Part shown: positions 1 through 64,000 of the stretch, piece by piece
Layout: each line of letters starts with the position of its first letter
How positions within the stretch are numbered: the first letter of the stretch is position 1
Origin: Bacillota bacterium
GTDB lineage: Bacteria > Bacillota > UBA994 > UBA5500
Direction of reading: 5' to 3'
NCBI GenBank assembly: GCA_050949085.1
Contig: JBMNFB010000009.1
Span: 352,446 to 416,445, forward strand
Length of the DNA stretch: 64,000 nucleotides
Notes under the pieces: model-generated
What the model was told of the DNA's origin: nothing
Seen by the model: the letters and a program-made list of their open reading frames with translations, nothing else
The model's database searches: none
Made by a program: the position numbers and the translations under genes

Positions 1-240
1 TTCAATAAGGCGATGTTTGCTTGTCAAACATCGGATGGTACCCAAAGCAAGTCGGTACGACTTGCGAGTTCAATAAGGCGATGTTTGCTTGTCAAACATC
101 GGATGGTACCCAAAGCAAGTCGGTACGACTTGCGAGTTCAATAAGGCGATGTTTGCTTGTCAAACATCGGATGGTACCCAACAGCAAGTCGGTACGACTT
201 GCGAGTTCAATAAGGCGATGTTTGCTTGTCAAACATCGGG
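1..240. repeat. Tandem array A1 of a 68/69-nt double-hairpin unit (at least 3.5 copies; cut by the window edge)
   Basis: Unit AGCAAGTCGGTACGACTTGCGAGTTCAATAAGGCGATGTTTGCTTGTCAAACATCGGATGGTACCCAA restarts at 46, 114 and 183. The third copy has one inserted base. Each unit has hairpins GCAAGTCG-gta-CGACTTGC and CGATGTTTG-cttgt-CAAACATCG. The array ends about 20 nt beyond the hutI stop. Confidence 0.95.
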
Positions 241-259
241 TAAAGAAGTTCTGGCTGGC

Positions 260-1540
260 TTACGGATTCGCATGCACCAGCCTGCCGTCAACGACAACCT
301 GGCGGCCACGTTTGAACACGTGCCGTACTAAGTTTACCCCAAAGTGATAGGGCACAAAATCCAGATTAGGCGCGTCGTAAACGACACAATCGGCCAGCTT
401 GCCCACTTCCAGGCTACCCACGTCGCCAGCTACACCCAAGGCGTGAGCTGCATTGATGGTTGCCGCCGCCAGCGCCTGCGCCGGGGTCAGGCCCAGGCTC
501 TGCCAGGCCAGCGTCAGGATCATCTGCATCGATTCGGTGGGACAGGTGCCCGGGTTGAAGTCGGTGGCCAGAGCAATCGGCACGCCGGCCTCCAACATGG
601 CCGCTACATCCGGCCGCTGGTTGCTGCGCAGGGTGAAGCTGGTTCCCGGCAGGAGGACTGCCACCACCCCGGCTTGCGCCATCGCCCTGATGCCAGCCGG
701 CGAGGCGTGCAGCAGATGGTCCGCAGAAACGGCCCCGAGTTCAGCCGCTAACTCGGCGCCGCCGAAAGGGACCAACTCGTCGGCATGCAGCTTGGCCTGC
801 AGGCCAAGCCGGGCCGCCGCCTGCAAAATGCGCCGGCTCTCTTCAACCGAGAAAACACCTTCCTCACAGAATACATCGCAGAAGCGCGCGATACCCTGCC
901 TGGCTACGGCCGGCAGCATCTCCTCGATGATCAACTGCACAAATCCGTCAGAATCACCCTGATACTCCGGTGGGATAGCATGGGCGCCCATGAAAGTAGA
1001 GACCACATCGACCGGATGGCGCTGATCGGCCAGATGCGCGGCCTGGAGCTGCCTCAGTTCGCTCTCCGTCGTCAACCCGTAGCCGCTCTTAGCCTCTGCG
1101 GTGGTAGTGCCATAGAGGAGCATCCGATCGAGGTTCTTCATCGCCAGCTCAGTCAGCCGCTCCAGGCTGGCAGCGCGCGTCGCCCGCACCGTGCTCAGGA
1201 TCCCATAACCCTCCGCCAGAATATCGAGGTAAGGTTTCCCCTCGAGTTTCATCGACAGTTCCTGCTCTCGCCAGCCAGCAAAAACCAGATGGGTATGAGG
1301 ATCGACAAAGCCCGGCAGAACCGTGGCTTGTCTTACATCCACCACCCGGGTGTCTGGGCCGAGATAGCTCTGATGCTCAGACATCGGTCCGCTGCCCAGC
1401 ACGCGCTCCCCCCGGATCGCCAGGAAAGCATCAGTCTGACGCGACAGCTCCCCCAGTTCAGCGCCCACTTGCGGCCGCTGACTATAACCCACTGTCGTTG
1501 CCAGTTCGCCGATGTTGATCAGCAGCAGATCAGCTACCAT
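260..1540 (-). CDS. hutI: Imidazolonepropionase
   Basis: Amidohydrolase motifs PGFVDPHTHLVF, KSGYGL, HADE. ATG at 1540 follows GAAGGGTGAG and lies 1 nt after the upstream stop (ORF-track start 1549 is GTG). Confidence 0.9.
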   Translation of the reverse strand: MVADLLLINIGELATTVGYSQRPQVGAELGELSRQTDAFLAIRGERVLGSGPMSEHQSYLGPDTRVVDVRQATVLPGFVDPHTHLVFAGWREQELSMKLEGKPYLDILAEGYGILSTVRATRAASLERLTELAMKNLDRMLLYGTTTAEAKSGYGLTTESELRQLQAAHLADQRHPVDVVSTFMGAHAIPPEYQGDSDGFVQLIIEEMLPAVARQGIARFCDVFCEEGVFSVEESRRILQAAARLGLQAKLHADELVPFGGAELAAELGAVSADHLLHASPAGIRAMAQAGVVAVLLPGTSFTLRSNQRPDVAAMLEAGVPIALATDFNPGTCPTESMQMILTLAWQSLGLTPAQALAAATINAAHALGVAGDVGSLEVGKLADCVVYDAPNLDFVPYHFGVNLVRHVFKRGRQVVVDGRLVHANP

Positions 1541-1541
1541 T

Positions 1542-2438
1542 TTACTCACCCTTCAGATGCAGTTCCAGCAGCTGCTCGTTGCCGAATTCTTCCACCTTGA
1601 GCGCCTGCAGAGCTACATCCAGCATAGCCTGCAGAGGCAACAAGCCGATGATCTCGCTGCCGGCGATCTCCACCCCGGCCTTGGCCGCTTCTGCTTCGAT
1701 GGCCCGATAGACCGGGAGCAAGCCAGTTACCGTATAGTCTACCATATTCATGGTCACCTGTGCTAAATTGCGCTCACCAATCATCACACCCAGAGCCTTG
1801 ACCGCAGGGAAGCCGCCTCCGGATTCACGAATCTTGCGGGCGATGCGCCGGGCCAGCTTCAGATCGTCGCTGGCCAGGTTGACGTTAAAGGCAACGAGCG
1901 GCGGCCGTGCCCCAACCGCCGTAGCGCCCGCCGTCGGGTGCATCCGGGCCGGGCCAAAATCGGGCTTCCGCTCCTCGGTGCCGATCAATTCCTTCAAACC
2001 CTCGTATTCGCCGCGGCGCACATCAGCCAGGTTACGCCGCTCAGGAGTCCGCGCCGCCCGTTCATACAGATAGACTGGAATCTCCAGTTCCTCAGCAATG
2101 CGCTGCGCAAGACCTTCCGCCAGCTGCACGCAATCTTCCATCGTCACTCCCGACAACGGGACAAAGGGAATAACATCGGTGGCACCCATTCGCGGGTGCT
2201 CCCCACTGTGCACATTCATGTCAATCAGGCGACTGGCCTCGGCGCAGCAGCGGAAAGCCGCCTCGCTCACCGCCTGCGGATCGCCGATCATCGTCACCAC
2301 TACCCGGTTGTGATCATGATCTGGATTGACGTCCAGCACCGTCACGCCGTCTACCGCCTTGGCCTGAGCCACAATCTGCTCAATCACCTCGGGGCGGCGC
2401 CCCTCGCTAAAATTGGGCACACATTCGACTACTCGCAT
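1542..2438 (-). CDS. Glutamate formimidoyltransferase (FtcD N-domain-like)
   Basis: VECVPNFSEGRRPEVIEQI start typical of the family. ATG at 2438 is preceded by GGAGGG at 7 nt. Lies inside the hut operon. Confidence 0.85.
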   Translation of the reverse strand: MRVVECVPNFSEGRRPEVIEQIVAQAKAVDGVTVLDVNPDHDHNRVVVTMIGDPQAVSEAAFRCCAEASRLIDMNVHSGEHPRMGATDVIPFVPLSGVTMEDCVQLAEGLAQRIAEELEIPVYLYERAARTPERRNLADVRRGEYEGLKELIGTEERKPDFGPARMHPTAGATAVGARPPLVAFNVNLASDDLKLARRIARKIRESGGGFPAVKALGVMIGERNLAQVTMNMVDYTVTGLLPVYRAIEAEAAKAGVEIAGSEIIGLLPLQAMLDVALQALKVEEFGNEQLLELHLKGE

Positions 2439-2513
2439 CTGTTGACCCTCCAATTGTCGGGGCGGCAACGCCGCCCCGGAATTTTATCTCCTGAACCAGC
2501 GCCGCCGAGAAGC

Positions 2514-4166
2514 CTACTTGATCATCGGCAGCTTCACACCACGCTCCCTGGCTGTGTCGATGGCCAGCTGATAGCCAGCATCGGCGTGGCGCATCACGCC
2601 GGTGCCCGGGTCGGTCGTAAGGACGGTGCGCAGGCGCCACTCGGCCTCGTCGCTGCCGTCGGCAACAACCACCATGCCGGCATGGATGGAGTAGCCGATG
2701 CCCACACCGCCGCCATGATGCACTGACACCCAGGTGGCGCCGGAGACAGAGTTGAGCAGGGCATTGAGGATCGGCCAGTCGGCAATGGCGTCGCTGCCAT
2801 CGCGCATGCCCTCGGTCTCGCGGTTAGGCGAGGCCACCGAACCAGAGTCCAGATGGTCGCGACCGATGACGATGGGCGCCTTCAGTTCGCCGCTCCTCAC
2901 CATTTCATTGATGGCCAGACCGAACTTGGCTCGCTCGCCATAGCCCAGCCAGCAGACGCGGGAAGGCAGCCCCTGGAAGGCGACGCGCTCTTCGGCCATC
3001 GTAATCCAGCGCCGCAAATGCTCATCTTCCGGGAAGAGCTCCAGCACCTTGCGGTCCGTCTTCAGGATATCCTCCGGATCGCCGGACAGGGCTACCCAGC
3101 GGAACGGTCCCTTACCTTCGCAGAACAGGGGCCGAATGTAGGCGGGTACGAAGCCCGGGAAGTCGAAGGCGTTCTTCACCCCGGCATGATCCTTGGCCTG
3201 CTGACGAATATTGTTACCATAATCGAAGACGACGGCGCCTCGCTTCTGCATCTCCAGCATGGCGGTAACGTGCCGACCCATGCTGGCATAGGAACGGCGC
3301 AGATATTCATCCGGATCCTTCTCCCGCAGCTCGAGAGCCTCGGCATAGGACATCTGGCCAGGGACGTAGCCGCTCAGCGCATCGTGGGCCGAGGTCTGGT
3401 CAGTCACCATATCGGGTATGCGGCCACGCTCAACCATCTCCGGCAGAATGTCCGCTGCGTTACCGAGGAGGCCGATAGAAAGCGCCCGGCCTTCAGCCAG
3501 AGCTTCATCCGCCAACCGCAGGGCCTCATCCAGAGAATCGGTCTTCACATCGAGATAACGCGTCTCCAGGCGGCGCTGGATGCGGTGCTCGTCCACCTCG
3601 ACCACGATGGCGACGCCCTCGTTCATCGTCACCGCCAGAGGCTGCGCGCCGCCCATGCCGCCCAGACCAGCCGTCACCACCAGCTTGCCTTTGAGCGAGC
3701 CGCCATAATGTTGACGGGCTGCCTCAGCGATGGTCTCATAAGTGCCCTGGAGGATCCCCTGGGTCGCAATATAGATCCAGCTGCCGGCCGTCATCTGGCC
3801 ATACATGGTCAGACCCTGGGCTTCCAGCTCCCAGAAGTTCTCCCAGTTAGCCCAGGCGGGCACCAGCATGGCATTGCTGATCAACACCCGCGGCGCCCTG
3901 GTGTGGGTACGGAACACCCCGACCGGCTTACCCGACTGAACAAGCAGGGTCTCGTCGTCCTCCAGCTCCCTGAGCGCAGCGACGATGGCGTCGAAGGCTT
4001 CCCAGTTGCGGGCCGCCTTGCCGGTGCCGCCATAGACGATCAGCTGCTCGGGTATCTCGGCCACGTCGGGGTCGAGGTTGTTCATCAGCATACGCAGAGC
4101 GGCTTCCTGCTGCCAGCCCTTGCAGGAGAGCTCACTCCCCCGCGGGGCACGGATGATTCTTGACAT
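2514..4166 (-). CDS. hutU: Urocanate hydratase
   Basis: [37 protein letters not shown] and full-length match in character to urocanase. GAGGAGGAA RBS 7 nt before ATG 4166. Confidence 0.93.
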
Positions 4167-4238
4167 GTGATCATTCCTCCTCATGTATGGTGGTGCTCAT
4201 ATCTGCTGCCGTCCAGCGTTGAACGGCGGTTCAGCCGA

Positions 4239-5774
4239 TTAACTCCAGGCGGCAAAGAGCTCTGGCTCCTTGGCCTGAACAGCGTTCAGCAGCTGGCCGC
4301 TACGAATAAGGGCGGCAGCCTGCTGAATATCTGGATAAAGAATGCGATCTTCTCGCATCATCGCCACGCGCTCCCGCAGCAGCTGGTAAGCCGGCTCAGT
4401 CAACGGCGAGAGGCCCTTGCGGTCAAGGAGATCTACAGCCTGCGCCGCCGCCAGATATTCGATGGCCAGCACGTTCTCGGTGTTAGCGGCCACGCGCCGC
4501 AGCTTGCGGGCGCCGATGGTTCCCATGCTGACATGATCCTCCTGGTTGGCAGACGAAGGGATGGAGTCAACGCTGGCCGGATGAGCCAGGACTTTGTTCT
4601 CCGAGACTAGCGATGCTGCCGTATACTGAGCGATCATGAAGCCCGAGTTGAGACCGCCGTGCTCGGTGAGAAATGCGGGCAACCCAGAAAGCTGCGGGTT
4701 GACGAGGCGCTCGACGCGGCGCTCGGCGATGTTGGCCAGTTCGGCCAGAGCAATGCTCAGATAGTCCGCCGGCAGTGCCAGCGGCTCGCCATGGAAGTTC
4801 CCCGCCGAAATTGTATCGCCCTCAGCAGCAAAAACCAGCGGGTTATCTGTAGTGCTGTTGATCTCGGTCTCGACGACTTCCCGCACATGGCGCCAGGCAT
4901 TATAGATAGCTCCATGCACCTGGGGGATGCAGCGCAGCGCATAGGCGTCCTGCACACGCAGTTCTCCCGGCGCTGTGGTCAACTGGCTGCCATCCAACAG
5001 GCGGCGCATGCCCTGAGCGACAAGCACCTGCCCCGGGTGAGGACGCACCTGGCTGACGCGAGCATCGTAAGCGGCAGTAATACCCCGCAGCGCCTGCGCT
5101 GTGAGGCTGGCAGTAACCAGGGCCGACTGCTGCAGGCGTTGAGCGTCAATCACAGCCAGGGAAAGCAGCGCCAGCATCACCTGCGTGCCGTTGATCAGTG
5201 CCAGACCTTCTTTGGACGAGAGGCGGAGCGGCGCCAGGCCGGCTCGGCGGAGGGCCTCTCCCCCAGGAAGGACTTCCCCGTCATAGTAGGCCTCCCCTTC
5301 GCCCAGCAGCACGAGGGCGATATGCGACAGCGGTGCCAGATCGCCGCTGGCCCCCAGTGACCCCTGCGCCGGCACGCGCGGCGTGATTTCCCGGTTGATC
5401 AGCTCCAGCAGCAGCTCCACCGTCTCCTGACGGACGCCTGAGTATCCTTTGGCTAGCGAGTTGGCCCGCAGCAGCATCGCTGCGCGCACCACCTCCAGTG
5501 GCAGATGCTCGCCGACGCCGCAGGCATGCGAGAAAATCAGATTCTGCTGCAGCTGTGCCGTCTGCTCTCGGTCGATATAGGTGTCGGAAAACATGCCGAA
5601 GCCGGTGGTGATCCCGTAGACAACTGCTTCCCGGTTGACCATATCCTCCACCAGCTGCCGCGATCTGGCCAGCTTCTGCCTGGCCTCGTCCGTCAAAACC
5701 ACTCTGACGGCATTCCGGGCGACCAGAGCAACCTGCTCCAGCGTCAGGCTCTCACCGTCCAAATAAATTGTCAT
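4239..5774 (-). CDS. hutH: Histidine ammonia-lyase
   Basis: MIO-forming GSLGASGDLAPLSH motif. ATG at 5774 (MTIYLDGESL) is preceded by GGAGGGAG. The ORF-track extension to 5891 is probably not translated. Confidence 0.92.
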   Translation of the reverse strand: MTIYLDGESLTLEQVALVARNAVRVVLTDEARQKLARSRQLVEDMVNREAVVYGITTGFGMFSDTYIDREQTAQLQQNLIFSHACGVGEHLPLEVVRAAMLLRANSLAKGYSGVRQETVELLLELINREITPRVPAQGSLGASGDLAPLSHIALVLLGEGEAYYDGEVLPGGEALRRAGLAPLRLSSKEGLALINGTQVMLALLSLAVIDAQRLQQSALVTASLTAQALRGITAAYDARVSQVRPHPGQVLVAQGMRRLLDGSQLTTAPGELRVQDAYALRCIPQVHGAIYNAWRHVREVVETEINSTTDNPLVFAAEGDTISAGNFHGEPLALPADYLSIALAELANIAERRVERLVNPQLSGLPAFLTEHGGLNSGFMIAQYTAASLVSENKVLAHPASVDSIPSSANQEDHVSMGTIGARKLRRVAANTENVLAIEYLAAAQAVDLLDRKGLSPLTEPAYQLLRERVAMMREDRILYPDIQQAAALIRSGQLLNAVQAKEPELFAAWS

Positions 5775-5941
5775 GTAGGCTCCCTCCATCTCCAGTTGTT
5801 CAAACGCAAGTATTGATCGCACACAAGAAGACTCCGGTCGTGCTGGCTCGCTTGACAGGAGCGCAGCCTGGTTGTTAGCATTGATTAACATCCATCAAAA
5901 GTTGGATGTTGCCTGAAGAAGCACAGGTAAGGAGGATGAAG

Positions 5942-6562
5942 ATGCCTAGTTCACTGCGAGCAGCCCTCGGCCGCATCCGCAACTATCTCATCGCCGCCCT
6001 GATTCTCTTCCTGCTGGGGATCACCATCGGCGCAGTGGCCACCAGCCAGGACCCGGATGCCATGCTGCAGGCCATCGAGACGGTGGCCAAACAGCTGCAG
6101 CAACTCGGCGAGGATATCCTCAGCGGTCCGCTGGGCGAAGGTATTCTCCTGCTGTTCTGGCATAACCTGCGGACGGTGCTGATGATGGCCGTCTTCGGCC
6201 TGGCCCTGGGTATCCCCGCGGCCCTCGGCGTACTGATCAACGGCGTGATCATCGGGGTCGTCGGTGTGCTCAGCACCCAGACAGCCGGAATCGTCCCCTT
6301 CCTGGCTGGCATCCTGCCCCACGGAGTATTCGAAATCCCCGCCCTGCTCATCGGCGCCGGAGTCGGCCTCCGGCTGGGCCTGGGCCCGCTGCTGGCGCGA
6401 CGCAGAAGCACGTTTGCCACGCCAGCGCCCGCCACCTGGCAGGGCTATGGGTGGGAACTGCGCGAAGCCCTCAGGGTACTCCTGTTCTGCGCCCTGCTGC
6501 TGGCCATAGCCGCCGCTATCGAGGTTAGCATTACCCCGCGCCTCATCGGCCTTACCCTCTAG
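5942..6562 (+). CDS. spoIIM: SpoIIM-family (DUF95) integral membrane protein
   Basis: Multi-TM protein with ILPHGVFEIPALLIGAGVGLRLG motif. AAGGAGG at 5929-5935; ATG candidates at 5936 and 5942 (track start 5906). Confidence 0.7.
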   Translation: MPSSLRAALGRIRNYLIAALILFLLGITIGAVATSQDPDAMLQAIETVAKQLQQLGEDILSGPLGEGILLLFWHNLRTVLMMAVFGLALGIPAALGVLINGVIIGVVGVLSTQTAGIVPFLAGILPHGVFEIPALLIGAGVGLRLGLGPLLARRRSTFATPAPATWQGYGWELREALRVLLFCALLLAIAAAIEVSITPRLIGLTL

Positions 6563-6613
6563 CGAATAGTAGCAAGCAAAAAGGAGCAGTCATCAGGCTG
6601 CTCCTTTCTGATT

Positions 6614-8500
<1,887 letters not shown>

Positions 8501-8671
8501 AGCTCTACGCAGCCCCTCTCCCTAGAAACTCTCGTTCATCATCTTGTCGGCAAGGCAGTATAGACTTCCCATCGTCATTGTCCCCAGAAGCACAAAAAGG
8601 TGACTCTTTTAATTGTAGCAAAACAACGCTTTACCGACAATATACAGGAACAAGGCGAAGAAGTCGGCTGA

Positions 8672-9214
8672 TCACCCCTGCTGGTAGGCCTCCGGCTTGA
8701 GCACGCCAACGTCAGGTAGCTGGCGATAGCGCTGGGCGAAATCCAGCCCATAGCCGACGACAAAGCGGTCAGGAATCTGGAAACCACAATAGTCGGGCAC
8801 GATGTCCACCTGTCGCCGCGACGGCTTATCCAGCAATGTGCAGATCTTCAGCGATTTAGGTTTGCGCGAAAGCAGGTTCTCGATCAGGTACTTGAGTGTC
8901 AGGCCGGTATCGATGATGTCTTCCACCACCATCACATGACGGCCCTCGATACTCTCGTCCAGGTCCTTGAGGAAGCGAACCACGCCTGAGGACTGGGTGG
9001 ATGCGCCGTAACTGGAGACAGCGATACTGTCCATGACGACGTTGCCGTCGATCTGCCGCAGGAGGTCAGCGGCAAAAATGATGGCACCCTTCAGCACGAC
9101 GACCGCCAGAAACTCCTCCCCTTCATAGTCGCGGGAGATCTGGCGTCCCAGCTCCGCTACCTTGGCAGCGATCTCCTCCCTGGTAATTAGGATGCTCTCC
9201 AAATCCTGATGCAT
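8672..9214 (-). CDS. hpt: Hypoxanthine phosphoribosyltransferase
   Basis: PRPP-binding VMVVEDIIDTGLTL. Position between tilS and ftsH as in B. subtilis. Confidence 0.92.
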   Translation of the reverse strand: MHQDLESILITREEIAAKVAELGRQISRDYEGEEFLAVVVLKGAIIFAADLLRQIDGNVVMDSIAVSSYGASTQSSGVVRFLKDLDESIEGRHVMVVEDIIDTGLTLKYLIENLLSRKPKSLKICTLLDKPSRRQVDIVPDYCGFQIPDRFVVGYGLDFAQRYRQLPDVGVLKPEAYQQG

Positions 9215-9234
9215 AGCCTATTCTTCCTTTCCCT

Positions 9235-10668
9235 TTAGAAATCTTCGCTGAGCCGACCCGGCTCCGGGCCAAAACCTTTTGGCCTATACTCCAGATAGAC
9301 GATCTGGCTCGTCTGCTGTGTCACACGCCAGCGATGATCCAGCCTCAGCCCGGCCACCCAGACGATGTTATCACCACTGACAACCAGCGGGATCCGGTGC
9401 CGTTGCTGACGATCGATCTTCTGGTCGACAAAGAAGTCCTGTAACTTCTTGCTTCCCGCCATCCCCAGCGGTTGAAAGACATCCCCGGGGCGCCAGTTAC
9501 GAACCTGGAGCGATTGGCCCCGCAGCGGCTCGTAGTCGCAGCAGGCCTGCGCAGCGCTGTCGGGGATAGCAGCGACATCACGGCGACGCAGCAGCTGTGC
9601 GCTGATCGTCCCCAGACCGTCCGGAAGCTCCAGGGCGCCGGGCAAGGGCAGCTCAAAGCACCACTCGCGGGCTTCATCTGGCTGCTCGATGACCAGACTG
9701 TGATGGCTGCGCCGGCAGCGCCAGCCAAGGGGCCAGTCGCTGGCCGCCCCGGTTGGCGAGCCCAGCAGTTCCAGAGCCGATTCTACGTGTGAGAACAGCA
9801 GATTCTGCGGATGGCCGATCAGTTCCTGCCAGACGAGGCGCAGGGCGCGCCGCTGGAGAGCCAACGGCAATGCTGACATCTTTGCCACTGACAGGGTGAT
9901 TCCTGCCGGATGGGTCGCAACCGTTACATCCCGCAGCGCCTGTCGGGCCTGGGCAGTTAGCCATGCGTCGTCAGCCGCCGCCAGGTCAGCCGTGCGCGCC
10001 AGCGACTCTTCAATCGCTACGTTTGCCTGCCGCAGCAGCGGCAAGACGTCCAGACGCAGCCAGTTCCGCTGATAGATAGCCTCGGCATTGCTGGCGTCGA
10101 CGCGGAAGCTGAGCCGCTGCTCCCGCAGATATTCCATAATCGCCCGGCGACTCTCCTGCAACAGGGGGCGCACCAGGCTGACCCCGTCCATCTCCTCCAG
10201 GGGGCGCATGCCGCCCAGGCCACTGACGCCGGCTCCCCGCAGCAAGTGCAGCAGCACCGTCTCGGCCTGATCGCCCTGATGATGCCCCAGCACAATGCGG
10301 CTGGCAGCAGACTCACCAGCCACCTGGCGCAAGAACTGGTAGCGACAGCGCCGGCTGACACTCTCCACCGAACCGCCGGCTTCGGTCATAATGCGCGGAA
10401 TGTCCGCCTGGCCGATTACAGCTGGCCAGCCCAGATCCTGCGCCAGCCGCTGCACAAAGGCAGCGTCGCCGGCGGCGGCTTCACCGCGCAGCTGGTGGTT
10501 GAGGTGAGCCACGACCAGCTGCCAGCCAAATTCTTCGCTCAGCCGGTGGAGAAGATGCAGCAGACAGACCGAATCGGGGCCGCCAGAAGTGGCCACTACC
10601 AGCCTTTCGCCTGGCGGCAGCAGCGACTTGAGCCTGATCTGGCTGCGCACCCTTTCGAACATCGTCAT
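9235..10668 (-). CDS. tilS: tRNA(Ile)-lysidine synthase
   Basis: PP-loop VATSGGPDSVCLLHLL. Synteny spoIIE-tilS-hpt-ftsH. Start uncertain: ATG 10668 or 10662; track TTG 10692. Confidence 0.88.
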   Translation of the reverse strand: MTMFERVRSQIRLKSLLPPGERLVVATSGGPDSVCLLHLLHRLSEEFGWQLVVAHLNHQLRGEAAAGDAAFVQRLAQDLGWPAVIGQADIPRIMTEAGGSVESVSRRCRYQFLRQVAGESAASRIVLGHHQGDQAETVLLHLLRGAGVSGLGGMRPLEEMDGVSLVRPLLQESRRAIMEYLREQRLSFRVDASNAEAIYQRNWLRLDVLPLLRQANVAIEESLARTADLAAADDAWLTAQARQALRDVTVATHPAGITLSVAKMSALPLALQRRALRLVWQELIGHPQNLLFSHVESALELLGSPTGAASDWPLGWRCRRSHHSLVIEQPDEAREWCFELPLPGALELPDGLGTISAQLLRRRDVAAIPDSAAQACCDYEPLRGQSLQVRNWRPGDVFQPLGMAGSKKLQDFFVDQKIDRQQRHRIPLVVSGDNIVWVAGLRLDHRWRVTQQTSQIVYLEYRPKGFGPEPGRLSEDF

Positions 10669-10857
10669 CAAAATCGCTTCCCCCCGCAACAAAGCGCCCT
10701 ATACGAAACATACCCGCTTTATTGTTTCATTCTACCACAAGCCTTCGCCCGCTAGAGCCTTTTTCTGTCGGCAGGGCTGCAGAGCAAAAAAAAGTAGCCG
10801 CACCTATAGAGAAGGAGAGTGCGGCTATGGAGAGGAGAGATGGTGCCCCCTATGGGG

Positions 10858-13302
10858 CTAACTAACCAGAGGAATGCTGGTTGTAGGCTTGTTCACACGA
10901 ACCGTGACCACAGTCATGTCATCGAGAACCTGATTGCGCGCATTCATGCTGGCTCGTTCAATCAGGTAGCGGGCCATCTCCTGTGGGTCGTCGTGATCGC
11001 ATTGCTGCAGCACGCGCGTAAACCACTCTTCCTTATCGGCGACATCCTTCTGCGAATCGAGAAGTCCGTCGGTAAGCATGATCAGAACGTCGCCGGGCTG
11101 CAGATTGATGCGATTACTCTCAATGTCAATCTTATGTAGGATTCCAGCCGGCAATGAACTGGATCCAATATATTCAACCTGATCACCGCGTTTGATAAAT
11201 GCGGCAGTAGCGCCAATCTTGGTCAACTCTGCAATCCCAGTATATAAGTCCAGCACTGCCAGGTCAACCGTAGCGAATGTCTCGCGCGTCGAGCGCAGCA
11301 TCAGGACCGAGTTGATCGTCTGTACCGCCGTCTCCTGATTGAACCCGGCCCGCAGCAGTGCATCGAGAATGGCTACCGTCGCCCGGCTTTCACGGCTCGC
11401 CTCAGGACCGTTGCCCATTCCGTCGCTGAGCATTACCGCCAGCTTGCCTCTGGGCAGTTCTTTGACCGATACCGTATCCCCGGAGACACCGCAGCCGGGG
11501 CGGGTCATCTGAGCGATCCCTGTTTCGATGTCCAGCGCCTGGCTGGTGGAAAGACAGAGGTTACACTTCCCCTTGCCGCTCCTTCCCGGGCAGCGGGCCT
11601 GCAGCCGCGTGACCGGGCGCCCCACGAGGGCTGATACCAGGGGGATGAGCTGCTCCGAACACTGGCTTTCATCCGGCTGACAACGCGGTTTGCTGAGAAT
11701 CACATCCACCCGATCGGCGCGCCGGTAGACCTCTACCTGGGGCACAAACAGCTTCAGCTTGCCGATCTCCTCCTTGATCTCTTCTGCCAGATCGGCCTCA
11801 AAATCCACATCCAGCCGCATCTCCCGACCGAGGCTGCGCATGATATCGGAGACGCCCTTCAGCTGGTTAGCCACCAGGCTGCGGCTGGCCCGCATCTGCT
11901 TCTGCCAGTAGAGGTTCACCTTATACACCTTAACCAGATAGTTGGCACAGGTGATCAGCTGCTCCGCCTTGCTGCAGTGCTGCCGCACCTGTTCCGGGAT
12001 CCGCTGGCTGGACAGCTCTCCCTGGGCATCGGCCAGAGCCAGCATATTGAGCATAGTATGGTAGCTCTTATAGAAGCTCTGTTGCCAGCAGCGGTTGAAA
12101 TGGGAACAGTTCTCGCAGACATCGGTGACGACATGATCCATCAGGGCGTTGAAATTCTTCTCCACCAGGAAGCCCTCGTCATCATCGTTCTCGGCGAAAG
12201 TGGTAGCCAACTGGTCGAAGACGACCTCCAGCTCGCGCAGGCGACTCATCAGGACTTGTTGGAGACGAGCGGCGTTGCCGTCAGCCACCTCAGCCACTGT
12301 CGCCAGAGGCATCTGCAGATGAGGCCGCAGGTAATCCAGCCAGCGGCGACCGCTGGCCAGGAACAGCCCGCTGGCCAGCAGAGATTGGTAGGCAATAAGG
12401 CGCAAGTCACCCGGCTGGCTGCCATAGACCGTCAGCAGCAGCAGTGCCACCGTGAAGCTGGCAGCGACACCGACCTTCCGCATATCTCTGAACAGCCCCG
12501 CCAGCAGACCAGCGAAGGCGTAGAGACCCACCTGCCCCAGCAGAGCTGGACTGGCCATGTTCAGGACAGCACCGATGGTTGCGCCGCTGGCCGACCCGAG
12601 GCCAGGACCGCCAACGTAGGCTGCCACCATCACGAAGTAGGCTGCAGCCAGCCGCTTCAGCGATAGTCCCATGACGGCCCACCCGTCGAGGCCGAGCAGC
12701 ATCGCCCCCATGGCGACGCAGATGGCCAGACCCTGCTCGGCGGTGAAGCGCATCGGCTCGTCCGTCAACAGCAGCCGAGTGGACTGGTTGAGGACGTAGA
12801 TCAGCACCGCCACGAGACCGGCCTCCAACAGCGTGCTGATCAAATCGAAGAGAGAGGGTGACTGGATCAGGAAAACCGGGAACTTGACCAGCAAGCAGCT
12901 GAGGCTGGCCAGAGCGATGCTCCAGGCGGCTGTGCGCCGTTTGCCGCCAAACAGAAATCGTTCCAGACTGATGTAAATGCCCAGGCTTCCCATCAGGCTG
13001 ACGGCAGCGCCTGGGGAGCGGAGCAGGGCACCGCTGGTCGTGGCCAGAGCAGCCAGCAGGCTGCGCTCCGGGCAGCACCAGCGCACCGTGATGAAAAAGG
13101 CCAGGGCGAAAGGAGCCAGTTCACCAAAGAGCACTGCACGACCCAATAACAGTCCGATCAACACCAGACGGAGATTGGTGGCATCGGTTACCGCGCCCAG
13201 GAATGCCTGGTACCGTGCCCGCCACACCTGTCGGGCCAGACGACCCTGCAGCGGCTCATACTGGCCAAAGGCGGGTGAATCGATCCTCGCTTTGTTTAGC
13301 AT
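10858..13302 (-). CDS. spoIIE: Stage II sporulation protein E (PP2C phosphatase)
   Basis: About 10 N-terminal TM segments plus a C-terminal PP2C domain (SDGMGNGPEA, MLTDGLLD). ATG 13302 is preceded by AAGAGGTGA at 7 nt. Confidence 0.9.
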   Translation of the reverse strand: MLNKARIDSPAFGQYEPLQGRLARQVWRARYQAFLGAVTDATNLRLVLIGLLLGRAVLFGELAPFALAFFITVRWCCPERSLLAALATTSGALLRSPGAAVSLMGSLGIYISLERFLFGGKRRTAAWSIALASLSCLLVKFPVFLIQSPSLFDLISTLLEAGLVAVLIYVLNQSTRLLLTDEPMRFTAEQGLAICVAMGAMLLGLDGWAVMGLSLKRLAAAYFVMVAAYVGGPGLGSASGATIGAVLNMASPALLGQVGLYAFAGLLAGLFRDMRKVGVAASFTVALLLLTVYGSQPGDLRLIAYQSLLASGLFLASGRRWLDYLRPHLQMPLATVAEVADGNAARLQQVLMSRLRELEVVFDQLATTFAENDDDEGFLVEKNFNALMDHVVTDVCENCSHFNRCWQQSFYKSYHTMLNMLALADAQGELSSQRIPEQVRQHCSKAEQLITCANYLVKVYKVNLYWQKQMRASRSLVANQLKGVSDIMRSLGREMRLDVDFEADLAEEIKEEIGKLKLFVPQVEVYRRADRVDVILSKPRCQPDESQCSEQLIPLVSALVGRPVTRLQARCPGRSGKGKCNLCLSTSQALDIETGIAQMTRPGCGVSGDTVSVKELPRGKLAVMLSDGMGNGPEASRESRATVAILDALLRAGFNQETAVQTINSVLMLRSTRETFATVDLAVLDLYTGIAELTKIGATAAFIKRGDQVEYIGSSSLPAGILHKIDIESNRINLQPGDVLIMLTDGLLDSQKDVADKEEWFTRVLQQCDHDDPQEMARYLIERASMNARNQVLDDMTVVTVRVNKPTTSIPLVS

Positions 13303-13693
13303 CAACCAGTCACCTCTTTTTCCTGACGTGTTTGAGCTCATTATAGGCAAGGAGTTTCCAGGCATTTGTCAGACTGTGCGACGACTATACAGAAAAATAC
13401 GACACAAACTGCAGACCATCTCGGGGGAGAACAGATATTCTCCCCAACATCTTGCGGCCAGGGCGCGCTGCACCCCGCTTCAACCGGGCTCGGATTAAGC
13501 AACACCTGCAGCAAGAGGGAGTGATTTGTCGAGCAACTCTGACTGTGCGACAAAAAAAGTTGTTCTAGTCCCTACCGCCAGTGCATAGAATGCGCACTTT
13601 TCCCCCGCGGCTCAGCCAGGGACGCCATGTGAACAGCTGAATGCGACGCAGTCGAAATCGCTCCTGCCCTCAGGTTCACCCTTTCCAGCGCAG

Positions 13694-13720
13694 CAAAAAA
13701 CCTCGCAGCTTTCTGCGAGG
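13694..13720 (-). terminator. Rho-independent terminator after the tRNA pair
   Basis: Minus strand CCTCGCAG-aaag-CTGCGAGG followed by TTTTTTG. Confidence 0.7.
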
Positions 13721-13733
13721 TCAAATTTGCGAT

Positions 13734-13809
13734 TGGTGCGCCATCAGGGATTCGAACCCCGGACCCACTGATTAAGAGTCAGTTGCTCTGCCAGCTGAGC
13801 TAATGGCGC
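13734..13809 (-). tRNA. tRNA-Lys (anticodon CTT)
   Basis: Manual cloverleaf: GCGCCAT/ATGGCGC acceptor, GCTC/GAGC D stem, ACTGA-CTCTTAA-TCAGT anticodon arm, TTCGAAT T loop, encoded CCA. Confidence 0.9.
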
Positions 13810-13814
13810 ACGTT

Positions 13815-13891
13815 TGGTGGCGGCGACTGGACTCGAACCAGTGACACTGCGGGTATGAACCGCATGCTCTAGCCAACTGAGCTACGCCGCC
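13815..13891 (-). tRNA. tRNA-Met, elongator type (anticodon CAT)
   Basis: GGCGGCG/CGCCGCC acceptor with G1-C72 paired, TGCGG-TTCATAC-CCGCA anticodon arm, TTCGAGT T loop, encoded CCA. A lysidine-modified tRNA-Ile2 cannot be fully excluded. Confidence 0.8.
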
Positions 13892-13968
13892 GCGTCAAGT
13901 TTACGGACAAGAGCTATTGTACAACATCATGGCCTAACGGTCAAGAGTTCTCGGCTCAGCAATATCTG

Positions 13969-14364
13969 TCAGGACCGCCCTCTACCTCCTGATGGCTGAC
14001 GGGACGAACGTGGCGAATAGCCGCCGCGACCACCGCGCTTGGAGTCGGTATTCTTGCGCAAGTGGGATAGACGTTCCTCGCTTTCCTTCATGAAGCGAGC
14101 CAGTTGTTCATCCAGAGAAACAGTGGGGCGCCTCTTTGCCTGGCGGATGGACAAGCCAATCTTGCCACGGCTATCGATGTTGATCACCTTGACAGTGATC
14201 CTGTCGTGCAGCTTCAAGTAGTCGTTGATGTCCTTCACATAAGCATCAGCGACCTCGGAGATGTGTACCAGACCGGTCTCACCGGTCTCTAATTCGACGA
14301 ACGCACCAAAATTGGTTATCCCTGTGACTGACCCGCTGACAATAGCGCCTACTTCTAAAGCCAT
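13969..14364 (-). CDS. yabR: S1 RNA-binding domain protein YabR
   Basis: GSVTGITNFGAFVELETGETGLVHISEV S1 fold. Synteny with divIC-yabR-tRNA in B. subtilis. Confidence 0.88.
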   Translation of the reverse strand: MALEVGAIVSGSVTGITNFGAFVELETGETGLVHISEVADAYVKDINDYLKLHDRITVKVINIDSRGKIGLSIRQAKRRPTVSLDEQLARFMKESEERLSHLRKNTDSKRGGRGGYSPRSSRQPSGGRGRS

Positions 14365-14467
14365 CAGTGGTTTGATTTCCCTCCATTTGAGATCGTGGCT
14401 AATCTCTAATGATTATACCCGAATTATTTTCTCGCTGCAATGTTTCCATCCAGCAAGAAACAACTGG

Positions 14468-14896
14468 TTAACGCTCTTCCAGCGGGCGCGCTGGCACGTA
14501 GACAGTATCACCTGGTTTTACCATGCCCATTCTGCGCGCCAGTTGTTCCAGGAACTGCGGGTCGTGCAAAACGCGGTAGAGCTCCTCTTGCAGCGCCTCG
14601 TTCTGCTCTCCGAGGGCCGCCTGCCGCTTGGCCAGGGTTTGATACTGCGCCTCCAGGGCCTGCATCCGCATCTCCTGGCGCACCAACTGAGACCCGGCCC
14701 AGACCAGATAGAGGAAAACAACGCAGAGCATCACGAAACGTGGCCAGCGTCGCCGTCGGGCCGCTGGCTGCTTGCGCCGGTTATATACTGGGGGCGGATT
14801 ATGCGCCGGAAATTGAATTATCCTTCTGGCTTTGGCCGGCATGAACATCACCTGCAGTTCCTGCTGAGAAGGGACAACCTGTCTTGTTTCTCCCAT
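14468..14896 (-). CDS. divIC: Septum formation initiator DivIC/FtsB family
   Basis: Single TM (FVMLCVVFLYLVWAG) followed by a coiled coil (MQALEAQYQTLAKRQAALGEQNEALQEEL). Synteny. Confidence 0.8.
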   Translation of the reverse strand: MGETRQVVPSQQELQVMFMPAKARRIIQFPAHNPPPVYNRRKQPAARRRRWPRFVMLCVVFLYLVWAGSQLVRQEMRMQALEAQYQTLAKRQAALGEQNEALQEELYRVLHDPQFLEQLARRMGMVKPGDTVYVPARPLEER

Positions 14897-14929
14897 TCTT
14901 CATGCCAACCCTGTTCTCCTGCTCACGCA

Positions 14930-15499
14930 TCAAGAATTTTCCGGTGGCGGGTTGATCAGGTGGGCGATCCTCTGCCACAGGGCGCGAAGCGGACGGATCA
15001 GGGCTGCGCCCAGCGAGGCGAAGCAGCCTTTCAGCCAGCCGGTAAGGGCGACCAGGGGCTGTAACAGGAAACAGATCAGTCGACAGAGCGGGTGAATGAT
15101 GAACCGGGTGAGCACGCGATACGGCCAGAGGACGATGCTGAGCACGACATCCAGAAGCCGGTTAACCGTCTCGGCCAGCCAGCTCACGGCAGCGAACAAT
15201 CCAGAGAGTAGAACAAAGTAGACCCTGATAACGCTGCGGCTAAACCAGACACTATAGATTAAGCCTCCCAGACCGAGGCAAGCAAAAACATAGAAGCGGA
15301 CTTCGCCCCGGTTGTATTGCACCAGGGTTGCATACACCCAGACAGTATAGGCTAGCCAGAAGAGAATATCGCAACAAGCCGTGATCACAGGCCCTGGATT
15401 GCTGAGGCGGCGCAGAACCCTATAGAGGTCAAGGGCCAGGCCGAAGGCCAGGCCCAGGAGCAGCAGGACCAATGCGTGTATTGCCTGGATTTTCGGCAT
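14930..15499 (-). CDS. yabQ: Spore cortex biosynthesis membrane protein YabQ
   Basis: Polytopic membrane ORF directly after yabP. ATG 15499 is preceded by GGAGGTG. Confidence 0.75.
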   Translation of the reverse strand: MPKIQAIHALVLLLLGLAFGLALDLYRVLRRLSNPGPVITACCDILFWLAYTVWVYATLVQYNRGEVRFYVFACLGLGGLIYSVWFSRSVIRVYFVLLSGLFAAVSWLAETVNRLLDVVLSIVLWPYRVLTRFIIHPLCRLICFLLQPLVALTGWLKGCFASLGAALIRPLRALWQRIAHLINPPPENS

Positions 15500-15615
15500 G
15501 ACACACCTCCACGCCATATCTGCATCATATGCTGCAGCCGGCAGCTAACGTGCAGAAGAATGCCTATGCAGGCAAGCATCAGGGGCAAACCTGCGCTTGC
15601 CCCTGTCCGTCTTGC

Positions 15616-15909
15616 TTATCTGAAGAGCCGATCCAACAACCCCTTGCCTTTGCCCTTGCCAGAGCGCAAGATGCCGCCCTCCAGATACTCTACGGTCTGC
15701 ACGACTCCCTCAACGCTGAGATGCCCCTGATCCAGGCTGAACTGCTTGATATGCAGATCTTCACCGCGAATCGCCATCATCCCCAACTCGGTCTCCAGGA
15801 TGATCTCCTGATCATCGAAGCTCTCCACATGCAAGACACCTTCTACCTCAACCTGCTCCCGGCCAGTGACAGTGATGCTATGCAAGGACTGCTGACTTGT
15901 CTGGTTCAC
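15616..15909 (-). CDS. yabP: Sporulation protein YabP
   Basis: About 97 aa, ITVTGREQVEVEGVLHVESFDDQEIILET pattern. Synteny yabO-yabP-yabQ-divIC. Confidence 0.85.
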   Translation of the reverse strand: MNQTSQQSLHSITVTGREQVEVEGVLHVESFDDQEIILETELGMMAIRGEDLHIKQFSLDQGHLSVEGVVQTVEYLEGGILRSGKGKGKGLLDRLFR

Positions 15910-16058
15910 GCCTGCCCCTCCTTCCGCTACGCATTCTGGTAGATACTATGACAGGCCTGCAGTGAATAGAACGAGCTTAGGCCCGTCTGCAGGCGCTGCC
16001 TGGGCAAGCGAGCGGGGCTATTGCAGTAACACACCCGCGGCCAGAACAGGCCCAGATC

Positions 16059-17024
16059 CTAGTCCCAGATCTTGTCGATAGAGACGTTCTGAAAGTAGGC
16101 TTTGACGATATCCTCGGCTTTCTCGCCACGCTCGGCCCGCCCCTTGGCTCCCCACTGGGACATGCCGACACCGTGCCCATAGCCCTTGCCGGCGATGATC
16201 AGGCGGTTACCTTCGACTTTGAAAGACTCAAGCAGCGTTGACTTCATCCGGGTCGAGCCGATAGCCAGGCGGAAGGATGGAGCGGAAACAGTAGCGTTAC
16301 CGATGCGCAGTCGGGTGGCGCGTCCAGACTCACCGCGATCGACGACCTCCACCGATCTGATCTGCCCCGGGTCTTGCCCGATCTTCTTCAGCGCCTGCCT
16401 GACCTCAGTCAGACTGAAGGATTCCTTCCAGCTCACCTGGTCGGCTGGCGCCGCCTCGACGCTGATCGCGTCTTCCACGGAAACGACATAGGGCGTAGGT
16501 TCCTTGTCGTACTCCAGCCCCTCGAGCGCGGTGGCCGTTCTGCCTCCCGAATTGGCGTGGAACCAGGCCTTCACGAACTTCCCCTGCCGATGCGCCACCT
16601 CTCCCCGGGTTCGCTCCACCGCCTGCCGCACATTGTCATTGATGCGGCTGGCGTCGTAGGCCTGAAACTCCTCGATATCGGTAGAGGCGTGGGCGCCCCG
16701 CTGGGGCACGCCGCCGTTCTGAGCGATCTTCTCCAGAGTAAAGGTGCGAGCGAGAATGGCCTGGGCTGCCAGCGCCTCCTCCGGCCAGGCGGTGTCCATT
16801 TCGGCTGCGACTACCCCGGCGATATATTCCTCAAACTGCATCTCCTGGACCTTTTCTTCCTCGGCGATCCACACCTTCAGCGTCGGCTCCTGCCGCTGGC
16901 CGCGGGCAATCGCCTCGGGGATGGCCGGAACGTCAGCCACCGGGCGACGCTGGGGCAGGCACGAACCGAGCAACAGCATCGCCAGTAACAGCGGGATCAG
17001 AAAAAGCAAGCGCTTGCGTTCCAT
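16059..17024 (-). CDS. spoIID: SpoIID/LytB-domain protein (stage II sporulation protein D-like)
   Basis: Signal/TM N-terminus and C-terminal GYGHGVGMSQWGA motif. ATG 17024 follows GGAGG at 8 nt. Confidence 0.85.
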   Translation of the reverse strand: MERKRLLFLIPLLLAMLLLGSCLPQRRPVADVPAIPEAIARGQRQEPTLKVWIAEEEKVQEMQFEEYIAGVVAAEMDTAWPEEALAAQAILARTFTLEKIAQNGGVPQRGAHASTDIEEFQAYDASRINDNVRQAVERTRGEVAHRQGKFVKAWFHANSGGRTATALEGLEYDKEPTPYVVSVEDAISVEAAPADQVSWKESFSLTEVRQALKKIGQDPGQIRSVEVVDRGESGRATRLRIGNATVSAPSFRLAIGSTRMKSTLLESFKVEGNRLIIAGKGYGHGVGMSQWGAKGRAERGEKAEDIVKAYFQNVSIDKIWD

Positions 17025-17097
17025 ATGGTCTGCCTCCATTCCTCAGGTTGTCAGGCATAGTATTGCCGCCTGAGCCAATGGATACGACAGTCGACCA

Positions 17098-17355
17098 TCA
17101 GAGCGCCCGCAAGTCGTCGATGATGGTATACAGGGTCGCGGCCTCGTCCTTGCGTACCGTCTCAGCCAATCGCTCGACCCTGACCCGCAGCACACGCTGT
17201 CCGAAATCGATGGTGAGCACATCGCCCACCTTGATTTCACTGCCCGCTTTAGCGGGGCGCCCATTGATCTGGACTCTCCCCTGGTCGCAGACTTCCTTGG
17301 CCAATGTGCGCCGCTTGATCAGGCGAGAAACCTTGAGATATTTGTCCAGACGCAT
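17098..17355 (-). CDS. yabO: S4-domain RNA-binding protein YabO
   Basis: MRLDKYLKVSRLIKRRTLAKE S4 motif, 85 aa, synteny. Confidence 0.88.
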   Translation of the reverse strand: MRLDKYLKVSRLIKRRTLAKEVCDQGRVQINGRPAKAGSEIKVGDVLTIDFGQRVLRVRVERLAETVRKDEAATLYTIIDDLRAL

Positions 17356-17445
17356 ACATATCCCCCTTCGGCAGCAGATTAATAAAATCAGGCCCGTAAA
17401 GCACGAACCTGATTTTAGGCAAAGCTGCTATGTAAGATAAGTTCG

Positions 17446-17718
17446 TTATTTGACGGCGTCTTTCAGGCCCTTGCCGGCCTTGAAGACGGGGACGGTGCTG
17501 GCAGGAATCTGGATCTCCTCGCCAGTGCCCGGGTTGCGACCGGTACGAGCCTCGCGATGCCTGGTCTCAAAGGTCCCAAAGCCGACCAACTGGACCTTAT
17601 CGCCAGCCTGCAGCGCTTCCTCGACTGTCTGGATGAAAGCATCCAGTGCAGCTTCCGATTGCTTTTTGTTCAGACCGGACTTCTCCGCCATTTTGCTAAC
17701 CAGATCTGCTTTCTTCAT
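17446..17718 (-). CDS. hup: HU family DNA-binding protein
   Basis: [16 protein letters not shown]...[36 protein letters not shown] precedes ATG 17718. The track ORF has a 39-aa spurious extension. Confidence 0.93.
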
Positions 17719-17847
17719 TGCCCAAAAACCTCCTTTTGTTGGGTCTACCCTTAGCATTTGTTCGACGAATAATTGCCATATCCTTTTTTCTATGCCCAGC
17801 ACGACGAATTTTGTAAAAAATCCTTGTGGGGGCAAAGGTCGGTATCC

Positions 17848-19305
17848 CTACTGGAGGTGCTTGGCCTCCTCCCACCAGACATCCAGCTGCTCCAGATCAT
17901 AGTCGTCCAGCGACCTGCCTGCCTGTTTTGCCCGGTTTTCCAGATGAGTAAACCTCCGGCGAAACTTGCTGATGGTGGAGAGCAGCGCTGACTCCGGTTC
18001 GGCATCGAGGAAGCGAGCAACATTCACTACGGCGAAAAGCAGGTCGCCAACCTCCTGCCTGATCTGATCCGGCGACTGACTGTGCACCGCTGCATCCACC
18101 TCGGCCATCTCCTCGTGAACCTTGGCCCAGGCTCCCGTCACATCCGGCCAGTCGAACCCTACCTGCGCAGCCTTCTGCTGCAGCTTATACGCCTGCAGCA
18201 AAGCCGGCATGTTGCGAGGCACCGTCGCCAGCAGCGACTCCAGCTGCTGCCCGGTTCGTTCCTCAGCCTTGATCTTTTCCCAGTTCTCCTGAACCTCCGC
18301 CGCCGAGGTGACAGTCACATCGCCGAAGATATGAGGATGGCGGCGGCGCAGCTTGGCGACGATCAATTCAATAGGCTTGTCCAGGGCAAATTCGCCGTTT
18401 TCGCGGGCAATCTGGGCATGGAACACCACCTGTAGTAGTAAGTCTCCCAACTCGTCCGCCAGCTTATGCATATCGTTCTGGTCGATGGCTTCGAGCACTT
18501 CGTAGGCTTCTTCCAGCAGATATGGCTTGAGGCTGACGTGGGTCTGCTGGCGATCCCAGGGGCAGCCCTCCGGCGAACGCAACGTCTCCATGACAGCGGC
18601 CAGTTCTTCCAGGCGTTGGCCGGCAGTGCCCACATCGGGGCAACGCGGGACGAAGACACTGGTCAGATGATCATATTCCTGGTGATCCAGCTGCCAGAGG
18701 GGAAGACGTGTTGTCCGCAGCTGATCGGTTCCGGCCCCCTGGACGATGACTACTTCCCACTGATCAGGATAAACCTCCAGAAGGTTCAGCTTCAGGGTGC
18801 TGGCAATCAGGCGATCATAGACCTGCAGGTAGATTACGTTGCAGGCAGGGTAGATCAACAGCTCATCACCATCCAGCGCATCAGTAATCAGCAAGCCTTC
18901 GTTCGGGTCAACCGAGACCGCCTCGTAGACGGCCTCCAGACTGCTCATGCTGCTGGATAGCGAAACGCGCAGGCCACTGTCTGCGGCCCGCTCCAAAATC
19001 AATGCCACAGCGTACTCGCCCACCAGAGGATGACCAGGAACCGCATAGATCACCTGCTGGTGCTGCTGCAGCCATTCCTGCAGGCGCTGCCAGATCGCCT
19101 CATAGACATCAGCAAAGCTGGCCGATTGCTCATAGAGATCATCGCAACTGGACCAGGCAATTCCCGCGGCCGTCAGCTCCGGCACCGCCGGATGCTCGCT
19201 CGTCCGCAGCAGGACAGGCAGTCCGCTGTTAAGCAGACGCCAGCTCTTCACGCTTATATTCCCCAGCTCACCTGGCCCCAGGCCGACGATGAACAGCTCT
19301 ACCAT
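17848..19305 (-). CDS. yabN: YabN: tetrapyrrole-methylase-like domain fused to a MazG nucleotide pyrophosphohydrolase
   Basis: 485 aa. C-terminal tandem MazG repeats (LLEEAYEVLEAI, VHEEMAEVDAA). Synteny after yabM. Confidence 0.88.
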   Translation of the reverse strand: MVELFIVGLGPGELGNISVKSWRLLNSGLPVLLRTSEHPAVPELTAAGIAWSSCDDLYEQSASFADVYEAIWQRLQEWLQQHQQVIYAVPGHPLVGEYAVALILERAADSGLRVSLSSSMSSLEAVYEAVSVDPNEGLLITDALDGDELLIYPACNVIYLQVYDRLIASTLKLNLLEVYPDQWEVVIVQGAGTDQLRTTRLPLWQLDHQEYDHLTSVFVPRCPDVGTAGQRLEELAAVMETLRSPEGCPWDRQQTHVSLKPYLLEEAYEVLEAIDQNDMHKLADELGDLLLQVVFHAQIARENGEFALDKPIELIVAKLRRRHPHIFGDVTVTSAAEVQENWEKIKAEERTGQQLESLLATVPRNMPALLQAYKLQQKAAQVGFDWPDVTGAWAKVHEEMAEVDAAVHSQSPDQIRQEVGDLLFAVVNVARFLDAEPESALLSTISKFRRRFTHLENRAKQAGRSLDDYDLEQLDVWWEEAKHLQ

Positions 19306-19321
19306 TTACTCAACCCCTCCC

Positions 19322-20932
19322 CTATAACAGGCGTAGCCTGCGCAATAACGTCACCAGAGGTGCGCCGACTTTCGGAATCGCCTGCAGCTCGCGCTCGGTC
19401 AGTGCTCCCAACATCAGAACCAGCAGCCCGTAGACCAAAGCGGCGCAGCTGATGGCGGCGAACGTGGCGATAGTGTTAGAAAACAGCCTGCCAAACCAGG
19501 GATAGCTGAAGTAGGCGACGAGCCCCATGCCGAGGCTGGCCAGCGCAGGTTTGCCGAAAGCCTCACCCAGCGACACTCTGATTCCGGAGTAACGCTGCAT
19601 CGCGCGGAAGTTGAGCAGCGAGGACACGAGGAACCCGATCACTGTCGCCAATGCCGACCCCCGGATATTCAGCGCCGGCATCGCGGTAAGCACGTAGGTC
19701 ACGCCCAACTTGGTCAGGGCACCGATAGTCAGATTGATCACCGGCACATGGGTCTTGCCCAATCCCTGCAGGATTCCGGTCGTCGACTGCTGCACGGCCA
19801 GGAAAATGACCGTATAGGCCAGCACTGCCAGCGAGCCGCCCACCGCTGGCCCCATTTCGGCTCCATAGAGCAGGGTGCTGATCGGCACCGCCAGTACCGA
19901 GAGGCCGATGGCCGCTGGCAGGTTAAAAAGCATGGCCAGCTTGATGGCCAGGGTAGAACGACTCTGCATCTGCTGGCGGCGCCCCAGGGAGATCTCCTCA
20001 GCGATGGAAGGGATCAGGCTGGCCACCAGGGCGACGGTGAACATCTGCGGCAGGTTGATGAGCGGCGTAGCCATGCCCGAGAGCTGCCCGTAGAGGCCGG
20101 TCGCCTCGGCCTGCGAGAAACCGGCCACCAATAGCCGACGCGGCACGACCGCGGCGTCAATCAGCTGCATCAGCGGCAGCACGACGCCGCCGATGGTGAT
20201 GGGAATAGCCAGGGCGGCGAACTGCCGCACGATGCTGGCTGTCGTCTCGTCATCGGTCCGGCTGCGCCGCAACTGTCGCTTCGTCTGCGATCTGGATCGG
20301 GAGTAGGCCAAAATCAGGATCAGCAGCGCGCCGAGGCCGCCAAGGCTGACGCCGGATGAAATTCCACCAGCGATAGTCTGGGGCGATCGCCCGAGAGTGA
20401 GCAGATAGAAGCCCAGGCCGAGAGAAGCGCCGACACGCACAATCTGCTCCACCATCTGGCTGATGGCATACGGCACCATCTCCTGAATCCCCTGAAAGTA
20501 TCCGCGCAGCCCCGAGACGAGGGCCACGAGGAGAACGGCCGGAGCCATGGCCAGCAAAGAGCTCAGGGCCCGCTGGTCTCCCAGAACATTCTCGACCAGA
20601 TAAGGGGCCGCAAGCATCAGGGCGAGGGTTCCCACCAGTCCGACGATACCGAGAGTTAGCAGGGAAAACCGAAAAACCCGCTGCGCCGAACGGTAACGTT
20701 TCAGCGCCACCCGCTCGGCAATCATCTTGGCGATGGCAATCGGCGGGCCGGTGGTTGACACTGCCAGCAGTATGGAGTAGATGGGGTAAGCCATCTGGTA
20801 GAGCCCGGTGATCTCATCACCGGCGAAGCGTGCCAGCGGAATCCGGTAGACGGCGCCCAGCGCACGCACGAAAATACCAGCAACACTAAGGATTGCTGCG
20901 TTCTTGATGAAGCGATTATCCTGGTTACTCAA
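19322..20932 (-). CDS. yabM: MOP-superfamily polysaccharide/lipid II flippase (YabM/SpoVB-like)
   Basis: About 14-TM ORF. Synteny spoVT-yabM-yabN. TTG 20932 follows AAGGGGGAA at 6 nt (track start TTG 20962). Confidence 0.8.
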   Translation of the reverse strand: MSNQDNRFIKNAAILSVAGIFVRALGAVYRIPLARFAGDEITGLYQMAYPIYSILLAVSTTGPPIAIAKMIAERVALKRYRSAQRVFRFSLLTLGIVGLVGTLALMLAAPYLVENVLGDQRALSSLLAMAPAVLLVALVSGLRGYFQGIQEMVPYAISQMVEQIVRVGASLGLGFYLLTLGRSPQTIAGGISSGVSLGGLGALLILILAYSRSRSQTKRQLRRSRTDDETTASIVRQFAALAIPITIGGVVLPLMQLIDAAVVPRRLLVAGFSQAEATGLYGQLSGMATPLINLPQMFTVALVASLIPSIAEEISLGRRQQMQSRSTLAIKLAMLFNLPAAIGLSVLAVPISTLLYGAEMGPAVGGSLAVLAYTVIFLAVQQSTTGILQGLGKTHVPVINLTIGALTKLGVTYVLTAMPALNIRGSALATVIGFLVSSLLNFRAMQRYSGIRVSLGEAFGKPALASLGMGLVAYFSYPWFGRLFSNTIATFAAISCAALVYGLLVLMLGALTERELQAIPKVGAPLVTLLRRLRLL

Positions 20933-21072
20933 GCAGTGTTCCCCCTTCTCTCCCCGCTCCAAGGGCAGATCGCCACTCAGTGCTTGAGCCGCATGTTCTC
21001 CTAGAATCTATGCATCCCATATCTTATCCATTATAGCACTCAGGCCCCTTGCAGACGAGAAAACGCCAGGGC

Positions 21073-21110
21073 CAAAAACAGAGGCAGCCGAAACTCAGCT
21101 GCCTCCTCTG
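21073..21110 (-). terminator. Rho-independent terminator after spoVT
   Basis: Minus strand CAGAGGAGGCAGC-loop-GCTGCCTCTG followed by TTTTTGG. Confidence 0.65.
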
Positions 21111-21130
21111 TACCTTGTACCTTTATCTCC

Positions 21131-21685
21131 TTAGCCTTCCATCTGCTTGCCCAGAAAGCTGGCAGCCGTATCGGCGAGTTTCGACTCCAGATCACCCAGG
21201 CGAGCATCCGGATCCTTGCTGCAGATGATCACACAGCCGATGGGGTGACCGTCTGCGGTTATCGGTGAGATTACCTGAGCGCTCAGCTTGCAGGTACCGT
21301 CTGCAAACTCAATGGCGCAGTCGGGAGACGATTCATCGGGCTGAACAACAATGGTGCGACGTTCCTCCATCGCCATCTCAGCCAGAGGGCCTAGACGTTG
21401 ATTAAGAAACTCTTTTCTGGAAGCGCCAGCGACAGCGATCACTTCATCGCGGTCAGCGATCAGCGCGATATGACCGGTGGACTCATAAAGCGAATCAGCG
21501 TATTCCTTGGCAAACTCCCCTAGCTCGCCGATGGGCGAATACTTCTTCAGAATCACTTCGCCGTCACGATCGACGAAGATCTCCAGGGGATCGCCTTCGC
21601 GAATACGGAGCGTTCGCCGAATTTCTTTCGGTATTACTACCCGACCCAGGTCGTCAATTCGTCGGACGATACCCGTTGCTTTCAT
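21131..21685 (-). CDS. spoVT: Stage V sporulation regulator SpoVT
   Basis: MKATGIVRRIDDLGRVVIPKEIRRTLRIREGDPLEIFVD SpoVT/AbrB swapped-hairpin domain plus a C-terminal GAF-like half. Lies next to mfd. Confidence 0.93.
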   Translation of the reverse strand: MKATGIVRRIDDLGRVVIPKEIRRTLRIREGDPLEIFVDRDGEVILKKYSPIGELGEFAKEYADSLYESTGHIALIADRDEVIAVAGASRKEFLNQRLGPLAEMAMEERRTIVVQPDESSPDCAIEFADGTCKLSAQVISPITADGHPIGCVIICSKDPDARLGDLESKLADTAASFLGKQMEG

Positions 21686-21777
21686 GACTTTTGCCTCCTT
21701 ATCTGCTGCTGACAGTTACAGGTAACCTTGTAGGTAGTATACAACCATGCCAACGGGTTTATTCGATGGCTAGACGC

Positions 21778-22746
21778 TTATCGCGCCAGAAGCAGGATCA
21801 GCTGCCCGGCCCGGGCCTCGGTTCGGTACTCATCCCAGGCGTGCGACTTTTTGTCCTGCAGAGCCCGTTGCCTGGCCAGTTCGGTCACTTCGGAGTAGTC
21901 GCGCGCTCTGGCGGGTTCTTTGCCTTCGGCCTTGATTATATGATAACCATACAAGGTCTCTACAACACCACTCAACTGCCCAGGTTCCAGCGCAAATGCA
22001 GCCGCCTCAAACGGCTCAACCATCTCGCCGCGTTCAAACCAGCGGAGGCTGCCGCCTCTGGCAGCACTCTCCTTATCCAGCGAGTGCTGCATTGCCAGCT
22101 CCGCAAAATCTGCACCAGCCCTGAGCTCTGCCAGCAGCGACTCGGCCTGGGTACGGCTGTCGACGAGGATATGGCTGACCAGCATCATCTCCGGCACATC
22201 AAAGCTGGCTTGATTGGCCTGATAGTACGCCTGGGCTTCCTCGGCCGTGACCTCAATGTCTGCCGTGACCTTCTCGCGGAGGCGAATCAGCTGCAAATTG
22301 CGCGTGAAGTACTCGCGCAGATCGGCTTCGGTCAGATTCATCTCCGTCAGATGCTGCCGCAGGGCCGCGTCTTCACCCTGAAAGAAGCCGGCTCTGATCC
22401 AGCTGAGCAAGGACTCGGCATACTCATTCTGCTCCTCGGCTGTGGCGAGGTCAGCCGCTTCGCGGAGCAGGATCATCTCTTCCGCCAGCTGATCCAGAAT
22501 CGCGCGGCGGTTATCTCTGGCAAAGTCCGGTGAGTACGCCGGATTTCCTCCATACTGCAGCTGATAGCTGAACTGGACGATGTTCATCCGGCGGGTCAGC
22601 TCTGCCTGGGTGATGATCTGGCCACCAACCCAGGCGGCGATCTGCCGGCTGAAAAGCAGGTAGCCGAGGACGAGAATCAGCAGGGTCAGCACCGGGATCA
22701 GCCAGGGGCGAGAAGTTCGCCGGGGACGATAGGATAAACGTGCCAA
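21778..22746 (-). CDS. Parvulin-type peptidyl-prolyl isomerase (PrsA/SurA-like), membrane anchored
   Basis: N-terminal TM and a PpiC domain (VSHILV...GGSLRWFERGEMVEPFEAAAF...YGYHIIK). Confidence 0.82.
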   Translation of the reverse strand: MARLSYRPRRTSRPWLIPVLTLLILVLGYLLFSRQIAAWVGGQIITQAELTRRMNIVQFSYQLQYGGNPAYSPDFARDNRRAILDQLAEEMILLREAADLATAEEQNEYAESLLSWIRAGFFQGEDAALRQHLTEMNLTEADLREYFTRNLQLIRLREKVTADIEVTAEEAQAYYQANQASFDVPEMMLVSHILVDSRTQAESLLAELRAGADFAELAMQHSLDKESAARGGSLRWFERGEMVEPFEAAAFALEPGQLSGVVETLYGYHIIKAEGKEPARARDYSEVTELARQRALQDKKSHAWDEYRTEARAGQLILLLAR

Positions 22747-22771
22747 GGTTCCTCCTCCTTCGGTAAGGTAA

Positions 22772-25700
22772 CTACACCTGTTCGCTGGCGTGAATGTCTC
22801 GTAGTTGCTTCATCAGGTCCACCCACTGCCTGGCTGCGCTGATAGCGGATGTGTTCTGCAGCTGCCAGCGGAAAACGCCAGCCTTATTGGCCTGGAGGCG
22901 CAGCCTGCCGTTGGTCTCGCGGTAAAGAAACTCTATATCCGCCGGGGCGAAGAAAGCGTCGTGCGCCAGGGTCATCGTCAGCTGCTGATCAGTGATGGTC
23001 AGGCTGCTGATCCGAAAGCGTCGGGCCAGCACTCGCAGCCTGGCGGCAAGGAGCAGATTAGCGACCGACTCCGGCATGCGGCCATAGCGATCCAGCATCT
23101 CGTCGACAAGATCGTCCACATCCTCCAGATCGGCGGCAGCCTGGATCTTCTTGTACATCTCCACCTTCTGCATGCTATCCCTGATATAGCGATCGGGGAT
23201 GTAAGCATCAAAGGACAGCTGTAGTTCGGTCCTGAATTCCTCCGGGAGTGGCTGCCCCTTCAGCTCTCGCACCGCCTCCTCCAACAGCTGACAGTAAAGG
23301 TCGAAGCCGACGGCGATCATGAACCCGTGTTGTTCCGGCCCCAGGATGTTGCCGGCCCCTCTGATCTCCAGGTCGCGCAGCGCAATCTTGAATCCCGATC
23401 CCAGCTCGGTAAACTCCTTGATAGCCTGCAGACGCTTCTCGGCCACCTCAGACAGCGCCTTCTCCGGGCGATACATGAAATAAGCGTAGGCCACGCGGTT
23501 GGAACGCCCGACCCGCCCCCGCAGCTGATAGAGCTGCGCCAGACCAAACTTGTCTGCATCCTCCACTATCATCGTATTAACGTTGGGGATGTCTAGACCT
23601 GATTCGATGATTGTCGTGCTGACGAGGATGTCGTATTCGCCCTCCATGAACTCGAGCATCAGGCGCTCCAGTCTCTCCTCTGACATCCGCCCGTGCCCTG
23701 CGGCAATGCGCGCTTCCGGCACCAGCTTGGCCAGGCGCTCGACGACGGAGTTGATGCTGCGGACGCGATTATGGACATAGTAGACTTGCCCCTGGCGGCC
23801 CAGCTCGCGGCGAATCGCGTTCCTGATCACCTCATCGTTCTGTTCCATCACATAGGTCTGAACCGGAAATCGATCTTCCGGGGGAGTCTCGATGCTGCTC
23901 ATGTCCCGCATCCCCACCATCGCCATATGCAGCGTGCGGGGAATCGGCGTCGCTGACAGCGTCAGCGTATCCACGTTCTCGCGCAGCTGGCGCAGTTTCT
24001 CCTTATCCGCCACGCCAAACCGCTGTTCTTCATCAATAACCAAGAGGCCAAGATCGTGAAACTTGACGTCCTTCTGCAAGAGACGGTGAGTGCCGATCAC
24101 CACATCCACCAGTCCCTGGGCAACGCGGCGGACGGTTTCTCGATTCTCAGCAGCACTGCGGAAGCGGGAAAGCATCGCCACCTCCAGCGGGAAGCCGGCA
24201 AAGCGTTCGCAGAACGTAGTGTAGTGCTGCTGGGCCAGAATCGTCGTCGGCACCAGTACGGCAACCTGCTTGCCGCTGGCAGCCGCCTTAAACGCCGCCC
24301 GCACTGCCACTTCGGTCTTGCCATAGCCGACATCGCCGCAGAGCAGGCGATCCATCACCTGGTCGCGTTCCATGTCCTGTTTCACCTCGGCGATGGCCCG
24401 CCGCTGATCATCCGTCTCCCGGTAGGGGAAGTTGCTCTCCATCTGGTCCTGCCATTCGCCATCGGGCGGGAAAGCATAGCCCGGGACGCTGGCCCGGGCC
24501 GCATACAAGGCCAGGAGCTCCTTCGCCATCTCGCGCACTGACTGCTTGACCCGCGTCTTCACCCGCTGCCAGTCGCCGCCGCCCAGCGAATAGATCCGCG
24601 GTGTCTTCCCTTCGGCGCCGACATACTTCTGCAGCAGCTGAATCTGATCGGTAGGGACGTAGAGCCGGTCTTCGCCGGCGTATTTCACCTGCAGATAATC
24701 CCGGTGCAGGCCGTCTATCTCCAGCGTCTTGATGCCGAGGTACTGGCCGACGCCGTGCTGCACGTGGACAACATAGTCACCGATCGCCAGGTCGCGATAG
24801 CTGGAGAGCCGTGCCCCTTCGGCCGGGCTGATCAGCTGGCGTCGGCGCCGGCGCTTGCGCTGCAGGATATCGCCCTCGGTCAACACATAGAGCCGCAGCT
24901 CAGGCAGCTCGAAGCCGCCGGCCAAATCGCCGACCAGCAGGCTGATCTTCCCGGCTGGCGGCGGCTCGCCGGGGCCAAGGAGCAGCACCGGGTCGAAGCC
25001 CTCTCCCTCCAGGTATCGCTGGAGATGCTGTTGCCGCTCTGCGCTGCTGGCGAGGATGACCACAGCAAAGCCGTTTCCCTGCATCCGCGACACTTCCTGC
25101 CGCAGCAGACCGATCTGCCCCTGGAGATTGGCCACGCTGCGCGAGATCAGGGGCAGGTGACGTTCGATTTTCCAGGGGGCAGGGCGCCGTGGAAAGACAG
25201 CGAAATGGAGGCAACCCTGCTTCGGCAGTCGCGCCAGAAGCTCATCCGGCGAAAACGCGAAATCGGCCTGGGCGGCAAGCACGCGCCCGTCCGTCAAGAG
25301 GCCGGTGAAACTCTCGGTAAACAGCTGATATTCACTCGTCGCCTGCTCCCAGATCCGACTCGGCTCGTCGATAACTACCAGGGCGTCAGCAGGCAGATAG
25401 TCAAACAGGCTAAATTTCTCTTCCTGAAAAAACGGCAGATAGCGTTCTCGCCCGGCGAAGATCAGTCCTTCCCGCAGCCGGGCCAAGTCTCCTCCCACAT
25501 GCTCCCGGCGACGGTCGGCCAGCTGCCGATCACCTGTAGCGGCCTGGGTGAGCTGTTGCTCCAGACGGGCCAAACCGGCCTCCGCTGCCTCATTCGGCCA
25601 GAAGCCCTCCTGCGCCGGCAGCACGGTGACCTGCTGCAGGTTCTGCAACGACCGCTGTGTCGTCAGGTCAAACTCCCGGATCAGGTCGATCTCATCACCA

Positions 25701-26281
25701 AAGAACTCGATGCGCACCGGAAGGTCATTGGTCGGACCATAGACGTCGAGAATGCCGCCCCGCTGACTGAACTGGCCGGGGTGTTCCACCATATCCACCC
25801 GTTCGTAACCGGACTGGATCAGCAGGCGGATCACTTCCTCGGGAGCGATCACCTGACCATAGGTCAGCTGCAGACTGTGGGCGAGGAACGAGGCCGGGTC
25901 GGGCAATCGGTAGGTGAGCGCTTCCCAGGCAGCTACGACGGCGACCCGCTCGCCGCGACTCAGCCGGTCCAGAACCCGCAACCTCTCGGCCGCCAACTCA
26001 GGGCTCAGCGCAGCAATGCCATACAGCGGGTTCTCGCGCGCCGGAAAGCTGAGCACCGTTTCATCTGGCAAGAGGGCCTGCAGATCCCGCGCTACCTCCT
26101 CTGCCTGCACGCTGGTCGCAGTAAGGAAAAGCAGCGACCGGCCCTGATCAACGACCAGGCCGGACGCTAACAGACTTTTTATCGAACCGCTGACGCCGGA
26201 GACCAGCAAATTGTGCCTGAGGTAACCGCGCAGTGTTCGCCAATTATCACTTTCTGTCAACAAGGTTACTAACCCCAGCAA
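22772..26281 (-). CDS. mfd: Transcription-repair coupling factor
   Basis: 1169 aa. UvrB-homology N-terminus, CarD-like RID, superfamily-2 helicase motifs ([34 protein letters not shown]). TTG start follows AGGGGTGAA. Confidence 0.96.
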
Positions 26282-26345
26282 TCAGTTCACCCCTGTCAGT
26301 TGGGAGATGGAAGGGGACCGGTGTCGTGACAGCCCCACTATATCG

Positions 26346-26963
26346 CTATTTTATCTTATCCTTCTCGCTCAATTTGTCGGATGGGCGACCCGGCAGGCTG
26401 TTTTCTTTCTGGTTAAACACCGAAGCAGCTCGATCCAGCCCTTCCCGCACCCAGACTTCCACCGCCGTCGCAGCTCGCTGGATGGTTTCATCGATGATGG
26501 TTTGCTCCGACTGGCTGAATCGCTCCAGCACGTAGTCAGCCACATCACCCTCTCCCGGGTGATCGATGCCGATCCGTAGCCGGTTGAAATCCTCTGTACC
26601 CAGCGCGGCGATGATGGACTTGATGCCGCGGTGGCCGCCTGAGCCCCCGGCTGCCCGCAGGCGGATCCGCCCCACGGGCAGATCCAGATCGTCATGGATG
26701 ACGAGCACATCGTGCAGAGCCACATCCAGCTGGCGCAGGGCCCGCACAACCGCCTCGCCGCTGCGATTCATGTAGGTAGTCGGCTGCATCAGGCAGACAG
26801 GTTCGCCGGCGATCCTGCCACGCCCGATCAGGCTCGGCCCCAGCGCACCGCTGACCTTGATCTGATGCTGCCTGGCCAGCTGAGCGATCACCTCGAATCC
26901 GATGTTATGTCGCGTTCTCTCATAGCGCGTGCCTGGATTGCCCAGGCCTACGATCAGTTTCAT
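26346..26963 (-). CDS. pth: Peptidyl-tRNA hydrolase
   Basis: MKLIVGLGNPGTRYERTRHNIGF. ATG 26963; the track extension to 27029 is unlikely. Confidence 0.92.
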   Translation of the reverse strand: MKLIVGLGNPGTRYERTRHNIGFEVIAQLARQHQIKVSGALGPSLIGRGRIAGEPVCLMQPTTYMNRSGEAVVRALRQLDVALHDVLVIHDDLDLPVGRIRLRAAGGSGGHRGIKSIIAALGTEDFNRLRIGIDHPGEGDVADYVLERFSQSEQTIIDETIQRAATAVEVWVREGLDRAASVFNQKENSLPGRPSDKLSEKDKIK

Positions 26964-27110
26964 ATCCCTTTCCCCCTGCCTGTCTCCCCGCGCGCACCCC
27001 TGCCGGTGCAGCGATGCCATGTAACGCAAGTAAACATAAGGGGGCTGTTGCCCGCGTGAGCTCTCCTCAGCCAGGGCACAACCCCCGCAACGTACTGCAG
27101 TGCGAAACAG

Positions 27111-27728
27111 CTAGGCCTCTGGCTCTGGTTCGGTCGCCTCCGGCTCGCCTGCCTCGGCCGCCTCCTCTTCACCCTCGTCCTCGGCTGCCCTGACGACGAC
27201 TACACTGCACACCTGCTCCGCAGGATCATTGAGGGCCTCGACGCCCGCCGGCAGAACGAGATCGGCCACGGTGAGCTGATCGCCGATATTCAACTGGCTG
27301 GTGTCCACTTCAATCGCCTGGGGCAGGTCGCCTGGCAAGGCGCTGATGTTCAGCTCGCGGAGACCGCTCTGAAGCAATCCACCCTCGCGGACGCCGGCCG
27401 GATCCCCCACCAGGACCACTGGGACGGTGGCATTTATCTTTTCGGTCATATCAACTACCTGCAGGTCGAAATGCTGGATAGCCCGAGTCACTGGGTCGAG
27501 CTGCACATCCTTGCGGATGACGTTGAGCACTTCCCCAGAGCGGCCGGCAATGACCAGCTTCATGACACTGCTGGTACTGTCACGGATCACCGCGCTGAGC
27601 GTTCTGGCATCGATCTGGATCGATACTGGTTCCATGTTAGCACCATAAACTACCCCGGGAACCACACCCTGCCTGCGCAGCTGGCGCGCCTTCCCGTCAC
27701 GTAATGAGACATTGAGAACTGTAGTCAT
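27111..27728 (-). CDS. ctc: Ribosomal protein L25/general stress protein Ctc
   Basis: L25 N-domain (GVVPGVVYG), acidic C-terminal tail. AAGGAGGAG precedes ATG 27728. Confidence 0.88.
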   Translation of the reverse strand: MTTVLNVSLRDGKARQLRRQGVVPGVVYGANMEPVSIQIDARTLSAVIRDSTSSVMKLVIAGRSGEVLNVIRKDVQLDPVTRAIQHFDLQVVDMTEKINATVPVVLVGDPAGVREGGLLQSGLRELNISALPGDLPQAIEVDTSQLNIGDQLTVADLVLPAGVEALNDPAEQVCSVVVVRAAEDEGEEEAAEAGEPEATEPEPEA

Positions 27729-27745
27729 GCTGCTCCTCCTTCTTG

Positions 27746-29122
27746 TTAACTGGACTTGCCTGCTTCGCGGCGCCGCTTCGCCCACCCCTCCTTGTTGGTC
27801 TGGCGGGCCCGGGCGATGCCCAGGGAATCGGCTGGCACGTCGTCAGTGATAGTTGAGCCTGCCGCCACATAAGCCCCCTGGCCAATCGTCACCGGCGAAA
27901 CAATATTGCTGTTGCAGCCGATAAAGGCGTCGTCCTCGATAGTGGAGCGAGTCTTCTGCCGCCCATCGTAGTTGACCAGGATCGTCCCGGCCCCCAGATT
28001 TACTCGCTCACCGATATCGGCATCACCCACATAGCTGAGATGCGGAATCTTGCTGCCGCTGCCCACTTGAGAGTTCTTGACCTCCACAAAGTCACCGATC
28101 TTAACATTGTCTGCCAGGCAGGTCTGAGGACGCAGGTAGGCAAAGGGCCCGATCTGACAGCCGCTGCCCACCGCCGCCTGGCGCGCCACAGTATATTCCA
28201 GCGTCGAATCGTCTCCCACCGTTGTATCGACCAGGCGTGTCGCCGGGCCGATGGTGCAGCCCTCGCCGATGATTGTCTCACCCTCCAGCACGCAGCCGGG
28301 GTAGACTATGGTGTCGCGGCCGATGCGCACGGTATCATCAACCAGGCAGGTGTCTGGCTGCAGGAATGTGACGCCTTCCAGCATCAGGCGGCGGCGAATT
28401 CTCGCCCGCAGATAATCCTCTGCCTCCGCCAGTCGCACTCGATCATTGATCCCCAGAGCCTCGTTCATATCCTCCAGCCGACAGCCGGCGACTCGCCCGC
28501 CGTCGGCGGAGATAGCGGCAATCACATCGGTCAGATAATACTCACCCTGTGCATTATCGTTGGTCAGCTGACGCAGGGCGCTGCGCAGCGGGGCGGTTCT
28601 GAAGCAGTAGAAACCGGTGTTAATCTCCCGGATCGCCCGGATGTCCGGAGAAGCATCCCTGGCTTCCACCAGCCTCAGGATATTGCCCTGTTCATCGCGG
28701 ACGATGCGGCCATAGTCGCCCGGCTCATCGAGGACAGCCGTCAACACCGTGGCATCCGCCTGCGTCCGCTGGTGCAATTCTATCATACTCTGTAAAGTCG
28801 TGGGGCTGATCAGGGGTGTGTCGCCATAGAGGACCAACAGACTCTCCTCGTCCCCCAGGTGGGGCTCGGCCTGCATCACCGCATGCCCAGTACCCAACTG
28901 CTGCTCCTGCAGCACATATGTATAGTCAGGTCCCAGTACCTGCTGCACCTGCTCGGCGTCGCGGCCCACGACCACGTAGATCCGGTCGACGCCGACATCC
29001 CGACATGCTTTGACCACATGGCCCACGATGGGCCTGCCACAGAGAAGATGCAAGACCTTGTTTCTAGCTGACTTCATTCTCTTTCCTGATCCGGCTGCTA
29101 GCACGATTGCGCTGGTCTGCAC
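27746..29122 (-). CDS. glmU: Bifunctional GlcNAc-1-P uridyltransferase/GlcN-1-P acetyltransferase
   Basis: LAAGSGKRMKS nucleotidyltransferase motif, C-terminal left-handed beta-helix hexapeptide repeats. GTG start after GGGAGGG. Confidence 0.94.
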   Translation of the reverse strand: MQTSAIVLAAGSGKRMKSARNKVLHLLCGRPIVGHVVKACRDVGVDRIYVVVGRDAEQVQQVLGPDYTYVLQEQQLGTGHAVMQAEPHLGDEESLLVLYGDTPLISPTTLQSMIELHQRTQADATVLTAVLDEPGDYGRIVRDEQGNILRLVEARDASPDIRAIREINTGFYCFRTAPLRSALRQLTNDNAQGEYYLTDVIAAISADGGRVAGCRLEDMNEALGINDRVRLAEAEDYLRARIRRRLMLEGVTFLQPDTCLVDDTVRIGRDTIVYPGCVLEGETIIGEGCTIGPATRLVDTTVGDDSTLEYTVARQAAVGSGCQIGPFAYLRPQTCLADNVKIGDFVEVKNSQVGSGSKIPHLSYVGDADIGERVNLGAGTILVNYDGRQKTRSTIEDDAFIGCNSNIVSPVTIGQGAYVAAGSTITDDVPADSLGIARARQTNKEGWAKRRREAGKSS

Positions 29123-29263
29123 GTGCGATCCCTCCCTATTACGCGTCTAGTCAGTCCCCGCGATGGGGCCGCATGACGTCCTAAGCTGCGTTCTCCCGGG
29201 CACTTGACGCCTATTCTATTATATACCAGATGAGAGACAGGTGAAACGCGCCGGATCAGGGGC

Positions 29264-29286
29264 AAAAAAAGAGCCCGGGCGGGCTC
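29264..29286 (-). terminator. Rho-independent terminator after spoVG
   Basis: Minus strand GAGCCC-gccc-GGGCTC followed by TTTTTTT. Confidence 0.7.
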
Positions 29287-29553
29287 TCAGGACACAATGA
29301 GCAACTGCCGCTCGTAGGCCTCCAGAACGGCCGCCTGAACGCGCTCGCGCATCTTGGAGTTGATCGGATGGGCTATATCGCGGAACTCGCCATCAGGAGT
29401 CTTTCTGCTGGGCATCGCCACGAATAGACCATTGTTGCCCTCAACAACGCGCACATCATGAACGACGAACTCGTCATCGAAGGTAATAGAGACGATCGCT
29501 TTCATGCGGCCCTCGGTGTTGATTTTGCGGATACGGACGTCGGTGACTGTCAT
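29287..29553 (-). CDS. spoVG: Septation/RNA-binding protein SpoVG
   Basis: [39 protein letters not shown]..., near-canonical SpoVG. Confidence 0.95.
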
Positions 29554-29739
29554 CTTAACATCTCACTCCCTTGCTGTTCTGGGTGTTCCCCTATTCTCTT
29601 CGACGCCTACCCATGTATTCCCTTTCTGTATTCCATAATGTTGTGAAAAATACCGCTAATTTTTTGGCCGCAGCCTGCTGAATTTTTCCCGCCTCCAGAA
29701 GAGAAACTAAGACAGATTCTGAGAAGGAGGGTGAACGAC

Positions 29740-30285
29740 TTGAAGAAAACTGTTATCGGTGTTTTTTCAGCTGAGTCCAGAGCGGAACAGGCCGTAAGGC
29801 AGTTGCGTGACAGCGGCTTCTCCGGCAACGAGATCAGCATTGTCTCTAAGGATGATGGTCGCCGGGAGTCTTCTCGCGGCGGTGGTGCCATCAATCGATC
29901 CAGTTACGAAGGCGGCACGATGAGCGGCGACAGACGTAGCGGCATGGGCATGGATCAGGTCAGCGATGGCGCCCTTAGCGGAGCCGCGTGGGGCGGGCTG
30001 GCTGGTCTCGCCTTAGGCGCAGGTGCCCTGGCAATACCGGGAGTCGGCCCACTGCTGGCCGCTGGACCGATCAGCGCCGCTCTGACGGGCGCAGCCACCG
30101 GCGGGCTGGCCGGCGGATTGCTGGATTGGGGCATCCCCGAGGACCGCGGACGCCACTATGAGGATCGCGTCAAGCGCGGCGACCTGCTGGCCATCATTCA
30201 GGTGTCCGATCGGCAGGCAGATCGCGCCGCGGCCGTCCTCCGCGAGAATGGCGCCCAGGATGTAGAGATTCACGATCATCGTTAA
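29740..30285 (+). CDS. General-stress-type protein with a central glycine-zipper segment (DUF1269/YflT-like)
   Basis: N-terminal VIGVFSAESRAEQAVRQLRDSGF, Gly/Ala zipper GAAWGGLAGLALGAGALAIPGVGPLLAAG, C-terminal GIPEDRGRHYEDRVKRGDLL. TTG 29740 lies 9 nt after AGGAGG (track GTG 29731). Confidence 0.7.
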   Translation: MKKTVIGVFSAESRAEQAVRQLRDSGFSGNEISIVSKDDGRRESSRGGGAINRSSYEGGTMSGDRRSGMGMDQVSDGALSGAAWGGLAGLALGAGALAIPGVGPLLAAGPISAALTGAATGGLAGGLLDWGIPEDRGRHYEDRVKRGDLLAIIQVSDRQADRAAAVLRENGAQDVEIHDHR

Positions 30286-30323
30286 GTACCACCAGGAGTA
30301 GAAAACAAGGACTGTCGCAATAA

Positions 30324-30363
30324 CACCCACTGCTTCTTCTGGGTTGCAGTGGGTGCTTTCTTG
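30324..30363 (+). terminator. Rho-independent terminator of the stress-protein gene
   Basis: CACCCACTGC-loop-GCAGTGGGTG followed by CTTTCTT. Confidence 0.7.
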
Positions 30364-30376
30364 AGCATATGGAATA

Positions 30377-30790
30377 CAGGGCATCACCCCTGAAGGCGCA
30401 TCCCGATAGGTCGTTAGTGAGGTACCAACCGATGTTTGCAGGCAAACATCGCCTTATTGACATCGCAAGTCCCTATCGGGACTCGCTTAAGAGAAGGCGA
30501 AACGAGACGGGAGTGCTTGCGCACTTGCTAGAGCAGCAACTGTCTGAGCTCTCCCTGGCAGTCATACAAGGTGAGCTCAGACGCCACCCATGGCATAGAT
30601 GCCAAGAGTTCTGGCTTCGGTGGGGCGAGTTTTGCTGCTCCCCGACTCGTTTCGTTTGATACCGTATAAGTTGGGGACATACCTCAGAGACTCAAGACGA
30701 GCATCAGGCAATGCCCACCAAATCGGCATCATGCTGAGGTGTGTCCCCTGACCTTTGACGACATCGGCGCGCCCGAAGGGGTGTGCCCTG
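30377..30790. repeat. Copy A of a structured intergenic element bounded by inverted repeats (candidate ncRNA or MITE-like element)
   Basis: Arms CAGGGCATCACCCCT (30377-30391) and AGGGGTGTGCCCTG (30777-30790). Shares ordered blocks with 42089-42384, including identical AGCAGCAACTGT and GCGAGTTTTGCTGCT. Contains one 68-nt double-hairpin unit. Confidence 0.75.
30421..30490 (-). repeat. Solitary copy of the 68-nt double-hairpin unit, inverted relative to arrays A1 and A2
   Basis: The reverse complement reads GCGAGTCCC-gata-GGGACTTGC ... AATAAGG CGATGTTTG-cctg-CAAACATCG GTTGGTACC. It is collinear with the array unit. Confidence 0.85.
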
Positions 30791-30796
30791 ACTTGG

Positions 30797-30830
30797 GGGG
30801 TTGCTGGTGCAACAGCCCCTTTTCTTATTT
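30797..30830 (+). terminator. Plus-strand hairpin plus T-tract overlapping the purR stop
   Basis: GGGGTTGC-tggt-GCAACAGCCCC (one bulge) followed by TTTTCTTATTT. There is no T-tract on the minus strand, so it fits termination of a plus-strand transcript ending at element A. Confidence 0.5.
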
Positions 30831-31694
30831 CTGACGTCTGAACCAGCAGCCCGGGCTGGCGACAACCCGCTGCCCCACCGGATCGATTTCCTCAAGGCAG
30901 GCCACCGCATAGAATTCGCTGACCAGCTTCTGCTCAGGCTGGCTGGTGGCCACCAGCACTCCACAGCCGACGGTGGTGGCGCCAAACTCCTGCATCAGCT
31001 GCTCCAGCCCGAGGGCGGTTCCACCAGCGCGCATAAAGTCGTCAATGATCAGGGCCCGGGCCGCCTGGGGCACGCTGCGTCGCGGCAGCGCCATCGTCTG
31101 CACCCGCTGGCTTGAGCCCGAAACGTAATTGATGTTCACCGTTGGGCCCTCGCTGCGCTCATGCCTCATCAGGAGCGGCCAGCCTGCCTCACTGGAGCCA
31201 GGCAGTTCCTTGCGGGCGATGGCCAGAGGCACGCCCAGATAACGTGCCGTCGCATAGGCCAGGGGAATCCCCCGCATCTCGACGGTGAGCACCACATCGG
31301 GCTGACGTTCGGCAAAAATGTGGGCAAAAAGCTGCGCAAATCGCTCCACCTGCTGGGCATCGCTGCAGAGATCGCTGGTATAGAGATAGCCGCCGGGGAG
31401 AATGCGCGCCGGATCGGCCAGTTGCTCACAGAGCAGCTGCACCGTCTCCCGCTCCCAGGCAGCATCGCCGCCAGGGAGCCACCTGATCCCGCCGTTAACA
31501 CCGGCAACCGTCTCGATCCGACCCAGATTGAGGGCGGCAAGGCTATCCTTTAGCTGAGCTACATCCTCGCTGAGGGTAGACTTGGCTACGCCTAGTCTGT
31601 CCGCCAGTTCGGTGAGCGAGATCACCTGATTAGGGCGGTCCGCCAGGAGTCGGGTGATAACCCCAGCTCGTCCCCCCTTACTCAACCTCTCCAC
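30825..31694 (-). CDS. purR: Pur operon repressor
   Basis: N-terminal winged-helix region and a PRT domain with LIIDDFMRAGGTALG. Synteny ispE...purR...spoVG. GTG start after GAGGAGG. Confidence 0.9.
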   Translation of the reverse strand: MERLSKGGRAGVITRLLADRPNQVISLTELADRLGVAKSTLSEDVAQLKDSLAALNLGRIETVAGVNGGIRWLPGGDAAWERETVQLLCEQLADPARILPGGYLYTSDLCSDAQQVERFAQLFAHIFAERQPDVVLTVEMRGIPLAYATARYLGVPLAIARKELPGSSEAGWPLLMRHERSEGPTVNINYVSGSSQRVQTMALPRRSVPQAARALIIDDFMRAGGTALGLEQLMQEFGATTVGCGVLVATSQPEQKLVSEFYAVACLEEIDPVGQRVVASPGCWFRRQK

Positions 31695-31717
31695 TACATC
31701 GGCCTCCTCGCCTGGGG

Positions 31718-32476
31718 TTAACTGCCTACCCGCAGCGCCTGCCTCGCCAACTCCAGATCACTATCCTTATCCACATCTGTACCCACCTCGGGGTAGGAAC
31801 AGACGATGGCCGCACCGGTAATTCCCAGAATGCGGGAGACGCGCGCTTCAAACTCCGCCAGCGTCAGGGAGCCGCGCACCAGCTTGGCCACGAGACCGAT
31901 TCCCGGCCAGCCAAACATCAGGCACATTTTAGCCGGATTTTTGCGTTCCGCCAGCAGGCGCCTGATAATCTCCGCCAGGCGCGGCAACTCATCGGGGCGG
32001 AAGACAAAAATATTGCCGCCGGTGAAGGCTCCATCCTGCAACCGGGCATAGGTGCGTTTCACCCCCGGATAACGCGCTTCACAGACGTCTTGCCGGATGA
32101 TGGGGTAATAGAGATCCGCTTCCCGGGTCTCCATCTCCTGCAGAAGACCATCGATTATCTCCGGTGTGATCATCGGAATATCGCTGGTACAGACCATAAC
32201 CTTCTCAGCGTCAGGCACCTGCTGGGTGGCCATTACGATGTTATCCACGATGTCATGCTGATCAGGCAGGAGGGTTATGCCGGCTGGCACCACCTGGGCC
32301 AACTCCTCAATCGGGCCGACCACAGCTATGGTGCTCACGCTACGACACTTGATGAGGGCGTCGATCACGTAGGCGACCATGGGAATATCGTTGATCGGCA
32401 GAAATGCCTTATTGTTCATCCCATGGCTTAGCGCCAGCTGATCTCCGCTGCCACCTGCCAGAACAATTGCATGCAT
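31718..32476 (-). CDS. MobA-like NTP-transferase domain protein (specificity unknown)
   Basis: MHAIVLAGGSGDQL...NKAFLPI nucleotidyltransferase signature. ATG 32476 follows GAGGAGAG. Confidence 0.7.
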   Translation of the reverse strand: MHAIVLAGGSGDQLALSHGMNNKAFLPINDIPMVAYVIDALIKCRSVSTIAVVGPIEELAQVVPAGITLLPDQHDIVDNIVMATQQVPDAEKVMVCTSDIPMITPEIIDGLLQEMETREADLYYPIIRQDVCEARYPGVKRTYARLQDGAFTGGNIFVFRPDELPRLAEIIRRLLAERKNPAKMCLMFGWPGIGLVAKLVRGSLTLAEFEARVSRILGITGAAIVCSYPEVGTDVDKDSDLELARQALRVGS

Positions 32477-32492
32477 GGGCGACTCTCCTCGC

Positions 32493-33182
32493 TTATTCAG
32501 TCTTCCTGTGGTGAGTTCTAATCCAGTCAATCAAAGCCTTTTCTGCGTTGGCAATATGCTCCCTGGCCAGCTGCTGAGCTAACTCGGCGTTATGCTCAGC
32601 TATCGCTTCGGCGATCTTCTTATGCTCCTCATAGACTGCTCCCATCCGGCCTGGCGTACTCAGGGAAGTACGCCGGAACCGCTGAATATGTTCGCGCAGA
32701 TTGTTGATAATCTGGGCCAGCCGGTCATTGTGGCTGGCACGGTAAAGCACATCGTGAAATGCCTCATCCAGCGAAATCGAGCGCAGCAGATCGTTCTTCT
32801 GGAGACTCTCTCCTACCTGATCGAGAATGCGCTCCAACTCGCCGACTTCGTCGTCGGTGATGCGGTCGGCCGCCAGACCAGCGGCCAGCGCCTCAAGGGC
32901 GGAACGAATCTCGTAGGTTTCCACTACATCCTTGACGCTCAGGTCAGAGACATAGGCACCGCGCCGCGGGACCATGACCACAAAGCCTTCCAGCTCCAAT
33001 TTACGAATTGCCTCTCGTACCGGCGTACGACTAACTCCCATCTCCTCGGCCAACTGCACCTCCATCAGCCGATCCCCGGGAGCCAGCACTCCTTTGACGA
33101 TGGCTTCGCGCAGATGCTCAAAGACAATCTCGCGCAGAGGCTTATAGTTCTCTAGTTTAACAGGTATCAACTTCTCAGCCAT
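32493..33182 (-). CDS. GntR-family transcriptional regulator (FadR/FCD subfamily)
   Basis: N-terminal GDRLMEVQLAEEMGVSRTPVREAIRKLELEGFV wHTH and a helical FCD-type C-domain. Confidence 0.88.
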   Translation of the reverse strand: MAEKLIPVKLENYKPLREIVFEHLREAIVKGVLAPGDRLMEVQLAEEMGVSRTPVREAIRKLELEGFVVMVPRRGAYVSDLSVKDVVETYEIRSALEALAAGLAADRITDDEVGELERILDQVGESLQKNDLLRSISLDEAFHDVLYRASHNDRLAQIINNLREHIQRFRRTSLSTPGRMGAVYEEHKKIAEAIAEHNAELAQQLAREHIANAEKALIDWIRTHHRKTE

Positions 33183-33343
33183 CTAATTACCTCCAAGAAA
33201 ATACCCAGCGTCCAGAGCGAGCTTCTGTATGCTTGAGAAAAGAATATCTTGACCCCAGTTTATACATATTATAGCGAATCCACCAGCATCAGACCAGAAG
33301 CTTGTCTACAGCCTTCGTTATCGGCGAGTAAATCCCTGCCGGA

Positions 33344-34201
33344 CTAAGAGCAAGCCGGCACCATCTGCACCTGCCAGACCTGAAACCCAGGGGGTAGAGC
33401 CTGCTCCAGTTGTTGGAGCGAAAGAAGGCCTTGCTCAGGCAGAAGAGCAAAGAGTGAGGAGCCGCTGCCGGACAACAGACAACCATAAGTCCCCAGATCC
33501 AGCAACAGCTGTCTTGCCGCCGCCAGATCAGGTCGCAGTGCAAGGGCAGGCCGTTCCAGATCGTTATACAGCCAGCGCCCCACCTGCCTGGGGTCAGCGC
33601 CTGCCAGGGCATGGAGGAGGTTGTCCACCGGCGGCGCAGCCGCTCCCCCGCTCTGGTAGCGGCCGTAGACCTCGGCCGTCGCCAGCCCAAACGGGGGTTT
33701 GACAATCAGCAGCGAGAGATCCGCCGCCAGGTCCAGGGGCTGCACCTGCTCGCCCCGCCCGGTAGCCAGAGCAGTGCCTCCCCAGAGAAAGAACGGCACA
33801 TCCGACCCTAGTTGGGCAGCGATTTCCGCCAGTCTGGTTCGGGACAGCCCCAGCCCCCAGAGCCGGTTCAGGCCACGCAGGACGGCCGCTGCATCAGAGC
33901 TGCCCCCGCCCAGCCCCGCCTGCTGAGGGATCCGCTTGAAAAGCTCGATGCGCACACCGCGGTCGGGTGCATAGGGAGCCAGAGCGGCAGCGGCGCGCCA
34001 GGCCAGGTTGGCCGGGCCAGAAGGCAGCGCAGCGTCATCTGTCACCAGTTCAATCCCGCCGGGTGCTTCTGATAAAATGACCTCATCGGCGAGACTGACC
34101 GTCTGAAGTACGGTAATCAGCTCGTGGTACCCATCCGGGCGCCTGCCCAATACCCGCAGGTAGAGATTCACCTTGGCCCAGGCCGTCTCGTGGATCTGCA
34201 C
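33344..34201 (-). CDS. ispE: 4-diphosphocytidyl-2-C-methyl-D-erythritol kinase
   Basis: AKVNLYLRVLGRRPDGYHEL and the GHMP motif PQQAGLGGGSSDAAAVL. Confidence 0.93.
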   Translation of the reverse strand: MQIHETAWAKVNLYLRVLGRRPDGYHELITVLQTVSLADEVILSEAPGGIELVTDDAALPSGPANLAWRAAAALAPYAPDRGVRIELFKRIPQQAGLGGGSSDAAAVLRGLNRLWGLGLSRTRLAEIAAQLGSDVPFFLWGGTALATGRGEQVQPLDLAADLSLLIVKPPFGLATAEVYGRYQSGGAAAPPVDNLLHALAGADPRQVGRWLYNDLERPALALRPDLAAARQLLLDLGTYGCLLSGSGSSLFALLPEQGLLSLQQLEQALPPGFQVWQVQMVPACS

Positions 34202-34260
34202 ATCGCCTCACCTCAATCACCATTCTAATACAGGCGACGGACATCCAGCCACCACTTTGC

Positions 34261-34284
34261 TCAAAAGGGCCGCGAACGCGGCCC
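34261..34284 (-). terminator. Rho-independent terminator after cphA
   Basis: GGGCCGC-loop-GCGGCCC followed on the minus strand by TTTTGA. Confidence 0.6.
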
Positions 34285-34307
34285 TTTCTCGGTCACTCCA
34301 GCCTGGA

Positions 34308-36956
34308 TCAGAGATCGGCAACGCCGGCCACCACCGATTTCCGGGATTTCTGCAGCGCCGCATCGCCATCCAGTGCATTGAGGATGGAGAGGGTCAGCTC
34401 CAGATCCTCATAGAGGACCACTACGAGATCACCCGGTTGGGCCTCGTGCAGAGCTGCCCGGAGGGCGTCTGCCTCCTGCAGGTGCACACCGATGGATGTC
34501 GCCGGCAGGCCGGCGGCTGCCGCCCCTTGCCGGAGGATTTCAGCCACCTCGCCGGGGGCGCGCCCCCGCAACTGCTGATCTTCCTTGATATAGACGAGGT
34601 CGAAGCCCTGGCCCGCTACCTGCCCCAGACGATAGATGCTGTTGGAGCGCCGATCGCCGGGGGCGGCGATGACACCGATTAACCTGCCCCGGGTCAGGCT
34701 GCGGCTCAACGCCACCAGCCCCCTGAGGCCGGCCACATTATGGGCGTAATCCACCATCACCATCCGCTGCGCCACCTGCAGCAACGTCTGGCGACCGGGG
34801 TTATGCACTTCTGGGCGGAAGCTGCGCAGACCGCTGGCGATCAGGTCTGTCGGCACGCCCATCCCCCAGAGCGCCGCCACGGCGGCGCAGGCATTGGCGA
34901 CATTGTACTGAGCATGCCCCCCAAAGGCAATGGGGATATCACCCACCGCCAACAGGGGCTGACACGCTTTGCCTTCAGCGAGGCAAAGCCAGCCGTCCCG
35001 CAGGATAACAGCACGCTCGCCGAGAGCCAGATGATGCTGGATGTGACGGTTGTCACCCCGTAGACTGAAGTAGATCACCCTGCTACGAACGCGCTCCAGG
35101 GCCCGCAGGCTTTGCTCATCGTCTGCGTTCAGGACTGTATAGCCGTCGGGACGCACCGCCTCCAGCACCAGCGACTTCACCCAGACCAGGTCATCCAGGC
35201 TATCCAGATTATCCTGTCCCAGGTGATCCTCAGAGATGTTAGTCAGCACAGCTACGTCGCTCTGCTCGTAGGCCAGCCCGCCCCGGATCAGGCCGCCGCG
35301 AGCCAGTTCCAGTACGGCGGCGTCCACTGTCGGGTCGGAAAGGACGACGCGTGCGCTCCAAGCCCCGGTGGTGTCGCCGGAGACGATGCACTTATCGTTG
35401 AGGAAAATGCCTTCAGTGCTGGTCAGCCCAATGACCGGGTAGATCTGCCGCAATGTGTGGGCGACGAGGCGACTGGTGGTCGTCTTGCCGTTGGTTCCGG
35501 TGATGGCGACAAGGGGGATCTCGCTGCGAGAACCTGGTGGATACAGCCCGCCGATGATCCGATCGGCCACATCGCGGCTGGTCCCCTGCGACGGATAATG
35601 ATGCATCCTGATTCCTGGCGCGGCATTGACCTCAATCACCGCACCCTGCCGGTCTGCCAACGGCCGCGAGACATCATCGGTGACCAGATCCACGCCGGCC
35701 ACGTCCAGCCCTACGGCGCGCACAGCGCGCACCATGGTCTGCGCCAGCTCCGGATGCACCTGGTCGGTGACATCGACGGCAGTGCCGCCGGTGCTCAGGT
35801 TGGCGTTGTCGCGCAAGCGCACGAAAGCTCCTCTCTCTGGCACGTCATCCAGGGTCAGGTTCTGACGGGCCAGAACAGCCTGCACCATATCATCGACGAC
35901 GATTCTGGTCAGCGGCTTCTCGTGCTCCATGCCGCGATCCGGGTCAGCGTTGACAGCATCGATCAGCGCCTGGATACAGTCCTGACCATTGCCCACAACG
36001 TGCGCCGGAATTCGCTCCGCAGCGGCCACCATTTGCCCGTTGACCACCAGGAAGCGATAATGGCGGCCTTCAACGTATTCCTCCACCAGAATCTCGGCGC
36101 TGAACCGCCGCGCTATTTCAAAGGCCTGGCGAATCTCCCTGGCGCTATTCAGGTTCAGGGAGACCCCCTTCCCCTGATTGCCGTCACACGGCTTAATCAC
36201 GACGGGGCAGTTCATCTCCTGCCAGGCTGACAGAGCCTCGTCCGCTGAATGGACTACCTTCCCCCGGGGAACCGGAATCCCGGCTTCGCCCAGCACCAGT
36301 TTGGTCAGCGACTTATCACCGGCGATATCCGCGGCAATACAGCTGGTCTCGCTGGTCAGCGTTGCCTGCACACGCTTGGCGTAGCGACCAGTTCCCAACT
36401 GTAGCAGGCTTCCCGAACCGATGCGGGTGACGCTGATACCACGCCGGCGGGCTGCCTGCACCAACGCCTGAGTGCTCGGCCCCAGCTCGGTGGCAGCCAG
36501 CCGCTGCCGGAGCTTGTTCAGTGCTGGTTCCAGAGGGAAACGCTCCCCCTGCAGGCAGGCCTGAATGATGTCTATCCCGGTACTCACCAGCAGATCGCTG
36601 ATCCCCTGGGCCCGCGATTCGAAAACCACCTCATAGACACCTACCTGATCGGTGGAGCGCGTCTTTCCATAGCGCCCCTCGATCCCCAACAGCGTCTGCA
36701 GCTCCAGGATGACATGCTCCAGAACATGGCCGAAATACGTCCCCTCCTGCAGCCGCTGGATAAAGCCGTTCTCCTCGCCTGATGCACAGCCGTGCAGGCG
36801 CAGGCCAGGAAGAACGGAAAGCAGCCGTTGGTTGAAACCGGGGTACTCCCGGCTCTCCTTGCAGGCGAGATCCTGCAAGTCGATCAAAGCCCGTACGGCT
36901 GGACGGAGCGTATACACGTTGCGCCCCGGAAAGGTGCGCAACTCCAGGATTTTCAC
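34308..36956 (-). CDS. cphA: Cyanophycin synthetase
   Basis: 882 aa. N-terminal cyanophycin-synthetase domain, ATP-grasp, and a Mur-ligase-like module with ITGTNGKTTTSRL. Confidence 0.92.
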   Translation of the reverse strand: MKILELRTFPGRNVYTLRPAVRALIDLQDLACKESREYPGFNQRLLSVLPGLRLHGCASGEENGFIQRLQEGTYFGHVLEHVILELQTLLGIEGRYGKTRSTDQVGVYEVVFESRAQGISDLLVSTGIDIIQACLQGERFPLEPALNKLRQRLAATELGPSTQALVQAARRRGISVTRIGSGSLLQLGTGRYAKRVQATLTSETSCIAADIAGDKSLTKLVLGEAGIPVPRGKVVHSADEALSAWQEMNCPVVIKPCDGNQGKGVSLNLNSAREIRQAFEIARRFSAEILVEEYVEGRHYRFLVVNGQMVAAAERIPAHVVGNGQDCIQALIDAVNADPDRGMEHEKPLTRIVVDDMVQAVLARQNLTLDDVPERGAFVRLRDNANLSTGGTAVDVTDQVHPELAQTMVRAVRAVGLDVAGVDLVTDDVSRPLADRQGAVIEVNAAPGIRMHHYPSQGTSRDVADRIIGGLYPPGSRSEIPLVAITGTNGKTTTSRLVAHTLRQIYPVIGLTSTEGIFLNDKCIVSGDTTGAWSARVVLSDPTVDAAVLELARGGLIRGGLAYEQSDVAVLTNISEDHLGQDNLDSLDDLVWVKSLVLEAVRPDGYTVLNADDEQSLRALERVRSRVIYFSLRGDNRHIQHHLALGERAVILRDGWLCLAEGKACQPLLAVGDIPIAFGGHAQYNVANACAAVAALWGMGVPTDLIASGLRSFRPEVHNPGRQTLLQVAQRMVMVDYAHNVAGLRGLVALSRSLTRGRLIGVIAAPGDRRSNSIYRLGQVAGQGFDLVYIKEDQQLRGRAPGEVAEILRQGAAAAGLPATSIGVHLQEADALRAALHEAQPGDLVVVLYEDLELTLSILNALDGDAALQKSRKSVVAGVADL

Positions 36957-37795
36957 GACTCATTAGCCTCCTTGGTTGACTCGGACAGGCCAGTTATCGG
37001 TTCTCTTGGCCGCCTGGCCTGCAGGTCGAAACGATAGCCAGTTGGTAGTACGTGCAATTTGACGTTGCCCAGGGCAAGGGCGTCCTGGGGGCTGATCTCG
37101 GATGTATTGGAGAAAGTGACATGCTGCCCATCCAGAACAACCACCGTTCCCGAACCGATGACGCTGACCTCCGGCCCGCGAACCACCATAGCTGTGTCTT
37201 CGTCGATGCCGAAACCGAGGACGAACGGATTCTGGGCGATGGCCGACAGCAGGCGCCCCAGCCGACCGCGCTGCGCGAAATGCTGGTCGATCACCGCGTC
37301 TGGTACCAGGGCAAAGCCTGGGGCGAGACGCACCGCCGCCGGCCTCGGTTCCTGTTCCCCAAAACCTTGGACAATCATAGTCGAGCTCATCACTGAAGCT
37401 CCGGCACTTGTACCGGCAATCACCACCCCACGCTGAAAAGCTTGATGTAAACGCTGAAATAGATATGTTCCACCAATCAGGCTGGTAATCCGCAGTTGAT
37501 CGCCGCCGGTGAAGAATACCCCGGTGGCATCATCCACTAACCTGCCCAACAGGCGATCCTCGGCCTGTAGTCGGCAGCTGATATCCAGCACGCCGACCTC
37601 TCGCACCCCTAAACGCTGGAAAATAGCGCGATATTCGTTCCCCACCTGCTCCGGCTGCTGGGTAGCCGCAGTCAGCACCAGAAGGCGAGCAGCATCGCCC
37701 CCTGCCAGCCTGACCACCTCCCGCAGAATAAGGCATTCTCCCTGCTTATCCTCTGCGCCGCCGATGATCACTAGCCTGCCGCTGTTGTCATGCAA
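36953..37795 (-). CDS. cphB: Cyanophycinase (peptidase S51)
   Basis: LVIIGGAEDKQGE and nucleophile motif IAGTSAGASVM. Overlaps the cphA start by 4 nt. Confidence 0.9.
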   Translation of the reverse strand: MHDNSGRLVIIGGAEDKQGECLILREVVRLAGGDAARLLVLTAATQQPEQVGNEYRAIFQRLGVREVGVLDISCRLQAEDRLLGRLVDDATGVFFTGGDQLRITSLIGGTYLFQRLHQAFQRGVVIAGTSAGASVMSSTMIVQGFGEQEPRPAAVRLAPGFALVPDAVIDQHFAQRGRLGRLLSAIAQNPFVLGFGIDEDTAMVVRGPEVSVIGSGTVVVLDGQHVTFSNTSEISPQDALALGNVKLHVLPTGYRFDLQARRPREPITGLSESTKEANES

Positions 37796-37876
37796 TGGCC
37801 CCGGCCCCTTCCCCAGAAACTCGCATTGGGTATTTTCCCCCGCGCGGCAGGGGGATATACCAGAGATTGCCTGAAT

Positions 37877-37906
37877 AGAAAAACCCCCAGGAACATTCCT
37901 GGGGGA
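37877..37906 (-). terminator. Rho-independent terminator after veg
   Basis: Minus strand CCCCCAGGAA-tgt-TCCTGGGGG followed by TTTTTCT. Confidence 0.75.
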
Positions 37907-37925
37907 GATTGTTAAGCTATGTGTT

Positions 37926-38198
37926 TCAGGAGTCAGCTCCCTTTTCGGCAGCTACCGGTTGACCGATGGATAGCTCCACGGTCTGGGTCAACACGTCGGC
38001 ATAGCTGACGGAAACCACCTTAACAGGGTATTTTTCGTCATTCAGTTCAATCAAGCAATGATAAGGATAAATGTTTGTCAAGATACCTTCGCGGATCACA
38101 GTCTTACGTCGGCCACGATTAGCTTTAACCCAAATTCTCTCACCAACATGCGTTTCCAGATCACGACGAATCTCAGCCAGGGCATTTTTTGCCGCCAA
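37926..38198 (-). CDS. veg: Veg (biofilm formation stimulator) family protein
   Basis: LAEIRRDLETHVGERIWVKANRGRRKTVIREGILTNIYPYHCLIEL...VSYADVLTQTVEL. TTG 38198 follows GAGAGGTGGG. The track ORF is extended by 36 aa. Confidence 0.85.
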   Translation of the reverse strand: MAAKNALAEIRRDLETHVGERIWVKANRGRRKTVIREGILTNIYPYHCLIELNDEKYPVKVVSVSYADVLTQTVELSIGQPVAAEKGADS

Positions 38199-38430
38199 AG
38201 ACAACCCACCTCTCTCTTGACTTCTCTCCTTGTCCAGTATAGCACAGGCTGCCAGTGGTGTCAAACATAGCCGATCATTATAGCAGGAAGCCGCGAAGGC
38301 TGTCAAGGAACATTTGGCGTTGAAATATGGCTTTTTAGGGCACTTAGCGCCGATGACACGCCGTTCTGTCGCTGCCCAGCCAGCGCAAAACTCCGCTGAA
38401 AGACGGGCTTCGCATACCGTGTCCCACTCG

Positions 38431-39276
38431 TTATCGCGGGAGCTGGTTGGTCAGCTCGACAAACTCCGCCACCGAGAGAGATTCACCCCGCCTCCCCTCA
38501 GGCCAGCCGAGGCGTGCCAGCACCTGCCGCAGCTCCTGGCGCTCGATGCCCAGCCCGGCAGACAGGGCATTGACCAGCGTCTTGCGGCGCTGCCCAAAGG
38601 CGGCGCTGACCACGTCGGCAAAGCGATCCAGATCGCTCCTGAGGGCCCAGGGGATCGGGTCGTGCGGCGTCAAGCGGACGACAGCGGATGTGACGCGCGG
38701 CGCCGGGAAGAACGCGCTACCCGGCACCTGCGCCACGACATCGATCTGGGCATAAAACTGCGCCAGAACCGTCAACACCCCATATTGCTTCCTCCCCGGG
38801 CCGGCCTGCAGGCGCTCTGCCACCTCTTTCTGCACCAGAAAGACAAACAACTGCCAGGGGACGGAGCAGCGCAACAGAGTCTCGAGAACTGGAGTGGTGA
38901 TATAGTAGGGCAGATTGGCTACGACCTTCGCCGCCCGGCCCTCGCTCAGCAGCGCCGGATAATCCACCTCCAGGGCATCGGCAAAGACGAGCCGAACGTT
39001 GGGCAGATGCCCCACGGTTTCCTGCAGCACCGGCTGCAGGCGACGGTCCTTCTCCACCGCGATCACCGACCCAGCCTGAGCTGCCAGCCGCGCCGTCAGC
39101 GTGCCCAGACCGGGGCCGATCTCCAGCACCACATCGCCTGGATCCAGGCACGCTGCGGCAACAATCTTCTCCAGATGGTGCTCATCAACGAGGAAGTTCT
39201 GCCCCAGGCTCTGACTGGGACGCAGCTGGTGGCGCGCCAGCAGATCGTGGACGACAGAAGGCCGGGTCAGGCTCAA
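38431..39276 (-). CDS. rsmA: 16S rRNA (adenine1518/1519-N6)-dimethyltransferase
   Basis: SLGQNFLVD and SAM motif VLEIGPGLGTLT. Confidence 0.94.
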   Translation of the reverse strand: MSLTRPSVVHDLLARHQLRPSQSLGQNFLVDEHHLEKIVAAACLDPGDVVLEIGPGLGTLTARLAAQAGSVIAVEKDRRLQPVLQETVGHLPNVRLVFADALEVDYPALLSEGRAAKVVANLPYYITTPVLETLLRCSVPWQLFVFLVQKEVAERLQAGPGRKQYGVLTVLAQFYAQIDVVAQVPGSAFFPAPRVTSAVVRLTPHDPIPWALRSDLDRFADVVSAAFGQRRKTLVNALSAGLGIERQELRQVLARLGWPEGRRGESLSVAEFVELTNQLPR

Positions 39277-40067
39277 CTGTCAGCACCTGCCTCGCTGGCC
39301 GGCGGCAGCCGGAACAGCCGCCGGCCGTTGGCGGCTGTAGTCTGAGCCACGTCAGCATATTCCATCTCCAGAATCTCCGCCATCTTACGAATCACCTCAG
39401 TCACCAAAGCCGGGTGGTTCAGATTGCCTCGATAGGGCTCCGGTGCCATGTAGGGGGAGTCCGTTTCCGCCAGCAGCCGATCCAGCGGCACCCGGCGCAC
39501 CACCTCCGGCAGCCGGCGGCTGTTCTTGAACGTCACCGGCCCGGCCAGGGAGATATAAAAGCCTAATTCCAGGAACGCAGGCAGCATCTCCGGGCTGGAC
39601 GAGTAGCAGTGCATCACTCCACCCGCAGGGTATGGTGCATGCTGCTGGAGAATCCTGAGGACAGCCGCATGAGCGTCCCGATTATGGATAATCACCGGCA
39701 GGCCGCGGCGTTTAGCCAGCTCCAGCTGGATGGCAAAGACCTCCTCCTGAACATCCCGCGGCGAGTTATCATAGTGGAAGTCCAGCCCGATCTCACCCCA
39801 GGCCTGCACTCGCGGCCGATAGCTCAGCGCCTCCAGGCGCGTGGCCAGCTGATCAGTCCACGTGGCAGCGTCATGCGGGTGGACGCCCACCGCCGCATAT
39901 ATCTCCGGAAAGCGCTGCGCCTGGTTAACCGCCAGCTCGGAAGAAGGCAGGTCGTAGCCCACGTTGATGATGGCACTGAGTCCCGCCGCCCGGGCCGCCT
40001 CGATCCAGTGAGGCAGGTTCGAGTGGAGGCGCGCGTCGTTAAGATGGGCATGCGAATCGATAACCAA
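39273..40067 (-). CDS. tatD: TatD-family metal-dependent hydrolase (YabD)
   Basis: VIDSHAHLND and IGLDFHYD. Synteny metG-tatD-rsmA. TTG start after AGGAGGGG. Confidence 0.9.
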   Translation of the reverse strand: MVIDSHAHLNDARLHSNLPHWIEAARAAGLSAIINVGYDLPSSELAVNQAQRFPEIYAAVGVHPHDAATWTDQLATRLEALSYRPRVQAWGEIGLDFHYDNSPRDVQEEVFAIQLELAKRRGLPVIIHNRDAHAAVLRILQQHAPYPAGGVMHCYSSSPEMLPAFLELGFYISLAGPVTFKNSRRLPEVVRRVPLDRLLAETDSPYMAPEPYRGNLNHPALVTEVIRKMAEILEMEYADVAQTTAANGRRLFRLPPASEAGADS

Positions 40068-40078
40068 GCAAACCCCTC

Positions 40079-41989
40079 CTACTTCACCCGGCTGCCCGAT
40101 TCCGCGCCACCCAGCGGAGTGAGCACGGCCAGCCTGTTGCCAGCGGAGGCAGCCAGGACCATACCCTGGGACTCAATGCCCCGCAGCTTGCGCGGCTTCA
40201 GATTGGCCACGATCACCACCTGCTTGCCCACCAGGTCTTCTGGCGCGTATGATGCGGCGATTCCGGCCACAATCGTCCGCTGGGTGGGCCCCATCTGCAC
40301 CGTCAGCTTCAGCAATTTATCGGTTTTCGGCACCCGTTCCGCCGCCAGCACATCGACGACGCGCAGGTCGACCTGATCGAAGAGGTCAATCTCAATCTCA
40401 TCGGCCAGCGGCGGTTCCAGCGTCTTTGGTGCCGGGGTCAGGGCTGCCAGCTCCTTGGCCAGATCAACCCGCGGGAAAATCGGCGCTCCCTTACGCACCC
40501 GCCGCCCACTGGGGAGTAACCCCGGAACAGCCGTCTCCCAGGCAGCAAAATCAGCCGCCTCCAGACCCAGCTGCTCCCAAATCCGAAGCGATGTGCTCGG
40601 CAGGAAAGGCTGGAGCAGTGTTGCCGAGAGCCGCAGCACATCGGCCAGATGGTAGAGCACCGTCGCCAGTTGCCCCCGGGTCTCAGTCGACCTGGCCAGA
40701 ATCCAGGGGGTCGTCTCGTCAATATACTTGTTGGAGCGCTTGATCAGCTCCATAATCGCTTCCAGTGCCACGTTGAACTGCAGGGCGTCGGTGGCGGCTT
40801 CCACCGCTGCCCGCGTCTTGCCGGCCAGTTCGAGCAATGCAGCATCAAACTCGGTCGGCTCAGCTGCCGCCGGAATTTCACCGCCGAAGTACTGCGCAAT
40901 CATGGAGACAGTGCGACTGAGCAGATTGCCCAGGTCGTTGGCCAGATCGGCGTTGAGGCGCGTGATGAACAGTTCGTTGGTGAAATTGCCGTCCGCACCC
41001 AGGGAGATCTCCCGCAACAGATAGTAGCGCAGGGCGTCAACCCCATAGCGCTCCGCGAGGACGACGGGGTCGACCACATTGCCCTTGGACTTGGACATCT
41101 TGTCGCTGTCAAACAGCCACCAGCCGTGCCCATAGACCTGCTTCGGCAGCGGCAGGTCGAGAGCCATCAGCAGTGCTGGCCAGATGATCGAGTGGAAGCG
41201 CACGATCTCCTTCCCCATCAGGTGCACATCGGCCGGCCAGTAACGCTGGAACTGCGCGTCGTCCGTCTGAGTATACCCCAGGGCACTGATATAGCCGCTG
41301 AGCGCATCGATCCAGACATAGGCGACATGCTTTGGATCAAACGGCACCGGGACGCCCCAGGAGAAGGTAGTGCGGGAGACGCAGAGGTCCTCCAGCCCCG
41401 ACCTGAGGAAGTTGTTCACCATCTCGTTGCGCCGCGAGGCCGGCTGGATGAACTCAGGATGCTCCTCGATGTGCCTGAGCAGCCGATCCTGATACCTGGA
41501 AAGACGGAAGAAGTAGCTCTCCTCGGTCACCCACTGTACTTCCCGGCCACAATCGGGGCATTTGCCATCCTTCAGTTGCCGATCGGTCCAGAAGGCTTCG
41601 CACGGCGTGCAGTAATGCCCCTGATACTCGCTCTTGTAGATGTCACCCTGCTCGTACAGTCTGGTAAAGATCCGAGCGACTGCCTGCTTATGCTGCTCGG
41701 CGGTGGTGCGGATAAAGACGTCATAGTCCACAGCGAGGAGCTTCCACAGCGCCTTGAATTCGTCCACCAGATGATCGACGAAGCGTTGCGGATCCTCGCC
41801 CGCCGCCTCAGCCGTCTTCTGGACCTTGAGACCATGCTCGTCGGTGCCGGTGAGGAAGCAGACATCATAGCCCCGCAAACGTTTGTAGCGAGCCAGCGTA
41901 TCGGCCAGGACGCTGGTATAGGCATGGCCGATGTGGGGCTGCCCGCTGGTATAGTAGAGCGGGGTCGTGAGATAAAACTTGGGTTTCAA
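40079..41989 (-). CDS. metG: Methionine--tRNA ligase
   Basis: HIGH (PHIGHAYT), KMSKS (DKMSKSKGN), zinc knuckle CPDCG, C-terminal tRNA-binding domain. TTG 41989 lies 9 nt after GAAGGAGA (track GTG 41998). Confidence 0.95.
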   Translation of the reverse strand: MKPKFYLTTPLYYTSGQPHIGHAYTSVLADTLARYKRLRGYDVCFLTGTDEHGLKVQKTAEAAGEDPQRFVDHLVDEFKALWKLLAVDYDVFIRTTAEQHKQAVARIFTRLYEQGDIYKSEYQGHYCTPCEAFWTDRQLKDGKCPDCGREVQWVTEESYFFRLSRYQDRLLRHIEEHPEFIQPASRRNEMVNNFLRSGLEDLCVSRTTFSWGVPVPFDPKHVAYVWIDALSGYISALGYTQTDDAQFQRYWPADVHLMGKEIVRFHSIIWPALLMALDLPLPKQVYGHGWWLFDSDKMSKSKGNVVDPVVLAERYGVDALRYYLLREISLGADGNFTNELFITRLNADLANDLGNLLSRTVSMIAQYFGGEIPAAAEPTEFDAALLELAGKTRAAVEAATDALQFNVALEAIMELIKRSNKYIDETTPWILARSTETRGQLATVLYHLADVLRLSATLLQPFLPSTSLRIWEQLGLEAADFAAWETAVPGLLPSGRRVRKGAPIFPRVDLAKELAALTPAPKTLEPPLADEIEIDLFDQVDLRVVDVLAAERVPKTDKLLKLTVQMGPTQRTIVAGIAASYAPEDLVGKQVVIVANLKPRKLRGIESQGMVLAASAGNRLAVLTPLGGAESGSRVK

Positions 41990-42088
41990 TGCACTCACTC
42001 TCCTTCAGTGATCAAACCAGGGTAATGGTTGCTTTTCATGCAGGGATAGTATCATTCAGGCGCAAGACACTAACTGTCTGCCTGGGGA

Positions 42089-42384
42089 CAGGGCACCGCC
42101 CACCAAGGCCCTTTGGCGGCGTATTCAAAGGAGCGAGACGAGACGGGATCAGAAGCAGCAACTGTTCGAGCGCCCTTGGCGGTCGCTGAAAGCGCAGCTC
42201 GCTATCCCATTCCTGTGACCAGGGACCCAAAGCTCTGGCCTCTCTGAGCGAGTTTTGCTGCTTCCCCGTCGCGGCGAGCTCATACCGACAGACGAGGGAA
42301 GCCCAGGCCTTGGGGGGCGTGGCCTGTCCCCAGATGCTTCCTTGAAGACTGCGGTCGAGCCCGGACCTGGAGGGGCGTGCCCTG
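42089..42384. repeat. Copy B of the structured inverted-repeat-bounded element, inside the metG 5' leader
   Basis: Arms CAGGGCACCGCCCACC (42089-42104) and GGAGGGGCGTGCCCTG (42369-42384). Blocks GAGACGGGA, AGCAGCAACTGT (42154-42165) and GCGAGTTTTGCTGCT (42248-42262) are in the same order as copy A. Confidence 0.75.
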
Positions 42385-42416
42385 GCCCGAGGCACTTCTT
42401 GCACACAGCCCAAACG

Positions 42417-42672
42417 GTACAAAAAACCGCCATCCCCTCAGGGACGGCGGTCCGTGGTACCACCCTGCTTTGCTGGCTAAAGCCAGCCTCAGCGGCATAA
42501 GAAGCCTATCAGATAACGCCTGAATCACGGGGTGACCTAACTCCTGCGAACTCAGCCACCCGGCTCCGGAGCCATCTTCATCGGTAACCCGTCTGCCGGC
42601 TTGCACCTGCACCGGCTCTCTGGAAGACGCGTTGGTCCGATTACTCTTTCCTTCATTGCCTGTAATTTGCGA
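42417..42672 (-). promoter_or_regulatory. T-box riboswitch leader (candidate Met specifier AUG) with intrinsic terminator at 42420-42450
   Basis: Minus strand: stem I elements AGAGAG and GGTGCAA, then CCGAUGAAGAUGG in the specifier region. T-box AGGGTGGTACCACGG with antiterminator ACGG-accg-CCGT-CCCT. Terminator CCGCCGTCCC-tgag-GGGATGGCGG plus TTTTTTGT; its G-T wobble fits only the minus strand. Confidence 0.85.
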
Positions 42673-42680
42673 TTTGTAGT

Positions 42681-42709
42681 AGGATACCACGCCGGCAGGG
42701 CCGTGTCAA
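42681..42709 (-). promoter_or_regulatory. Sigma-A-type promoter for the T-box/metG transcript
   Basis: Minus strand TTGACA, 17 nt, TATCCT. Confidence 0.55.
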
Positions 42710-42788
42710 ACCCATGGCGCTGCCCAGGCCTGGTTGCCAACATCTATCGCTAGACTTTGAGGGATGGAAAAAAATAAATGGATGTCTA

Positions 42789-42817
42789 TTGACAGCTATT
42801 GGTATAGCTGCTATAGT
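42789..42817 (+). promoter_or_regulatory. Sigma-A-type promoter of the abrB-like gene
   Basis: TTGACA (42789-42794), 17 nt, TATAGT (42812-42817). Confidence 0.65.
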
Positions 42818-42864
42818 ACTTTCTGGGGATGTTTGTCGAATCTTGTCATAAAGGAGGGGAAACA

Positions 42865-43122
42865 ATGAAGTCAACAGGTATTGTTCGCAAGGTAGACGAG
42901 CTGGGCCGCGTGGTGATCCCGATCGAGTTGCGTCGCACCCTGGGTATTGAGGAAAAAGACTCTCTCGAGATCTACGTTGACGGCGAGAAGATCATCCTGA
43001 AGAAATACGAGCCTGCCTGCATCTTCTGCGGAAATGCAGAGGGCATAGTGAACTACCGCGGAAAGAATATCTGCGGGGATTGCCTGAGACAAATCGCCAA
43101 TGACGTTCGTGGAAACGAATAG
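42865..43122 (+). CDS. abrB: AbrB-family transition-state regulator with a C-terminal four-cysteine tail
   Basis: MKSTGIVRKVDELGRVVIPIELRRTLGIEEKDSLEIYVDGEKIILKKY, then CIFCG...CGDC. AAGGAGGGG RBS. Confidence 0.9.
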   Translation: MKSTGIVRKVDELGRVVIPIELRRTLGIEEKDSLEIYVDGEKIILKKYEPACIFCGNAEGIVNYRGKNICGDCLRQIANDVRGNE

Positions 43123-43135
43123 CTGTACATAGCTC

Positions 43136-43166
43136 AGCGGAGCAGATAGCTCCGCTTCTTTTTTTG
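43136..43166 (+). terminator. Rho-independent terminator of abrB
   Basis: AGCGGAGC-agat-GCTCCGCT followed by TCTTTTTTT. Confidence 0.8.
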
Positions 43167-43180
43167 CAGAGGAACTATGG

Positions 43181-43213
43181 AAAAAAGAGCACCCGCGCCG
43201 GGCACGGGTGCTC
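43181..43213 (-). terminator. Rho-independent terminator of rplL
   Basis: Minus strand GAGCACCCG-loop-CGGGTGCTC followed by TTTTTT. Confidence 0.8.
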
Positions 43214-43223
43214 TTTCAAACTA

Positions 43224-43610
43224 CTACTTGACTTCCACGCTGGCGCCAGCTTCTTCCAGCTTAGCCTTGATGGTGTCGGCCTCTTCCTTGCTGACCTTCT
43301 CCTTAACTGCCTTCGGGGCACCGTCGACCAGGCCCTTGGCCTCGACGAGACCCAAACCGGTGATCTCACGAACGACCTTGATGACAGCGATCTTCTTATC
43401 GCCAGCCGAGGTCAGGATAACGTCAAACTCGGTCTGCTCTTCCTCTTCTGCGGCAGGAGCGGCACCACCGGCCACTGGCATGGCCATCGCCATCGGCGCA
43501 GCAGCGCTAACGCCAAACTCCTCCTCCAGAGCCTTGATCAGCTCGGACAGCTCCAGCACCGTCATTTCCTTGATAGCTTCGATAATCTGTTCCTTAGTCA
43601 CTATTCTCAC
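43224..43610 (-). CDS. rplL: Ribosomal protein L7/L12
   Basis: [15 protein letters not shown]...[20 protein letters not shown]. Confidence 0.96.
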
Positions 43611-43646
43611 CTCCTTATGTGGTCAAACCCCTAACAGGGTAGCGAG

Positions 43647-44177
43647 TTAAGCTTCTTCCTTCTGCTTGCGCACTGCCTCAAGCGCATAGCCTAGCTTGCG
43701 GACAGGGCCCTGCAGAACATTGAGGAAACCAGATATCGGCGCTGCAATGGCACCGACCACCTGAGCAACCAACACTTCCCTTGGAGGCAGATCGGCCAGT
43801 GCCTGAACGCCATCGGCCGTGATGACACTGCCCTCCACCAGACCCGCCTTGATAGACAGCATCCGGTTCGCCTTGATGAATTCGGAGACCGCCTTGGCAG
43901 GCGCCACCGGATCCTCGAGGCTATAGGCGATCGCTGTCGCCCCTTCCAGGTACTGATCAAGGTCTGTAATGCCAAGCTCACTGGTAGCCCGCTTGGCCAG
44001 CGTATTCTTGACCACCTTGAAATCGACACCGGCAGCGCGCAGCTGACGGCGCAGCTCAGTGACCTTGATCACGTTGATGCCACGGAAGTCCGTCAGGACA
44101 GCCCCCTTGGCGTTACCCAGCTTCTCAACCAGTTCCTGAACCACCGCTTGTTTCTGTTCGCGGCTGATACCCATCAT
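43647..44177 (-). CDS. rplJ: Ribosomal protein L10
   Basis: Typical L10 sequence and position. Two adjacent ATGs (44177/44174) after AAGGAGGTG. Confidence 0.94.
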   Translation of the reverse strand: MMGISREQKQAVVQELVEKLGNAKGAVLTDFRGINVIKVTELRRQLRAAGVDFKVVKNTLAKRATSELGITDLDQYLEGATAIAYSLEDPVAPAKAVSEFIKANRMLSIKAGLVEGSVITADGVQALADLPPREVLVAQVVGAIAAPISGFLNVLQGPVRKLGYALEAVRKQKEEA

Positions 44178-44184
44178 CCCACCT

Positions 44185-44330
44185 CCTTAGCAGAGTCTCT
44201 GGGAAACCAAACATGGCCTCCGCAGACAGCGAAGGCCATGAAAAGCACACTAAGCTAATCAGGTTATCTTCACCTCGGCAGGCGGTTTCCCTTTAGGCCT
44301 TCCGGCACCTGCTGTCTACGGTCATTTGCC
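44185..44330 (-). promoter_or_regulatory. Ribosomal protein L10 leader (autoregulatory RNA) with attenuator hairpin at 44201-44240
   Basis: Structured untranslated leader between the promoter and rplJ. Attenuator CATGGCCTTCGC-tgtct-GCGGAGGCCATG followed by TTTGGTTT. Family assignment is from position and general knowledge of L10 leaders, not from a covariance-model search. Confidence 0.55.
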
Positions 44331-44359
44331 AGTATACCAGCCACAGCTGGTCTCGTCAA
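44331..44359 (-). promoter_or_regulatory. Sigma-A-type promoter for rplJL
   Basis: Minus strand TTGACG, 17 nt, TATACT. Confidence 0.6.
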
Positions 44360-44368
44360 TTGGAATTA

Positions 44369-45070
44369 CTAGGCGTTACCACCCGTAGCTCGTAGCGGAT
44401 GGATCCGCACCCCGGGCCCCATAGTCGAGGACACAGTGACGCTGCGCACGTACTGCCCTCTGGCTCCGGAAGGCCTGGCCTTGATCAGGGCATCCATCAG
44501 CGCCTCAAAGTTCTCCTGCAGCTTCTCGGTCTCGAAGGAAACCTTGCCGATGGGCGCATGAACAATACCGGCGCGGTCGACTCGGTATTCGATCTTACCG
44601 GCCTTGCTGTCCTGAACAGCGCGGCCAACATCCATCGTCACTGTACCGATCCGCGGGTTGGGCATCAGCCCTCTGGGGCCGAGGATACGGCCCAGCCGAC
44701 CGACAACACCCATCATATCCGGTGTAGCGATGGCGACATCAAAATCGAGCCAGCCCTGCTGGATCCGCTGCGCCAGATCCTCAGCGCCGACGTAGTCGGC
44801 ACCGGCCTCTTCGGCTTCCTGCGCTTTGGCATCCCGGGCAAAAACGAGGACGCGAACCGTCTTACCGGTTCCGTGTGGCAGCACAACCGCCCCACGCACC
44901 TGCTGATCAGCATGCTTCGGATTGACTCCCAGCTTGATGGCCGCCTCAACCGTCTCATCAAACTTGGCCGAGGCAATCTGCTTGACCAGGTCAATCGCCT
45001 GTGTTACATCATGCAGCTCCATGCGATCAAACTGTTTGAGGGCGTCCTGATACTTCTTTCCACGTTTCAT
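44369..45070 (-). CDS. rplA: Ribosomal protein L1
   Basis: [15 protein letters not shown]...[15 protein letters not shown]. Confidence 0.96.
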
Positions 45071-45133
45071 CTGTGGTCTGCACCTCCTGTGGTCTTAGCG
45101 GGATAACCCTCCCACAATCTTTCTGCCTTGATC

Positions 45134-45559
45134 TCAGTCGACAACCGTGATGCCCATGCTCCGGGCAGTACCCTCAATCATCCGCATGGCTGCTTCCACC
45201 GAAGCCGCGTTGAGATCGGGCATTTTGGTTTGTGCAATCTCCCGAACTTGATCTCGGGTAATGGTGGCAACTTTGTTACGGTTGGGAACACCAGAACCAG
45301 ACTCAATGCCCACTGCCTTCTTTAACAGCACAGCAGCTGGTGGGGTCTTAGTAATGAACGTAAAAGAACGATCCTGATAAACAGAAATCTCAACCGGGAT
45401 AATCATCCCCATCTGTTTGGATGTGCGTTCATTGAACTCCTTCAAAAACCCCATCATGTTAATGCCAGTCTGAGCCAGGGCAGGTCCAACCGGTGGAGCG
45501 GGTGTTGCTTTGCCAGCTTGCAGTTGAAGCTTGACAACCCTAACTAGCTTCTTAGCCAT
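45134..45559 (-). CDS. rplK: Ribosomal protein L11
   Basis: [29 protein letters not shown]. Confidence 0.96.
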
Positions 45560-45623
45560 GAACGTCCACCTCCCTTTCCCTCATGTCTTGTTGTTCAGGC
45601 CTGAAAGAATCAGGCGCTGATAC

Positions 45624-46151
45624 TCAGACCTTATCGACCTGAGTATAGTCCAATTCCACGGGGGTTTCCCGTCCAAAGAGAGAGACCCTCACCTTCACCT
45701 TCTGCCGCTCGTGGTTTAGCTCTTCCACCACACCGACAAAATTCTGGAACGGGCCGCTGGTAATCCGCACTGATTCGCCGACCTCAAGATCAATCCGAAC
45801 TTGGGCCGCTTCGCCGCCAACCTGCCGCATGATCTGCCTAACCTCATGCTCCTCCAGGGGGATCGGTTTGGTTCCAGATCCGACAAAGCCGGTGACACCA
45901 GGCGTATTGCGTACCACATACCAGGAGTCGTCCGTGACGATCATCTCCACCAGGACGTACCCGGGGAAAACCTTCTTCTTAACCACCTTTTTCTTGCCGT
46001 CCCGTCCCGTCTCAACCGTATCCTCCAGAGGAACCATCACACGGAAAATCTTGTCCTCCATCTCCATGGATTGGACACGCTTCTCCAGATTGGTTTTCAC
46101 CTTATTCTCATAGCCGGAGTAAGTGTGAACTACATACCACTGTTTTTCCAT
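45624..46151 (-). CDS. nusG: Transcription termination/antitermination factor NusG
   Basis: WYVVHTYSGYENKV NGN domain and a C-terminal KOW domain (GESVRITSGPFQNFVGVV). Confidence 0.95.
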   Translation of the reverse strand: MEKQWYVVHTYSGYENKVKTNLEKRVQSMEMEDKIFRVMVPLEDTVETGRDGKKKVVKKKVFPGYVLVEMIVTDDSWYVVRNTPGVTGFVGSGTKPIPLEEHEVRQIMRQVGGEAAQVRIDLEVGESVRITSGPFQNFVGVVEELNHERQKVKVRVSLFGRETPVELDYTQVDKV

Positions 46152-46210
46152 GCTAACTCGGGGCCAGATGGCCCCTGCCTCCTCCTTGTTTGCGGTTGAT
46201 CCGATACGGG

Positions 46211-46426
46211 TTACACATTGAGCAGCCGCTCAAGGACATAGCTGATCGAGGTGTCCACAACGTAGAGCAGGACGGTAATGGCCAAGACGGTCACCAGCAC
46301 AACGAGGGTGTAGACCATCGTCTGGCGACGAGTCGGCCAGATCACACGCCTCAGCTCTGAACGAACATCCCGGAAAAACTTCCACAGATTGCGGCCACCA
46401 TCTGCAATTCTAGCCAATAGACCCAT
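46211..46426 (-). CDS. secE: Preprotein translocase subunit SecE
   Basis: 71 aa. FFRDVRSELRRVIWPTRRQT followed by a single TM. Synteny rpmG-secE-nusG. Confidence 0.9.
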   Translation of the reverse strand: MGLLARIADGGRNLWKFFRDVRSELRRVIWPTRRQTMVYTLVVLVTVLAITVLLYVVDTSISYVLERLLNV

Positions 46427-46453
46427 TACTATTCACCCCCGCCTGTTTCCACT

Positions 46454-46603
46454 CTAGCGGGTCTCACGATGGGTCGTGTGAGTCTTACAGAAGCGGCAAT
46501 ATTTTTTCAGCTCAAGGCGGTCAGTAGTCGTTCTGCGGTTCTTGCTGGTACGATAATTGCGCTGTCTGCAGTCGGTGCAAGCCAGCGTAATACCAACGCG
46601 CAT
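46454..46603 (-). CDS. rpmG: Ribosomal protein L33
   Basis: [24 protein letters not shown]...[17 protein letters not shown] 46603 follows GTGAGGTG. Confidence 0.93.
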
Positions 46604-46770
46604 GTGCTTTCGCACCTCACTTCCTCTTGGTACTATGCATAGGTTACTCAATCAAGTTATCACAGAGGGCATCTTATGTCAATACTTGGCCCCCTGGCAA
46701 AAGCCGCCCCAGCCGAGAAAAAGGCGCGGCCAAAGCCGCGCCTTGCCCCTATCAAATCCGCTGGACTTGA

Positions 46771-47974
46771 TTATTCGATGATCTCGGTTACAACGCCCGA
46801 ACCAACCGTGCGGCCGCCCTCGCGGATGGCGAGACGCAGGCCCCGCTCCAGAGCGATCGGCGTGATCAGCTCGATGGTCATGGTCACGTTGTCACCAGGC
46901 ATGACCATCTCCACGCCCTCCGGCAGCTCGATGCTACCGGTCACGTCGGTGGTGCGGAAGAAGAACTGCGGACGATAGCCGCTGAAGAATGCGGTATGGC
47001 GGCCGCCCTCTTCCTTCTTCAGGACGTAGACTTCAGCCTTGAACTTGGTGTGCGGCTTGATGGTGCCCGGCTTGGCCAGAACCATACCGCGCTCGATGGA
47101 CTGGCGATCGACACCGCGCAGCAGCAGACCGACGTTGTCGCCGGCTTCAGCCCGCTCCAGCAGCTTGCGGAACATCTCCACGCCGGTGACGACAGTCTTG
47201 CGGGATTCCTCGCGCAGGCCGACGATCTCTACCTCGTCGCCAACCTTGACGGTGCCGCGCTCGACCCGGCCGGTACCCACAGTTCCCGCGACCGGTGATG
47301 GTGAAGACGTCTTCCACCGGCATCAGGAACGGCTTGTCAGCCTCGCGCTCAGGAGTCGGGATGTACTCGTCCACGACATCCATCAGCTCCCAGATCTTGC
47401 CGCACCACTCGCAGTCGCGGCTGCCGCAACCGCACTCCAGTGCCTTCAGAGCGGAACCGACCACGATCGGCGTGTCATCGCCTGGATAGCCGTAATCGGA
47501 AAGCAGCTCGCGCACTTCCATCTCTACCAGCTCGATCAGCTCAGGATCGTCCACCATGTCGGCCTTGTTCAGGAAGACAACGATGTAGGGGACGTTAACC
47601 TGGTGAGCCAGCAGGATGTGCTCGCGCGTCTGGGGCATCGGGCCGTCAGCGGCCGATACCACGAGAATGGCACCGTCCATCTGGGCTGCACCGGTGATCA
47701 TGTTCTTGATGTAGTCAGCGTGACCCGGGCAGTCGACGTGAGCATAGTGCCGACTCTCGGTCTCATACTCCACGTGCGAAGTGTTGATGGTGATGCCGCG
47801 GGCCTTCTCTTCTGGCGCCTTGTCGATCTGGTCGTAGCCCATCTTGGCGGCGCCGCCTACGGTCGAAAGAGCGCTGGTCAGGGCTGCCGTCAGTGTGGTC
47901 TTGCCATGGTCGATATGACCGATGGTGCCAATGTTCACGTGCGGCTTGGTGCGCTCAAACTTTTGCTTTGCCAT
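46771..47974 (-). pseudogene. tuf: Elongation factor Tu with the frame broken by a 1-nt insertion (track pieces 47147..47974 and 46771..47280)
   Basis: The N-piece has [18 protein letters not shown] and NKAD and ends ...FTITGRG, then nonsense. The C-piece resumes ...[20 protein letters not shown]. Minus strand reads CGC GGG AAC TGT GGG TAC CGG; deleting one A (plus TT at 47283-47284) restores [12 protein letters not shown] and a 400-codon ORF. Confidence 0.85.
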
Positions 47975-48130
47975 CTTGATTTAACCCTCCTCCTCACAGA
48001 CAGTGGCCTGTCTGCTATCCTTAATATTACCAACCTCATCGCGGCAAGTCAAACAAATTATCAAAAAGCTTGCCAGGCAGTGGCAAGTACAAAAACCCCA
48101 GCCGTTCTCGGCTGGGGCCAAATCTGCGTA

Positions 48131-48206
<76 letters not shown>

Positions 48207-48312
48207 GGATTAAATCCTTTCAAATCCCTTTGGGATTTGCAGTGGTACAAGCCGATAGTTGCTACCGCAACAATCGCTTTATTGGATTATCAAATCCCTT
48301 TGGGATTTGAAT

Positions 48313-48389
<77 letters not shown>

Positions 48390-48502
48390 CCGTTATCGAG
48401 TTGTGGTTATCAAATCCCTTCAGGATTTGCAGTGGTACAAGCCGATAGTTGCTACCGCAACGATCGCTTTATTGGATTATCAAATCCCTTCAGGATTTGA
48501 AA

Positions 48503-48579
<77 letters not shown>

Positions 48580-48594
48580 TCGTTTCACATATTG

Positions 48595-48668
48595 TGGAGC
48601 GGGTGATGGGAATCGAACCCACGCAGCCAGCTTGGAAGGCTGGTGCTCTACCATTGAGCTACACCCGC
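48595..48668 (-). tRNA. tRNA-Gly (anticodon TCC)
   Basis: GCGGGTG/CACCCGC acceptor, CCAGC-CTTCCAA-GCTGG anticodon arm, 4-nt variable loop, CCA encoded. Confidence 0.9.
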
Positions 48669-48679
48669 AGACAAATCAA

Positions 48680-48765
48680 TGGTGGAGGAGACTGGATTCG
48701 AACCAGTGAAGGCAATGCCAGCAGATTTACAGTCTGCCCCCTTTGGCCAGCTCGGGTACTCCTCC
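48680..48765 (-). tRNA. tRNA-Tyr (anticodon GTA)
   Basis: GGAGGAG/CTCCTCC acceptor, GCAGA-CTGTAAA-TCTGC anticodon arm, long variable arm, CCA encoded. Confidence 0.9.
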
Positions 48766-48867
48766 ATTTAGCCGTATAGCGCCTCACTTGGAGACAGATT
48801 TTATTATACGCCGCTTTCGGCCAACAGTCAAGGGGCGGCATGATTTGGCTGCCGACCAATATCAGGA

Positions 48868-49521
48868 TCAGTTGTTATTGTTGTTACGTTCCTCCAGATA
48901 TCGCTCCACTTTGCGCTTGACTCTTTGCAGGGCGTTATCGATCGACTTCACATGTCTATCCAGATCGCCGGCAATCTCCTGATAGGATTTGCCCTCCAGG
49001 TAGGCAATCAGCACCTTCCATTCCAGCTCACTGAGCAACTCGCCCATGTGCAACTCGATATCCAGAAACTCCTCCTGGTTGATCATCAGCTCTTCCGGAT
49101 CGGTGATCCGGTTGCCGGAGAGAACATCCAGCAGGGTGCGATCTGACTCTTCGTCGTAGATCGGTTTATTCAGGGAGATATACGAGTTGAGTGGAATATG
49201 CTTCTGCCGCGTGGCCGTCTTGATGGCAGTGATGATCTGCCGCGTAATACAGAGTTCGGCAAAGGCCCGAAAAGAGGCCAGCTTATCAGCGCGATAGTCA
49301 CGAATCGCTTTATAAAGCCCAATCATGCCTTCCTGGATAATATCCTCGCGATCGGCACCAATCAGAAAGTAAGATTTGGCTTTGGCGCGTACAAACGCTT
49401 TGTACTTGTTAATCAGGAATTCCAATGCGTAAGTGCTGCCCTGCTTGGCACTTTCCACTAGATCTTCTTCGGACATCTGATCAATATCGGGAAAGAACTC
49501 CGGTTGGGCATCCATGTTCAC
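48868..49521 (-). CDS. sigH: RNA polymerase sporulation sigma factor SigH
   Basis: Sigma-70 region 2 (DREDIIQEGMIGLYKAIRDY) and region 4. Synteny sigH-rpmG-secE-nusG. GTG 49521 lies 8 nt after GGAGG (track GTG 49536). Confidence 0.88.
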   Translation of the reverse strand: MNMDAQPEFFPDIDQMSEEDLVESAKQGSTYALEFLINKYKAFVRAKAKSYFLIGADREDIIQEGMIGLYKAIRDYRADKLASFRAFAELCITRQIITAIKTATRQKHIPLNSYISLNKPIYDEESDRTLLDVLSGNRITDPEELMINQEEFLDIELHMGELLSELEWKVLIAYLEGKSYQEIAGDLDRHVKSIDNALQRVKRKVERYLEERNNNNN

Positions 49522-49600
49522 ATATATCGCCTCCACGCAGTTTGCAGTCCAGCACCCTCAACTACACATAACCTATTATAAAGCAAGATTTTCCGGAGGG

Positions 49601-50350
49601 TCAAGCTAGGTTAGGTGACATAACTTTCCGCTGTCTGACCACCTCATAGAGCAGGAGCGCTGCAGAGACGCTGACATTTAGTGAATTTACCTGTCCCAGC
49701 AAGGGAAATCTGACCAGAAGGTCACAATGCTCCCGGAGTAGTCGGCTGATTCCCTTGCCTTCGCCTCCCAGAACCAGCACGAGCGGGCCGTCCAGACGAC
49801 TCTGATACGCCAGCTGCTCAGCGTCGGCCTCGGCACCCACCACCCAGGCTCCCGCCTCTTTCAGCTGGGCGCAGCATTGAACCAGATTTGTCACCCGCAC
49901 TACAGGCAGATGAGCAATCGCTCCGGCCGAGGCGCGAGCCACCGCTGGCGTGAGACCGACAGCGCGATGTTTGGGGATAATGACGCCGTGGGCGCCGGCA
50001 GCTTCGGCGGTGCGGATCACCGACCCCAGATTATGCGGATCTTCCACGCCATCCAGCATGACCAGCAGCAGAGCCTCCTGCCGCTCGCGGGCTCGATCCA
50101 GCACCGTCTCCAACTGAGCATAGGCAAACGCCGCCAGTTCAGCCACTACCCCCTGATGACGCCCGGTGACACTCATTTTTTCCAGCACCTGGCGGTCGAC
50201 GAACTGCACCGTCACCTGCCGCCGCCGACAGAGGCTGATGATCCGGTCAATCGCTCCGCCGCTTGTCCCCTTGGCGATCAGCACCTTGTTCAGATCCTGG
50301 CCGGCCTGGAGTGCCTCCAATACCGGATTACGTCCCTCCAACTGTTCCAT
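49601..50350 (-). CDS. rlmB: 23S rRNA (guanosine-2'-O)-methyltransferase RlmB/YacO (SpoU family)
   Basis: N-terminal GRNPVLEAL and SpoU motifs (DPHNLGSVIRTAEAAG, LVLGGEGKGI, NSLNVSVSAA). Confidence 0.9.
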   Translation of the reverse strand: MEQLEGRNPVLEALQAGQDLNKVLIAKGTSGGAIDRIISLCRRRQVTVQFVDRQVLEKMSVTGRHQGVVAELAAFAYAQLETVLDRARERQEALLLVMLDGVEDPHNLGSVIRTAEAAGAHGVIIPKHRAVGLTPAVARASAGAIAHLPVVRVTNLVQCCAQLKEAGAWVVGAEADAEQLAYQSRLDGPLVLVLGGEGKGISRLLREHCDLLVRFPLLGQVNSLNVSVSAALLLYEVVRQRKVMSPNLA

Positions 50351-50390
50351 CGTGCAGTTCTCCTTCCAAAGTCGGACTGGGCCGCCAGAG

Positions 50391-51056
50391 CTAGCGCTCA
50401 GGCGGTTCTCCGCAACTCAGCTCGCCTTCCTGGCAGCCGATGCCGGTCAGACAATTGGGCCCGGCGTTAGCAAACAGGGATGGTGCCACCTCTTTCACCA
50501 GAACAAGCATCGCCCAGGCCAATTCTCGGATCTCCCATTGGGCCCGGTTACAGCAGCGCAGGCTGAAGAAGTTGAGCAGGCTGCGGGCATTCATCGTCAT
50601 CACCAGGTTGGTCTGGCAGGCATTCGGCAACACGTAGCGGGCATCTTCCGCCGGCACCAGGTTGAGCAGCTTCCGATAGGCATCCTCTATGCTAGCCATC
50701 GCTTCATTGAAATATGATAGCGCCTGGCTATCCTCAGCTATCGAGGGCGGAATAACAGTGGGCACCTTGCCCAGCGCCACATATCGCTGGGATTGCTGCG
50801 AATAGGACGCGATGCGATGCCGCACCAACTGGTGGGACAGGCTCCGGCTGACGCCGGCGATGCCGAACGTGAAGCTGGCATGCTCCAACGGCGAGAAGTG
50901 GCGCATCTCCATCAGCTTGCTGATCAGCCGCCGCGCCCGCTTCAGATCCATGGCATCGAGCAGCTCTGCGACCTGATCAGGCGAATAGCAGAGCCGGGCG
51001 GCAGCAGCCACCGTCATCTCCGGCTCAGGTGTATAGCGAATTAGCCTAACCTCCAT
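50391..51056 (-). CDS. thyX: FAD-dependent thymidylate synthase
   Basis: ThyX signature RHRIASYSQQSQRY and HFSPLEHASFTF. Confidence 0.92.
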   Translation of the reverse strand: MEVRLIRYTPEPEMTVAAAARLCYSPDQVAELLDAMDLKRARRLISKLMEMRHFSPLEHASFTFGIAGVSRSLSHQLVRHRIASYSQQSQRYVALGKVPTVIPPSIAEDSQALSYFNEAMASIEDAYRKLLNLVPAEDARYVLPNACQTNLVMTMNARSLLNFFSLRCCNRAQWEIRELAWAMLVLVKEVAPSLFANAGPNCLTGIGCQEGELSCGEPPER

Positions 51057-51143
51057 AGCTTAACTCCTTTCAAGGCATACTCCGGAATTCGGGCAAGGCC
51101 CGGTCTGCGAGGTGCAGCCCTCTGTGCTCTAGCGTTCCATGCC

Positions 51144-51548
51144 TCACTCATCCTGTTCATTGATTTCGATCAGGCGCTGCAGCAGGGCCTGGAGGCGCTC
51201 CTTCTGGCCGCTCAGATAGAGATAGCCTAGCAATGATTCCAGGCCGGTGCTCTGGCGATATTCGCTCAGCGTGGCGCTTTTCGGGTGGCGCAACGGCTTG
51301 CAGTTGCGTCCCCGCCGGACGATGTCAGCCTCGGCCTCGTCCAACTCATCGACCAGAACCTCCAGTGCGTCAGCCTGGGCAGTAGCCCGCACCCAGGCCA
51401 CAGTTGCCTGGTGCAGCTTGTCGATGCGCGTGCGGCCGCTCAGGACCAGGTGCTGGCGGACAGCCAGTTCATAGACCGAGTCACCAATATAGGCCAGCAC
51501 GAGAGGTGGCAGCTGGCGCGCCTGCTCCGGCGTCATCGCTGGCTTCAT
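51144..51548 (-). CDS. mrnC: Mini-ribonuclease 3
   Basis: LAYIGDSVYELAVRQHL and ADIVRRGRN. 134 aa. Synteny next to rlmB. Confidence 0.88.
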   Translation of the reverse strand: MKPAMTPEQARQLPPLVLAYIGDSVYELAVRQHLVLSGRTRIDKLHQATVAWVRATAQADALEVLVDELDEAEADIVRRGRNCKPLRHPKSATLSEYRQSTGLESLLGYLYLSGQKERLQALLQRLIEINEQDE

Positions 51549-52048
51549 CGCACCGCTTCCCTTCTGGTTCCCGGACTTGCATCATCCAGCTGGGCAACTG
51601 CCAGCGCCGCCACACCCTCCTGCCGCCCAACAAAGCCCATCCCTTCATTGGTGGTGGCCTTCAGGCTGACCTGCTTCTCAGCGATATTGAGGATCTCGGC
51701 AATCCTCCGCCGCATGGCAGGCAGATAAGGGCTCAGCCTGGGACGTTCCATGATCACTGTGGCATCGATGTTATGTATCGTCAGCCCGTGTTCGGTCAGC
51801 AGCTGCTGCACACGGGCGAGCAGCACCGTGCTGGCCACTCCCCGGTAAGCCGCATCGGTGTCCGGGAAGTGCTGCCCGATATCGCCCAGGACAGCCGCCC
51901 CCAGGAGGGCGTCGATGATGGCATGGATCAGCACATCAGCGTCGGAGTGGCCCAGCAACCCACACTCGGCGGGAATCTCTACTCCGCCGAGAATCAGTGG
52001 CCGACCCGCCGCCCAACGATGAGCATCATAACCAATTCCTACTGCCAC
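51545..52048 (-). CDS. ispF: 2-C-methyl-D-erythritol 2,4-cyclodiphosphate synthase
   Basis: GIGYDAHRW, GHSDADVLIHAIIDALLGA. Confidence 0.94.
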   Translation of the reverse strand: MAVGIGYDAHRWAAGRPLILGGVEIPAECGLLGHSDADVLIHAIIDALLGAAVLGDIGQHFPDTDAAYRGVASTVLLARVQQLLTEHGLTIHNIDATVIMERPRLSPYLPAMRRRIAEILNIAEKQVSLKATTNEGMGFVGRQEGVAALAVAQLDDASPGTRREAVR

Positions 52049-52713
52049 GGCTTGTCCCCCCTGGTCATTATCAGCTCGGCCAGCAACAAGTCATCCGGCG
52101 TTGTCACCTTGATGTTACGCGCGCTACCGCGCACCACGTCCACCGGATGACCACACAGGGCCACCAGTTCGGCATCGTCAGTGGCCGAGATCCCAGTCTG
52201 AGACGCTCGGCGATGGGCTGCCGCGATCCAATCCCACCGAAAAACCTGTGGTGTCTGCGCCGCCCACATCTGTTCCCGCGGCGGCGATTCGATCACCCTG
52301 CCAGCCTGCACCCGCTTGACGGTGTCTGTGACGGGAGTAGCCAGGATAGCTGCTCCCTGCTGCCGAGCGGCAGCAATCACGGCGAGAGCGTCCTCCTCCC
52401 GCAGGCAAGGGCGGGCGGCATCATGAATGGCCACCAGGTCCCGCCCGCGGCAGGCCAGCAAGCCGCGATAGACCGATTCCTGCCGGCTGGCGCCACCCGA
52501 CACGAGGCAGATATCCCTGTACCCATGGGAGTGAAGCAGCTGCTCAATCTGGGGGCGCAGCCGGGGATTGATGACGAGAACAATCTGCTCGACCGCCGCG
52601 AGGCGGGAAAACAGCTCCAGCGAATAGAGCAGCAGGGGTTTCCCCAGGAGCGACAACAGCACCTTGTCGCCCATGCCCTGCATGCGACGGCTTTCGCCGG
52701 CGGCGACGATCAC
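52039..52713 (-). CDS. ispD: 2-C-methyl-D-erythritol 4-phosphate cytidylyltransferase
   Basis: VAAGESRRM and the rest of the fold. The canonical GTG 52713 is 19 nt from GGAGGTG. In-frame ATT 52728 or CTG 52725 sit at proper spacing and would add ILVSV to the N-terminus. Confidence 0.88.
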   Translation of the reverse strand: MIVAAGESRRMQGMGDKVLLSLLGKPLLLYSLELFSRLAAVEQIVLVINPRLRPQIEQLLHSHGYRDICLVSGGASRQESVYRGLLACRGRDLVAIHDAARPCLREEDALAVIAAARQQGAAILATPVTDTVKRVQAGRVIESPPREQMWAAQTPQVFRWDWIAAAHRRASQTGISATDDAELVALCGHPVDVVRGSARNIKVTTPDDLLLAELIMTRGDKPWQ

Positions 52714-52789
52714 TACGGAAACCAGAATGGCACACCTCCCCCCGCATACTTAGGACAAGCATACCAAAATGCAGCCTTGATTAACAATG

Positions 52790-52822
52790 CAAAAAGACCC
52801 TCGGCTGTTTGAGCCAAGGGTC
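52790..52822 (-). terminator. Rho-independent terminator after yacL
   Basis: Minus strand GACCCTTGGCTC-aaac-AGCCGAGGGTC followed by TTTTTGC. Confidence 0.75.
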
Positions 52823-52834
52823 GCTCCTCGCGCC

Positions 52835-53923
52835 TTAGCGCGCCCGGGCGAAGATCATCCGCCCGGCTGAGGTTTGCAGCACGCTGGTAACGACGACCTT
52901 CAGGTGTTCGCCAATATGCTTCTTGCCGTTATCAACGACAATCATCGTTCCGTCGTCCAGATAGGCGATGCCCTGATTGACTTCCTTGCCTTCCTTGATG
53001 ACCTGGATGACCATTTCCTCGCCAGGCAGAACCACCGGTTTGACAGCATTGGCCAGGTCGTTGATGTTCAGCACCGGCACCCCGTGCAACTCACATACTT
53101 TGTTCAGATTGTAGTCGGTGGTCAGCACCTTGCCCTTCAGTTCCTGAGCCAGCTTGATCAGCCTGCTATCCACCTCGGGAATATCCTCATAGTCTTTTTC
53201 CGTAATCTGCACCCTGGTGCCCAGCTGTTTCTGAATCTGGTGGAGGATGTCCAGCCCGCGACGACCGCGATTGCGCCGCAGCGTATCGGACGAATCGGCA
53301 ATATGGCGCAGTTCCTCCAGAACGAAGGTAGGCACCACCAGAATCCCCTCCAGGAAGCCAGCTTTGACAACATCAGCAATCCTGCCATCGATGATGACGC
53401 TGGTATCCAACACTTTGTAGATATCCCGGGATGCGTCTCCCCGGGCAGCGCTCTCGCGGCGCGAGGCGCGAGAGCTACGGGCAGACACGGAAAAAATATT
53501 CCCCAGATCATCCCGCTTTTTCAGCGCCACACTTATCCCAAGATAACCAAACAGCAGGTTGCTGGCGATCGGCAGATAGGGGCCGACGTAAGGGATTCCC
53601 CAGAGGGCAAAGCTCAGCAGGTTGGCAACGATCAGCCCAATAACCAGGCCGCCGGTACCCATCACGATATCCTGTGTCGGAATTCGCTGCAGATAGGCCT
53701 CCACTGCTGATGCTAACCGTCCGATCTGGTTCATCAATCCGGGGGCAATAACAAAAAAAATGAGTCCAAATAATAAGGCCCCCAGGATATCCATGACCAC
53801 CGCTACCAGGGGAGTCCAGGACACGAAACTGGGATTGATCAAGGGGATCAGCCAGTGCGAGACCCGGTAACCCACCAGAAGGCCTAGCAGTGTAATCAAG
53901 AGTCTGGTTATGCGTATCAGCAT
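52835..53923 (-). CDS. yacL: PIN/TRAM-domain membrane protein YacL
   Basis: Four N-terminal TMs, PIN domain (VLDTSVIIDGRI), C-terminal TRAM. Synteny before ispD. Confidence 0.88.
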   Translation of the reverse strand: MLIRITRLLITLLGLLVGYRVSHWLIPLINPSFVSWTPLVAVVMDILGALLFGLIFFVIAPGLMNQIGRLASAVEAYLQRIPTQDIVMGTGGLVIGLIVANLLSFALWGIPYVGPYLPIASNLLFGYLGISVALKKRDDLGNIFSVSARSSRASRRESAARGDASRDIYKVLDTSVIIDGRIADVVKAGFLEGILVVPTFVLEELRHIADSSDTLRRNRGRRGLDILHQIQKQLGTRVQITEKDYEDIPEVDSRLIKLAQELKGKVLTTDYNLNKVCELHGVPVLNINDLANAVKPVVLPGEEMVIQVIKEGKEVNQGIAYLDDGTMIVVDNGKKHIGEHLKVVVTSVLQTSAGRMIFARAR

Positions 53924-54045
53924 TCCATCTCACCTCCTTTCTTTGCTCGCTAATCACCCACATAATGAATACGTAACAGTGACAGTTTTGGTTGCAGGCC
54001 CAGACAAGAACAGAGAAAGAAGAAGGGCCGCAGAGCGCCCTTCCT

Positions 54046-54525
54046 CTAGCCTTCTAGCAGCTCTTCGATCAGACGTGCTGCGGATTCTTCCTCCAGTCCC
54101 TTGACCAACACAACCTCGCTCAGCAGAATCTGCCGGGCTGTATCCAGCATCTTGCGCTCCCCAGTGGACAGCCCCTTTTCCTGATCACGCCTGACCAGAT
54201 TGCGCACCACCTCGGCCACCGACTTCAGATCGCCAGTGCGAATCTTCTCCAGGTTCGCCCTGTAGCGCTGGTTCCAGTTATTCGGCATGGCCGTCTCTTC
54301 CTGTTTGAGGACATCGAGGACGTGGTCCATCTCATCGTTGCTGAGAACCTGCCTGATTCCAATGCTTTCTGCGTTGGCCAGTGGAATCATTACCCGCATC
54401 TCGCCGAGTGGCAGTTTAAGGATATAATACTCCTGACGTTCACCGAGAACCTCTTTTTCTTCGATCGCCTCGATGACGCCGGCCCCGTGCATCGGATAGA
54501 CCACCCGATCGCCTAGTTTGAACAC
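54046..54525 (-). CDS. carD: CarD-family RNA polymerase-binding regulator
   Basis: FKLGDRVVYPMHGAGVIEAIEEKEVLGERQEYYILK. GTG 54525 lies 10 nt after AAGGAGG (track GTG 54534 abuts the RBS). Confidence 0.9.
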   Translation of the reverse strand: MFKLGDRVVYPMHGAGVIEAIEEKEVLGERQEYYILKLPLGEMRVMIPLANAESIGIRQVLSNDEMDHVLDVLKQEETAMPNNWNQRYRANLEKIRTGDLKSVAEVVRNLVRRDQEKGLSTGERKMLDTARQILLSEVVLVKGLEEESAARLIEELLEG

Positions 54526-54699
54526 TAAGGCCACACCTCCTTCTTATCTAGAATAGCATTTTTAGACAACCGTGTCAAGAAAACTAGCATTGTATCACAG
54601 AGCAGATTACCTTGTCAACAAATACCCACAGGCTGTGAGGTTGCGCTATCAAAGCGCCCTCGACGAACTCCAACGCCGCTGCTGCGCGCCTGCCCTTCG

Positions 54700-54729
54700 T
54701 TGACAATTGCATTTTACGGTCAGTATAAT
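54700..54729 (+). promoter_or_regulatory. Near-consensus sigma-A-type promoter
   Basis: TTGACA (54700-54705), 18 nt, TATAAT (54724-54729), facing the small plus-strand ORF. Confidence 0.6.
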
Positions 54730-54837
54730 TAGGACGGAATGATTCCTTGAAGAGGGTGGTGGTCCCAACTGACGGACAACACTTGCGATGTTTTCCAGCA
54801 GGCTGTAGATGAGTATCTAATCCGGCACCGCAGCATC

Positions 54838-55164
54838 ATGGATGTTCTATCCAAGCTCCAGGAATCCAATGCCCGGGCCAATCGGGCGATTGCCAAGGCT
54901 ATCACCAGCTGCGGCTGCATCTCGGTGGAGGCGTCCCGTCAGCCCATTTCATCAGACACGTCCCTGGAAGAGTTTCGCCAACAAGTTGCCAGCCACCTGA
55001 ACGGTGAACTATGCGAACACTGTCGCGACATCGTTGAGCGCGAACTCGGCGCCAACATGTTCTACCTGACAGCCCTCTGCAACATTCTTGGGCTCAAGCT
55101 GCACGATGTGCTGAGCAAAGAGATGAAACAGCTAAAGACTCTCGGCATATTTAATCTGTCCTGA
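54838..55164 (+). CDS. Hypothetical small cysteine-containing protein
   Basis: 108-aa ORF with SCGC and CEHC pairs and an FYLTALCNILGLKL helix. Frame stays open back to GTG 54757. I cannot name the family from memory. Confidence 0.55.
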   Translation: MDVLSKLQESNARANRAIAKAITSCGCISVEASRQPISSDTSLEEFRQQVASHLNGELCEHCRDIVERELGANMFYLTALCNILGLKLHDVLSKEMKQLKTLGIFNLS

Positions 55165-55223
55165 TATGAAGGGCGCCCCCAGCGAGGCGCCCGTTTTGTT
55201 TATTATGAAGTAGCGTATGATAC

Positions 55224-56291
55224 CTAGAAATGCCGATCCACCAATACCTGCTCCTGCAGACGGCGCAGCCCATCCTTGATAGCGCGAGCGCGCACCTCGC
55301 CGATGCCTTCCACTTCGTCCAACTCTTCCAGCGACGCCCGGAGGATGCTCTGCAGACTCCCAAACTGCTCCACCAGGTTCTCGACCACGCTGGCCGGCAG
55401 CCGCGGAATCTTGCTAGCGATGCGATAGCCCCGTGGCGAGACTGCCTGCTCCAGTGCGTTGAGGCTGGCGCCATATCCCATCAGTCGACAGAAATTGATC
55501 GGTTCCAGCAGCTCCTCCGGCGTGAACTGGCTCAGCTGCTCTTTCAGCTCCTCTGGGCTGCGCGTCTCTCCCGGCGCAGCATAATCGCGCATTACCGCCA
55601 GCGAATCAGCCTCAGAATTGCCCACCAGCTCCACCATCTGCATGTTCACGAGACGACCTTCGGTCCCCAGTTCGATGATATAGCGCTTCAGCTCCGCCAC
55701 AATCCGGGCTACCATTTCAAAGCGCTGGACAACGATGCTCACATCATAGATGGTCACCTGATCCTCAAACTCCAGGGCGCTCAGGTTGATCAGCGCCTGA
55801 TTGAGCACCGCCTGATACTTCTCCAGGGTCTGCAAGGCCTGATTGGCCTTGGAGAGAATCACGCTGAGATCGCGCAGGATGTATTTCTGGGACCCGAGGT
55901 AGAGGCTGATGATGTTGCGCCGCTGAGAGATGGCGATCACCAACTCCTTGGTGAGGCGGGCCACCCGCTCGGCGGTGCGGTGCCGGATGCCGGTCTCGGT
56001 GGAGGGAATACTGGGGTCAACCACTAGCTGGGTGTTGGCGTAAACAATTCTCCGCCCGTCGCTGCTCAGAATAATCGCCCCGTCCATCTTGGCCAGTTCA
56101 TATAATGCCTCGGGCGTGAACTCGCAGTCCAGCTGGAACCCACCGTCAGCCAACTCCAGAACAGCAGGTGAATCGCTCATAATCACAATCGCCCCGGTAC
56201 GGGCGCGTAGAACGTTATCCAGGCCCTCGCGCAGCGGTGTTCCCGGAGCAAGACGACGTAAGGCGCGCTGCAGCTCCTTCTCGTCAGCCAA
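55224..56291 (-). CDS. disA: DNA integrity scanning protein / diadenylate cyclase DisA
   Basis: LAPGTPLREGLDNVLRA, DAC-domain DGAIILS and TGIRHRTAERV, C-terminal HhH EVEGIGEVRARAI. TTG 56291 lies 8 nt after GAAGGAGGGGGG (track TTG 56315 lies inside the repeat array). Confidence 0.92.
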   Translation of the reverse strand: MADEKELQRALRRLAPGTPLREGLDNVLRARTGAIVIMSDSPAVLELADGGFQLDCEFTPEALYELAKMDGAIILSSDGRRIVYANTQLVVDPSIPSTETGIRHRTAERVARLTKELVIAISQRRNIISLYLGSQKYILRDLSVILSKANQALQTLEKYQAVLNQALINLSALEFEDQVTIYDVSIVVQRFEMVARIVAELKRYIIELGTEGRLVNMQMVELVGNSEADSLAVMRDYAAPGETRSPEELKEQLSQFTPEELLEPINFCRLMGYGASLNALEQAVSPRGYRIASKIPRLPASVVENLVEQFGSLQSILRASLEELDEVEGIGEVRARAIKDGLRRLQEQVLVDRHF

Positions 56292-56310
56292 GCCGCTTCC
56301 CCCCTCCTTC

Positions 56311-56599
56311 AGCAAGTCCGTTAGGACTTGCGAGCTAGATAAGGTGATGTTTGCTTGCCAAACATCAGATGGTACATCAGCAAGTCCGTTAGGACTTGCG
56401 AGCTAGATAAGGTGATGTTTGCTTGCCAAACATCAGATGGTACCTTAGCAAGTCCGTCAGGACTTGCGAGCTAGATAAGGTGATGTTTGCTTGCCAAACA
56501 TCAGATGGCACCTTAGCAAGTCCGTCAGGACTTGCGAGCTAGATAAGGTGATGTTTGCTTGCCAAACATCAGATGGCACCTTAGCAAGTCCGTCAGGAC
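56311..56599. repeat. Tandem array A2 of the 68-nt double-hairpin unit (4 full copies plus a 17-nt partial)
   Basis: Units start at 56311, 56379, 56447, 56515 and 56583. Unit AGCAAGTCCGTYAGGACTTGCGAGCTAGATAAGGTGATGTTTGCTTGCCAAACATCAGATGGYACMTY. Fills the radA-disA intergenic space. Confidence 0.95.
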
Positions 56600-56645
56600 C
56601 GCACATTCTGTTCTATCGCCATCTTGCCACAGATAGTGTGGCTTA

Positions 56646-58016
56646 TCAACTCAACGCCTGCTGCAGCGCCTCGGCTACCTGCGAAACGCCGATCAGTTGT
56701 ACATCTGGATTCTGGTAGCCAGAGCGCAGGTTGCTCCTGGGCAGGATGATCCGCTGAAAACCCAGTTTTACGGCCTCGTTTACCCGGCTCTCCAGGCGGC
56801 TGACGCCGCGCACTTCACCGGCCAGCCCGACCTCACCCAGGATCAGGTCACGCGGACCCGGCGCCCGCTCCCGGAAACTGGAGACAATGGCTACCGCCAG
56901 CCCCAGATCGGCGGCCGGCTCCAGAACCTTGACGCCGCCCACCGCGTTGACATAGGTGTCCTGAAACTGCAGTTGCAGGCCGAGGCGCTTCTCCAGCACA
57001 GCCAGGATCATAGCCACACGGCTGTTGTCCACGCCGGACGTCATCCGGCGCGGCGTGCCCAGCGTGCTGGGGGCCACGAGAGCCTGCAATTCCACGAGAA
57101 TTGGGCGCGTACCCTCCATGGCGGCAACCACCACCGAACCGGCCACGCCGATCGGTCGCTCACCGAGAAACAGCTCCGAGGGGTTCTCCACCTCGCGCAA
57201 CCCGGCCTCGCCCATCTGAAAAACGCCGATCTCGTTGGTGGAGCCAAAACGGTTCTTGACCCCGCGCAACACCCGGAATGACTGATGCCGTTCGCCCTCG
57301 AAATAAAGAACAGCATCCACCATGTGCTCCAGCACCCGGGGGCCAGCGATGGCGCCGTCCTTGGTCACATGCCCCACCAGGAAAACGACGGCTCCAGTCT
57401 GCTTGGCATAGCGGATCAGGCGGGACGCGCACTCCCGGATCTGGGTCACTGTCCCAGGGGCTGAACTCAGGTTGGCATCATAGACGGTCTGGATGGAGTC
57501 AATGACGGCCACCTGCGGCCTGGTCAGCTCCAGCTGGGCCAGGATAGTGGCCAGCTCGGTCTCCGCCGCCAACAGGATCGGGCCGCTCCTCACTTTGAGC
57601 CGATCTGCCCTCAGTTTGGTCTGTTCCACCGATTCCTCGCCCGATATGTAAAGCACTGTAGCGTCCCTTGCAGCCAGCTGACCAGCCAGCTGCATGAGGA
57701 TCGTCGATTTGCCGATCCCTGGATCGCCCCCCAGCAGGATCGCTTCGCCCGGGACGATGCCTCCGCCCAGCACACGGTCCAGCTCAGCGATCTGGGTGGG
57801 AATGCGCATTATCGGTCGCTGATCAATTTCCTCCAGTCGGGCCGGCGCCTGCACTCTCGCCCGGGTCGGCAGATTTGGCGCTGTCGCCTCAATAACTTCC
57901 TCCTGCAGGGTACCCCATTCGCCGCACTCCGGACAGCGGCCCAGCCATCTGGCGGTCTCGTATCCGCAGGCTTGGCAGACATACTTGCTCCTTCGCTTGA
58001 TACCCCTCACCCCCAT
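56646..58016 (-). CDS. radA: DNA repair protein RadA/Sms
   Basis: Zinc ribbon CQACGYETARWLGRCPECGEWG, Walker A GGDPGIGKST, KNRFG, Lon-like C-domain. Confidence 0.94.
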   Translation of the reverse strand: MGVRGIKRRSKYVCQACGYETARWLGRCPECGEWGTLQEEVIEATAPNLPTRARVQAPARLEEIDQRPIMRIPTQIAELDRVLGGGIVPGEAILLGGDPGIGKSTILMQLAGQLAARDATVLYISGEESVEQTKLRADRLKVRSGPILLAAETELATILAQLELTRPQVAVIDSIQTVYDANLSSAPGTVTQIRECASRLIRYAKQTGAVVFLVGHVTKDGAIAGPRVLEHMVDAVLYFEGERHQSFRVLRGVKNRFGSTNEIGVFQMGEAGLREVENPSELFLGERPIGVAGSVVVAAMEGTRPILVELQALVAPSTLGTPRRMTSGVDNSRVAMILAVLEKRLGLQLQFQDTYVNAVGGVKVLEPAADLGLAVAIVSSFRERAPGPRDLILGEVGLAGEVRGVSRLESRVNEAVKLGFQRIILPRSNLRSGYQNPDVQLIGVSQVAEALQQALS

Positions 58017-58056
58017 CTCCCATTATACCATTATCTGACTAGCACCAAAACAGGTC

Positions 58057-58105
58057 GAGAAAAACAAAGAGGGGTGCCGCCGAACCTGACGTTCAGCAAC
58101 ACCCC
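58057..58105 (-). terminator. Rho-independent terminator after clpC
   Basis: Minus strand 15-bp hairpin GGGGTGTTGCTGAAC-gtcag-GTTCGGCGGCACCCC (includes G-T wobbles) followed by TCTTTGTTTTTCTC. Confidence 0.75.
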
Positions 58106-58128
58106 CCTGACAGTGCCTGACCAGTATC

Positions 58129-60564
58129 CTATTCTCTGGGTTGCCGCTGGAAGACCAGCTTGCCGTCTTCTGTCGTAACCAGCACATGATCGCCCTCGCG
58201 GAATTCGCGGGCCAGGATCTTCTCGGAGAGTTCATCCTCAACCTTACGCTGAATGGCTCGCCGCAACGGCCGGGCGCCAAAGGTCGGATCGTAGCCCTCT
58301 TCCGCCAGCAGATCCTTGGCCGACTCGTCCAGCTCAATGCCGATGCCCATTTCGTCCAGGCGTTTCTTCAGGTCAGCCGCCATCAGATCCACAATCTCCC
58401 GCAGTTGCTCTTTGTTCAGCTGGTGGAAGACGATGATCTCGTCGATGCGGTTGAGGAACTCCGGACGGAAGGCGCGCTTCAGCTCGTCGGTAACCCGCTT
58501 CTTCATCGTCTCGTATTGATCCTCAGCCTGGACGTCCTCGTCGGCAGTGGCGAAACCAAGGCTCGAACCGCGCTTGATCGTCTCGACGCCTACGTTGGAG
58601 GTCATGATCAGGACGGCATTCCGGAAGTCCACGGTACGGCCCTTGCCATCCGTGAGGCGGCCGTCCTCCAGCACCTGGAGCAGCACGTTGAACACCTCCG
58701 GATGCGCCTTCTCAATCTCGTCCAGCAGCACCACCGAATAAGGCTTGCGGCGAACTGCCTCGGTCAGCTGACCACCCTCGTCGTAACCGACGTAACCAGG
58801 CGGGGCACCGACCAGCCGGGACACAGCGTGGCGCTCCATATATTCGGACATGTCGATGCGAACCATGGAATCCTCCTGGCCGAAGAGTGCTGCAGCCAAT
58901 GCTCTGGCCAGTTCGGTCTTGCCGACACCCGTTGGCCCCAGGAAGATGAACGAGCCGACTGGGCGCTTCGGATCCTTAAGCCCGGAGTGGGCACGCCGTA
59001 TCGCGCGGGAGACCGCCTTCACCGCTTCGCTCTGGCCGACGACTCGCTCATGCAGGATCTTCTCCAGGTTGAGCAGGCGCTCCGCCTCCCCTTCCTCCAT
59101 CTTGTTGACCGGGATGCCGGTCCAGCTGGAGACGATCTGGGCAATATCTTCTTCGCTTACCGCCGCCTCGGCGGTGATGCGCTCCTTTTCCCAGGCGCTC
59201 TTCTTCTCGTCCAGCTCCACCTGCAGCTTCCGCTCCTCATCGCGCAGCGTAGCCGCCCGCTCGAAGTTTTCGGCGCGCTTGGCTGCCTCCTTCTCCTGAC
59301 GGATCAGCGCCAGGCGTTCCTCCATCTCCTTCAGCTCGCCGGGGGCAGTATGCGCTGCCAGGCGTACCCGGCTGGAGGCTTCGTCAATGAGATCGATGGC
59401 CTTGTCGGGGAGGAAACGGTCGGAGATGAAGCGATCGGAGAGTCGCACCGCGGCCACCAGCGCCTCGTCGGTGATCTTGACGCGGTGATGTGCTTCGTAA
59501 CGGTCGCGTAACCCCTTGAGTATCTCCAGCGCCTCCTCCGTCGTCGGCTCATCCACCATCACCGGCTGGAAGCGACGCGCCAGAGCGGCATCCTTCTCCA
59601 CATGCTTGCGATATTCATCCAGCGTCGTAGCACCGATGCACTGCAGTTCGCCTCGGGCCAGGGCCGGTTTCAGTATGTTGGAGGCGTCGATGGCGCCCTC
59701 GGCTCCGCCGGCGCCGATCAGGGTATGCAGCTCGTCGATGAAGATGATCACGTTGCCGGCCTGCTGAATCTCCTGAATCACCTTTTTCAGCCGCTCCTCA
59801 AACTCGCCCCGATACTTGGTGCCGGCGACGATGGAGGCGAGATCGAGAGTCATCACCCGTTTGTTCTTGAGGATGTCGGGCACGGTGCCTGCATAGATAC
59901 TCTGGGCCAAGCCTTCGGCGATGGCTGTCTTGCCGACACCAGGCTCGCCGATTAAAATCGGGTTGTTCTTGGTGCGCCGGCTGAGGATCTGGATGACGCG
60001 CTCAATCTCCTGACTGCGCCCCACCACGGGATCCAGTTTTCCCTGCTGAGCCAGGGCAGTAAGATCCCGGCCGAACGAGTCCAGCGTCGGAGTGTTCCCT
60101 CCGCCAGCCACCCTGCTGGCCGCCTGGCTCGGGCTCGCCCCGGGTTTGCCGCCGCCACTCTGCCCCAGGGCAGCGCGCACGCTGTCCGGGCTCACGCCCA
60201 GCCCTTCCATCACCTTGGCTGCAACTCCGGTGCCCTCGCGAATCAGACCGAGAAGCAGGTGATCGCTGTCGATGGCGGGCATGCCGCTGCTGCGCGCTTC
60301 AAACAGCGCTATCTCCAGCACCTTCTTCACTCGAGCTGAGTAGCCCCTGACGTCACTGCCTGACTCGCCCGTGCCGATGATCTGCTCAATGGTGGTTCGC
60401 ACCTGATCGGCCGACACCCCGATCTTCTTGGAGAGCTCCTCCCCTTCCTGCAAGATAGCCAATAACAAATGTTCAGTTCCCACCACCTGGTGCCCCAGGC
60501 GACGGGCTTCTTTTTCCGCCAGTACCATGATTCGCTGCGCCTGAGGCGTCAACGGAAACATCAT
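58129..60564 (-). CDS. clpC: ATP-dependent Clp protease ATP-binding subunit ClpC
   Basis: Clp N-repeat, two AAA+ modules ([16 protein letters not shown]), UVR linker. Confidence 0.96.
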
Positions 60565-60590
60565 CGATCTATCCCTCCTTTAGGCTCATG

Positions 60591-61661
60591 TTAATCCTTA
60601 GCCTGTAAGCGTTCTCTCACCAGTTCGGCGCGCTTCTGATCGCGCTCTGCCTCGCCCAGCTGCTGATCGGCCAGTCGCTGAACCATCGCCGGCTGGCTCA
60701 TCACCAGCAGCTGGCTGAAGGCCCGGGTCGAAGGCACATCGATCAATTCTAGGTCAGCCCCCAGCTTCACGTCCGACAGCAGCCGCATCGACTCCTGGGA
60801 AGTCAGCAACCGGGCATTGGTCAAAACCCCATAGGAGCGGTAAACGCGATCCTCCAGGACTACCCGGGCGGCCTTGAGCACTGCCTGCCGGCTGGCTCGC
60901 TCCTGCTCAATCAGCTGGCGGATGACTGCGCCCAGGTTCTGCAGAATCTCTTCTTCGCTCGGCCCCAGCGTGATCTGGTTGGAGATCTGAAACACATCCC
61001 CCGAGCTCTCAGTCCCTTCTCCGTAGAGCCCGCGGACTACCAGGCCTACCTTCGAAATCGCCGCCAGCATGTTGCCTATCTGCTGTGTCATCACCAGCCC
61101 CGGCAGGTGTACCATCACCGAAGCCCGGAGGCCCGTGCCTACGTTGGTCGGGCAGGCCGTCAGATAGCCATGCGTCTGGTCAAAGGCATATTCGAACCTG
61201 CCCTCCAGCCAGTCATCGCAACGACTGGCCATTCGATAGCATTCCTCCAGCTGGAGACCGGATAGCAGACACTGGATCCGCAGATGATCCTCCTCGTTGA
61301 TCATGATGCTGATTGCCTCATCATCGCGAACCAGCATCGCGGCACCTGCATGGCGGCTGCGCGCCAGGTCACGACTGATCAGGTGCTTCTCCACCAGCAC
61401 CTCGCGATCGAGGCGGTCGAGGTCTGCCATCCTCACCAGCCGCAGACGGCCAACATCGCCGTGCTGGCTGCCGAGCACGACAAGATCGTCCACTTCCTGC
61501 AGCATCCGCTTAGCGTCCGTCTCCTGCATCAGATGAGGAAAGGGATAGCCGCGCAGATTCCGTGCCAGCCGCACGCGGCTGGTGATCACCACATCGGCAT
61601 CCGGCCCCTGATCGACTATCCAGCGACTACCTAACTCAGCAAATAAGCTGTCGCGCCGCAT
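60591..61661 (-). CDS. mcsB: Protein arginine kinase McsB
   Basis: ATP:guanido phosphotransferase domain (LTACPTNVGTGLRASV). Synteny. Confidence 0.93.
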   Translation of the reverse strand: MRRDSLFAELGSRWIVDQGPDADVVITSRVRLARNLRGYPFPHLMQETDAKRMLQEVDDLVVLGSQHGDVGRLRLVRMADLDRLDREVLVEKHLISRDLARSRHAGAAMLVRDDEAISIMINEEDHLRIQCLLSGLQLEECYRMASRCDDWLEGRFEYAFDQTHGYLTACPTNVGTGLRASVMVHLPGLVMTQQIGNMLAAISKVGLVVRGLYGEGTESSGDVFQISNQITLGPSEEEILQNLGAVIRQLIEQERASRQAVLKAARVVLEDRVYRSYGVLTNARLLTSQESMRLLSDVKLGADLELIDVPSTRAFSQLLVMSQPAMVQRLADQQLGEAERDQKRAELVRERLQAKD

Positions 61662-62200
61662 TACTCCTTACCCCCCTCGGTCTGCTCCAGCTCCTGCCGC
61701 AGCTCACGAATCTGATCGCGCAGCTGGGCCGCCTTTTCAAACTCCTCCTGATCTACAGCCTGCTGCAACTCCGCACTCAGGCGGCGGATCTGCTGCTCCA
61801 CCTTGACTACGCCCCCGGTGCGTTCCGGAATCTTCCCCGTATGTTTCGTCGTGCCCTGAATCCGGCGCAGCAGCGGGTCCAGCTGCCGATCAAAAGCCTG
61901 ATAGCATTCGCCGCAGCCGAGGCGCCCGCTCTGGCTGAACTGCGCATAGCTCAGCCCGCAGGCAGGGCACTTGATCGTCTGCGCCGACGGGACGTCAGCA
62001 GATCCCTTACCGGTCCCCATATCCAGCAATCCGGCCAGAAGGCTATGGATGGAGAACCCGGGATTAAACCCAAATGATAGATCCAGATCACCCATCTGGC
62101 GTGCGCATTGCTCGCAGAGGTGATATTCGGTCTTCTGGTTGTTGACGACCTTTGTGTAGTGCACCGTCGCCGCTCGTTCCTTACACTCCTGACAAAGCAT
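61661..62200 (-). CDS. mcsA: McsA (UvrB/UvrC-motif, zinc-finger activator of McsB)
   Basis: MLCQECKERAATVHYTKVV...HLCEQCA, further CxxC pairs, C-terminal UVR motif. Confidence 0.9.
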   Translation of the reverse strand: MLCQECKERAATVHYTKVVNNQKTEYHLCEQCARQMGDLDLSFGFNPGFSIHSLLAGLLDMGTGKGSADVPSAQTIKCPACGLSYAQFSQSGRLGCGECYQAFDRQLDPLLRRIQGTTKHTGKIPERTGGVVKVEQQIRRLSAELQQAVDQEEFEKAAQLRDQIRELRQELEQTEGGKE

Positions 62201-62253
62201 CTTCCTGACCCTCTTTCCCTATCAGATTAGTGAGGACTTGAAAATCTAACTAT

Positions 62254-62715
62254 CTAGCTATGCCGGTAGGCAGCAAGCAGCATCGACTTAAGAATCCTGG
62301 CCCGCAGCACATCGCGCCAGGGCAGTTCGGTCGAGAGCACGTCTCGCTGCAGTGCCGCCTGCATGATCATCGCTTCCCGTTCGTTGATGGCGCCATCGCG
62401 CAGCAGCCATTCAAGAATAGCCTCAGCGTTGCGCTGACTGATGGCCTCGTCGATAGCCTCAACCACCTTGCGAAAATCCTGCCGCGACGAAATCGGCAGG
62501 CGGGTGATGCGGATATACCCTCCGCCGCCCCGTCGCGTCTCCACATGGTAGCCGTGCTCCAGCAGGAAACGGGTAGACAGGACATAGTTGATCTGCGATG
62601 GGGCACAGGCAAAATGCTCCGCCAACTGAGCTCTCTGCAGGTCAACCGATCCATCGCTGCTCTGAGCAAGCAGTGCTTTAAGATACCGCTCAATAGTGTC
62701 TGCCAAGCTGGCCAT
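62254..62715 (-). CDS. ctsR: Class III stress gene repressor CtsR
   Basis: MASLADTIERYLKALL... with APSQINYVLSTRF HTH. ATG 62715; track start 62742 falls inside the operator. Confidence 0.92.
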   Translation of the reverse strand: MASLADTIERYLKALLAQSSDGSVDLQRAQLAEHFACAPSQINYVLSTRFLLEHGYHVETRRGGGGYIRITRLPISSRQDFRKVVEAIDEAISQRNAEAILEWLLRDGAINEREAMIMQAALQRDVLSTELPWRDVLRARILKSMLLAAYRHS

Positions 62716-62733
62716 ATTAACTACTCGCCCCCT

Positions 62734-62750
62734 CCTGACCATCTTTGACC
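62734..62750 (-). promoter_or_regulatory. CtsR operator (heptad direct repeat)
   Basis: Minus strand GGTCAAAgatGGTCAGG, just downstream of the -10 box. Confidence 0.75.
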
Positions 62751-62758
62751 TTGATCAA

Positions 62759-62787
62759 ATTCTAGCCCAAAGTCTGGCAGCATTCAA
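62759..62787 (-). promoter_or_regulatory. Sigma-A-type promoter of the ctsR-clpC operon
   Basis: Minus strand TTGAAT, 17 nt, TAGAAT. Confidence 0.6.
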
Positions 62788-62864
62788 CAGCCTCTCAGCT
62801 CTATTTTTGCCCGTTTTAGCCGATTGCTACAATTTACAGCTGGTTCTCGGGGTGAGACGAGTTT

Positions 62865-62881
62865 TTTGACCTTATTTGACC
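62865..62881 (-). promoter_or_regulatory. Second, perfect CtsR operator
   Basis: Minus strand GGTCAAAtaaGGTCAAA. Confidence 0.75.
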
Positions 62882-62963
62882 TTTTGAAGCCGGGACATGG
62901 CGAATTAAGGTTTGTAGCAGACTAGATCCAGAAGGCAAGAACGATGAAGGGCGGGAAGTATCA

Positions 62964-63233
62964 GTGAGCAGGCAAGACTACCGAGGCGATGTTCAGGGCG
63001 ACATTACCGTTGAAATCGACCAGAGTCCCATCTATCAATCACTGCATCCTGGCTGGCACGATACGGCGACTTTGCGCCGACCACTACAGGCGCGAGGCTG
63101 GTTCAGCAACGCCTGGGTGATGGACGGCAGGGCAGATCCGCGCCGGGGACAGCGGCTCACCGCCCTGCAGCTGGAGAATCAGCGCCTTGAGTCAAAGGGC
63201 CTTGACGATGGTGAGCCGGAAAGCAACAACTGA
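62964..63233 (+). CDS. Hypothetical protein (weakly supported ORF)
   Basis: 89-codon GTG-initiated ORF in the ctsR/EF-G gap. Weak RBS and no motif I recognise. Confidence 0.3.
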   Translation: MSRQDYRGDVQGDITVEIDQSPIYQSLHPGWHDTATLRRPLQARGWFSNAWVMDGRADPRRGQRLTALQLENQRLESKGLDDGEPESNN

Positions 63234-63303
63234 GGCAAGTCAGATATGACACGCTCCACACTGAGCACTAGCCATGTCATCCTCCTTACTGCAGCGTCGC
63301 CTG

Positions 63304-63348
63304 GATAAAAACAAGGGCCTACCGCAGCTGTATCGCGGCAGGCCCTTG
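63304..63348 (-). terminator. Rho-independent terminator after the EF-G gene
   Basis: Minus strand CAAGGGCCTGCCGC-loop-GCGGTAGGCCCTTG followed by TTTTTAT. Confidence 0.75.
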
Positions 63349-63365
63349 TGGCATCCTGTCTTCGC

Positions 63366-64000
63366 TTATTCTTCCTTCTTGGACTCGGCGATGATAGCTT
63401 CCGCCAGGTGCGCGGGGACCTCTTCATAATGCGCGTGGGACATGGTGAACGATGCCCGCCCCTGCGTCATCGAACGCAGGTCGGTGGCATAGCGAAACAT
63501 CTCCGCTAGAGGAACCATCGCCTTCACCACCTGGAAACTACCCTGAGCTTCCATGCCCAGCACGCGACCGCGCTTCTTGTTCAGGTCGCCCATGATATCG
63601 CCCATGTACTGCTCGGGAACCGTGACTTCCACATTCATGATCGGCTCCAGGAGCACCGGCCTGGCCTCCATAAAGCCCTTCTTGAAGGCCATCGAGGCGG
63701 CAATCTTAAACGCCATCTCTGAGGAGTCAACAGTATGGTAAGAACCATCGGTCAGGGCCACGGTGACATCAACGACGGGGTACCCGGCCAGCACGCCCTC
63801 TTCCATGGTCTCGCGCACGCCCTTTTCTACCGCCGGGATGTACTGCCGCGGCACTGCACCGCCGAAGATCTTATCTTCGAAGATCAGCCCTTCGCCCAGG
63901 GGCGCCGGACTCATCTCAAACCAGACGTGGCCATACTGCCCCTTGCCGCCAGACTGCTTCTTATGCTTGCCTTCCACCTTGGCCGTCCCGCGAATCGTCT
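63366..64000 (-). CDS. fusA: Elongation factor G family protein, C-terminal part (gene continues past the window end)
   Basis: [16 protein letters not shown]..., [61 protein letters not shown]. Not followed by tuf, so possibly an EF-G paralog. Confidence 0.85.

Follow-up and report, generated by a model that had tools for sequence, protein, structure and literature searches.

What is the 68-nt sequence that is repeated head-to-tail beside hutI at the edge of a 64-kb stretch of Bacillota DNA (hereafter the window), and does it belong to a known class of bacterial repeat? A preliminary description had reported a 68-nt head-to-tail array with two hairpins per unit, which was borne out by Tandem Repeats Finder (TRF), by the sequence itself and by pattern searches. 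At window positions 1–239, TRF returned a period of 68, 3.5 copies, 99% matches and a score of 469. Read in forward orientation, each 68-nt unit is non-coding and consists of hairpin A, linker L1, hairpin B and linker L2, in this order. The linkers of array 1 are GAGTTCAATAAGG (L1) and GATGGTACCCAAA (L2), and parts of them are conserved across the family (L1 ..AATAAGG; L2 G-N-T-G-G-Y-A-C-C..). One additional C near position 181 in the third linker corresponds to the single inserted base that had been noticed in the third copy. Exact hairpin patterns matched nine times (B) and seven times (A) in the window, compared to zero matches for either in 100 shuffles. A covariance model (R1) was built from nine variants and run without filters. 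The features at this end of the window are as follows.

1–239, plus strand: window part of array 1, 3.5 of 3.9 head-to-tail copies; R1 matches of 84, 84, 66 and 42 bits
47–65, 115–133 and 184–202, plus strand: hairpin A of array 1, GCAAGTCG-gta-CGACTTGC, 8 bp, loop GTA
11–33, 79–101, 147–169 and 216–238, plus strand: hairpin B of array 1, CGATGTTTG-cttgt-CAAACATCG, 9 bp, loop CTTGT
260–1540, minus strand: hutI (imidazolonepropionase), by Pfam Amidohydro_1/3 and the gene order of contig L089; upstream of array 1 by transcription

The array ends at position 239 and the hutI stop codon occupies 260–262, in line with the distance of about 20 nt given before. The array had also been said to run off the window edge; in contig L089, which is 99.96% identical to the window, it is contained in full at 12200–12465 (266 nt, 3.9 copies), so that the window lacks no more than about 27 nt of it. 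Genes in this contig are ordered hutH-hutU-ftcd(N)-hutI-[array]-56-aa ORF-FTCD_C-FTHFS, on a single strand throughout, and the forward orientation of array 1 (plus) is antisense to the hut genes. Because the 56-aa ORF, the cyclodeaminase (FTCD_C) and the formate-THF ligase (FTHFS) follow the array on the same strand, array 1 is an intercistronic spacer inside a hut/one-carbon operon, whereas the preliminary description had placed it at the operon's 3' end. The array occupies the space from hutI to the ribosome-binding site of the 56-aa ORF, a GGAGGTG located 4 nt beyond the array end in L089.

Proteins encoded in the window were also found on the 569-kb JGI metagenome contig Ga0534105_00142, which is 99.92–99.96% identical to the window, and on other JGI, Logan, ENA and NCBI assembly contigs, including MTKW01, a Danish anaerobic-digester metagenome (PMC5480151). 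Since arrays recur at the same loci in independent assemblies from these four sources, an assembly artefact, the possibility raised together with the initial observation, was rejected.

R1 detected four family loci within the 64-kb window. The two recurrences listed previously, at 30421–30490 and 56311–56599, are real by sequence and by R1, but a diverged variant between tRNA genes, at 48215–48312 and 48400–48502, had been overlooked. The family members beyond array 1, together with one adjoining signal, are given below.

30418–30486, minus strand: single, inverted unit; R1 77.8 bits; orthologous copies in L099, L100, L102 and L107
48215–48312, minus strand: diverged variant, first copy, between tRNA-Met and tRNA-Thr; R1 71.5 bits at 48241–48310
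48400–48502, minus strand: diverged variant, second copy, between two tRNA-Met genes; R1 69.9 bits at 48431–48500
56303–56309, minus strand: Shine-Dalgarno (SD) sequence of disA, AAGGAGG; the final hairpin A of array 3 is 4 nt away, and disA likely starts with the TTG at 56291
56306–56599, plus strand: array 3, 4.3 copies; R1 87–89 bits, also detected by TRF; fills the radA-disA spacer

The single unit lies between the convergent genes purR (30825–31694, minus strand) and a yflT-like gene (29731–30285, plus strand), both assigned by Pfam, and its hairpin A, GCGAGTCCC/GGGACTTGC, contains one G.U pair. The diverged variant has the order A'-L1-B'-L2-A', with TCAAATCCC/GGGATTTGA as A' and CGATTGTTGC/GCAACTATCG as B'; its stems differ, its architecture is kept and its linkers are similar (AATAAAG and GCTTGTACC). 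According to the ARAGORN tRNA calls, the variant and the tRNAs share the same sense, and tRNA-Met and the element have been duplicated together in a tandem repeat with a period of 190 nt and 1.9 copies (TRF). The stems of array 3 are GCAAGTCC/GGACTTGC (A) and TGATGTTTG/CAAACATCA (B), and the array is antisense to radA and disA, both identified by Pfam. As for its other content, the window is 59% G+C and contains a T-box leader, an L10 leader and an 89-aa ORF at 62964–63233, and its genes include spoIIE, tilS-hpt-ftsH, ctsR-mcsA-mcsB-clpC-radA-disA, spoVG and purR in an order typical of Bacillota.

Outside the window, arrays of the family are present on three further MTKW01 contigs with 59% GC.

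L081 (MTKW01): array 5 nt past the stop codon of an ABC/FtsX gene
L082 (MTKW01): array upstream of an RNase_H_2/TPR gene
L083 (MTKW01): array between yqfD and the downstream gene

We take the gene after the L083 array to be phoH-like from the gene order of Bacillus; its first 70 residues have no Pfam match. Altogether, the species carries at least seven distinct intergenic loci, all of them between unidirectional or convergent genes or tRNAs, and across loci the forward orientation is antisense to transcription in four cases, sense in three and ambiguous in one. The inspected DNA comprised about 75 kb plus the three short contigs, with a local density of four loci per 64 kb. Because short-read contigs break at the arrays, ending inside them, the data suggest that the family is repeated genome-wide.

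Beyond this species, a sister species with 51% G+C, whose DisA is about 80% identical, carries one diverged copy (L109 7–70, 41 bits with R1) with a different A stem, GCAACGC/GCGTTGC. No family member was found by R1 over 1.39 Mb of other Bacillota, archaeal and other bacterial loci, nor among 80 loci (1.3 Mb) of HutI relatives, and an exact-pattern scan of 185,579 species genomes, among which the source species is not represented, gave zero matches. The closest genomes in this collection are Bacillota bacterium MAGs with 74–76% identity in HutI, and the nearest named relatives by DisA are Symbiobacteriaceae MAGs with about 63% identity. Searches of Rfam and of repeat, plasmid, phage and viral collections left the family unmatched, as had the preliminary description, whose author could match it to no familiar repeat or RNA family; in Rfam 15, no family covered any array at the gathering score, and positions 1–400 gave only chance-level matches at E<=10. 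The double-hairpin family is thus real, previously undescribed and restricted to one lineage.

Several simpler identities were tried and rejected. The arrays are not coding repeats, as all frames are interrupted and the array translations had no match among 5.8 billion proteins. A short peptide, MF(D/G/V)KQTSPY.., could be read from an SD-like L2' and an ATG in stem B; this was ruled out, since the tRNA and sister variants lack both the ATG and the SD-like motif, and since stem B keeps the ATG hidden in its paired part. The TTGACA in the B loop on the reverse strand resembles a promoter hexamer, yet gave no match in the promoter scan and is not conserved. A closing helix GGUACC/GGUACC between successive L2 linkers, which appeared in the minimum free energy fold, relies on a palindrome that is lost elsewhere (GGCACC, GGTACA, TGTACC), and ARAGORN found no tRNA-like fold in the arrays.

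Like CRISPR arrays, the family has a period of about 68 nt, typical of one repeat plus one spacer, and a palindromic core. One could therefore read it as a degenerate or orphan CRISPR-type array, in which the repeat would be hairpin B plus CCTTATTGAAC on the other strand and hairpin A a duplicated spacer. An ATTGAAC-like 3' handle is found in many CRISPR repeats, and the reverse strand of array 1 indeed shows a hairpin followed by ..ATTGAAC. In addition, hairpin A' of the tRNA variant matched CRISPR-DR17 with 29.8 bits, which falls short of the 42-bit gathering score and is not significant over the whole window. The candidate spacers, however, do not differ inside an array and are homologous from one array to the next, ATTGAAC is replaced by ATCTAGC, ATCAAGA or ATGAAAA in other variants, and the arrays sit inside operons and between tRNAs, with no leader and, over the whole window and some 10 kb of DNA flanking it on both sides, no cas gene. 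This reading is effectively refuted and receives next to no credence from us, which upholds the initial assessment of a repeat that is neither CRISPR (there is no unique segment) nor a protein repeat.

Comparison of orthologous sites revealed that the element is absent from several of its positions in related species and varies in copy number. The radA-disA spacer of L109, L110 and L112 is 42–46 nt long and contains no array, with the SD sequence kept at the same place. In L112, tRNA-Met is followed by 3 nt (ATC) and then by tRNA-Thr without any element, and in L001–L003 the region after hutI is without the repeat. The nearest species with empty sites is about 80% identical in DisA. At radA-disA itself, copy-number variation was observed: the array has two units in L085, three in L087 and four in L084, L086 and the window, with matching flanks, although metagenome assemblies may collapse repeats, which could explain part of these differences. 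Unit subtypes are reshuffled among the five radA-disA assemblies. Units are 96–99% identical within arrays and 80–87% identical between loci.

Taken together, we consider it probable that the family is a lineage-specific, non-autonomous small dispersed repeat, REP/BIME-, REPIN- or BOX-like, which is selfish, tolerated in operons and prone to tandem expansion. As orthologous sites are empty in sister species, copies appear to have been seeded into new sites, namely intergenic spacers of housekeeping operons and a tRNA cluster. Each seed would then expand and contract locally via slipped-strand mispairing or unequal recombination, which would leave arrays uniform internally and different between loci. 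The arrays are most likely read through in polycistronic RNA, because no promoter-like or terminator-like sites lie within the repeats at the three loci scanned; the sole terminator-like match, at 30614–30626, is about 130 nt from the single unit. Read-through would add up to eight stable stem-loops between cistrons; it is a matter of speculation whether mRNA decay, processing or translational coupling would be affected.

How does this family compare with described small repeats? The BOX elements of Streptococcus pneumoniae have the structure boxA-boxB(n)-boxC and are non-coding and intergenic, with an internal module that is variably reiterated and with no encoded transposase; they are predicted to form stable secondary structure and are often co-transcribed with neighbouring genes. 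The likeness to our family is one of architecture only, with no claim of a relationship in sequence, and comprises the Firmicute host, the modular intergenic unit, the variable tandem number, the predicted stable secondary structure, a presumed co-transcription and the lack of an encoded transposase. In contrast to BOX, where only boxB of the three modules is repeated, here the whole two-hairpin unit is repeated.

REP/BIME elements, the RAYT-associated repeats of Enterobacteria, Pseudomonas and Stenotrophomonas, are recognised by units of 20–40 bp, more than about 100 copies per genome and a cognate RAYT (TnpA-REP) gene flanked by REPs. To our knowledge, they are well studied in Proteobacteria, whereas little has been documented for Bacillota outside a few pathogens, and we know of no established RAYT link in Bacillota. 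Set beside REP/BIME and BOX-type repeats, the family appears less exotic than the preliminary description implied. REPs are short palindromes at extragenic sites between unidirectional or convergent genes, tagged on one side by an unpaired GTAG or CGTC (PMC3733652), and BIMEs combine REPs of the same family at regular spacing and in alternating orientation (PMC2817692). Our family resembles them in its hairpins of 19–23 nt, its intergenic location, its tandem clustering with linker DNA, its species-specific types, its covarying stems and its co-transcription with operons, the last of which is presumed for the family (PMC3733652, PMC2817692). However, its hairpins A and B are unrelated and do not represent one palindrome in alternation, its units are strictly head-to-tail with a 68-nt period, no RAYT gene was found in about 75 kb, and the host belongs to the Bacillota, a phylum nowhere mentioned in the text of the REP survey (PMC3733652). 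Among seven variants, neither GTAG/CTAC nor CGTC/GACG was found at a conserved position, with only sporadic occurrences in loops, and local alignment of A with B or with reverse-complemented B was no better than with shuffles in four variants (p = 0.07–0.7).

REPINs of Pseudomonas fluorescens consist of two inverted copies of one REP that fold as a single long hairpin (PMC3116915, PMC3337134). Our family is similar to these in having a two-palindrome replicating unit, single or clustered, and sequence subfamilies within one genome (PMC3116915, PMC3337134), and it differs in that A is unrelated to B and each of the two forms a hairpin of its own. The family thus behaves like REP/BIME, REPIN or BOX-type repeats, but given the lack of a conserved GTAG/CGTC tag and the unrelatedness of A and B in either orientation, it is not a canonical REP/BIME at the sequence level.

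The junctions between arrays and host DNA offer a lead on how copies might be seeded. In forward orientation, every array starts exactly at hairpin A, whereas the right ends are ragged and fall after B, mid-B, mid-A or after L1. The host DNA before the first A (CACCTCCAGA, CCCTCCTTCA, GCCTCCTAA) resembles the tail of the array's own L2; at three loci the flank is the complement of the SD sequence of the downstream gene, and at the tRNA locus the flank, GCTACCAAT, is the 3' end of the tRNA. The corresponding L2 tails are GGTACCCAAA, GGCACCTTA, GGCACCTAA and TGTACCACTG. At four of the five loci, the left flank ends in ..YCC or ..ACC plus 3–4 nt, specifically in ..CCTCC (+3–4 nt) or ..CTACC (+3 nt). 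A similar ending is seen at most junctions inside the arrays (..TACC, ..CACC, ..TTCC, +3–4 nt). This resemblance could reflect a ..YCC target preference, microhomology-driven duplication or chance. MITEs are marked by terminal inverted repeats and a target-site duplication. In our family, hairpin A stands at both ends of the tRNA variant and of array 3, which creates inverted termini trivially, and the empty sites available for locating insertion boundaries or a target-site duplication are in species about 20% diverged.

Because the hairpin A that opens an array is preceded in the host DNA by a ..YCC motif resembling the array's own L2 tail, the junction pattern hints at an IS200/IS605- or RAYT-like HUH transposase, which we treat as a lead only. 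Under such a model, the unit would be a non-autonomous, PATE-like derivative of an IS200/IS605 or RAYT-like HUH/Y1 transposon, with A and B as subterminal left- and right-end structures. Insertion would occur 3' of ..YCC, and as the right end of the element itself, ..GGYACC, would remake the motif, insertions would stack head-to-tail. Two different hairpins with conserved single-stranded flanks are the end architecture of IS200/IS605 (PMC6006769, PMC8266576), and our family is like PATE/IS608 in having two distinct subterminal hairpins, conserved single-stranded flanking motifs with no need for terminal inverted repeats (PMC6006769, PMC7290912), and possibly a fixed short motif at the left junction. 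The model would also explain both orientations, antisense beside an SD sequence (complement CCTCC) and sense after the CCA end of a tRNA. Nevertheless, we consider it unlikely. The unit is, at 68 nt, far shorter than PATE/IS608 elements, it occurs mostly in tandem arrays, and its ragged right ends are unlike clean transposition. No Y1/HUH or other transposase was found among the Pfam matches of the window and about 10 kb on each side (about 75 kb), and no TnpA in the DNA of the species inspected. Internal junctions such as TACA and CACG depart from YCC, only five or six junctions are independent, and uniformity within arrays together with recombinant unit orders favours slippage over serial insertion. 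If the target preference at the junctions is true, it would provide a handle on repeat seeding in Bacillota; if not, the family would be another lineage-specific selfish repeat.

To assess whether the hairpins are maintained, 25 distinct units were aligned to the model. Standard pairs occupied 98.1% of cells compared with 91.6% in shuffles, 6 of the 16 pairs were changed on both sides, and the covariation score was 0.179 versus 0.074 in shuffles and at most 0.041 for slid partners, in an alignment that is fitted to the model and consists of related repeats. At the foot of stem B, C-G alternates with U-A (T-A in DNA) between loci and, inside stem B, T-A with G-C, while the top of stem A is CG, CC or GC, each paired with its matching partner. 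The preliminary description had named random stem-breaking substitutions as evidence against it, and on this the outcome is mixed: between loci the stems covary, but orthologous copies in other populations carry uncompensated mismatches in stem B (L102, L107) or in stem A and L1 (L092). The pairing numbers are consistent with maintained hairpins; since palindromic DNA repeats give the same pattern, they are no proof of action in RNA.

Conserved linkers and covarying stems would also fit a functional RNA, and the family might therefore be a cis-acting module that recurs because it is useful, as an intercistronic processing site, a stability barrier or a ribosome stand-by platform. In line with this, parts of the linkers are conserved even in the sister species, and in three operon-internal arrays the last hairpin A lies 2–4 nt ahead of the downstream SD sequence. 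Both strands also fold much more stably than shuffles, the mRNA-sense strand with z = −9.95 and the other with z = −4.75. Furthermore, five single-base departures from pairing (in L086, L092 and L109, and two at the ambiguous convergent purR locus) leave G.U and not A.C, always on the strand co-oriented with a neighbouring gene; this bias is suggestive, but with 5/5, or 3/3 unambiguous, cases it is too small for significance. Against such a module stand the mixed orientation of the arrays relative to transcription, flanking genes that are unrelated in function (hut, radA-disA, yqfD-phoH, ABC transporter, tRNAs, purR), orthologous sites that work without the element in relatives, the unstable copy number, the mismatches in L102 and L107 and the lack of an Rfam match. 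On balance, a functional RNA module seems rather improbable to us.

Across loci, no other part of the unit is as well conserved as stem B. This could alternatively mean that the arrays are bound by a host protein, for instance a regulator acting as a dimer or a protein of the nucleoid or of DNA topology, with CGATGTTTG-N5-CAAACATCG, a perfect inverted repeat, as the operator; in E. coli, IHF and gyrase bind to REP/BIME arrays (PMC2817692). The compensatory changes in stem B (C-G vs T-A, T-A vs G-C), however, preserve pairing and not sequence, a scan of three repeat loci detected nothing promoter-like, and the neighbouring genes share no function. An array of protein binding sites is therefore very doubtful.

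It also seems rather improbable to us that the unit serves an undescribed HUH-type (single-strand) system of Bacillota as substrate, one that would read both hairpins, insert 3' of ..YCC and pile up arrays directly ahead of ribosome-binding sites, or that it was co-opted as an intercistronic RNA module whose copy number tunes expression of the following cistron. As the dispersed selfish repeat that we favour, the family would be a compact example of its kind: its two hairpins are unrelated, its period is fixed at 68 nt, and its arrays are located only bases from ribosome-binding sites in essential operons. Its arrays fragment short-read assemblies of this uncultured digester bacterium and misplace gene starts, as for disA, whose public gene call starts within array 3.

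Gene callers are misled by the double-hairpin repeat at both disA and the purR locus. The public call of disA (P0001, 363 aa) begins at TTG 56315 (-), within array 3 of the radA-disA spacer. TTG 56291 (-), with AAGGAGG in front of it at 56303-56309 (-), is the more plausible start. At the purR locus, the called 75-aa ORF likewise begins within the repeat, at the ATG of stem B. On the radA side of the same spacer, the gene is uninterrupted in the window (456 aa). In sister-species loci, radA is split into three called ORFs (L109 7966-9959; L110 1464-3583; L112 7727-9955), the middle one of which, a piece of ~240 aa missing from radA of the window, had no Pfam match and may represent an intein or other insertion.

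Comparing the window with three near-identical loci (L084, L089, and L099) showed that JGI contig Ga0534105_00142 is a distinct sequence, with 99.92-99.96% identity. Among the differences that fall within the arrays are changed loop bases and, in array 3, a different ordering of the unit subtypes.

The tRNA cluster carries a 190-nt tandem duplication (window 48220-48584), and the duplicated segment consists of tRNA-Met(CAT) together with one diverged double-hairpin element, which accounts for the two tRNA-Met genes in the window. In the sister species (L112 17540-17660), there is only one tRNA-Met, followed 3 nt behind by tRNA-Thr. Hairpin A' of the diverged element (window 48217-48240, +) aligned to the Rfam family CRISPR-DR17 with agreement at 21 of 25 positions, but scored 29.8 bits, below the gathering score of 42, and this match had no significance after allowing for the entire window.

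Two related MAGs share a conserved ~70-nt block (L001 11430-11500; L003 11425-11500) immediately upstream of their FTCD_C/FTHFS genes. Rfam gave no hit to this block at E<=0.1, and it is possibly an uncharacterised leader; in the species of the window, array 1 and a small ORF occupy the same position instead. Just outside the left edge of the window, between array 1 and the cyclodeaminase gene, lies a 56-aa ORF (L089 12476-12646) with a strong ribosome-binding site, GGAGGTG, and a hydrophobic C-terminal segment, for which no Pfam match was found.

Two RNA leaders are present in the window, upstream of metS (40079-41998) and rplJ, respectively:

42437-42665, minus strand, T-box leader (upstream of metS)
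44199-44339, minus strand, ribosomal protein L10 leader (upstream of rplJ)

In this neighbourhood, rplJ/rplL are followed by an AbrB/MazE-like gene and metS, in place of rpoB and rpoC.

Follow-up and report, generated by a model that had tools for sequence, protein, structure and literature searches.

The centre is the best-conserved part of ERIC elements, in which longer variants are insertions at fixed internal sites, shorter ones are deletions, and pairing is maintained by compensatory changes. Among the large noncoding RNAs of Rfam, OLE, HEARO/omega RNA, ROOL, GOLLD and raiA are sometimes linked to mobile DNA. ERIC elements, also called IRU, are imperfect palindromes of ~127 bp in Enterobacteriaceae (Hulton et al. 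1991; Wilson & Sharp 2006, cited in PMC3184786), and terminal inverted repeats, target duplications and a flanking TA have been reported for elements of this type (PMC3184786). MITEs are defined by terminal inverted repeats, target duplications, the lack of a transposase gene, a long RNA stem-loop and a size under ~400 bp (PMC3184786). Both ERIC and MITEs can form long RNA stem-loops at the 3' ends of genes, are co-transcribed with them and affect mRNA decay (PMC3184786). REPs, which make up BIME mosaics and the REPINs associated with RAYT transposases, are palindromes of 20 to 40 nt (PMC3116915).

We analyzed a 414-nt intergenic block (copy A) within the window, the 64,000-nt stretch of DNA under study. 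It belongs to a family that is a real and previously undescribed structured interspersed repeat, of which seven related copies were found: A, B and C in the species of the window, and L019, L032, L021 and L027 in its relatives. Our favored reading, held with moderate confidence, is that copy A is a member of a dispersed, noncoding, non-autonomous family of ERIC/MITE-like structured repeats, confined to one small clade of Bacillota that are uncultured, form spores and have a high G+C content. Like ERIC, the element is noncoding and intergenic, is found in either orientation and often at the 3' ends of genes, would be co-transcribed with its neighbors and forms a long RNA stem-loop. Unlike ERIC, it is about twice as long (~250 nt), belongs to a different phylum and shows no target duplication; its extra segments are members of other repeat families, and copy B had no blastn match (word size 11) in 5,426 complete genomes of E. 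coli. ERIC is its closest analogue in behavior, the resemblance being functional and architectural only. With bacterial MITEs (Correia, RUP, Chunjie, Nezha, bcr1 and others) the element shares its small size, the lack of a transposase gene, terminal inverted repeats, dispersed copies with past mobility, presence or absence among relatives, a stable RNA stem-loop and the capacity to carry terminators.

Composition of copy A

The features named in the sequence-only reading were all found at the positions it gave. All the parts of copy A lie on the plus strand of the window. The left arm (30377-30416) is the 5' strand of the outer rod (P1) and pairs, in the predicted folds and as inverted repeat I5, with the right arm (30753-30790), its 3' strand. 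The inverted repeat by which the sequence-only reading had closed the block, CAGGGCATCACCCCT at 30377-30391 and AGGGGTGTGCCCTG at 30777-30790, was located in these arms as claimed. Compared with the corresponding arms of L027 and L021, identity amounts to 92-95% for the left arm and 97-100% for the right arm. Next to the left arm lies a nested 68-nt two-hairpin repeat unit of a separate family (30417-30494), 80-92% identical to units that form tandem arrays at 1-239 and 56306-56599 in the opposite orientation. It is followed by the 5' strands of helices P3 and P4 (GCGAAACGAGACGGG, 30497-30511), which covary and pair with 30641-30654 (inverted repeat I4), where the helix CGAAACGAGACGGG/CCCGACTCGTTTCG described earlier for this copy was also found.

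The central part starts with a lone hairpin, AGTGC-TTGC-GCACT (30512-30528), that matches the second hairpin of the full 68-nt unit carried by L027 at the same site. Then come the 5' strand of P5 (AGCAGCAA) together with the 5' side of an internal loop, CUGUYYGAG (30529-30549), both conserved in the six full copies, and a variable apical domain of branched hairpins (30550-30624), which occupies an equivalent position in all the copies with little conservation of sequence. The segment GCGAGUUUUGCUGCU holds the 3' side of the loop and the 3' strand of P5, and the 3' strands of P4 and P3 follow it (30625-30654; inverted repeats I12 and I4, and covariation). The proposed pairing of AGCAGCAA (30532-30539) with TTGCTGCT (30632-30639) corresponds to I12. 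Before the right arm lies a nested 76-nt hairpin module, GGGGACATACCTCAG...CTGAGGTGTGTCCCC (30669-30752; inverted repeat I2). The order of blocks that copy A had been said to share with 42089-42384 was recovered, the 12-mer and the 15-mer being separated by 81 and 82 nt in the two copies.

Copy A is a composite of a ~250-nt rod with a 68-nt unit, a hairpin that is probably a remnant, and a 76-nt hairpin module, and its length of 414 nt results from these three insertions. This revises the first description, which took 30377-30790 as a single unit rather than as a ~250-nt rod with three nested modules. It also had a local hairpin at 30543-30581 as a segment present only in A; the hairpin exists (30542-30582, inverted repeat I1) and is part of the variable apical domain found in every copy. 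A diverged extra right arm, placed at 30736-30752, was found at 30737-30752 and is explained by the 76-nt module, since the ends of this module resemble the arms of the element.

Copy A lies between two terminator-like hairpins. Upstream, T1 (30317-30363) is a G+C-rich hairpin, CACCCACTGC...GCAGTGGGTG, followed by a T-run (inverted repeat I8); downstream, T2 (30797-30830) is a hairpin and T-run that abuts and, as had been noted, overlaps the stop codon of purR (30825-30827), and a similar hairpin follows the L027 copy. The only signal given by T2 in a permissive Rfam scan was a weak match to an mmgR-like terminator. T1 had been taken for the terminator of the stress-protein gene itself. Nevertheless, a hairpin of the form AATA(A/G)CACCCACTGC...GCAGTGGGTGCYTT also precedes copy C (L034) and L027, at unrelated loci, and T1 must therefore belong to the A subtype of the element. 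It would act as the terminator of the YflT-like gene and yet travels with A-type elements. Only A-type copies have a terminator; B, L019 and L032 lack T2.

Copies, loci and coding status

All seven copies are intergenic and lie beside unrelated housekeeping genes (the L021 locus is unannotated). Copy A is found between the YflT-like gene and purR, copy B between a T-box and metG, the L019 copy between the genes of RNase J and PspC, and the L027 copy between birA and a bcrA-like gene. Copy C (L034) and the L032 copy share the spacer between a PcsB-like peptidase and a PDZ protease, in opposite orientations. Three of the copies are in ~86 kb of the genome of the window (A, B and the truncated C elsewhere on it). 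Copy A is nearly identical in four further assemblies of the same species, and a look-up with the exact SpoVG sequence returned this species alone, without variation usable for covariation.

Relatives were sought with a 22-base two-block pattern made from the invariant 12-mer and 15-mer, which was scanned against 185,579 species genomes and gave one true relative (L019, from an uncultured Clostridia MAG) and ~8 chance matches. A 21-base pattern scanned against a metagenome collection gave two more (L021 and L027), with seven chance matches. The resemblance of the copies goes beyond chance, because the relatives found by pattern have the entire architecture in common. Homologs of RNase J provided a graded series of relatives, in which ~20 kb around each gene was examined; the RNase J of L032 is 90% identical to that of L019. 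The element was not found in the fetched loci L030, L033, L035 to L037, L039 and L040, and a covariance model of the core (R1) recovered no copy beyond the six known full ones in ~485 kb of related DNA. Neither the pattern scan of viral contigs nor a blastn search of plasmids and phages gave a match. A long "MetG" (P0002) was rejected as a close relative, being an assembly chimera at 57-64% identity. Within one genome, copy A is ~80% identical to C and ~65-69% to B; any spread must therefore be old, with no sign of recent activity.

Comparison of the loci shows that copies have been gained or lost at single intergenic sites, that they decay and that they host other small hairpin repeats. The site of the L019 copy, downstream of RNase J, is empty in L032 to L037, L039 and L040, and no element locus is common to different species. 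In copy C the 5' strands of P1c to P5 are missing. Five of the seven copies point the same way as the upstream gene, a bias that is not statistically significant. In the relative L030 (19815-21269, compared with 29731-32530 of the window) the spacer between the nucleotidyl-transferase and YflT-like genes measures 154 nt and purR is missing, so that both purR and copy A are lineage specific at this locus.

Copy B (42083-42386, plus strand) is a minimal rod without nested units, placed in antisense between the terminator of the T-box leader (42437-42665, minus strand) and the start codon of metG (41998), which are 438 nt apart. In L030 only 65 nt separate T-box and metG, and the region of copy B adds ~370 nt. 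Any metG transcript extended past the T-box by antitermination has to include the rod, ~300 nt in length, as its reverse complement.

In public annotations, a protein of 75 residues is called on copy A (4895-5122 of L001, corresponding to 30432-30659 of the window). It is almost certainly a phantom open reading frame, as judged from its lack of relatives. A frame of 96 residues in copy A was also rejected as a protein family: a search of 1.84 billion representative proteins returned itself and three weak matches to long unrelated proteins (E values from 2e-9 to 2e-4). When 26 six-frame translations of four copies were used as one query, only unrelated proteins were among the matches listed. 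The earlier view that the copies share no reading frame is upheld, since the frames differ between copies and stop codons break every one of them in at least one copy. The family thus calls for care in annotation, given the 75-residue phantom protein, a terminator that resembles one of the neighboring gene and is carried by the repeat, and a metG T-box leader that is ~370 nt longer.

The position of copy A between convergent genes, with a terminator at either end, and its highly folded RNA resemble type I toxin-antitoxin loci, in which a small toxic peptide would be paired with an antisense RNA; alternatively, such a locus-specific element could be a cis-regulator, such as one that acts from the 3' UTR on the stress gene or purR. 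Both versions are highly improbable, since the same element adjoins unrelated genes, promoters were found on neither strand, and no small frame with a Shine-Dalgarno sequence and a hydrophobic stretch is conserved. The toxin-antitoxin version was rejected because no small hydrophobic frame with a ribosome-binding site is shared by the six copies on either strand.

Scanned at the gathering threshold, the whole window matched only the Rfam models of the T-box, tRNAs and the L10 leader, and no known RNA family matched copy A or B. The element resembles the large RNAs of Rfam (OLE, HEARO/omega RNA, ROOL, GOLLD and raiA) in its size of a few hundred nucleotides, its covarying helices and its occurrence in Bacillota. 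Unlike these, it had no model match in scans permissive to an E value of 10 (A, B and L019 gave chance-level matches far below threshold), it has no conserved neighborhood or associated protein gene, and some of its copies are truncated or inserted in antisense.

The rod and its possible roles

Once the nested modules are removed, the six full copies all measure 243-250 nt and fold as rods. From the ends inwards, the rod is made of an outer stem formed by the arms, helices P3 and P4, a near-invariant P5 (GCAGCAA/UUGCUGC), an asymmetric internal loop, P6 and a variable tip. The internal loop, where CUGUYYGA faces GAGUU, lies between P5 and P6 and is nearly invariant: the 5' side (CUGUYYGAG) varies at the two Y positions only, and GCAGCA and GAG are invariant in the six copies. 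P5 appears in most of the minimum-energy folds of these copies, and the fold of L019 has a z-score of -5.9.

Standard pairs account for 83.7% of the cells of the hand-derived structure and for 98% of those of P5, which has three compensated pairs. RNAalifold, applied to the six cores, predicted the same helices (P3, P4, P5 and P6), which means that the conserved helices first proposed from two copies were recovered independently and carry compensatory changes. Both sides change in 10 of the 33 core pairs, compared with 5.6±1.5 in shuffles (2 of 500 reach ten) and 0 to 2 with slid partners, counts that come from 6 to 7 sequences of about three lineages and hence from few independent events. Individual changes include a switch from A-U to G-C in P5 of L032, which fixes the register of this helix, a compensatory change from C-G to U-A in the outer stem of L021, and two compensated flips in the outer stem of copy C. 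A canonical K-turn was considered for the internal loop and rejected, because it does not fit the register set by the switch in L032; the loop is therefore described only as conserved and asymmetric, with possible tandem G·A pairs.

Wobble cells in the helices comprise seven G·U and one A·C. The former outnumber the latter 7 to 1, a sign that one strand is the folded one, which for A and B is the plus strand of the window. Folding energies of the two strands favored the plus strand in four of the six copies, which does not settle the polarity. Taken together, the comparisons show that the fold adopted by the ~250-nt basic unit is a long, imperfect rod, formed by a single strand whose polarity is defined. 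The family, which is clearly delimited, adds structured repeats from a Bacillota lineage that branches deeply and is uncultured, and its anatomy is unusually readable: a fixed 250-nt rod, an invariant center, strand polarity, nested insertions and dated decay.

These properties could also be those of independently transcribed, trans-acting structured RNA genes present in several copies, with P5 and the loop as a putative binding site. In A-type copies T1 would then shield such a gene from transcription arriving from upstream, and T2 would be its terminator. Such genes would account for helices conserved with compensatory changes, a G·U bias on one strand, a center far more conserved than the ends, a uniform rod length of ~250 nt and a plus-strand terminator after A and L027; the lack of matches to known families would make this a new one. 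We regard this explanation as unlikely, if deserving of attention, since an own promoter and terminator and conserved synteny, as generally expected of such genes, were not found for the family. The repeat-element reading fits better than a dedicated RNA gene, because the copies lie at unrelated loci, none of them conserved between species, and in both orientations, with B (in the 5' UTR of metG) and L032 antisense to flanking genes. Moreover, copy C persists without half of its core, orthologous sites are empty, other repeats are nested inside, and no sigma-70-like promoter was detected upstream of the five copies scanned (A, B, L019, L032 and L027). The distance from T1 to the rod is just 13-30 nt, and the absence of T2 from B, L019 and L032 also speaks against independent genes.

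Under the repeat-element reading, the family is probably co-transcribed with its neighbors and kept folded at the RNA level. The element, apparently without a promoter of its own, would be transcribed within neighboring messages, and its pairing would be kept because the RNA rod matters, for example by blocking exonucleases at 3' ends, or else by offering a target to a binding protein or to an RNase specific for double strands. The A-type subfamily would in addition supply its neighbors with the intrinsic terminators T1 and T2. If the central loop binds a factor, the family would help to explain the maintenance of the fold in ERIC-like repeats, which is still a question for elements of this class. 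A bolder and rather doubtful proposal is that the rod represents a new functional RNA class that spreads as a selfish or domesticated element, the loop beside P5 being a putative site for specific binding of a protein or nucleic acid. If true, the rod would not be a passive palindrome but an RNA encoded in DNA, shaped like a viroid and with a biology of its own.

Ends, flanking hairpins and nested repeats

The inverted arms read CAGGGCAYC.CCCC / GGGG.GTGCCCTG in A, B, L021 and L027, and GGTCAGGC.CTGCGTGC / GCACGCAGGCCTGRCC in L019 and L032. The end sequence varies between subfamilies while the center is invariant, which is the opposite of what would be predicted for terminal repeats bound by a transposase. 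The window contains no further occurrence of the arm motifs, and on this ground an origin from REP-like sequences was rejected for the arms. No direct repeat of 2-10 bp was found at the candidate boundaries of A, B, L019, L021, L027 and L032, the true ends being uncertain, and the empty site of L030 is too diverged from the window to give exact insertion junctions. No transposase was found among the window frames checked against Pfam, which are housekeeping or sporulation genes, and neither the window nor 40 loci contained a parent insertion sequence with matching ends. This absence of a visible target duplication, and of a transposase or larger parent in the window or fetched loci, counts against the repeat or MITE reading. 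The element further differs from MITEs in its invariant and covarying interior, its variable ends and its old, divergent copies. Of the two classes offered by the sequence-only reading, a new RNA or a MITE-like element, a real noncoding family with conserved helices and without an Rfam match is supported, and the MITE class in the strict sense is only a candidate assignment, no target duplication being visible.

The lack of a terminal target duplication would be expected if the element were a single-stranded-DNA mobile element, a PATE- or REPIN-like derivative of IS200/IS605 mobilized by a Y1/HUH transposase whose gene lies at another place in the genome and which would recognize hairpins on one strand. 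The fold maintained, with its pairing and polarity, would in that case be one of DNA and not of an RNA, in line with the constraint on one strand and with the direct hairpins of ~30 nt on both sides of L019, one of which lies in L032 between a partial and a full copy. Three traits are common to the element and PATEs: the absence of a target duplication at the ends, strand polarity and, in the case of L019, a direct hairpin on either side. However, in our family the end hairpins are not general. They are not conserved in A, C, L021 and L027, and in copy B the left one is degenerate and the right one inverted. Genes for a Y1 transposase, TnpB or RAYT were found neither in the window nor among those listed for the fetched loci, and a long covarying rod is not a trait of PATEs, whose TnpA and TnpB are likewise not encoded nearby. 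The hairpins recognized by such transposases are short and subterminal, and a rod of 250 nt with a conserved central loop would not be maintained by them; moreover, G·T wobbles are less tolerated in DNA than G·U in RNA. We consider this origin improbable.

The flanking hairpins of L019 (GGACGGTGGGGACAGGCCCYCCGTCC) lie in direct orientation at 2798-2828 and 3088-3119. In L032, an exact 35-nt duplicate (5922-5956) of the 3' end of the element (6242-6276) is found 310 nt upstream of it and is followed by the L019-type flanking hairpin. The pattern in these two loci suggests tandem units that may have been partly deleted.

The nested modules have their own distribution. The 68-nt unit is missing from copy B, L019 and L032, and in L021 and L027 it occupies a different internal site, the P4/P5 loop, where copy A keeps its lone hairpin; the latter (30512-30528) is probably the remnant of a 68-nt unit inserted in this internal loop. 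In the window, units of this kind form tandem arrays of 3.5 units after hutI (1-239) and of 4.3 units between radA and disA (56306-56599). Two tRNA-Met genes lie in a 190-nt duplication (48220-48584), the spacers of which are occupied by related hairpins. The 68-nt family has no Rfam match. Such intergenic mosaics of short hairpin repeats and tandem arrays recall REP/BIME clusters, from which the element differs as a 250-nt rod with a structured interior and with no RAYT gene seen in the window or loci.

The 76-nt module is also found elsewhere, upstream of and inverted next to the L027 copy (2030-2110 of L027), and alone just after RNase J in L035 (3680-3759). This module could represent a third family of repeats, or else a miniature form derived from the element. 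The spacer between the PcsB-like peptidase and the PDZ protease measures 400-590 nt in all the relatives (L032, 5817-6350; L033, 5813-6361; L034, 6446-6857; L037, 6394-6925; L039, 6308-6899), with sequences unrelated between them, and appears to collect different repeats in each lineage.

Follow-up and report, generated by a model that had tools for sequence, protein, structure and literature searches.

A hairpin element in the metG leader of an uncultured Bacillota lineage carries an internal module that is conserved across three phyla

Each known family of MITE-type repeats is limited to a single genus or family, and conservation lies at its ends. Correia/NEMIS, ERIC, BOX and bcr1 resemble the family described here in their small size (160-415 nt), non-coding nature, inverted-repeat ends and long hairpin. 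They resemble it also in their intergenic position, mostly at the 3' ends of genes, their modular build, their division into subfamilies, their co-transcription and the presence of some relatives with terminal inverted repeats (TIRs) and flank duplications. Unlike in MITEs, however, the ends and arms of this family are lineage-specific, while an internal module is conserved across three phyla. What is more, its copies A and B have no target-site duplication (TSD), and no parent insertion sequence is known. The Rickettsia palindromic elements (RPEs) are known only from Rickettsiales, and a relationship in sequence is not expected; they too are palindromic repeats, of 100-150 nt, with no known mobilising enzyme, and they lie both between genes and in frame within them, as do the dnaX copies described below. 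In REP/REPIN sequences the arms (with a 5' GTAG) are conserved and the loop is variable, whereas here conservation is found in the apical module, the arms being unalignable between orthologous loci.

Among published categories, the 'mobile/repeat sequence candidates' (MRSC; Narunsky et al. 2024, PMC11109978) come closest; they form a single long stem with strong covariation, occur in many phyla and in several copies, have no fixed orientation relative to genes and, as those authors suggest, may act as DNA. We rejected an assignment to MRSC-65-2, a plain long stem defined by a UYCCGG repeat (Narunsky et al. 2024, PMC11109978), because the motif is different: our family has a GCAACUGUYYGAG/CGAGUUUUGC loop and a branched tip.

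The stretch of DNA analysed here, called the window below, spans 64 kb and comes from an uncultured Bacillota lineage (features in Table 1). The initial annotation had placed copy B inside the metG leader, and this is confirmed: the element is found between the RF00230 T-box (42437-42665) and the metG start at 41998. The RF00230 alignment covers the T-box from end to end, the model ending at 42437 with the terminator, and copy B lies wholly outside it; we therefore rejected copy B as a part of the riboswitch. It is a separate insertion in the same 5' UTR. The extra leader upstream of metG amounts to about 395-410 nt and is lineage-specific. A promoter-like site precedes the T-box (42709-42681, minus strand), and scanning the minus strand from the T-box to the metG start gave neither a promoter-like nor a terminator-like site, so that by position copy B is co-transcribed with metG. 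Only mechanical ORFs overlap copy B, in several frames and on both strands, with no sign of a coding gene.

The bounds first assigned to copy B, 42089-42384, fall inside the element but proved too narrow, since the outer inverted-repeat arms (42079-42110 and 42363-42394, 32 nt and 78% complementary in the repeat search) widen it to 42079-42394. The right arm is duplicated (42300-42340 and 42358-42398 form a direct repeat of 76%). The left arm has a second partner (42082-42101 with 42314-42333, 85% complementary) and a further pairing (42092-42110 with 42306-42324, 84% complementary). The conserved blocks, the arms, the pairings of AGCAGCAA with TTGCTGCT and of GACGGGA with TCCCCGTC, and the second left-arm partner were all recovered as originally described. 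Copy B folds as a long rod with z-scores of -2.58 on the plus strand and -2.25 on the minus strand. The metG-sense leader folds as one long rod as well, with a z-score of -1.54 that is ordinary for its composition.

Table 1. Positions of the two copies of the element, their parts and the metG features in the window.
Feature	Position	Strand	Remarks
Copy A	30377-30790	+	414 nt; between convergent genes; R1 match 30524-30647, 50.8 bits
68-nt-unit module, copy A only	30393-30488	-	About 1.4 units (TRF; local alignment score 90, reverse orientation)
metG (methionine--tRNA ligase), 639 aa	40079-41998	-	ORF; homologues carry that name
Stretch from T-box terminator to metG start	41999-42436	-	About 440 nt; 30-45 nt in relatives
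Copy B	42079-42394	+	316 nt; delimited by outer inverted-repeat arms
GACGGGA	42142-42148	+	Next helix outward; partner TCCCCGTC at 42263-42270; helix seen in the MFE fold
Apical module of copy B (closing stem, bipartite internal loop, variable tip)	42146-42270	+	R1 match 43.8 bits, E 3e-12, full length
Closing helix, 5' strand, GAAGCAGCAA	42152-42161	+	Pairs with TTGCTGCTTC at 42255-42264; 100% complementary
Left conserved block, GCAACTGTTCGAG	42157-42169	+	Read from the sequence; fixed by the search pattern in all members used
GCGAGTTTTGCTGCT	42248-42262	+	Read directly from the sequence
Right conserved block, CGAGTTTTGC	42249-42258	+	Read from the sequence; family alignment
Right arm duplicate, inner copy	42300-42340	+	Contains GGGGGGCGTGGCCTGTCCCCAG at 42312-42333
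metG T-box leader	42437-42665	-	RF00230, 105.3 bits, full length; separate from the element

Copies A and B are homologous. The window contains just two occurrences of AGCAGCAACTGT, at 30532 and 42154, where about 0.36 chance matches with one mismatch or fewer are expected, and the sequence is joined by GCGAGTTTTGCTGCT only at 30532-30640 and 42154-42262, with an equal spacing of 82 nt. The order of the blocks is common to both copies; elsewhere BLAST gives only short pieces. R1, a covariance model of the shared module, gives copy A 50.8 bits and copy B 43.8 bits, and the best match after these in the 64 kb, with filters off, is a generic hairpin at 12.4 bits. Since no third match exceeds this value, the window holds exactly two copies, with a similarity far beyond chance. 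The core ends of copy B, CAGGGCAC...GTGCCCTG, are shared by copy A and by two other Bacillota loci, L070 (the orthologue of copy A) and L018. A further Bacillota locus, L010, is B-like and shows compensatory pairs: where copy B has GACGGGA/TCCCCGTC, L010 has GGCTGGA/TCCAGCC, and AGCAGCAA/TTGCTGCT is replaced by GGCAGCAA/TTGCTGCC. The R1 scores, the covariation of the closing stem and these compensatory changes bear out the proposal that copy B is a diverged, modular second copy of a structured family. That it is not a recent duplicate of copy A was also upheld: the A-like (A, L070 and L018) and B-like (B and L010) subfamilies are separate, and each is found in other organisms.

The two copies differ in structure and composition. 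Copy A folds with a z-score of -9.98 against about -2.5 for copy B, which is thus far less structured. Directly after copy A there is a plus-strand hairpin followed by a T-run (30795-30835), which is conserved in L070. Tandem arrays of a 68-nt repeat are found at 1-239 and 56306-56599, and the units in copy A run opposite to these arrays; local alignment of the unit gave no match in copy B, in line with the annotation, which had described copy B as lacking it. A promoter scan found no sigma-70-like promoter upstream of either copy, and no plus-strand terminator was found after copy B. The only terminator-like match around A and B lies inside the core of copy A and is probably spurious.

Beyond the window, the family exists and its closing stem covaries. 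The part common to its members is a module of about 100-125 nt, made up of a covarying stem, a bipartite loop (GCAACUGUYYGAG ... CGAGUUUUGC) and a variable tip of 63-93 nt. We scanned metagenome contigs for exact matches to a pattern consisting of GCAACTGTNNGAG, a gap of 63-93 nt and CGAGTTTTGC. This gave 69 loci, about 55 of which score 32-97 bits with R1. A scan of a genome collection, with a pattern over-specific to the window type, returned one true match (L010) and nine chance matches. At nearly all of these metagenome loci the blocks lie at the inner ends of a stem whose sequence varies yet remains complementary. In the 47 sequences over which the homologue of the copy B closing helix covaries, 72% of the closing-stem cells are paired, compared with 56.5% in shuffled controls (none of 500 shuffles attains the observed level) and 25-46% with a slid partner, and every pair type is used. 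Because the exact-pattern search did not select for stem complementarity, these loci are related beyond chance. The blocks themselves are invariant by the method of collection, and covariation is therefore uninformative about them. The tip is variable: by eye, the Patescibacteria type and the window type have two recurrent features, a CCC...GGG pairing and a 'CCCAUKG + small hairpin', but alignments across subfamilies were too poor to yield a consensus tip structure.

The layout of the blocks recalls a k-turn. The two blocks are not complementary to each other; GCAAC pairs with G..UUGC, UGUYY is unpaired, GA faces GA, and a G-C pair follows, with one further pair (column 26 with 133) in 39 of the 47 sequences. 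Shared with the k-turn are the canonical-type stem (GCAAC with G..UUGC), the asymmetric loop and a 5'-GA on both strands, placed for tandem sheared G.A pairs. On the other hand, the loop of the family has 5 nt rather than the canonical 3, and there are two extra U on the other strand. A k-turn-like layout with tandem G.A would be a protein-binding site, and we infer that the loop may be a k-turn-like protein-binding RNA on the written strand only. Bacterial L7Ae-type binders (YbxF/YlxQ) are known only from Bacillota, whereas the motif is also present in Proteobacteria and Patescibacteria.

The carriers of the module differ from lineage to lineage. In Bacillota, where the other copies are L010 (from a Clostridia MAG), L018 and L070, the carriers of the window lineage are branched rods of 300-415 nt with the ends CAGGGCA...TGCCCTG. 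The type-1 copies, with an optional 38-nt insert, belong to Aquirhabdus-like Moraxellaceae (GyrA 90-92% identical to that of Aquirhabdus). Type 2 is related to type 1, the two being linked by hybrids (L034 and L039), and we take the type-2 copies to be probably from Moraxellaceae as well. Type-2 copies start with a terminator-like hairpin and an AT-rich stretch and have TIRs of 17 nt (TAATGCCAGTCAGTTAA/TTAACTGATCAGCATTA). The Moraxellaceae elements measure about 240-380 nt and have a conserved 3' domain. Two loci, L021 and L050, have arms of 75-85 nt. More than 15 distinct loci came from one Aquirhabdus-rich sample. Contigs of 5-15 kb usually carry one copy. The long-stem copies are from Kaiserbacteria/Paceibacterota (Patescibacteria), where near-perfect stems of 29-39 bp take up the whole space from one stop codon to the other of two convergent genes.

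Relatives have an empty site at this point of the metG leader. Two of these, GCA_029781045.1 (L081) and GCA_012735505.1 (L083), have the same synteny of an abrB-like gene, the T-box and metG as the window, and their MetG is 72-73% identical to that of the window. The distance from the terminator T-run to the ATG is only about 45 nt in the former and about 30 nt in the latter. The comparison of metG leaders that had been proposed thus finds two syntenic relatives lacking copy B and no conserved 400-nt leader, and with only 30-45 nt from terminator to start codon in these genomes we rejected copy B as an ancestral part of the metG leader. A closely related metagenome contig (L078), 99.86% identical to the window over 6270 nt, does carry copy B. 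Three of the seven substitutions between the two sequences fall inside the element, and two of these, at 42154 and 42259, disrupt separate base pairs of the closing helix and are uncompensated; copy B therefore looks weakly constrained. It is thus recent on the time scale of the family and stands under no visible protection by selection.

The genomic contexts of the family are varied and tied to no gene. When both neighbours were called, 21 of 36 copies lie between convergent genes and 2 between divergent ones. Clustering of the neighbouring ORFs gave no recurring protein family such as a transposase, reverse transcriptase or nuclease; shared neighbours were limited to DnaX/RarA-type AAA+ proteins and housekeeping genes. 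One lineage (L014, L056 and L073) carries a copy in frame in the dnaX linker, which is kept open in three related contigs. Type-2 copies sit inside host terminator hairpins and show direct flank repeats at two loci (TTCATAAGAG/TTTATAAGAG at L019, and AATTGGG twice at L035). Inspection revealed no TSD at copy A or B, in agreement with the annotation, or at L070 and L018. Nor was there a TSD at 16 type-1 copies, in which repeats within a locus are no longer than those between loci; the GCTTTTG repeats at both ends of type-1 copies were rejected as a TSD, being a shared feature and not a copy-specific duplication. Copy B itself is small and non-coding, with terminal inverted repeats and empty sites as in a MITE, but without a TSD. 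A full-size parent element, with the blocks far apart on either side of a gene, was not present in 670 kb of related loci, and neither an autonomous partner nor a transposase whose ends match was found. Plasmid searches gave no match, and the single match to a viral contig (L084) was of the chance type and turned out to be the already known locus L066. We infer that the family is, or once was, spreading as a non-autonomous mobile element.

The cross-phylum module appears to be undescribed. Copies A and B and 30 related loci matched nothing in Rfam 15 at gathering thresholds, and hits with E up to 5-10 were only chance-level matches to unrelated families; a match to a known family, which would have spoken against the annotation, was thus not obtained for the element in Rfam 15, whose models include HEARO, IS605-orfB, OLE, raiA, 6S, SRP and ribozymes. 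Literature searches with the block sequences retrieved only unrelated eukaryotic papers, and those on structured RNAs of candidate phyla and on Moraxellaceae repeats retrieved nothing that matched. A number of known elements were considered. A relic of an IS200/IS605 palindrome or an omega-RNA was disfavoured because TnpA, TnpB or IscB is not adjacent among the clustered neighbour ORFs. Integron attC sites, single-strand origins of RCR plasmids (CS-6-like TAGCGA), retron ncRNA, group I/II introns, SRP RNA, 6S RNA, hammerhead and other ribozymes, bridge RNAs and the Tn3 inverted repeat were dropped since they have no matching features.

We favour, with a probability of roughly 0.55, a reading in which copy B is a non-autonomous hairpin element that was inserted antisense to metG, is carried passively and takes no part in T-box control. 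A small, protein-less, rod-shaped interspersed element would have inserted downstream of the T-box terminator and upstream of the metG ribosome-binding site. The apical module of about 100-125 nt is the only deeply conserved part of the family, and the long arms vary by lineage. The conserved loop probably acts in a single strand that is folded; the simplest case would be an RNA in the GCAACUGUYYGAG ... CGAGUUUUGC orientation. In copy B the orientation of the core that looks RNA-like is antisense to metG, and so the metG mRNA carries only its complement. This complement would be a passive, moderately stable rod that makes the leader about ten-fold longer and has no role in tRNA sensing. An insertion in the sense orientation would perhaps not be tolerated in the leader of an essential gene, which could account for the orientation that is found. 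Since relatives lack copy B and its changes are uncompensated, the simplest reading is an insertion that is tolerated and has no T-box role, although copy B may still affect mRNA stability or give rise to an antisense transcript.

Several observations point to function as an RNA. In type-1 copies the wobble pairs are one-sided, with 10 U.G cells and 2 A.C cells, and there is covariation in an internal hairpin. Such one-sided wobble pairs indicate selection at the RNA level, so that the family may have a function as RNA and be more than a selfish repeat. The informative Moraxellaceae copies, that is those with both neighbours on one strand or with only the upstream neighbour called, are oriented with the genes in 10 cases and against them in 2, and they start 30-50 nt past the upstream stop codon. 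In the Patescibacteria, a lineage with streamlined genomes, the element occupies one orthologous locus in three genomes, with flanks that are 76-80% and cores that are 77-85% identical; the arms are unalignable and the cores are flipped in one genome. The sequence of this locus looks like long-term retention of something useful, unlike recent transposition. These data would fit a family of trans-acting structured ncRNAs with several paralogous genes per genome, of which copy B would be a plus-strand gene that is also antisense to the metG leader. The stable fold of copy A (z -9.98) followed by a plus-strand hairpin and T-run, in L070 too, would be expected of an RNA gene, and the terminator-like hairpin and AT-rich stretch at the start of type-2 copies resemble an insulated transcription unit. 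We nevertheless regard this explanation as rather unlikely, since copies A and B lack an upstream sigma-70-like promoter and copy B has no plus-strand terminator. The helix-breaking changes between copy B and its 99.86% identical relative are uncompensated and its z-score is weak; outer-stem wobble pairs have no strand bias (23 versus 15), and in the assignment of strands by folding energy neither strand was consistently better. One copy, moreover, is translated in frame within dnaX, and the empty site in relatives means that such an RNA gene would be dispensable at the metG locus.

If the conserved part acts as single-stranded DNA instead, the element could be a relic of an IS200/IS605 palindrome or a REPIN-like doublet moved by a Y1/HUH enzyme, with the loop as recognition site or as remnant of a guide-RNA scaffold. 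The hairpin architecture throughout the family, the lack of a TSD at A, B and the type-1 copies, and the near-perfect stems of 30-39 bp without wobble-strand bias in Patescibacteria are consistent with this, and the bias in gene orientation could mirror a replication-strand bias. It is improbable, however, because no TnpA, TnpB, IscB or RAYT-like neighbour recurs, the HEARO and IS605-orfB models of Rfam are unmatched, and the conserved part is apical and not at the ends where such enzymes cut; TIRs with flank repeats, as in type-2 copies, are not made by the IS200/IS605/REPIN families. Slightly more improbable still is a cis-acting second layer of regulation after the T-box, in which copy B would serve in the metG sense as an RNase III or stability element or as a second attenuator. 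Its co-transcription with metG by position, the single long rod formed by the metG-sense leader, and the change at 42259 in the 99.86% identical contig, which reads as a G.U wobble on the metG-sense strand, would agree with such a role. But relatives have the same T-box and metG without copy B, the module also turns up in numerous unrelated contexts, none of which ties it to aminoacyl-tRNA synthetase genes, the metG-sense z-score is -1.54 with no terminator-like site, and the conserved loop is oppositely oriented. With its position not conserved and family members elsewhere adjoining unrelated genes, copy B is not supported as a cis-regulatory element of the metG leader.

The evidence for a mobile repeat and that for a functional RNA can be reconciled if hairpin repeats serve as the vehicle of the module and the module itself is a functional RNA domain. 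We put forward, as a tentative possibility, that the module is an undescribed functional structured RNA domain of Patescibacteria, Gammaproteobacteria and Bacillota, which probably binds a conserved factor and rides on, or drives, lineage-specific hairpin repeats. If this is true, the family would be a new class of RNA-based selfish or domesticated element, with copies A and B as its Bacillota form.

For metG itself, the passive insertion that we favour would mean that the ten-fold longer leader reflects an inserted element and not a second riboswitch, and that 42079-42394 should count as foreign sequence when the T-box is modelled. In small bacterial repeats the rule is restriction to one lineage and conservation of the ends, whereas here an internal folded module is nearly unchanged over three phyla and its surroundings have been replaced. 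This pattern suggests that the module has a conserved partner, which may be a protein of the host or a mobilising enzyme. The loop of the family offers a concrete, searchable motif, and its retention at one locus in divergent, streamlined Patescibacteria raises the possibility that such a repeat may have a cellular function.

The 68-nt unit, which forms two tandem arrays in the window and is also embedded in copy A, is composed of two hairpins, CGATGTTTGCTTGTCAAACATCG and GCAAGTCGGTACGACTTGC, and gave no match in Rfam. The second array is flanked by minus-strand ORFs (55224-56315 and 56646-58016). A module similar to the embedded units of copy A is also carried by the A-like Bacillota loci L018 and L070, the latter an orthologue of copy A. 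The ribosomal protein L10 leader of the window was found as well in L078, a nearly identical metagenome contig that contains copy B.

Positions of the features in the window and in related loci (L numbers, mostly metagenome contigs)
Feature	Location	Strand	Remarks
68-nt-unit tandem array	window 1-239		3.5 copies; 96-99% matches over both arrays
68-nt-unit tandem array	window 56306-56599		4.3 copies; 96-99% matches over both arrays
68-nt repeat, ~1.4 units	window 30393-30488		reverse orientation, embedded in copy A
tRNA gene cluster	window 13737-13891		two genes
tRNA gene cluster	window 48134-48765		five genes
Repeat, 190-nt period	window 48220-48584		within five-gene tRNA cluster
Ribosomal protein L10 leader	window 44199-44339	minus	RF00557, 62.6 bits
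~46-nt hairpin unit (GAGCCACGGGGACGGTTCCGATGGCTCATCAA...)	L010 3200-3340	minus	3-4 tandem copies
Family member with closing stem inside dnaX reading frame	L014 3712-3825; L073 9367-9480; L056 2193-2305
Moraxellaceae-like type-2 copies in host terminators	L019 5916-6265; L035 2403-2790; L028; L039
Element at one common locus, Patescibacteria	L055 3235-3387; L011 897-1017; L068 885-1165

In L010, the ~46-nt hairpin units lie immediately upstream of a B-like element, which is itself bracketed by a 30-nt hairpin unit containing TGGGGACAGGCC, present once on each side in direct orientation. In copy B this 30-nt unit makes up the arms, in inverted orientation. Two promoter-like features were noted at window 42028-42057, and neither of them passed a consensus promoter scan. 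One is a weak plus-strand stretch with a short spacer (TTGCTT ... TATCAT) just upstream of copy B; the other, on the opposite strand, is an extended -10-like sequence, TGATACTAT, upstream of the ribosome-binding site of metG.

The dnaX-embedded copy is placed in the variable linker, antisense to the conserved module. The frame stays open through the element in all three related contigs, indicating that the element encodes ~50 DnaX codons. The type-2 copies separate the halves of host intrinsic terminators, leaving an A-tract and stem on one side and a stem and T-tract on the other. These copies start with a perfect hairpin and T-run, made from an additional inverted copy of the element's own left end.

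At the locus shared by three Patescibacteria contigs, L068 carries a tandem pair of different core subtypes, both flipped relative to the cores of L055 and L011, and the element arms are unalignable despite 76-80% identity of the flanking genes. This combination suggests inversion across the arms, together with turnover that preserves the palindrome. In Patescibacteria (L016, L024, L047, L055, L069, L071, and L074) the two convergent genes end directly at the base of the hairpin, with no gap between it and either stop codon. Of 10 upstream stops, 8 are TAG, so the stops belong to the palindrome (TAG...CTA). Either the element supplied these stop codons, or else the spacer DNA has been wholly lost.

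Follow-up and report, generated by a model that had tools for sequence, protein, structure and literature searches.

The array of direct repeats between radA and disA in this uncultured species of Bacillota (array 2) is one locus of a dispersed, species-specific family of 68-bp repeats, and this lineage-specific, structured, minisatellite-like family is probably a non-autonomous selfish or near-neutral DNA element. The window, by which we mean the whole 64,000-nt stretch of DNA that was analyzed, holds four family loci (Table 1). Further arrays are borne by four other contigs, which are assigned to the same species through an L33 that is identical on another MTKW01 contig, and the period is 67–69 bp at all array loci. 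The arrays occupy spacers between co-directional genes (radA-disA, hutI-orf56 and yqfD-phoH-like), while non-operon copies are found in tRNA spacers and behind purR. The earlier note on this DNA had treated array 2 as a second array with a role specific to disA, which this range of neighbors shows to be too narrow.

Organization of array 2

For array 2, TRF returned a period of 68, 4.3 copies, 96% matches and a score of 537. Units are described here on the F strand, which reads hairpin 1, hairpin 2 and tail; at array 2 this is the plus strand, and the sense strand of radA and disA is its reverse complement, called R. The family unit of ~68 bp comprises hairpin 1, a conserved GCGAG...ATAAGG, hairpin 2 and a TGG(T/C)ACC tail. 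In array 2, hairpin 1 is GCAAGTCC-N4-GGACTTGC, which occurs four times against 0.09 expected, and hairpin 2 is TGATGTTTG-N5-CAAACATCA; both hairpins of each unit are perfect. The register of four full units and a 17-nt partial unit that had been read from the sequence beforehand was reproduced exactly (Table 1). Variation within the array is confined to the hairpin-1 loop (GTTA or GTCA) and the tail. It had also been noted that the array ends close to the disA Shine-Dalgarno (SD) sequence; indeed, the SD directly abuts or overlaps the array end. The whole 68-bp period repeats inside arrays at 96–99% identity, with none of the unique spacers of a CRISPR array, and identity between loci is 74–88%. 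This difference bears out the local homogenization proposed for the units.

Table 1. Repeat units and neighboring features, in window coordinates.
Feature	Position	Strand	Description	Basis
Array 2	56306–56599	+	radA-disA spacer; 4.3 tandem 68-bp units	TRF, unit register, CM matches of 80–90 bits
Unit 1 of array 2	56311–56378	+	Adjoins disA SD; hairpin 1 at 56312–56331, loop GTTA; hairpin 2 at 56345–56367; tail GGTACATC	
Unit 2 of array 2	56379–56446	+	Loop GTTA; tail GGTACCTT	
Unit 3 of array 2	56447–56514	+	Loop GTCA; tail GGCACCTT	
Unit 4 of array 2	56515–56582	+	Loop GTCA; tail GGCACCTT	
Partial fifth unit of array 2	56583–56599	+	17 nt; incomplete hairpin 1; radA side	
disA	55224–56291	-	355 aa; start TTG at 56291	Pfam DAC + DisA-linker + HHH; exact product on public contigs
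disA SD	56299–56310	-	GAAGGAGGGGGG; array 2 periodicity extends into its first bases (AAGG)	
radA ORF	56646–58016	-	Stop 47 nt upstream of array 2 on the sense strand	Pfam
Array 1	1–239	+	Clipped by window edge; complete at L012 13928–14193 (3.9 units); spacer between hutI and a 56-aa ORF	
Solo diverged unit (S3)	30419–30488	-	Gap between convergent purR and yflT-like genes; further, degenerate hairpin 1 at ~30512–30542	74.9 bits
Diverged unit, subfamily T	48242–48312	-	tRNA-Met / tRNA-Thr spacer, directly after the tRNA-Met CCA end; extra hairpin 1 at 48221–48239	
Diverged unit, subfamily T	48432–48502	-	Between two tRNA-Met copies; extra hairpin 1 at 48411–48429	

Hairpin folding and covariation

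On either strand, the array 2 region folds far better than its shuffles (z = -6.3 and -7.0), and single units fold with z = -3.6 to -6.4, whether as RNA or as DNA. Relative to array 1, the "about 12" differences counted earlier by hand became 11 substitutions and 2 indels upon alignment; the substance of the comparison stood, since both named compensatory pairs (G-C to C-G in hairpin 1 and C-G to T-A in hairpin 2, from array 1 to array 2) were recovered and no stem position had changed alone. A family-wide test of 17 stem pairs in 14 distinct units from 8 loci extended this result. Double compensatory changes were present at 6 of the 17 pairs, and 97.9% of pair cells were kept paired versus 28–42% when the partners were slid. 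Moreover, the further copies did not accumulate stem and loop changes equally: per-column divergence was 0.14 in stems and 0.60 in loops, making stems four times less variable. Taken together, these data support the proposal that secondary structure is under selection. The unpaired conserved motifs (ATAAGG, GCGAG and TGGYACC) could equally be RNA signals or protein-binding signals.

Two further structural leads were dropped. G·U pairs, with one case for F and two for R, were uninformative as to strand. A third helix around hairpin 1, CACCUUA/UAAGGUG (CCUUA/UAAGG), is perfect in the array-2 units and not conserved across loci; by inspection, array 1, L003, L004, the T units and the GATGTACC variant do not keep it.

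Distribution and age of the family

Relatives with 78–80% identical DisA have a radA-disA spacer of only 41–45 nt. The array is thus a recent insertion, contrary to the idea of a conserved regulatory leader. In ~115 kb of relatives' loci, much of which represents the same regions in several assemblies, no family match was found except a diverged copy at L022 (5–69). This near absence of copies from relatives, together with their short spacer, indicates that the family expanded recently. A degenerate family remnant also occurs at L002 (728–784).

At the tRNA locus, a 190-bp duplication comprises tRNA-Met and the subfamily T unit at 48432–48502 together. The tRNA-Met to tRNA-Thr spacer is 3 nt in the relative L025, and tRNA-Met is duplicated with an unrelated spacer in the relative L023. 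The T-arm of tRNA-Met and hairpin 1 of the neighboring T unit share an 11-nt identity, TTCAAATCCTG. A tRNA-like origin of the units was considered and set aside, as ARAGORN called no tRNA-like structure in any unit.

Junctions and orientation

The constant phase of the junction at the gene-proximal array end is the new point of this analysis. In all three complete operon arrays, namely array 1 (A1), array 2 (A2) and L006, hairpin 1 at this end is followed after 3–4 nt by the GGAGG of the next gene: CGACTTGC-TCT-GGAGG at A1, GGACTTGC-TGAA-GGAGG at A2 and GCACTTGC-TTA-GGAGG at L006. At the tRNA locus the corresponding sequence is GGATTTGA-AA/AT-TGGTAGC, in which the tRNA 3′ end appears as its complement. 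Each junction has 3–5 nt in common with the unit's own tail, and the opposite array end is truncated at variable unit positions. The junction rule was noticed post hoc and comprises the three operon arrays, the one tRNA locus and two weaker cases (S3 and L022, where the junction falls between CTC and TA). Adjacency of array and SD could instead stem from selection for a function, or from purifying selection on insertions.

With respect to transcription, the orientation of the repeats is mixed. When the visible gene next to each locus is taken as reference, its sense strand is R at A1, A2, L006, L003 and L004, and F at the T units, S3, L005 and L022. This argues against one strand-specific RNA function, and a selfish repeat that acts at the DNA level with a bias for its targets is favored over a riboregulator dedicated to disA; a target motif explains the mixture, whereas a strand-specific RNA role does not. 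Terminal inverted repeats were absent, the only inverted repeats being the hairpins of the units, long-range matches from one unit segment to another and one of 10 nt within the two coding regions, and no duplicated flank was seen at the inspected junctions (A2, A1 and the tRNA locus). Since both terminal inverted repeats and target-site duplications are lacking, no known transposition chemistry is demonstrated. The ~75 kb of genome read contained no transposase, RAYT or reverse transcriptase linked to the repeats.

Keeping these features in mind, we suggest that the element inserts between genes wherever it meets a short motif that it prefers. Read on the F strand, this target would be a pyrimidine-rich ...CC, supplied by a GGAGG ribosome-binding site (as its complement) or by the ...ACCA at the end of a tRNA. 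Local recombination or slippage would then make the array grow and shrink, by which its units would be homogenized, and the hairpins may be kept by compensatory change because a folded single strand is recognized by the propagation machinery, as for REP/RAYT or IS200/IS605-type elements. Array 2 would be transcribed passively within the radA-disA operon mRNA, and insertion would be tolerated because the array stops 3–4 nt before GGAGG and leaves the native SD and start codon intact; any consequence for disA, whether through coupling or through the processing or stability of the mRNA, would be a secondary one.

A bolder version of this reading, which we regard as quite unlikely, is that the family represents a new site-specific non-autonomous mobile element. 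Such an element would read the GGAGG complement or ...ACCA via 3–5 nt of pairing with its own tail, insert in fixed phase and multimerize, with either an HUH/Y1-type single-strand transposase or a reverse transcriptase priming on CCA-like ends as its vehicle. A stable hairpin would thus be set 3–4 nt upstream of ribosome-binding sites genome-wide and would modulate operon-internal expression.

Expression signals and alternative explanations

Operon read-through across array 2, as had been suggested, is plausible, since the radA-disA gap has no promoter-like or terminator-like consensus on either strand. The hairpins are followed on the sense strand by TAAGG or CCTTAT, with no U-tract of an intrinsic terminator. 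Units contain a mini-ORF, MF(G/D/V)(K/E)QTSP(Y), whose length varies (8, 9, 14 or 18 codons, or open-ended) and which stops 29–44 nt before the next start at arrays 1 and 2, and on the SD itself in L006. Several arrays have, in their internal units, an SD-like T(A/T)AGGTG that precedes an ATG by 7–8 nt, and in array 2 a stop codon lies 29 nt before the disA start in both loop variants (TGAC/TAAC). One array-2 variant lacks the SD-like motif, as do array 1 and L003. That the mini-ORF has a coding function was rejected because length and stop position differ between loci and the SD-like motif is not universal; translations of all open frames of the arrays gave nothing at E ≤ 0.001 against a set of 5.8 billion proteins. 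Predicted SD accessibility was unremarkable, with P(unpaired) of 0.34–0.51 versus 0.36–0.42 overall.

These observations bear on the idea that array 2, transcribed within radA-disA, acts in cis on the mRNA and is under selection for this role ("operon punctuation"). The hairpin block might shield the radA segment from 3′ exonucleases, and endonuclease cleavage in a linker might leave hairpin 1 5′ of the disA SD, uncoupling or tuning the stability and translation of the c-di-AMP synthase mRNA; alternatively, the unit ORFs (MFGKQTSPY...) might bring ribosomes to the disA start. We consider this possible, if on balance doubtful. The shared sense-strand orientation in three of three complete operon arrays, each with hairpin 1 just ahead of GGAGG, would suit such an element, but copies upstream of other genes, behind purR and between tRNA genes face the opposite way. 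Likewise, the SD-like motif with its ATG and the stop kept before disA would fit ribosome delivery, yet the motif is missing from the units named above, mini-ORF length is not conserved, and SD accessibility is ordinary. The gap without terminator or promoter accords with it, and intercistronic REP elements and MIRUs offer precedents for effects of this sort (PMC3184786, PMC12548453). However, the candidate third helix is not conserved across loci, and the relatives do without the array. There is no evidence for the family as a new regulatory principle in c-di-AMP signaling.

Spread via an RNA intermediate appears very unlikely. Here, a unit transcript ending in ...ACC(A/U) would be copied by a reverse transcriptase that switches templates end to end, from the 5′ end of one RNA to a CCA-like 3′ end on another, giving head-to-tail multimers and junctions between tRNA CCA and unit, which would then enter the chromosome by recombination. 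The reverse transcriptase of the Neurospora Mauriceville retroplasmid makes such CCA junctions. Units do lie directly after the tRNA-Met CCA end, and unit tails end in GTACCA, GCACCT or TACCCA, but what the units abut at the SD complements is not the 3′ end of an RNA. The arrays have one fixed and one variably truncated end, as this route would predict, although microhomology-mediated DNA events account for the same junctions. Duplication of tRNA-Met along with the units is a further point in its favor; against it, L023 carries the tRNA-Met duplication with an unrelated spacer, so that the duplication may predate the units. No reverse transcriptase gene was seen in the genome read.

A multicopy, trans-acting sRNA locus, with each unit as an independent small-RNA gene or with the array transcribed antisense, is highly improbable. 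A stable two-hairpin fold is available on either strand, and antisense expression had already been raised in the earlier note; still, neither array strand has a sigma-70-like promoter or an intrinsic terminator, no T-run follows either hairpin, and contiguous units leave no room for per-unit expression signals. Rfam searches are also at odds with this explanation, as the whole window yielded only a T-box, an L10 leader and tRNAs at the gathering threshold, and the array 2 region gave only chance-level matches of 14–18 bits at E ≤ 10. With plasmid and phage BLAST searches likewise finding no match to the repeat, no known RNA or repeat family matched it in these collections. A scan of viral contigs gave 0 matches, and a hairpin-2 pattern scan of genome contigs, in a collection that does not include this organism, returned only L001, in which an unrelated hairpin resembling a terminator lies close to tRNA genes of a Clostridia MAG; we dismissed it as a chance match.

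Finally, that array 2 or its copy number is a short-read metagenome assembly artefact is barely credible: the apparent copy number is 2.3, 3.3 or 4.3 units by assembly, with identical flanks and reshuffled unit variants, coverage is low in one assembly (~6.6x), so that copy number and variant order may be unreliable, and the window's tuf is frameshifted but intact in other assemblies, yet array 2 has the same site and boundaries in at least six independent assemblies from different samples and pipelines, and related arrays exist at other loci.

Comparison with known repeat families

The repeat resembles repeat families known from other bacteria and is not a new kind of system. By analogy, its closest functional counterpart appears to be the mycobacterial MIRU, with REP/BIME and BOX elements also similar. 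MIRUs are direct-tandem units of 40–100 bp in operon intergenic spacers that insert at the signals for translation initiation of the gene downstream and little disturb its expression (Supply et al., 1997, via PMC12548453 and PMC3184786). The family described here shares the direct head-to-tail arrangement (with a period of 67–69 bp, inside that size range), dispersal in operon intergenic spacers, a copy number that may vary between genomes, to judge from short-read metagenome assemblies, short ORFs in the units and insertion right at the next gene's translation-initiation signals. However, the likeness is one of description, and the host belongs to another phylum. The array abuts the SD motif, 3–4 nt before GGAGG, and not the start codon; its mini-ORFs, of unconserved length, end well before the start or on the SD (L006) and not in a -4 stop/start overlap. 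In addition, two perfect covarying hairpins make up most of the unit, and copies also occur beside tRNA genes and in opposite orientation.

REP/BIME elements of Enterobacteria and Pseudomonas, which are associated with RAYT transposases, are comparable as extragenic multi-copy hairpin repeats with stems kept by compensatory change; they are often intercistronic, co-transcribed and clustered, and are thought to be mobilized as folded single-stranded DNA. REPs alternate in orientation and have a conserved GTAG-type 5′ motif. Here, the units of any one array all point the same way, and no RAYT was seen in the ~75 kb. In addition, a REP is a single imperfect palindrome of ~35 bp (range 21–65 bp; PMC3184786), whereas the 68-bp unit has two distinct perfect hairpins and conserved linkers. 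The BOX element of Streptococcus pneumoniae is a Firmicute intergenic repeat with strong predicted structure and variable copy number that is transcribed with its neighbors (PMC3184786). It resembles the present family in being a Firmicute intergenic repeat with a tandem internal module, but, compared by description, BOX is modular (boxA, repeated boxB, boxC) with distinct terminal modules, and here the whole unit repeats without any.

IS200/IS605-derived non-autonomous elements (PATE-type) may offer a lead, and only a lead. They have subterminal hairpins without inverted terminal repeats or target duplication, insert beside a short specific motif read via a few base pairs, and have a precisely defined end. 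In contrast to the family studied here, they have two defined ends and a replication-linked strand bias; here, one end is variably truncated, both orientations occur inside one 64-kb stretch, and no TnpA was found in the genome read. MITEs differ in having terminal inverted repeats and target-site duplications.

Implications

If our reading is true, the family is a clean, young example of a structured repeat colonizing the genome of one uncultured Bacillota species. The constant junction at ribosome-binding sites and at one tRNA 3′ end provides a concrete, testable hypothesis of target choice, and the parallel with MIRU insertion at start codons suggests that two phyla may independently have come to the same solution, insertion at sites that leave the translation signals intact. 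Strains of this lineage could also be told apart with the arrays as VNTR-like markers.

The arrays mislead gene callers and break short-read assemblies. The true disA start is most likely the TTG at 56291; a TTG at 56315, inside array 2, is taken as the start by some gene callers, making the protein 8 codons too long. Contigs of many assemblies break inside arrays, including the contig of the ispG neighborhood, which breaks inside the L004 array.

Results

Array 2, the repeat array of the radA-disA gap, was recovered by TRF together with array 1, a member of the same family that is cut off by the window edge (see the table). Read on the plus strand of array 2 (F; its reverse complement, R, is the sense strand of radA and disA), the unit consists of hairpin 1 (GCAAGTCC-GTYA-GGACTTGC), a linker (GAGCTAGATAAGG), hairpin 2 (TGATGTTTG-CTTGC-CAAACATCA) and a tail, GATGG(C/T)AC(CT/AT)(T/C). 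The hairpin-1 pattern occurs four times, vs. 0.09 expected. Folding of the array region gave z = -6.3 on the plus strand and -7.0 on the minus strand, and single units formed two hairpins as RNA or DNA on either strand (z -3.6 to -6.4). The earlier note's description of the array was accurate in all details checked; unit alignment bore out the two compensatory pairs that separate array 2 from array 1, and units read in register showed variation within the array to be limited to the hairpin-1 loop and the tail.

Pairs were counted on an alignment of 14 distinct units from eight loci. Standard pairs filled 97.9% of 238 pair cells, vs. 28-42% when the 3′ partners were slid by 1-3 columns. Two-sided changes affected 6 of the 17 pairs (16 cells), compared with 2.8 ± 1.1 pairs in shuffles (observed value reached in 3/500), and the covariation score was 0.228 vs. 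0.085 in shuffles (reached in 0/500). With each locus represented by one unit, units differed pairwise by a mean of 0.14 per column in stems, 0.29 in the inter-hairpin linker, 0.39 in the tail and 0.60 in loops. Uncompensated stem changes at the linker rate were not seen, and the proposal of selection on secondary structure stands. The observation is confirmed and the structural inference supported. G·U-type evidence on the strand comprised one case for one strand and two for the other, which does not separate RNA from single-stranded DNA. Units are 96-99% identical within arrays vs. 74-88% between main-type loci, which bears out the local homogenization proposed earlier and amounts to concerted evolution.

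The repeat is a dispersed family, not a local feature of radA-disA. Searches with BLAST, nhmmer and a covariance model from the 14 distinct units located two further loci in the window, a solo unit and a diverged subfamily between tRNA genes (T units). A metagenome scan with the hairpin-2 pattern gave four array-bearing contigs of MTKW01 (GCA_002049705.1; L003-L006 in the table), which were taken as same-species loci because the L33 encoded on another MTKW01 contig is identical to that of the window and the gene order there is the same. Contigs of many assemblies break off inside the arrays, and such breaks are the usual mark of a multi-copy repeat.

Members of the repeat family, with their positions, settings and array ends (junctions on the sense strand of the flanking genes)
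Feature	Position	Setting and size	Junction with downstream gene	Opposite end
Array 2	window 56306-56599; units start at 56311, 56379, 56447, 56515; 17-nt partial from 56583	radA-disA gap; period 68, 4.3 copies, 96% matches	GGACTTGC TGAA GGAGGGGGG aagcggc TTG (disA)	inside hairpin 1
Array 1	window 1-239 (3.5 copies); complete copy L012 13928-14193 (3.9 units)	between hutI stop and 56-aa ORF	CGACTTGC TCT GGAGGTGA ttat GTG (orf56)	directly after hairpin 2
L006 array		between yqfD-like and phoH-like genes	GCACTTGC TTA GGAGG cagagtat TTG (phoH-like)	in hairpin-2 loop
L003 array		directly past ABC-transporter gene		directly after hairpin 2
L004 array		past glycosyltransferase gene downstream of ispG		
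L005 array		~195 nt upstream of 386-aa ORF		after ATAAGG
Solo unit	window 30419-30488, minus	convergent gap between purR and yflT-like gene; 74.9 bits		
T units	window 48242-48312, 48432-48502	spacers of tRNA-Met / tRNA-Met / tRNA-Thr; 63-65 bits		
Degenerate remnant	L002 728-784	upstream of EF-G paralogue		

Both stems of the T units depart from the main type, for the most part through compensatory changes: hairpin 1 reads CAAATCC/GGATTTG vs. CAAGTCC/GGACTTG in the main type, and in hairpin 2 one T-A pair has become G-C and one position is mismatched. Each T unit is followed by an extra hairpin 1. The locus (window 48207-48584) is a 190-bp tandem duplication of tRNA-Met plus a spacer of ~1.5 diverged units (hairpin 1, hairpin 2, hairpin 1). 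Eleven identical nucleotides (TTCAAATCCTG) are common to the tRNA-Met T-arm and hairpin 1 of the adjoining T unit (48313-48389 and 48480-48502, minus strand), and the unit tail GTACCA resembles the tRNA-Met 3′ end CTACCA; this likeness may have arisen by chance or by gene conversion, or may hint at the origin of the family. Stems of the solo unit, which is flanked by purR and the bidirectional terminator of the yflT-like gene, are altered yet paired (GCGAGTCCC/GGGACTTGC, with one G·T), and its hairpin-2 loop is shortened. A degenerate hairpin-1 remnant (GCAAGTGC GCAA GCACTCCC) precedes it (region 30419-30545, minus strand).

The main point of note is the constant junction of the repeat with ribosome-binding sites and, in one case, with a tRNA end. 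All three complete operon arrays, read along the sense strand of their flanking genes, end in the same unit phase, a new observation, with 3-4 nt between hairpin 1 and GGAGG in 3/3; the opposite end falls at a variable unit position. The junction flank has 3-5 nt in common with the sequence that follows hairpin 1 within the array (TAAGGTG, TTTGGGT, TTAGGTG). At the tRNA locus, the complement of the tRNA-Met 3′ end is joined to this same end of the unit (...GGATTTGA-A(A/T)-TGGTAGCGGGG), and the internal junction reads ...GGATTTG-CAG-TGGTAC. On the F strand, units start 2-4 nt past a ...CC motif (CCTCC or TACCA). The chance of landing within ±2 nt of one position in a 65-nt spacer is roughly 0.08 per locus, so that three same-phase junctions in three are improbable by chance, as judged from a post hoc pattern with small n. 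Unit tails terminate in CACC, TACC or TTCC, and such a CC-type tail would invite head-to-tail reinsertion or recombination.

Pfam confirms the gene order clpC, radA (56646-58016), array 2, disA, carD and PIN/TRAM, with every gene on the minus strand. For disA, the preferred start is TTG 56291, 7 nt past GAAGGAGGGGGG (56299-56310), and the resulting 355-aa product is on record from public contigs. Alternative calls, P0001 among them, start eight codons upstream at TTG 56315 within array 2 (363 aa); the repeat supplies spurious in-frame start codons for disA. In the disA cluster one member has 392 aa, and callers disagree on the start (window 56289-56315). A perfect 10-nt inverted repeat, GCGCTGCAGC / GCTGCAGCGC, which includes the palindrome CTGCAG, flanks the spacer (56265-56274 in disA, 56660-56669 in radA) and is probably due to chance.

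Six further assemblies of the same population, with identical flanks, carry 2.3, 3.3 or 4.3 units in differing order of loop and tail variants, one with a G·U-creating substitution, and none is identical to the window's array 2. These differences look like minisatellite dynamics; they are only suggestive of copy-number polymorphism, as 68-bp repeats are not reliably assembled from short reads and coverage in one assembly is only ~6.6x. A frameshift breaks the window's tuf (EF-Tu; 46771-47974, minus strand) into overlapping ORFs of 275 aa and 169 aa; in other assemblies of the species (L002, L026) the gene is intact (400 aa). This frameshift probably stems from an assembly indel in the source of the window, and it is a warning about fine sequence details there.

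Discussion

We somewhat favor the view that the family is a structured, non-autonomous repeat with a target bias, which expanded recently and undergoes passive transcription inside operons. At array 1, array 2, L006, L003 and L004 the sense strand of the adjacent visible gene reads R; it reads F in the tRNA spacers and behind purR, as well as at L005 and at L022, a relative's locus. Both orientations occur within the 64-kb window, where the yflT-like gene is the only one of the examined genes and RNA features not on the minus strand. A short target motif with context-dependent strand accounts for all orientation cases; for protein-coding genes the target would be the SD complement, on the antisense strand, and for tRNAs it would be ACCA, on the sense strand.

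In the radA-disA gap we found no sigma-70-like promoter and no intrinsic terminator on either strand, so co-transcription of the array with both genes is plausible; radA and disA of B. subtilis are members of the clpC operon. The main rival, a selected role in mRNA punctuation or coupling, appears rather unlikely. One strand-specific RNA function predicts a single orientation relative to transcription, which does not hold. Neither does the single orientation along the window predicted, if it is one replichore, by a strict replication-strand bias as in IS200/IS605. Predicted SD accessibility was 0.34-0.51 vs. an overall average of 0.36-0.42 for each transcript; the array may affect how disA is translated or how stable its message is, but nothing specific supports this. 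The disA-specific RNA leader envisaged earlier is not supported, given a dispersed family, both orientations and a spacer of 41-45 nt in relatives. In some arrays, internal units carry an SD-like motif and, 7-8 nt further on, an ATG that opens a mini-ORF, MF(G/D/V)(K/E)QTSP(Y)...; in array 2 both loop variants (TGAC, TAAC) keep a stop codon. A coding role is not supported: neither array 1 nor L003 has the motif, nor does one array-2 variant, the ORF length is 8, 9, 14 or 18 codons or open (69-nt period, L003), and the conserved N-terminus is merely hairpin 2 plus a CCTTAT motif. In L003 (1-150; period 69 nt, 3 x 23) one sense-strand frame is open across all units (ETCHPMFGKQTSPYENRKCFALA repeated), and a protein-database search with this frame and other array translations gave no match. 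A TIR/TSD-type MITE was excluded by inverted-repeat search and the array junctions, and CRISPR by array structure.

The family belongs to a known class, the bacterial intergenic repeats, and had no match in Rfam, phage records, plasmid records or IMG/VR. REP/BIME elements share hairpin conservation and intercistronic location, but are single palindromes, unlike the two-hairpin unit, and these palindromes alternate in orientation. BOX elements share a tandem internal module; BOX alone has distinct terminal modules. Closest in behavior are MIRUs, tandem 40-100-bp units in operon spacers that are described as mobile (PMC12548453; PMC3184786). They are reported to insert at start codons, which couples the ORF of a unit to the gene downstream and leaves expression of that gene largely undisturbed (PMC12548453, citing Supply et al., 1997; PMC3184786). 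Both families are tandem, dispersed and operon-internal and adjoin initiation signals. Unlike MIRUs, the present repeat abuts the SD rather than the start codon, has no overlapping-ORF arrangement, is built on two covarying hairpins and has its host in a different phylum.

The host, a member of the Bacillota, is known solely from metagenomes. The closest DisA with a taxon more specific than Bacillota/Firmicutes is ~63-64% identical (Symbiobacteriaceae), and the group of MAG DisA proteins at 75-80% identity is named, where at all, only as "Bacillota/Firmicutes bacterium". In two of these relatives (L022/L023 and L025) the radA-disA spacer is 41-45 nt with an ordinary SD. L025 has a single tRNA-Met, 3 nt and then tRNA-Thr; L023 has two tRNA-Met copies with an AT-rich spacer unrelated to the repeat. 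The covariance model found no match over ~115 kb of relatives' loci, much of it the same regions in several assemblies, except a diverged unit at L022 5-69 (40.6 bits; hairpin 1 GCAACGC/GCGTTGC, hairpin 2 T-like). The family is hence old in the clade, but its expansion in the species of the window is recent, as is the insertion of the array between radA and disA. The gap upstream of the EF-G paralogue holds the degenerate unit in L002 and, in L022 (5-120), a better-kept unit in opposite orientation together with a half unit whose second hairpin differs; this points to an old insertion site or to a spacer that was used repeatedly. In the relatives with ~80% identical DisA, radA is called as three ORFs (L022 7966-9959, L023 1464-3583, L025 7727-9955). 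The middle one (~240 aa, without Pfam match) separates the ATPase part from the Lon-like C-terminal part and has no counterpart in the radA of the window; it may represent an inserted element or an intein-like sequence.
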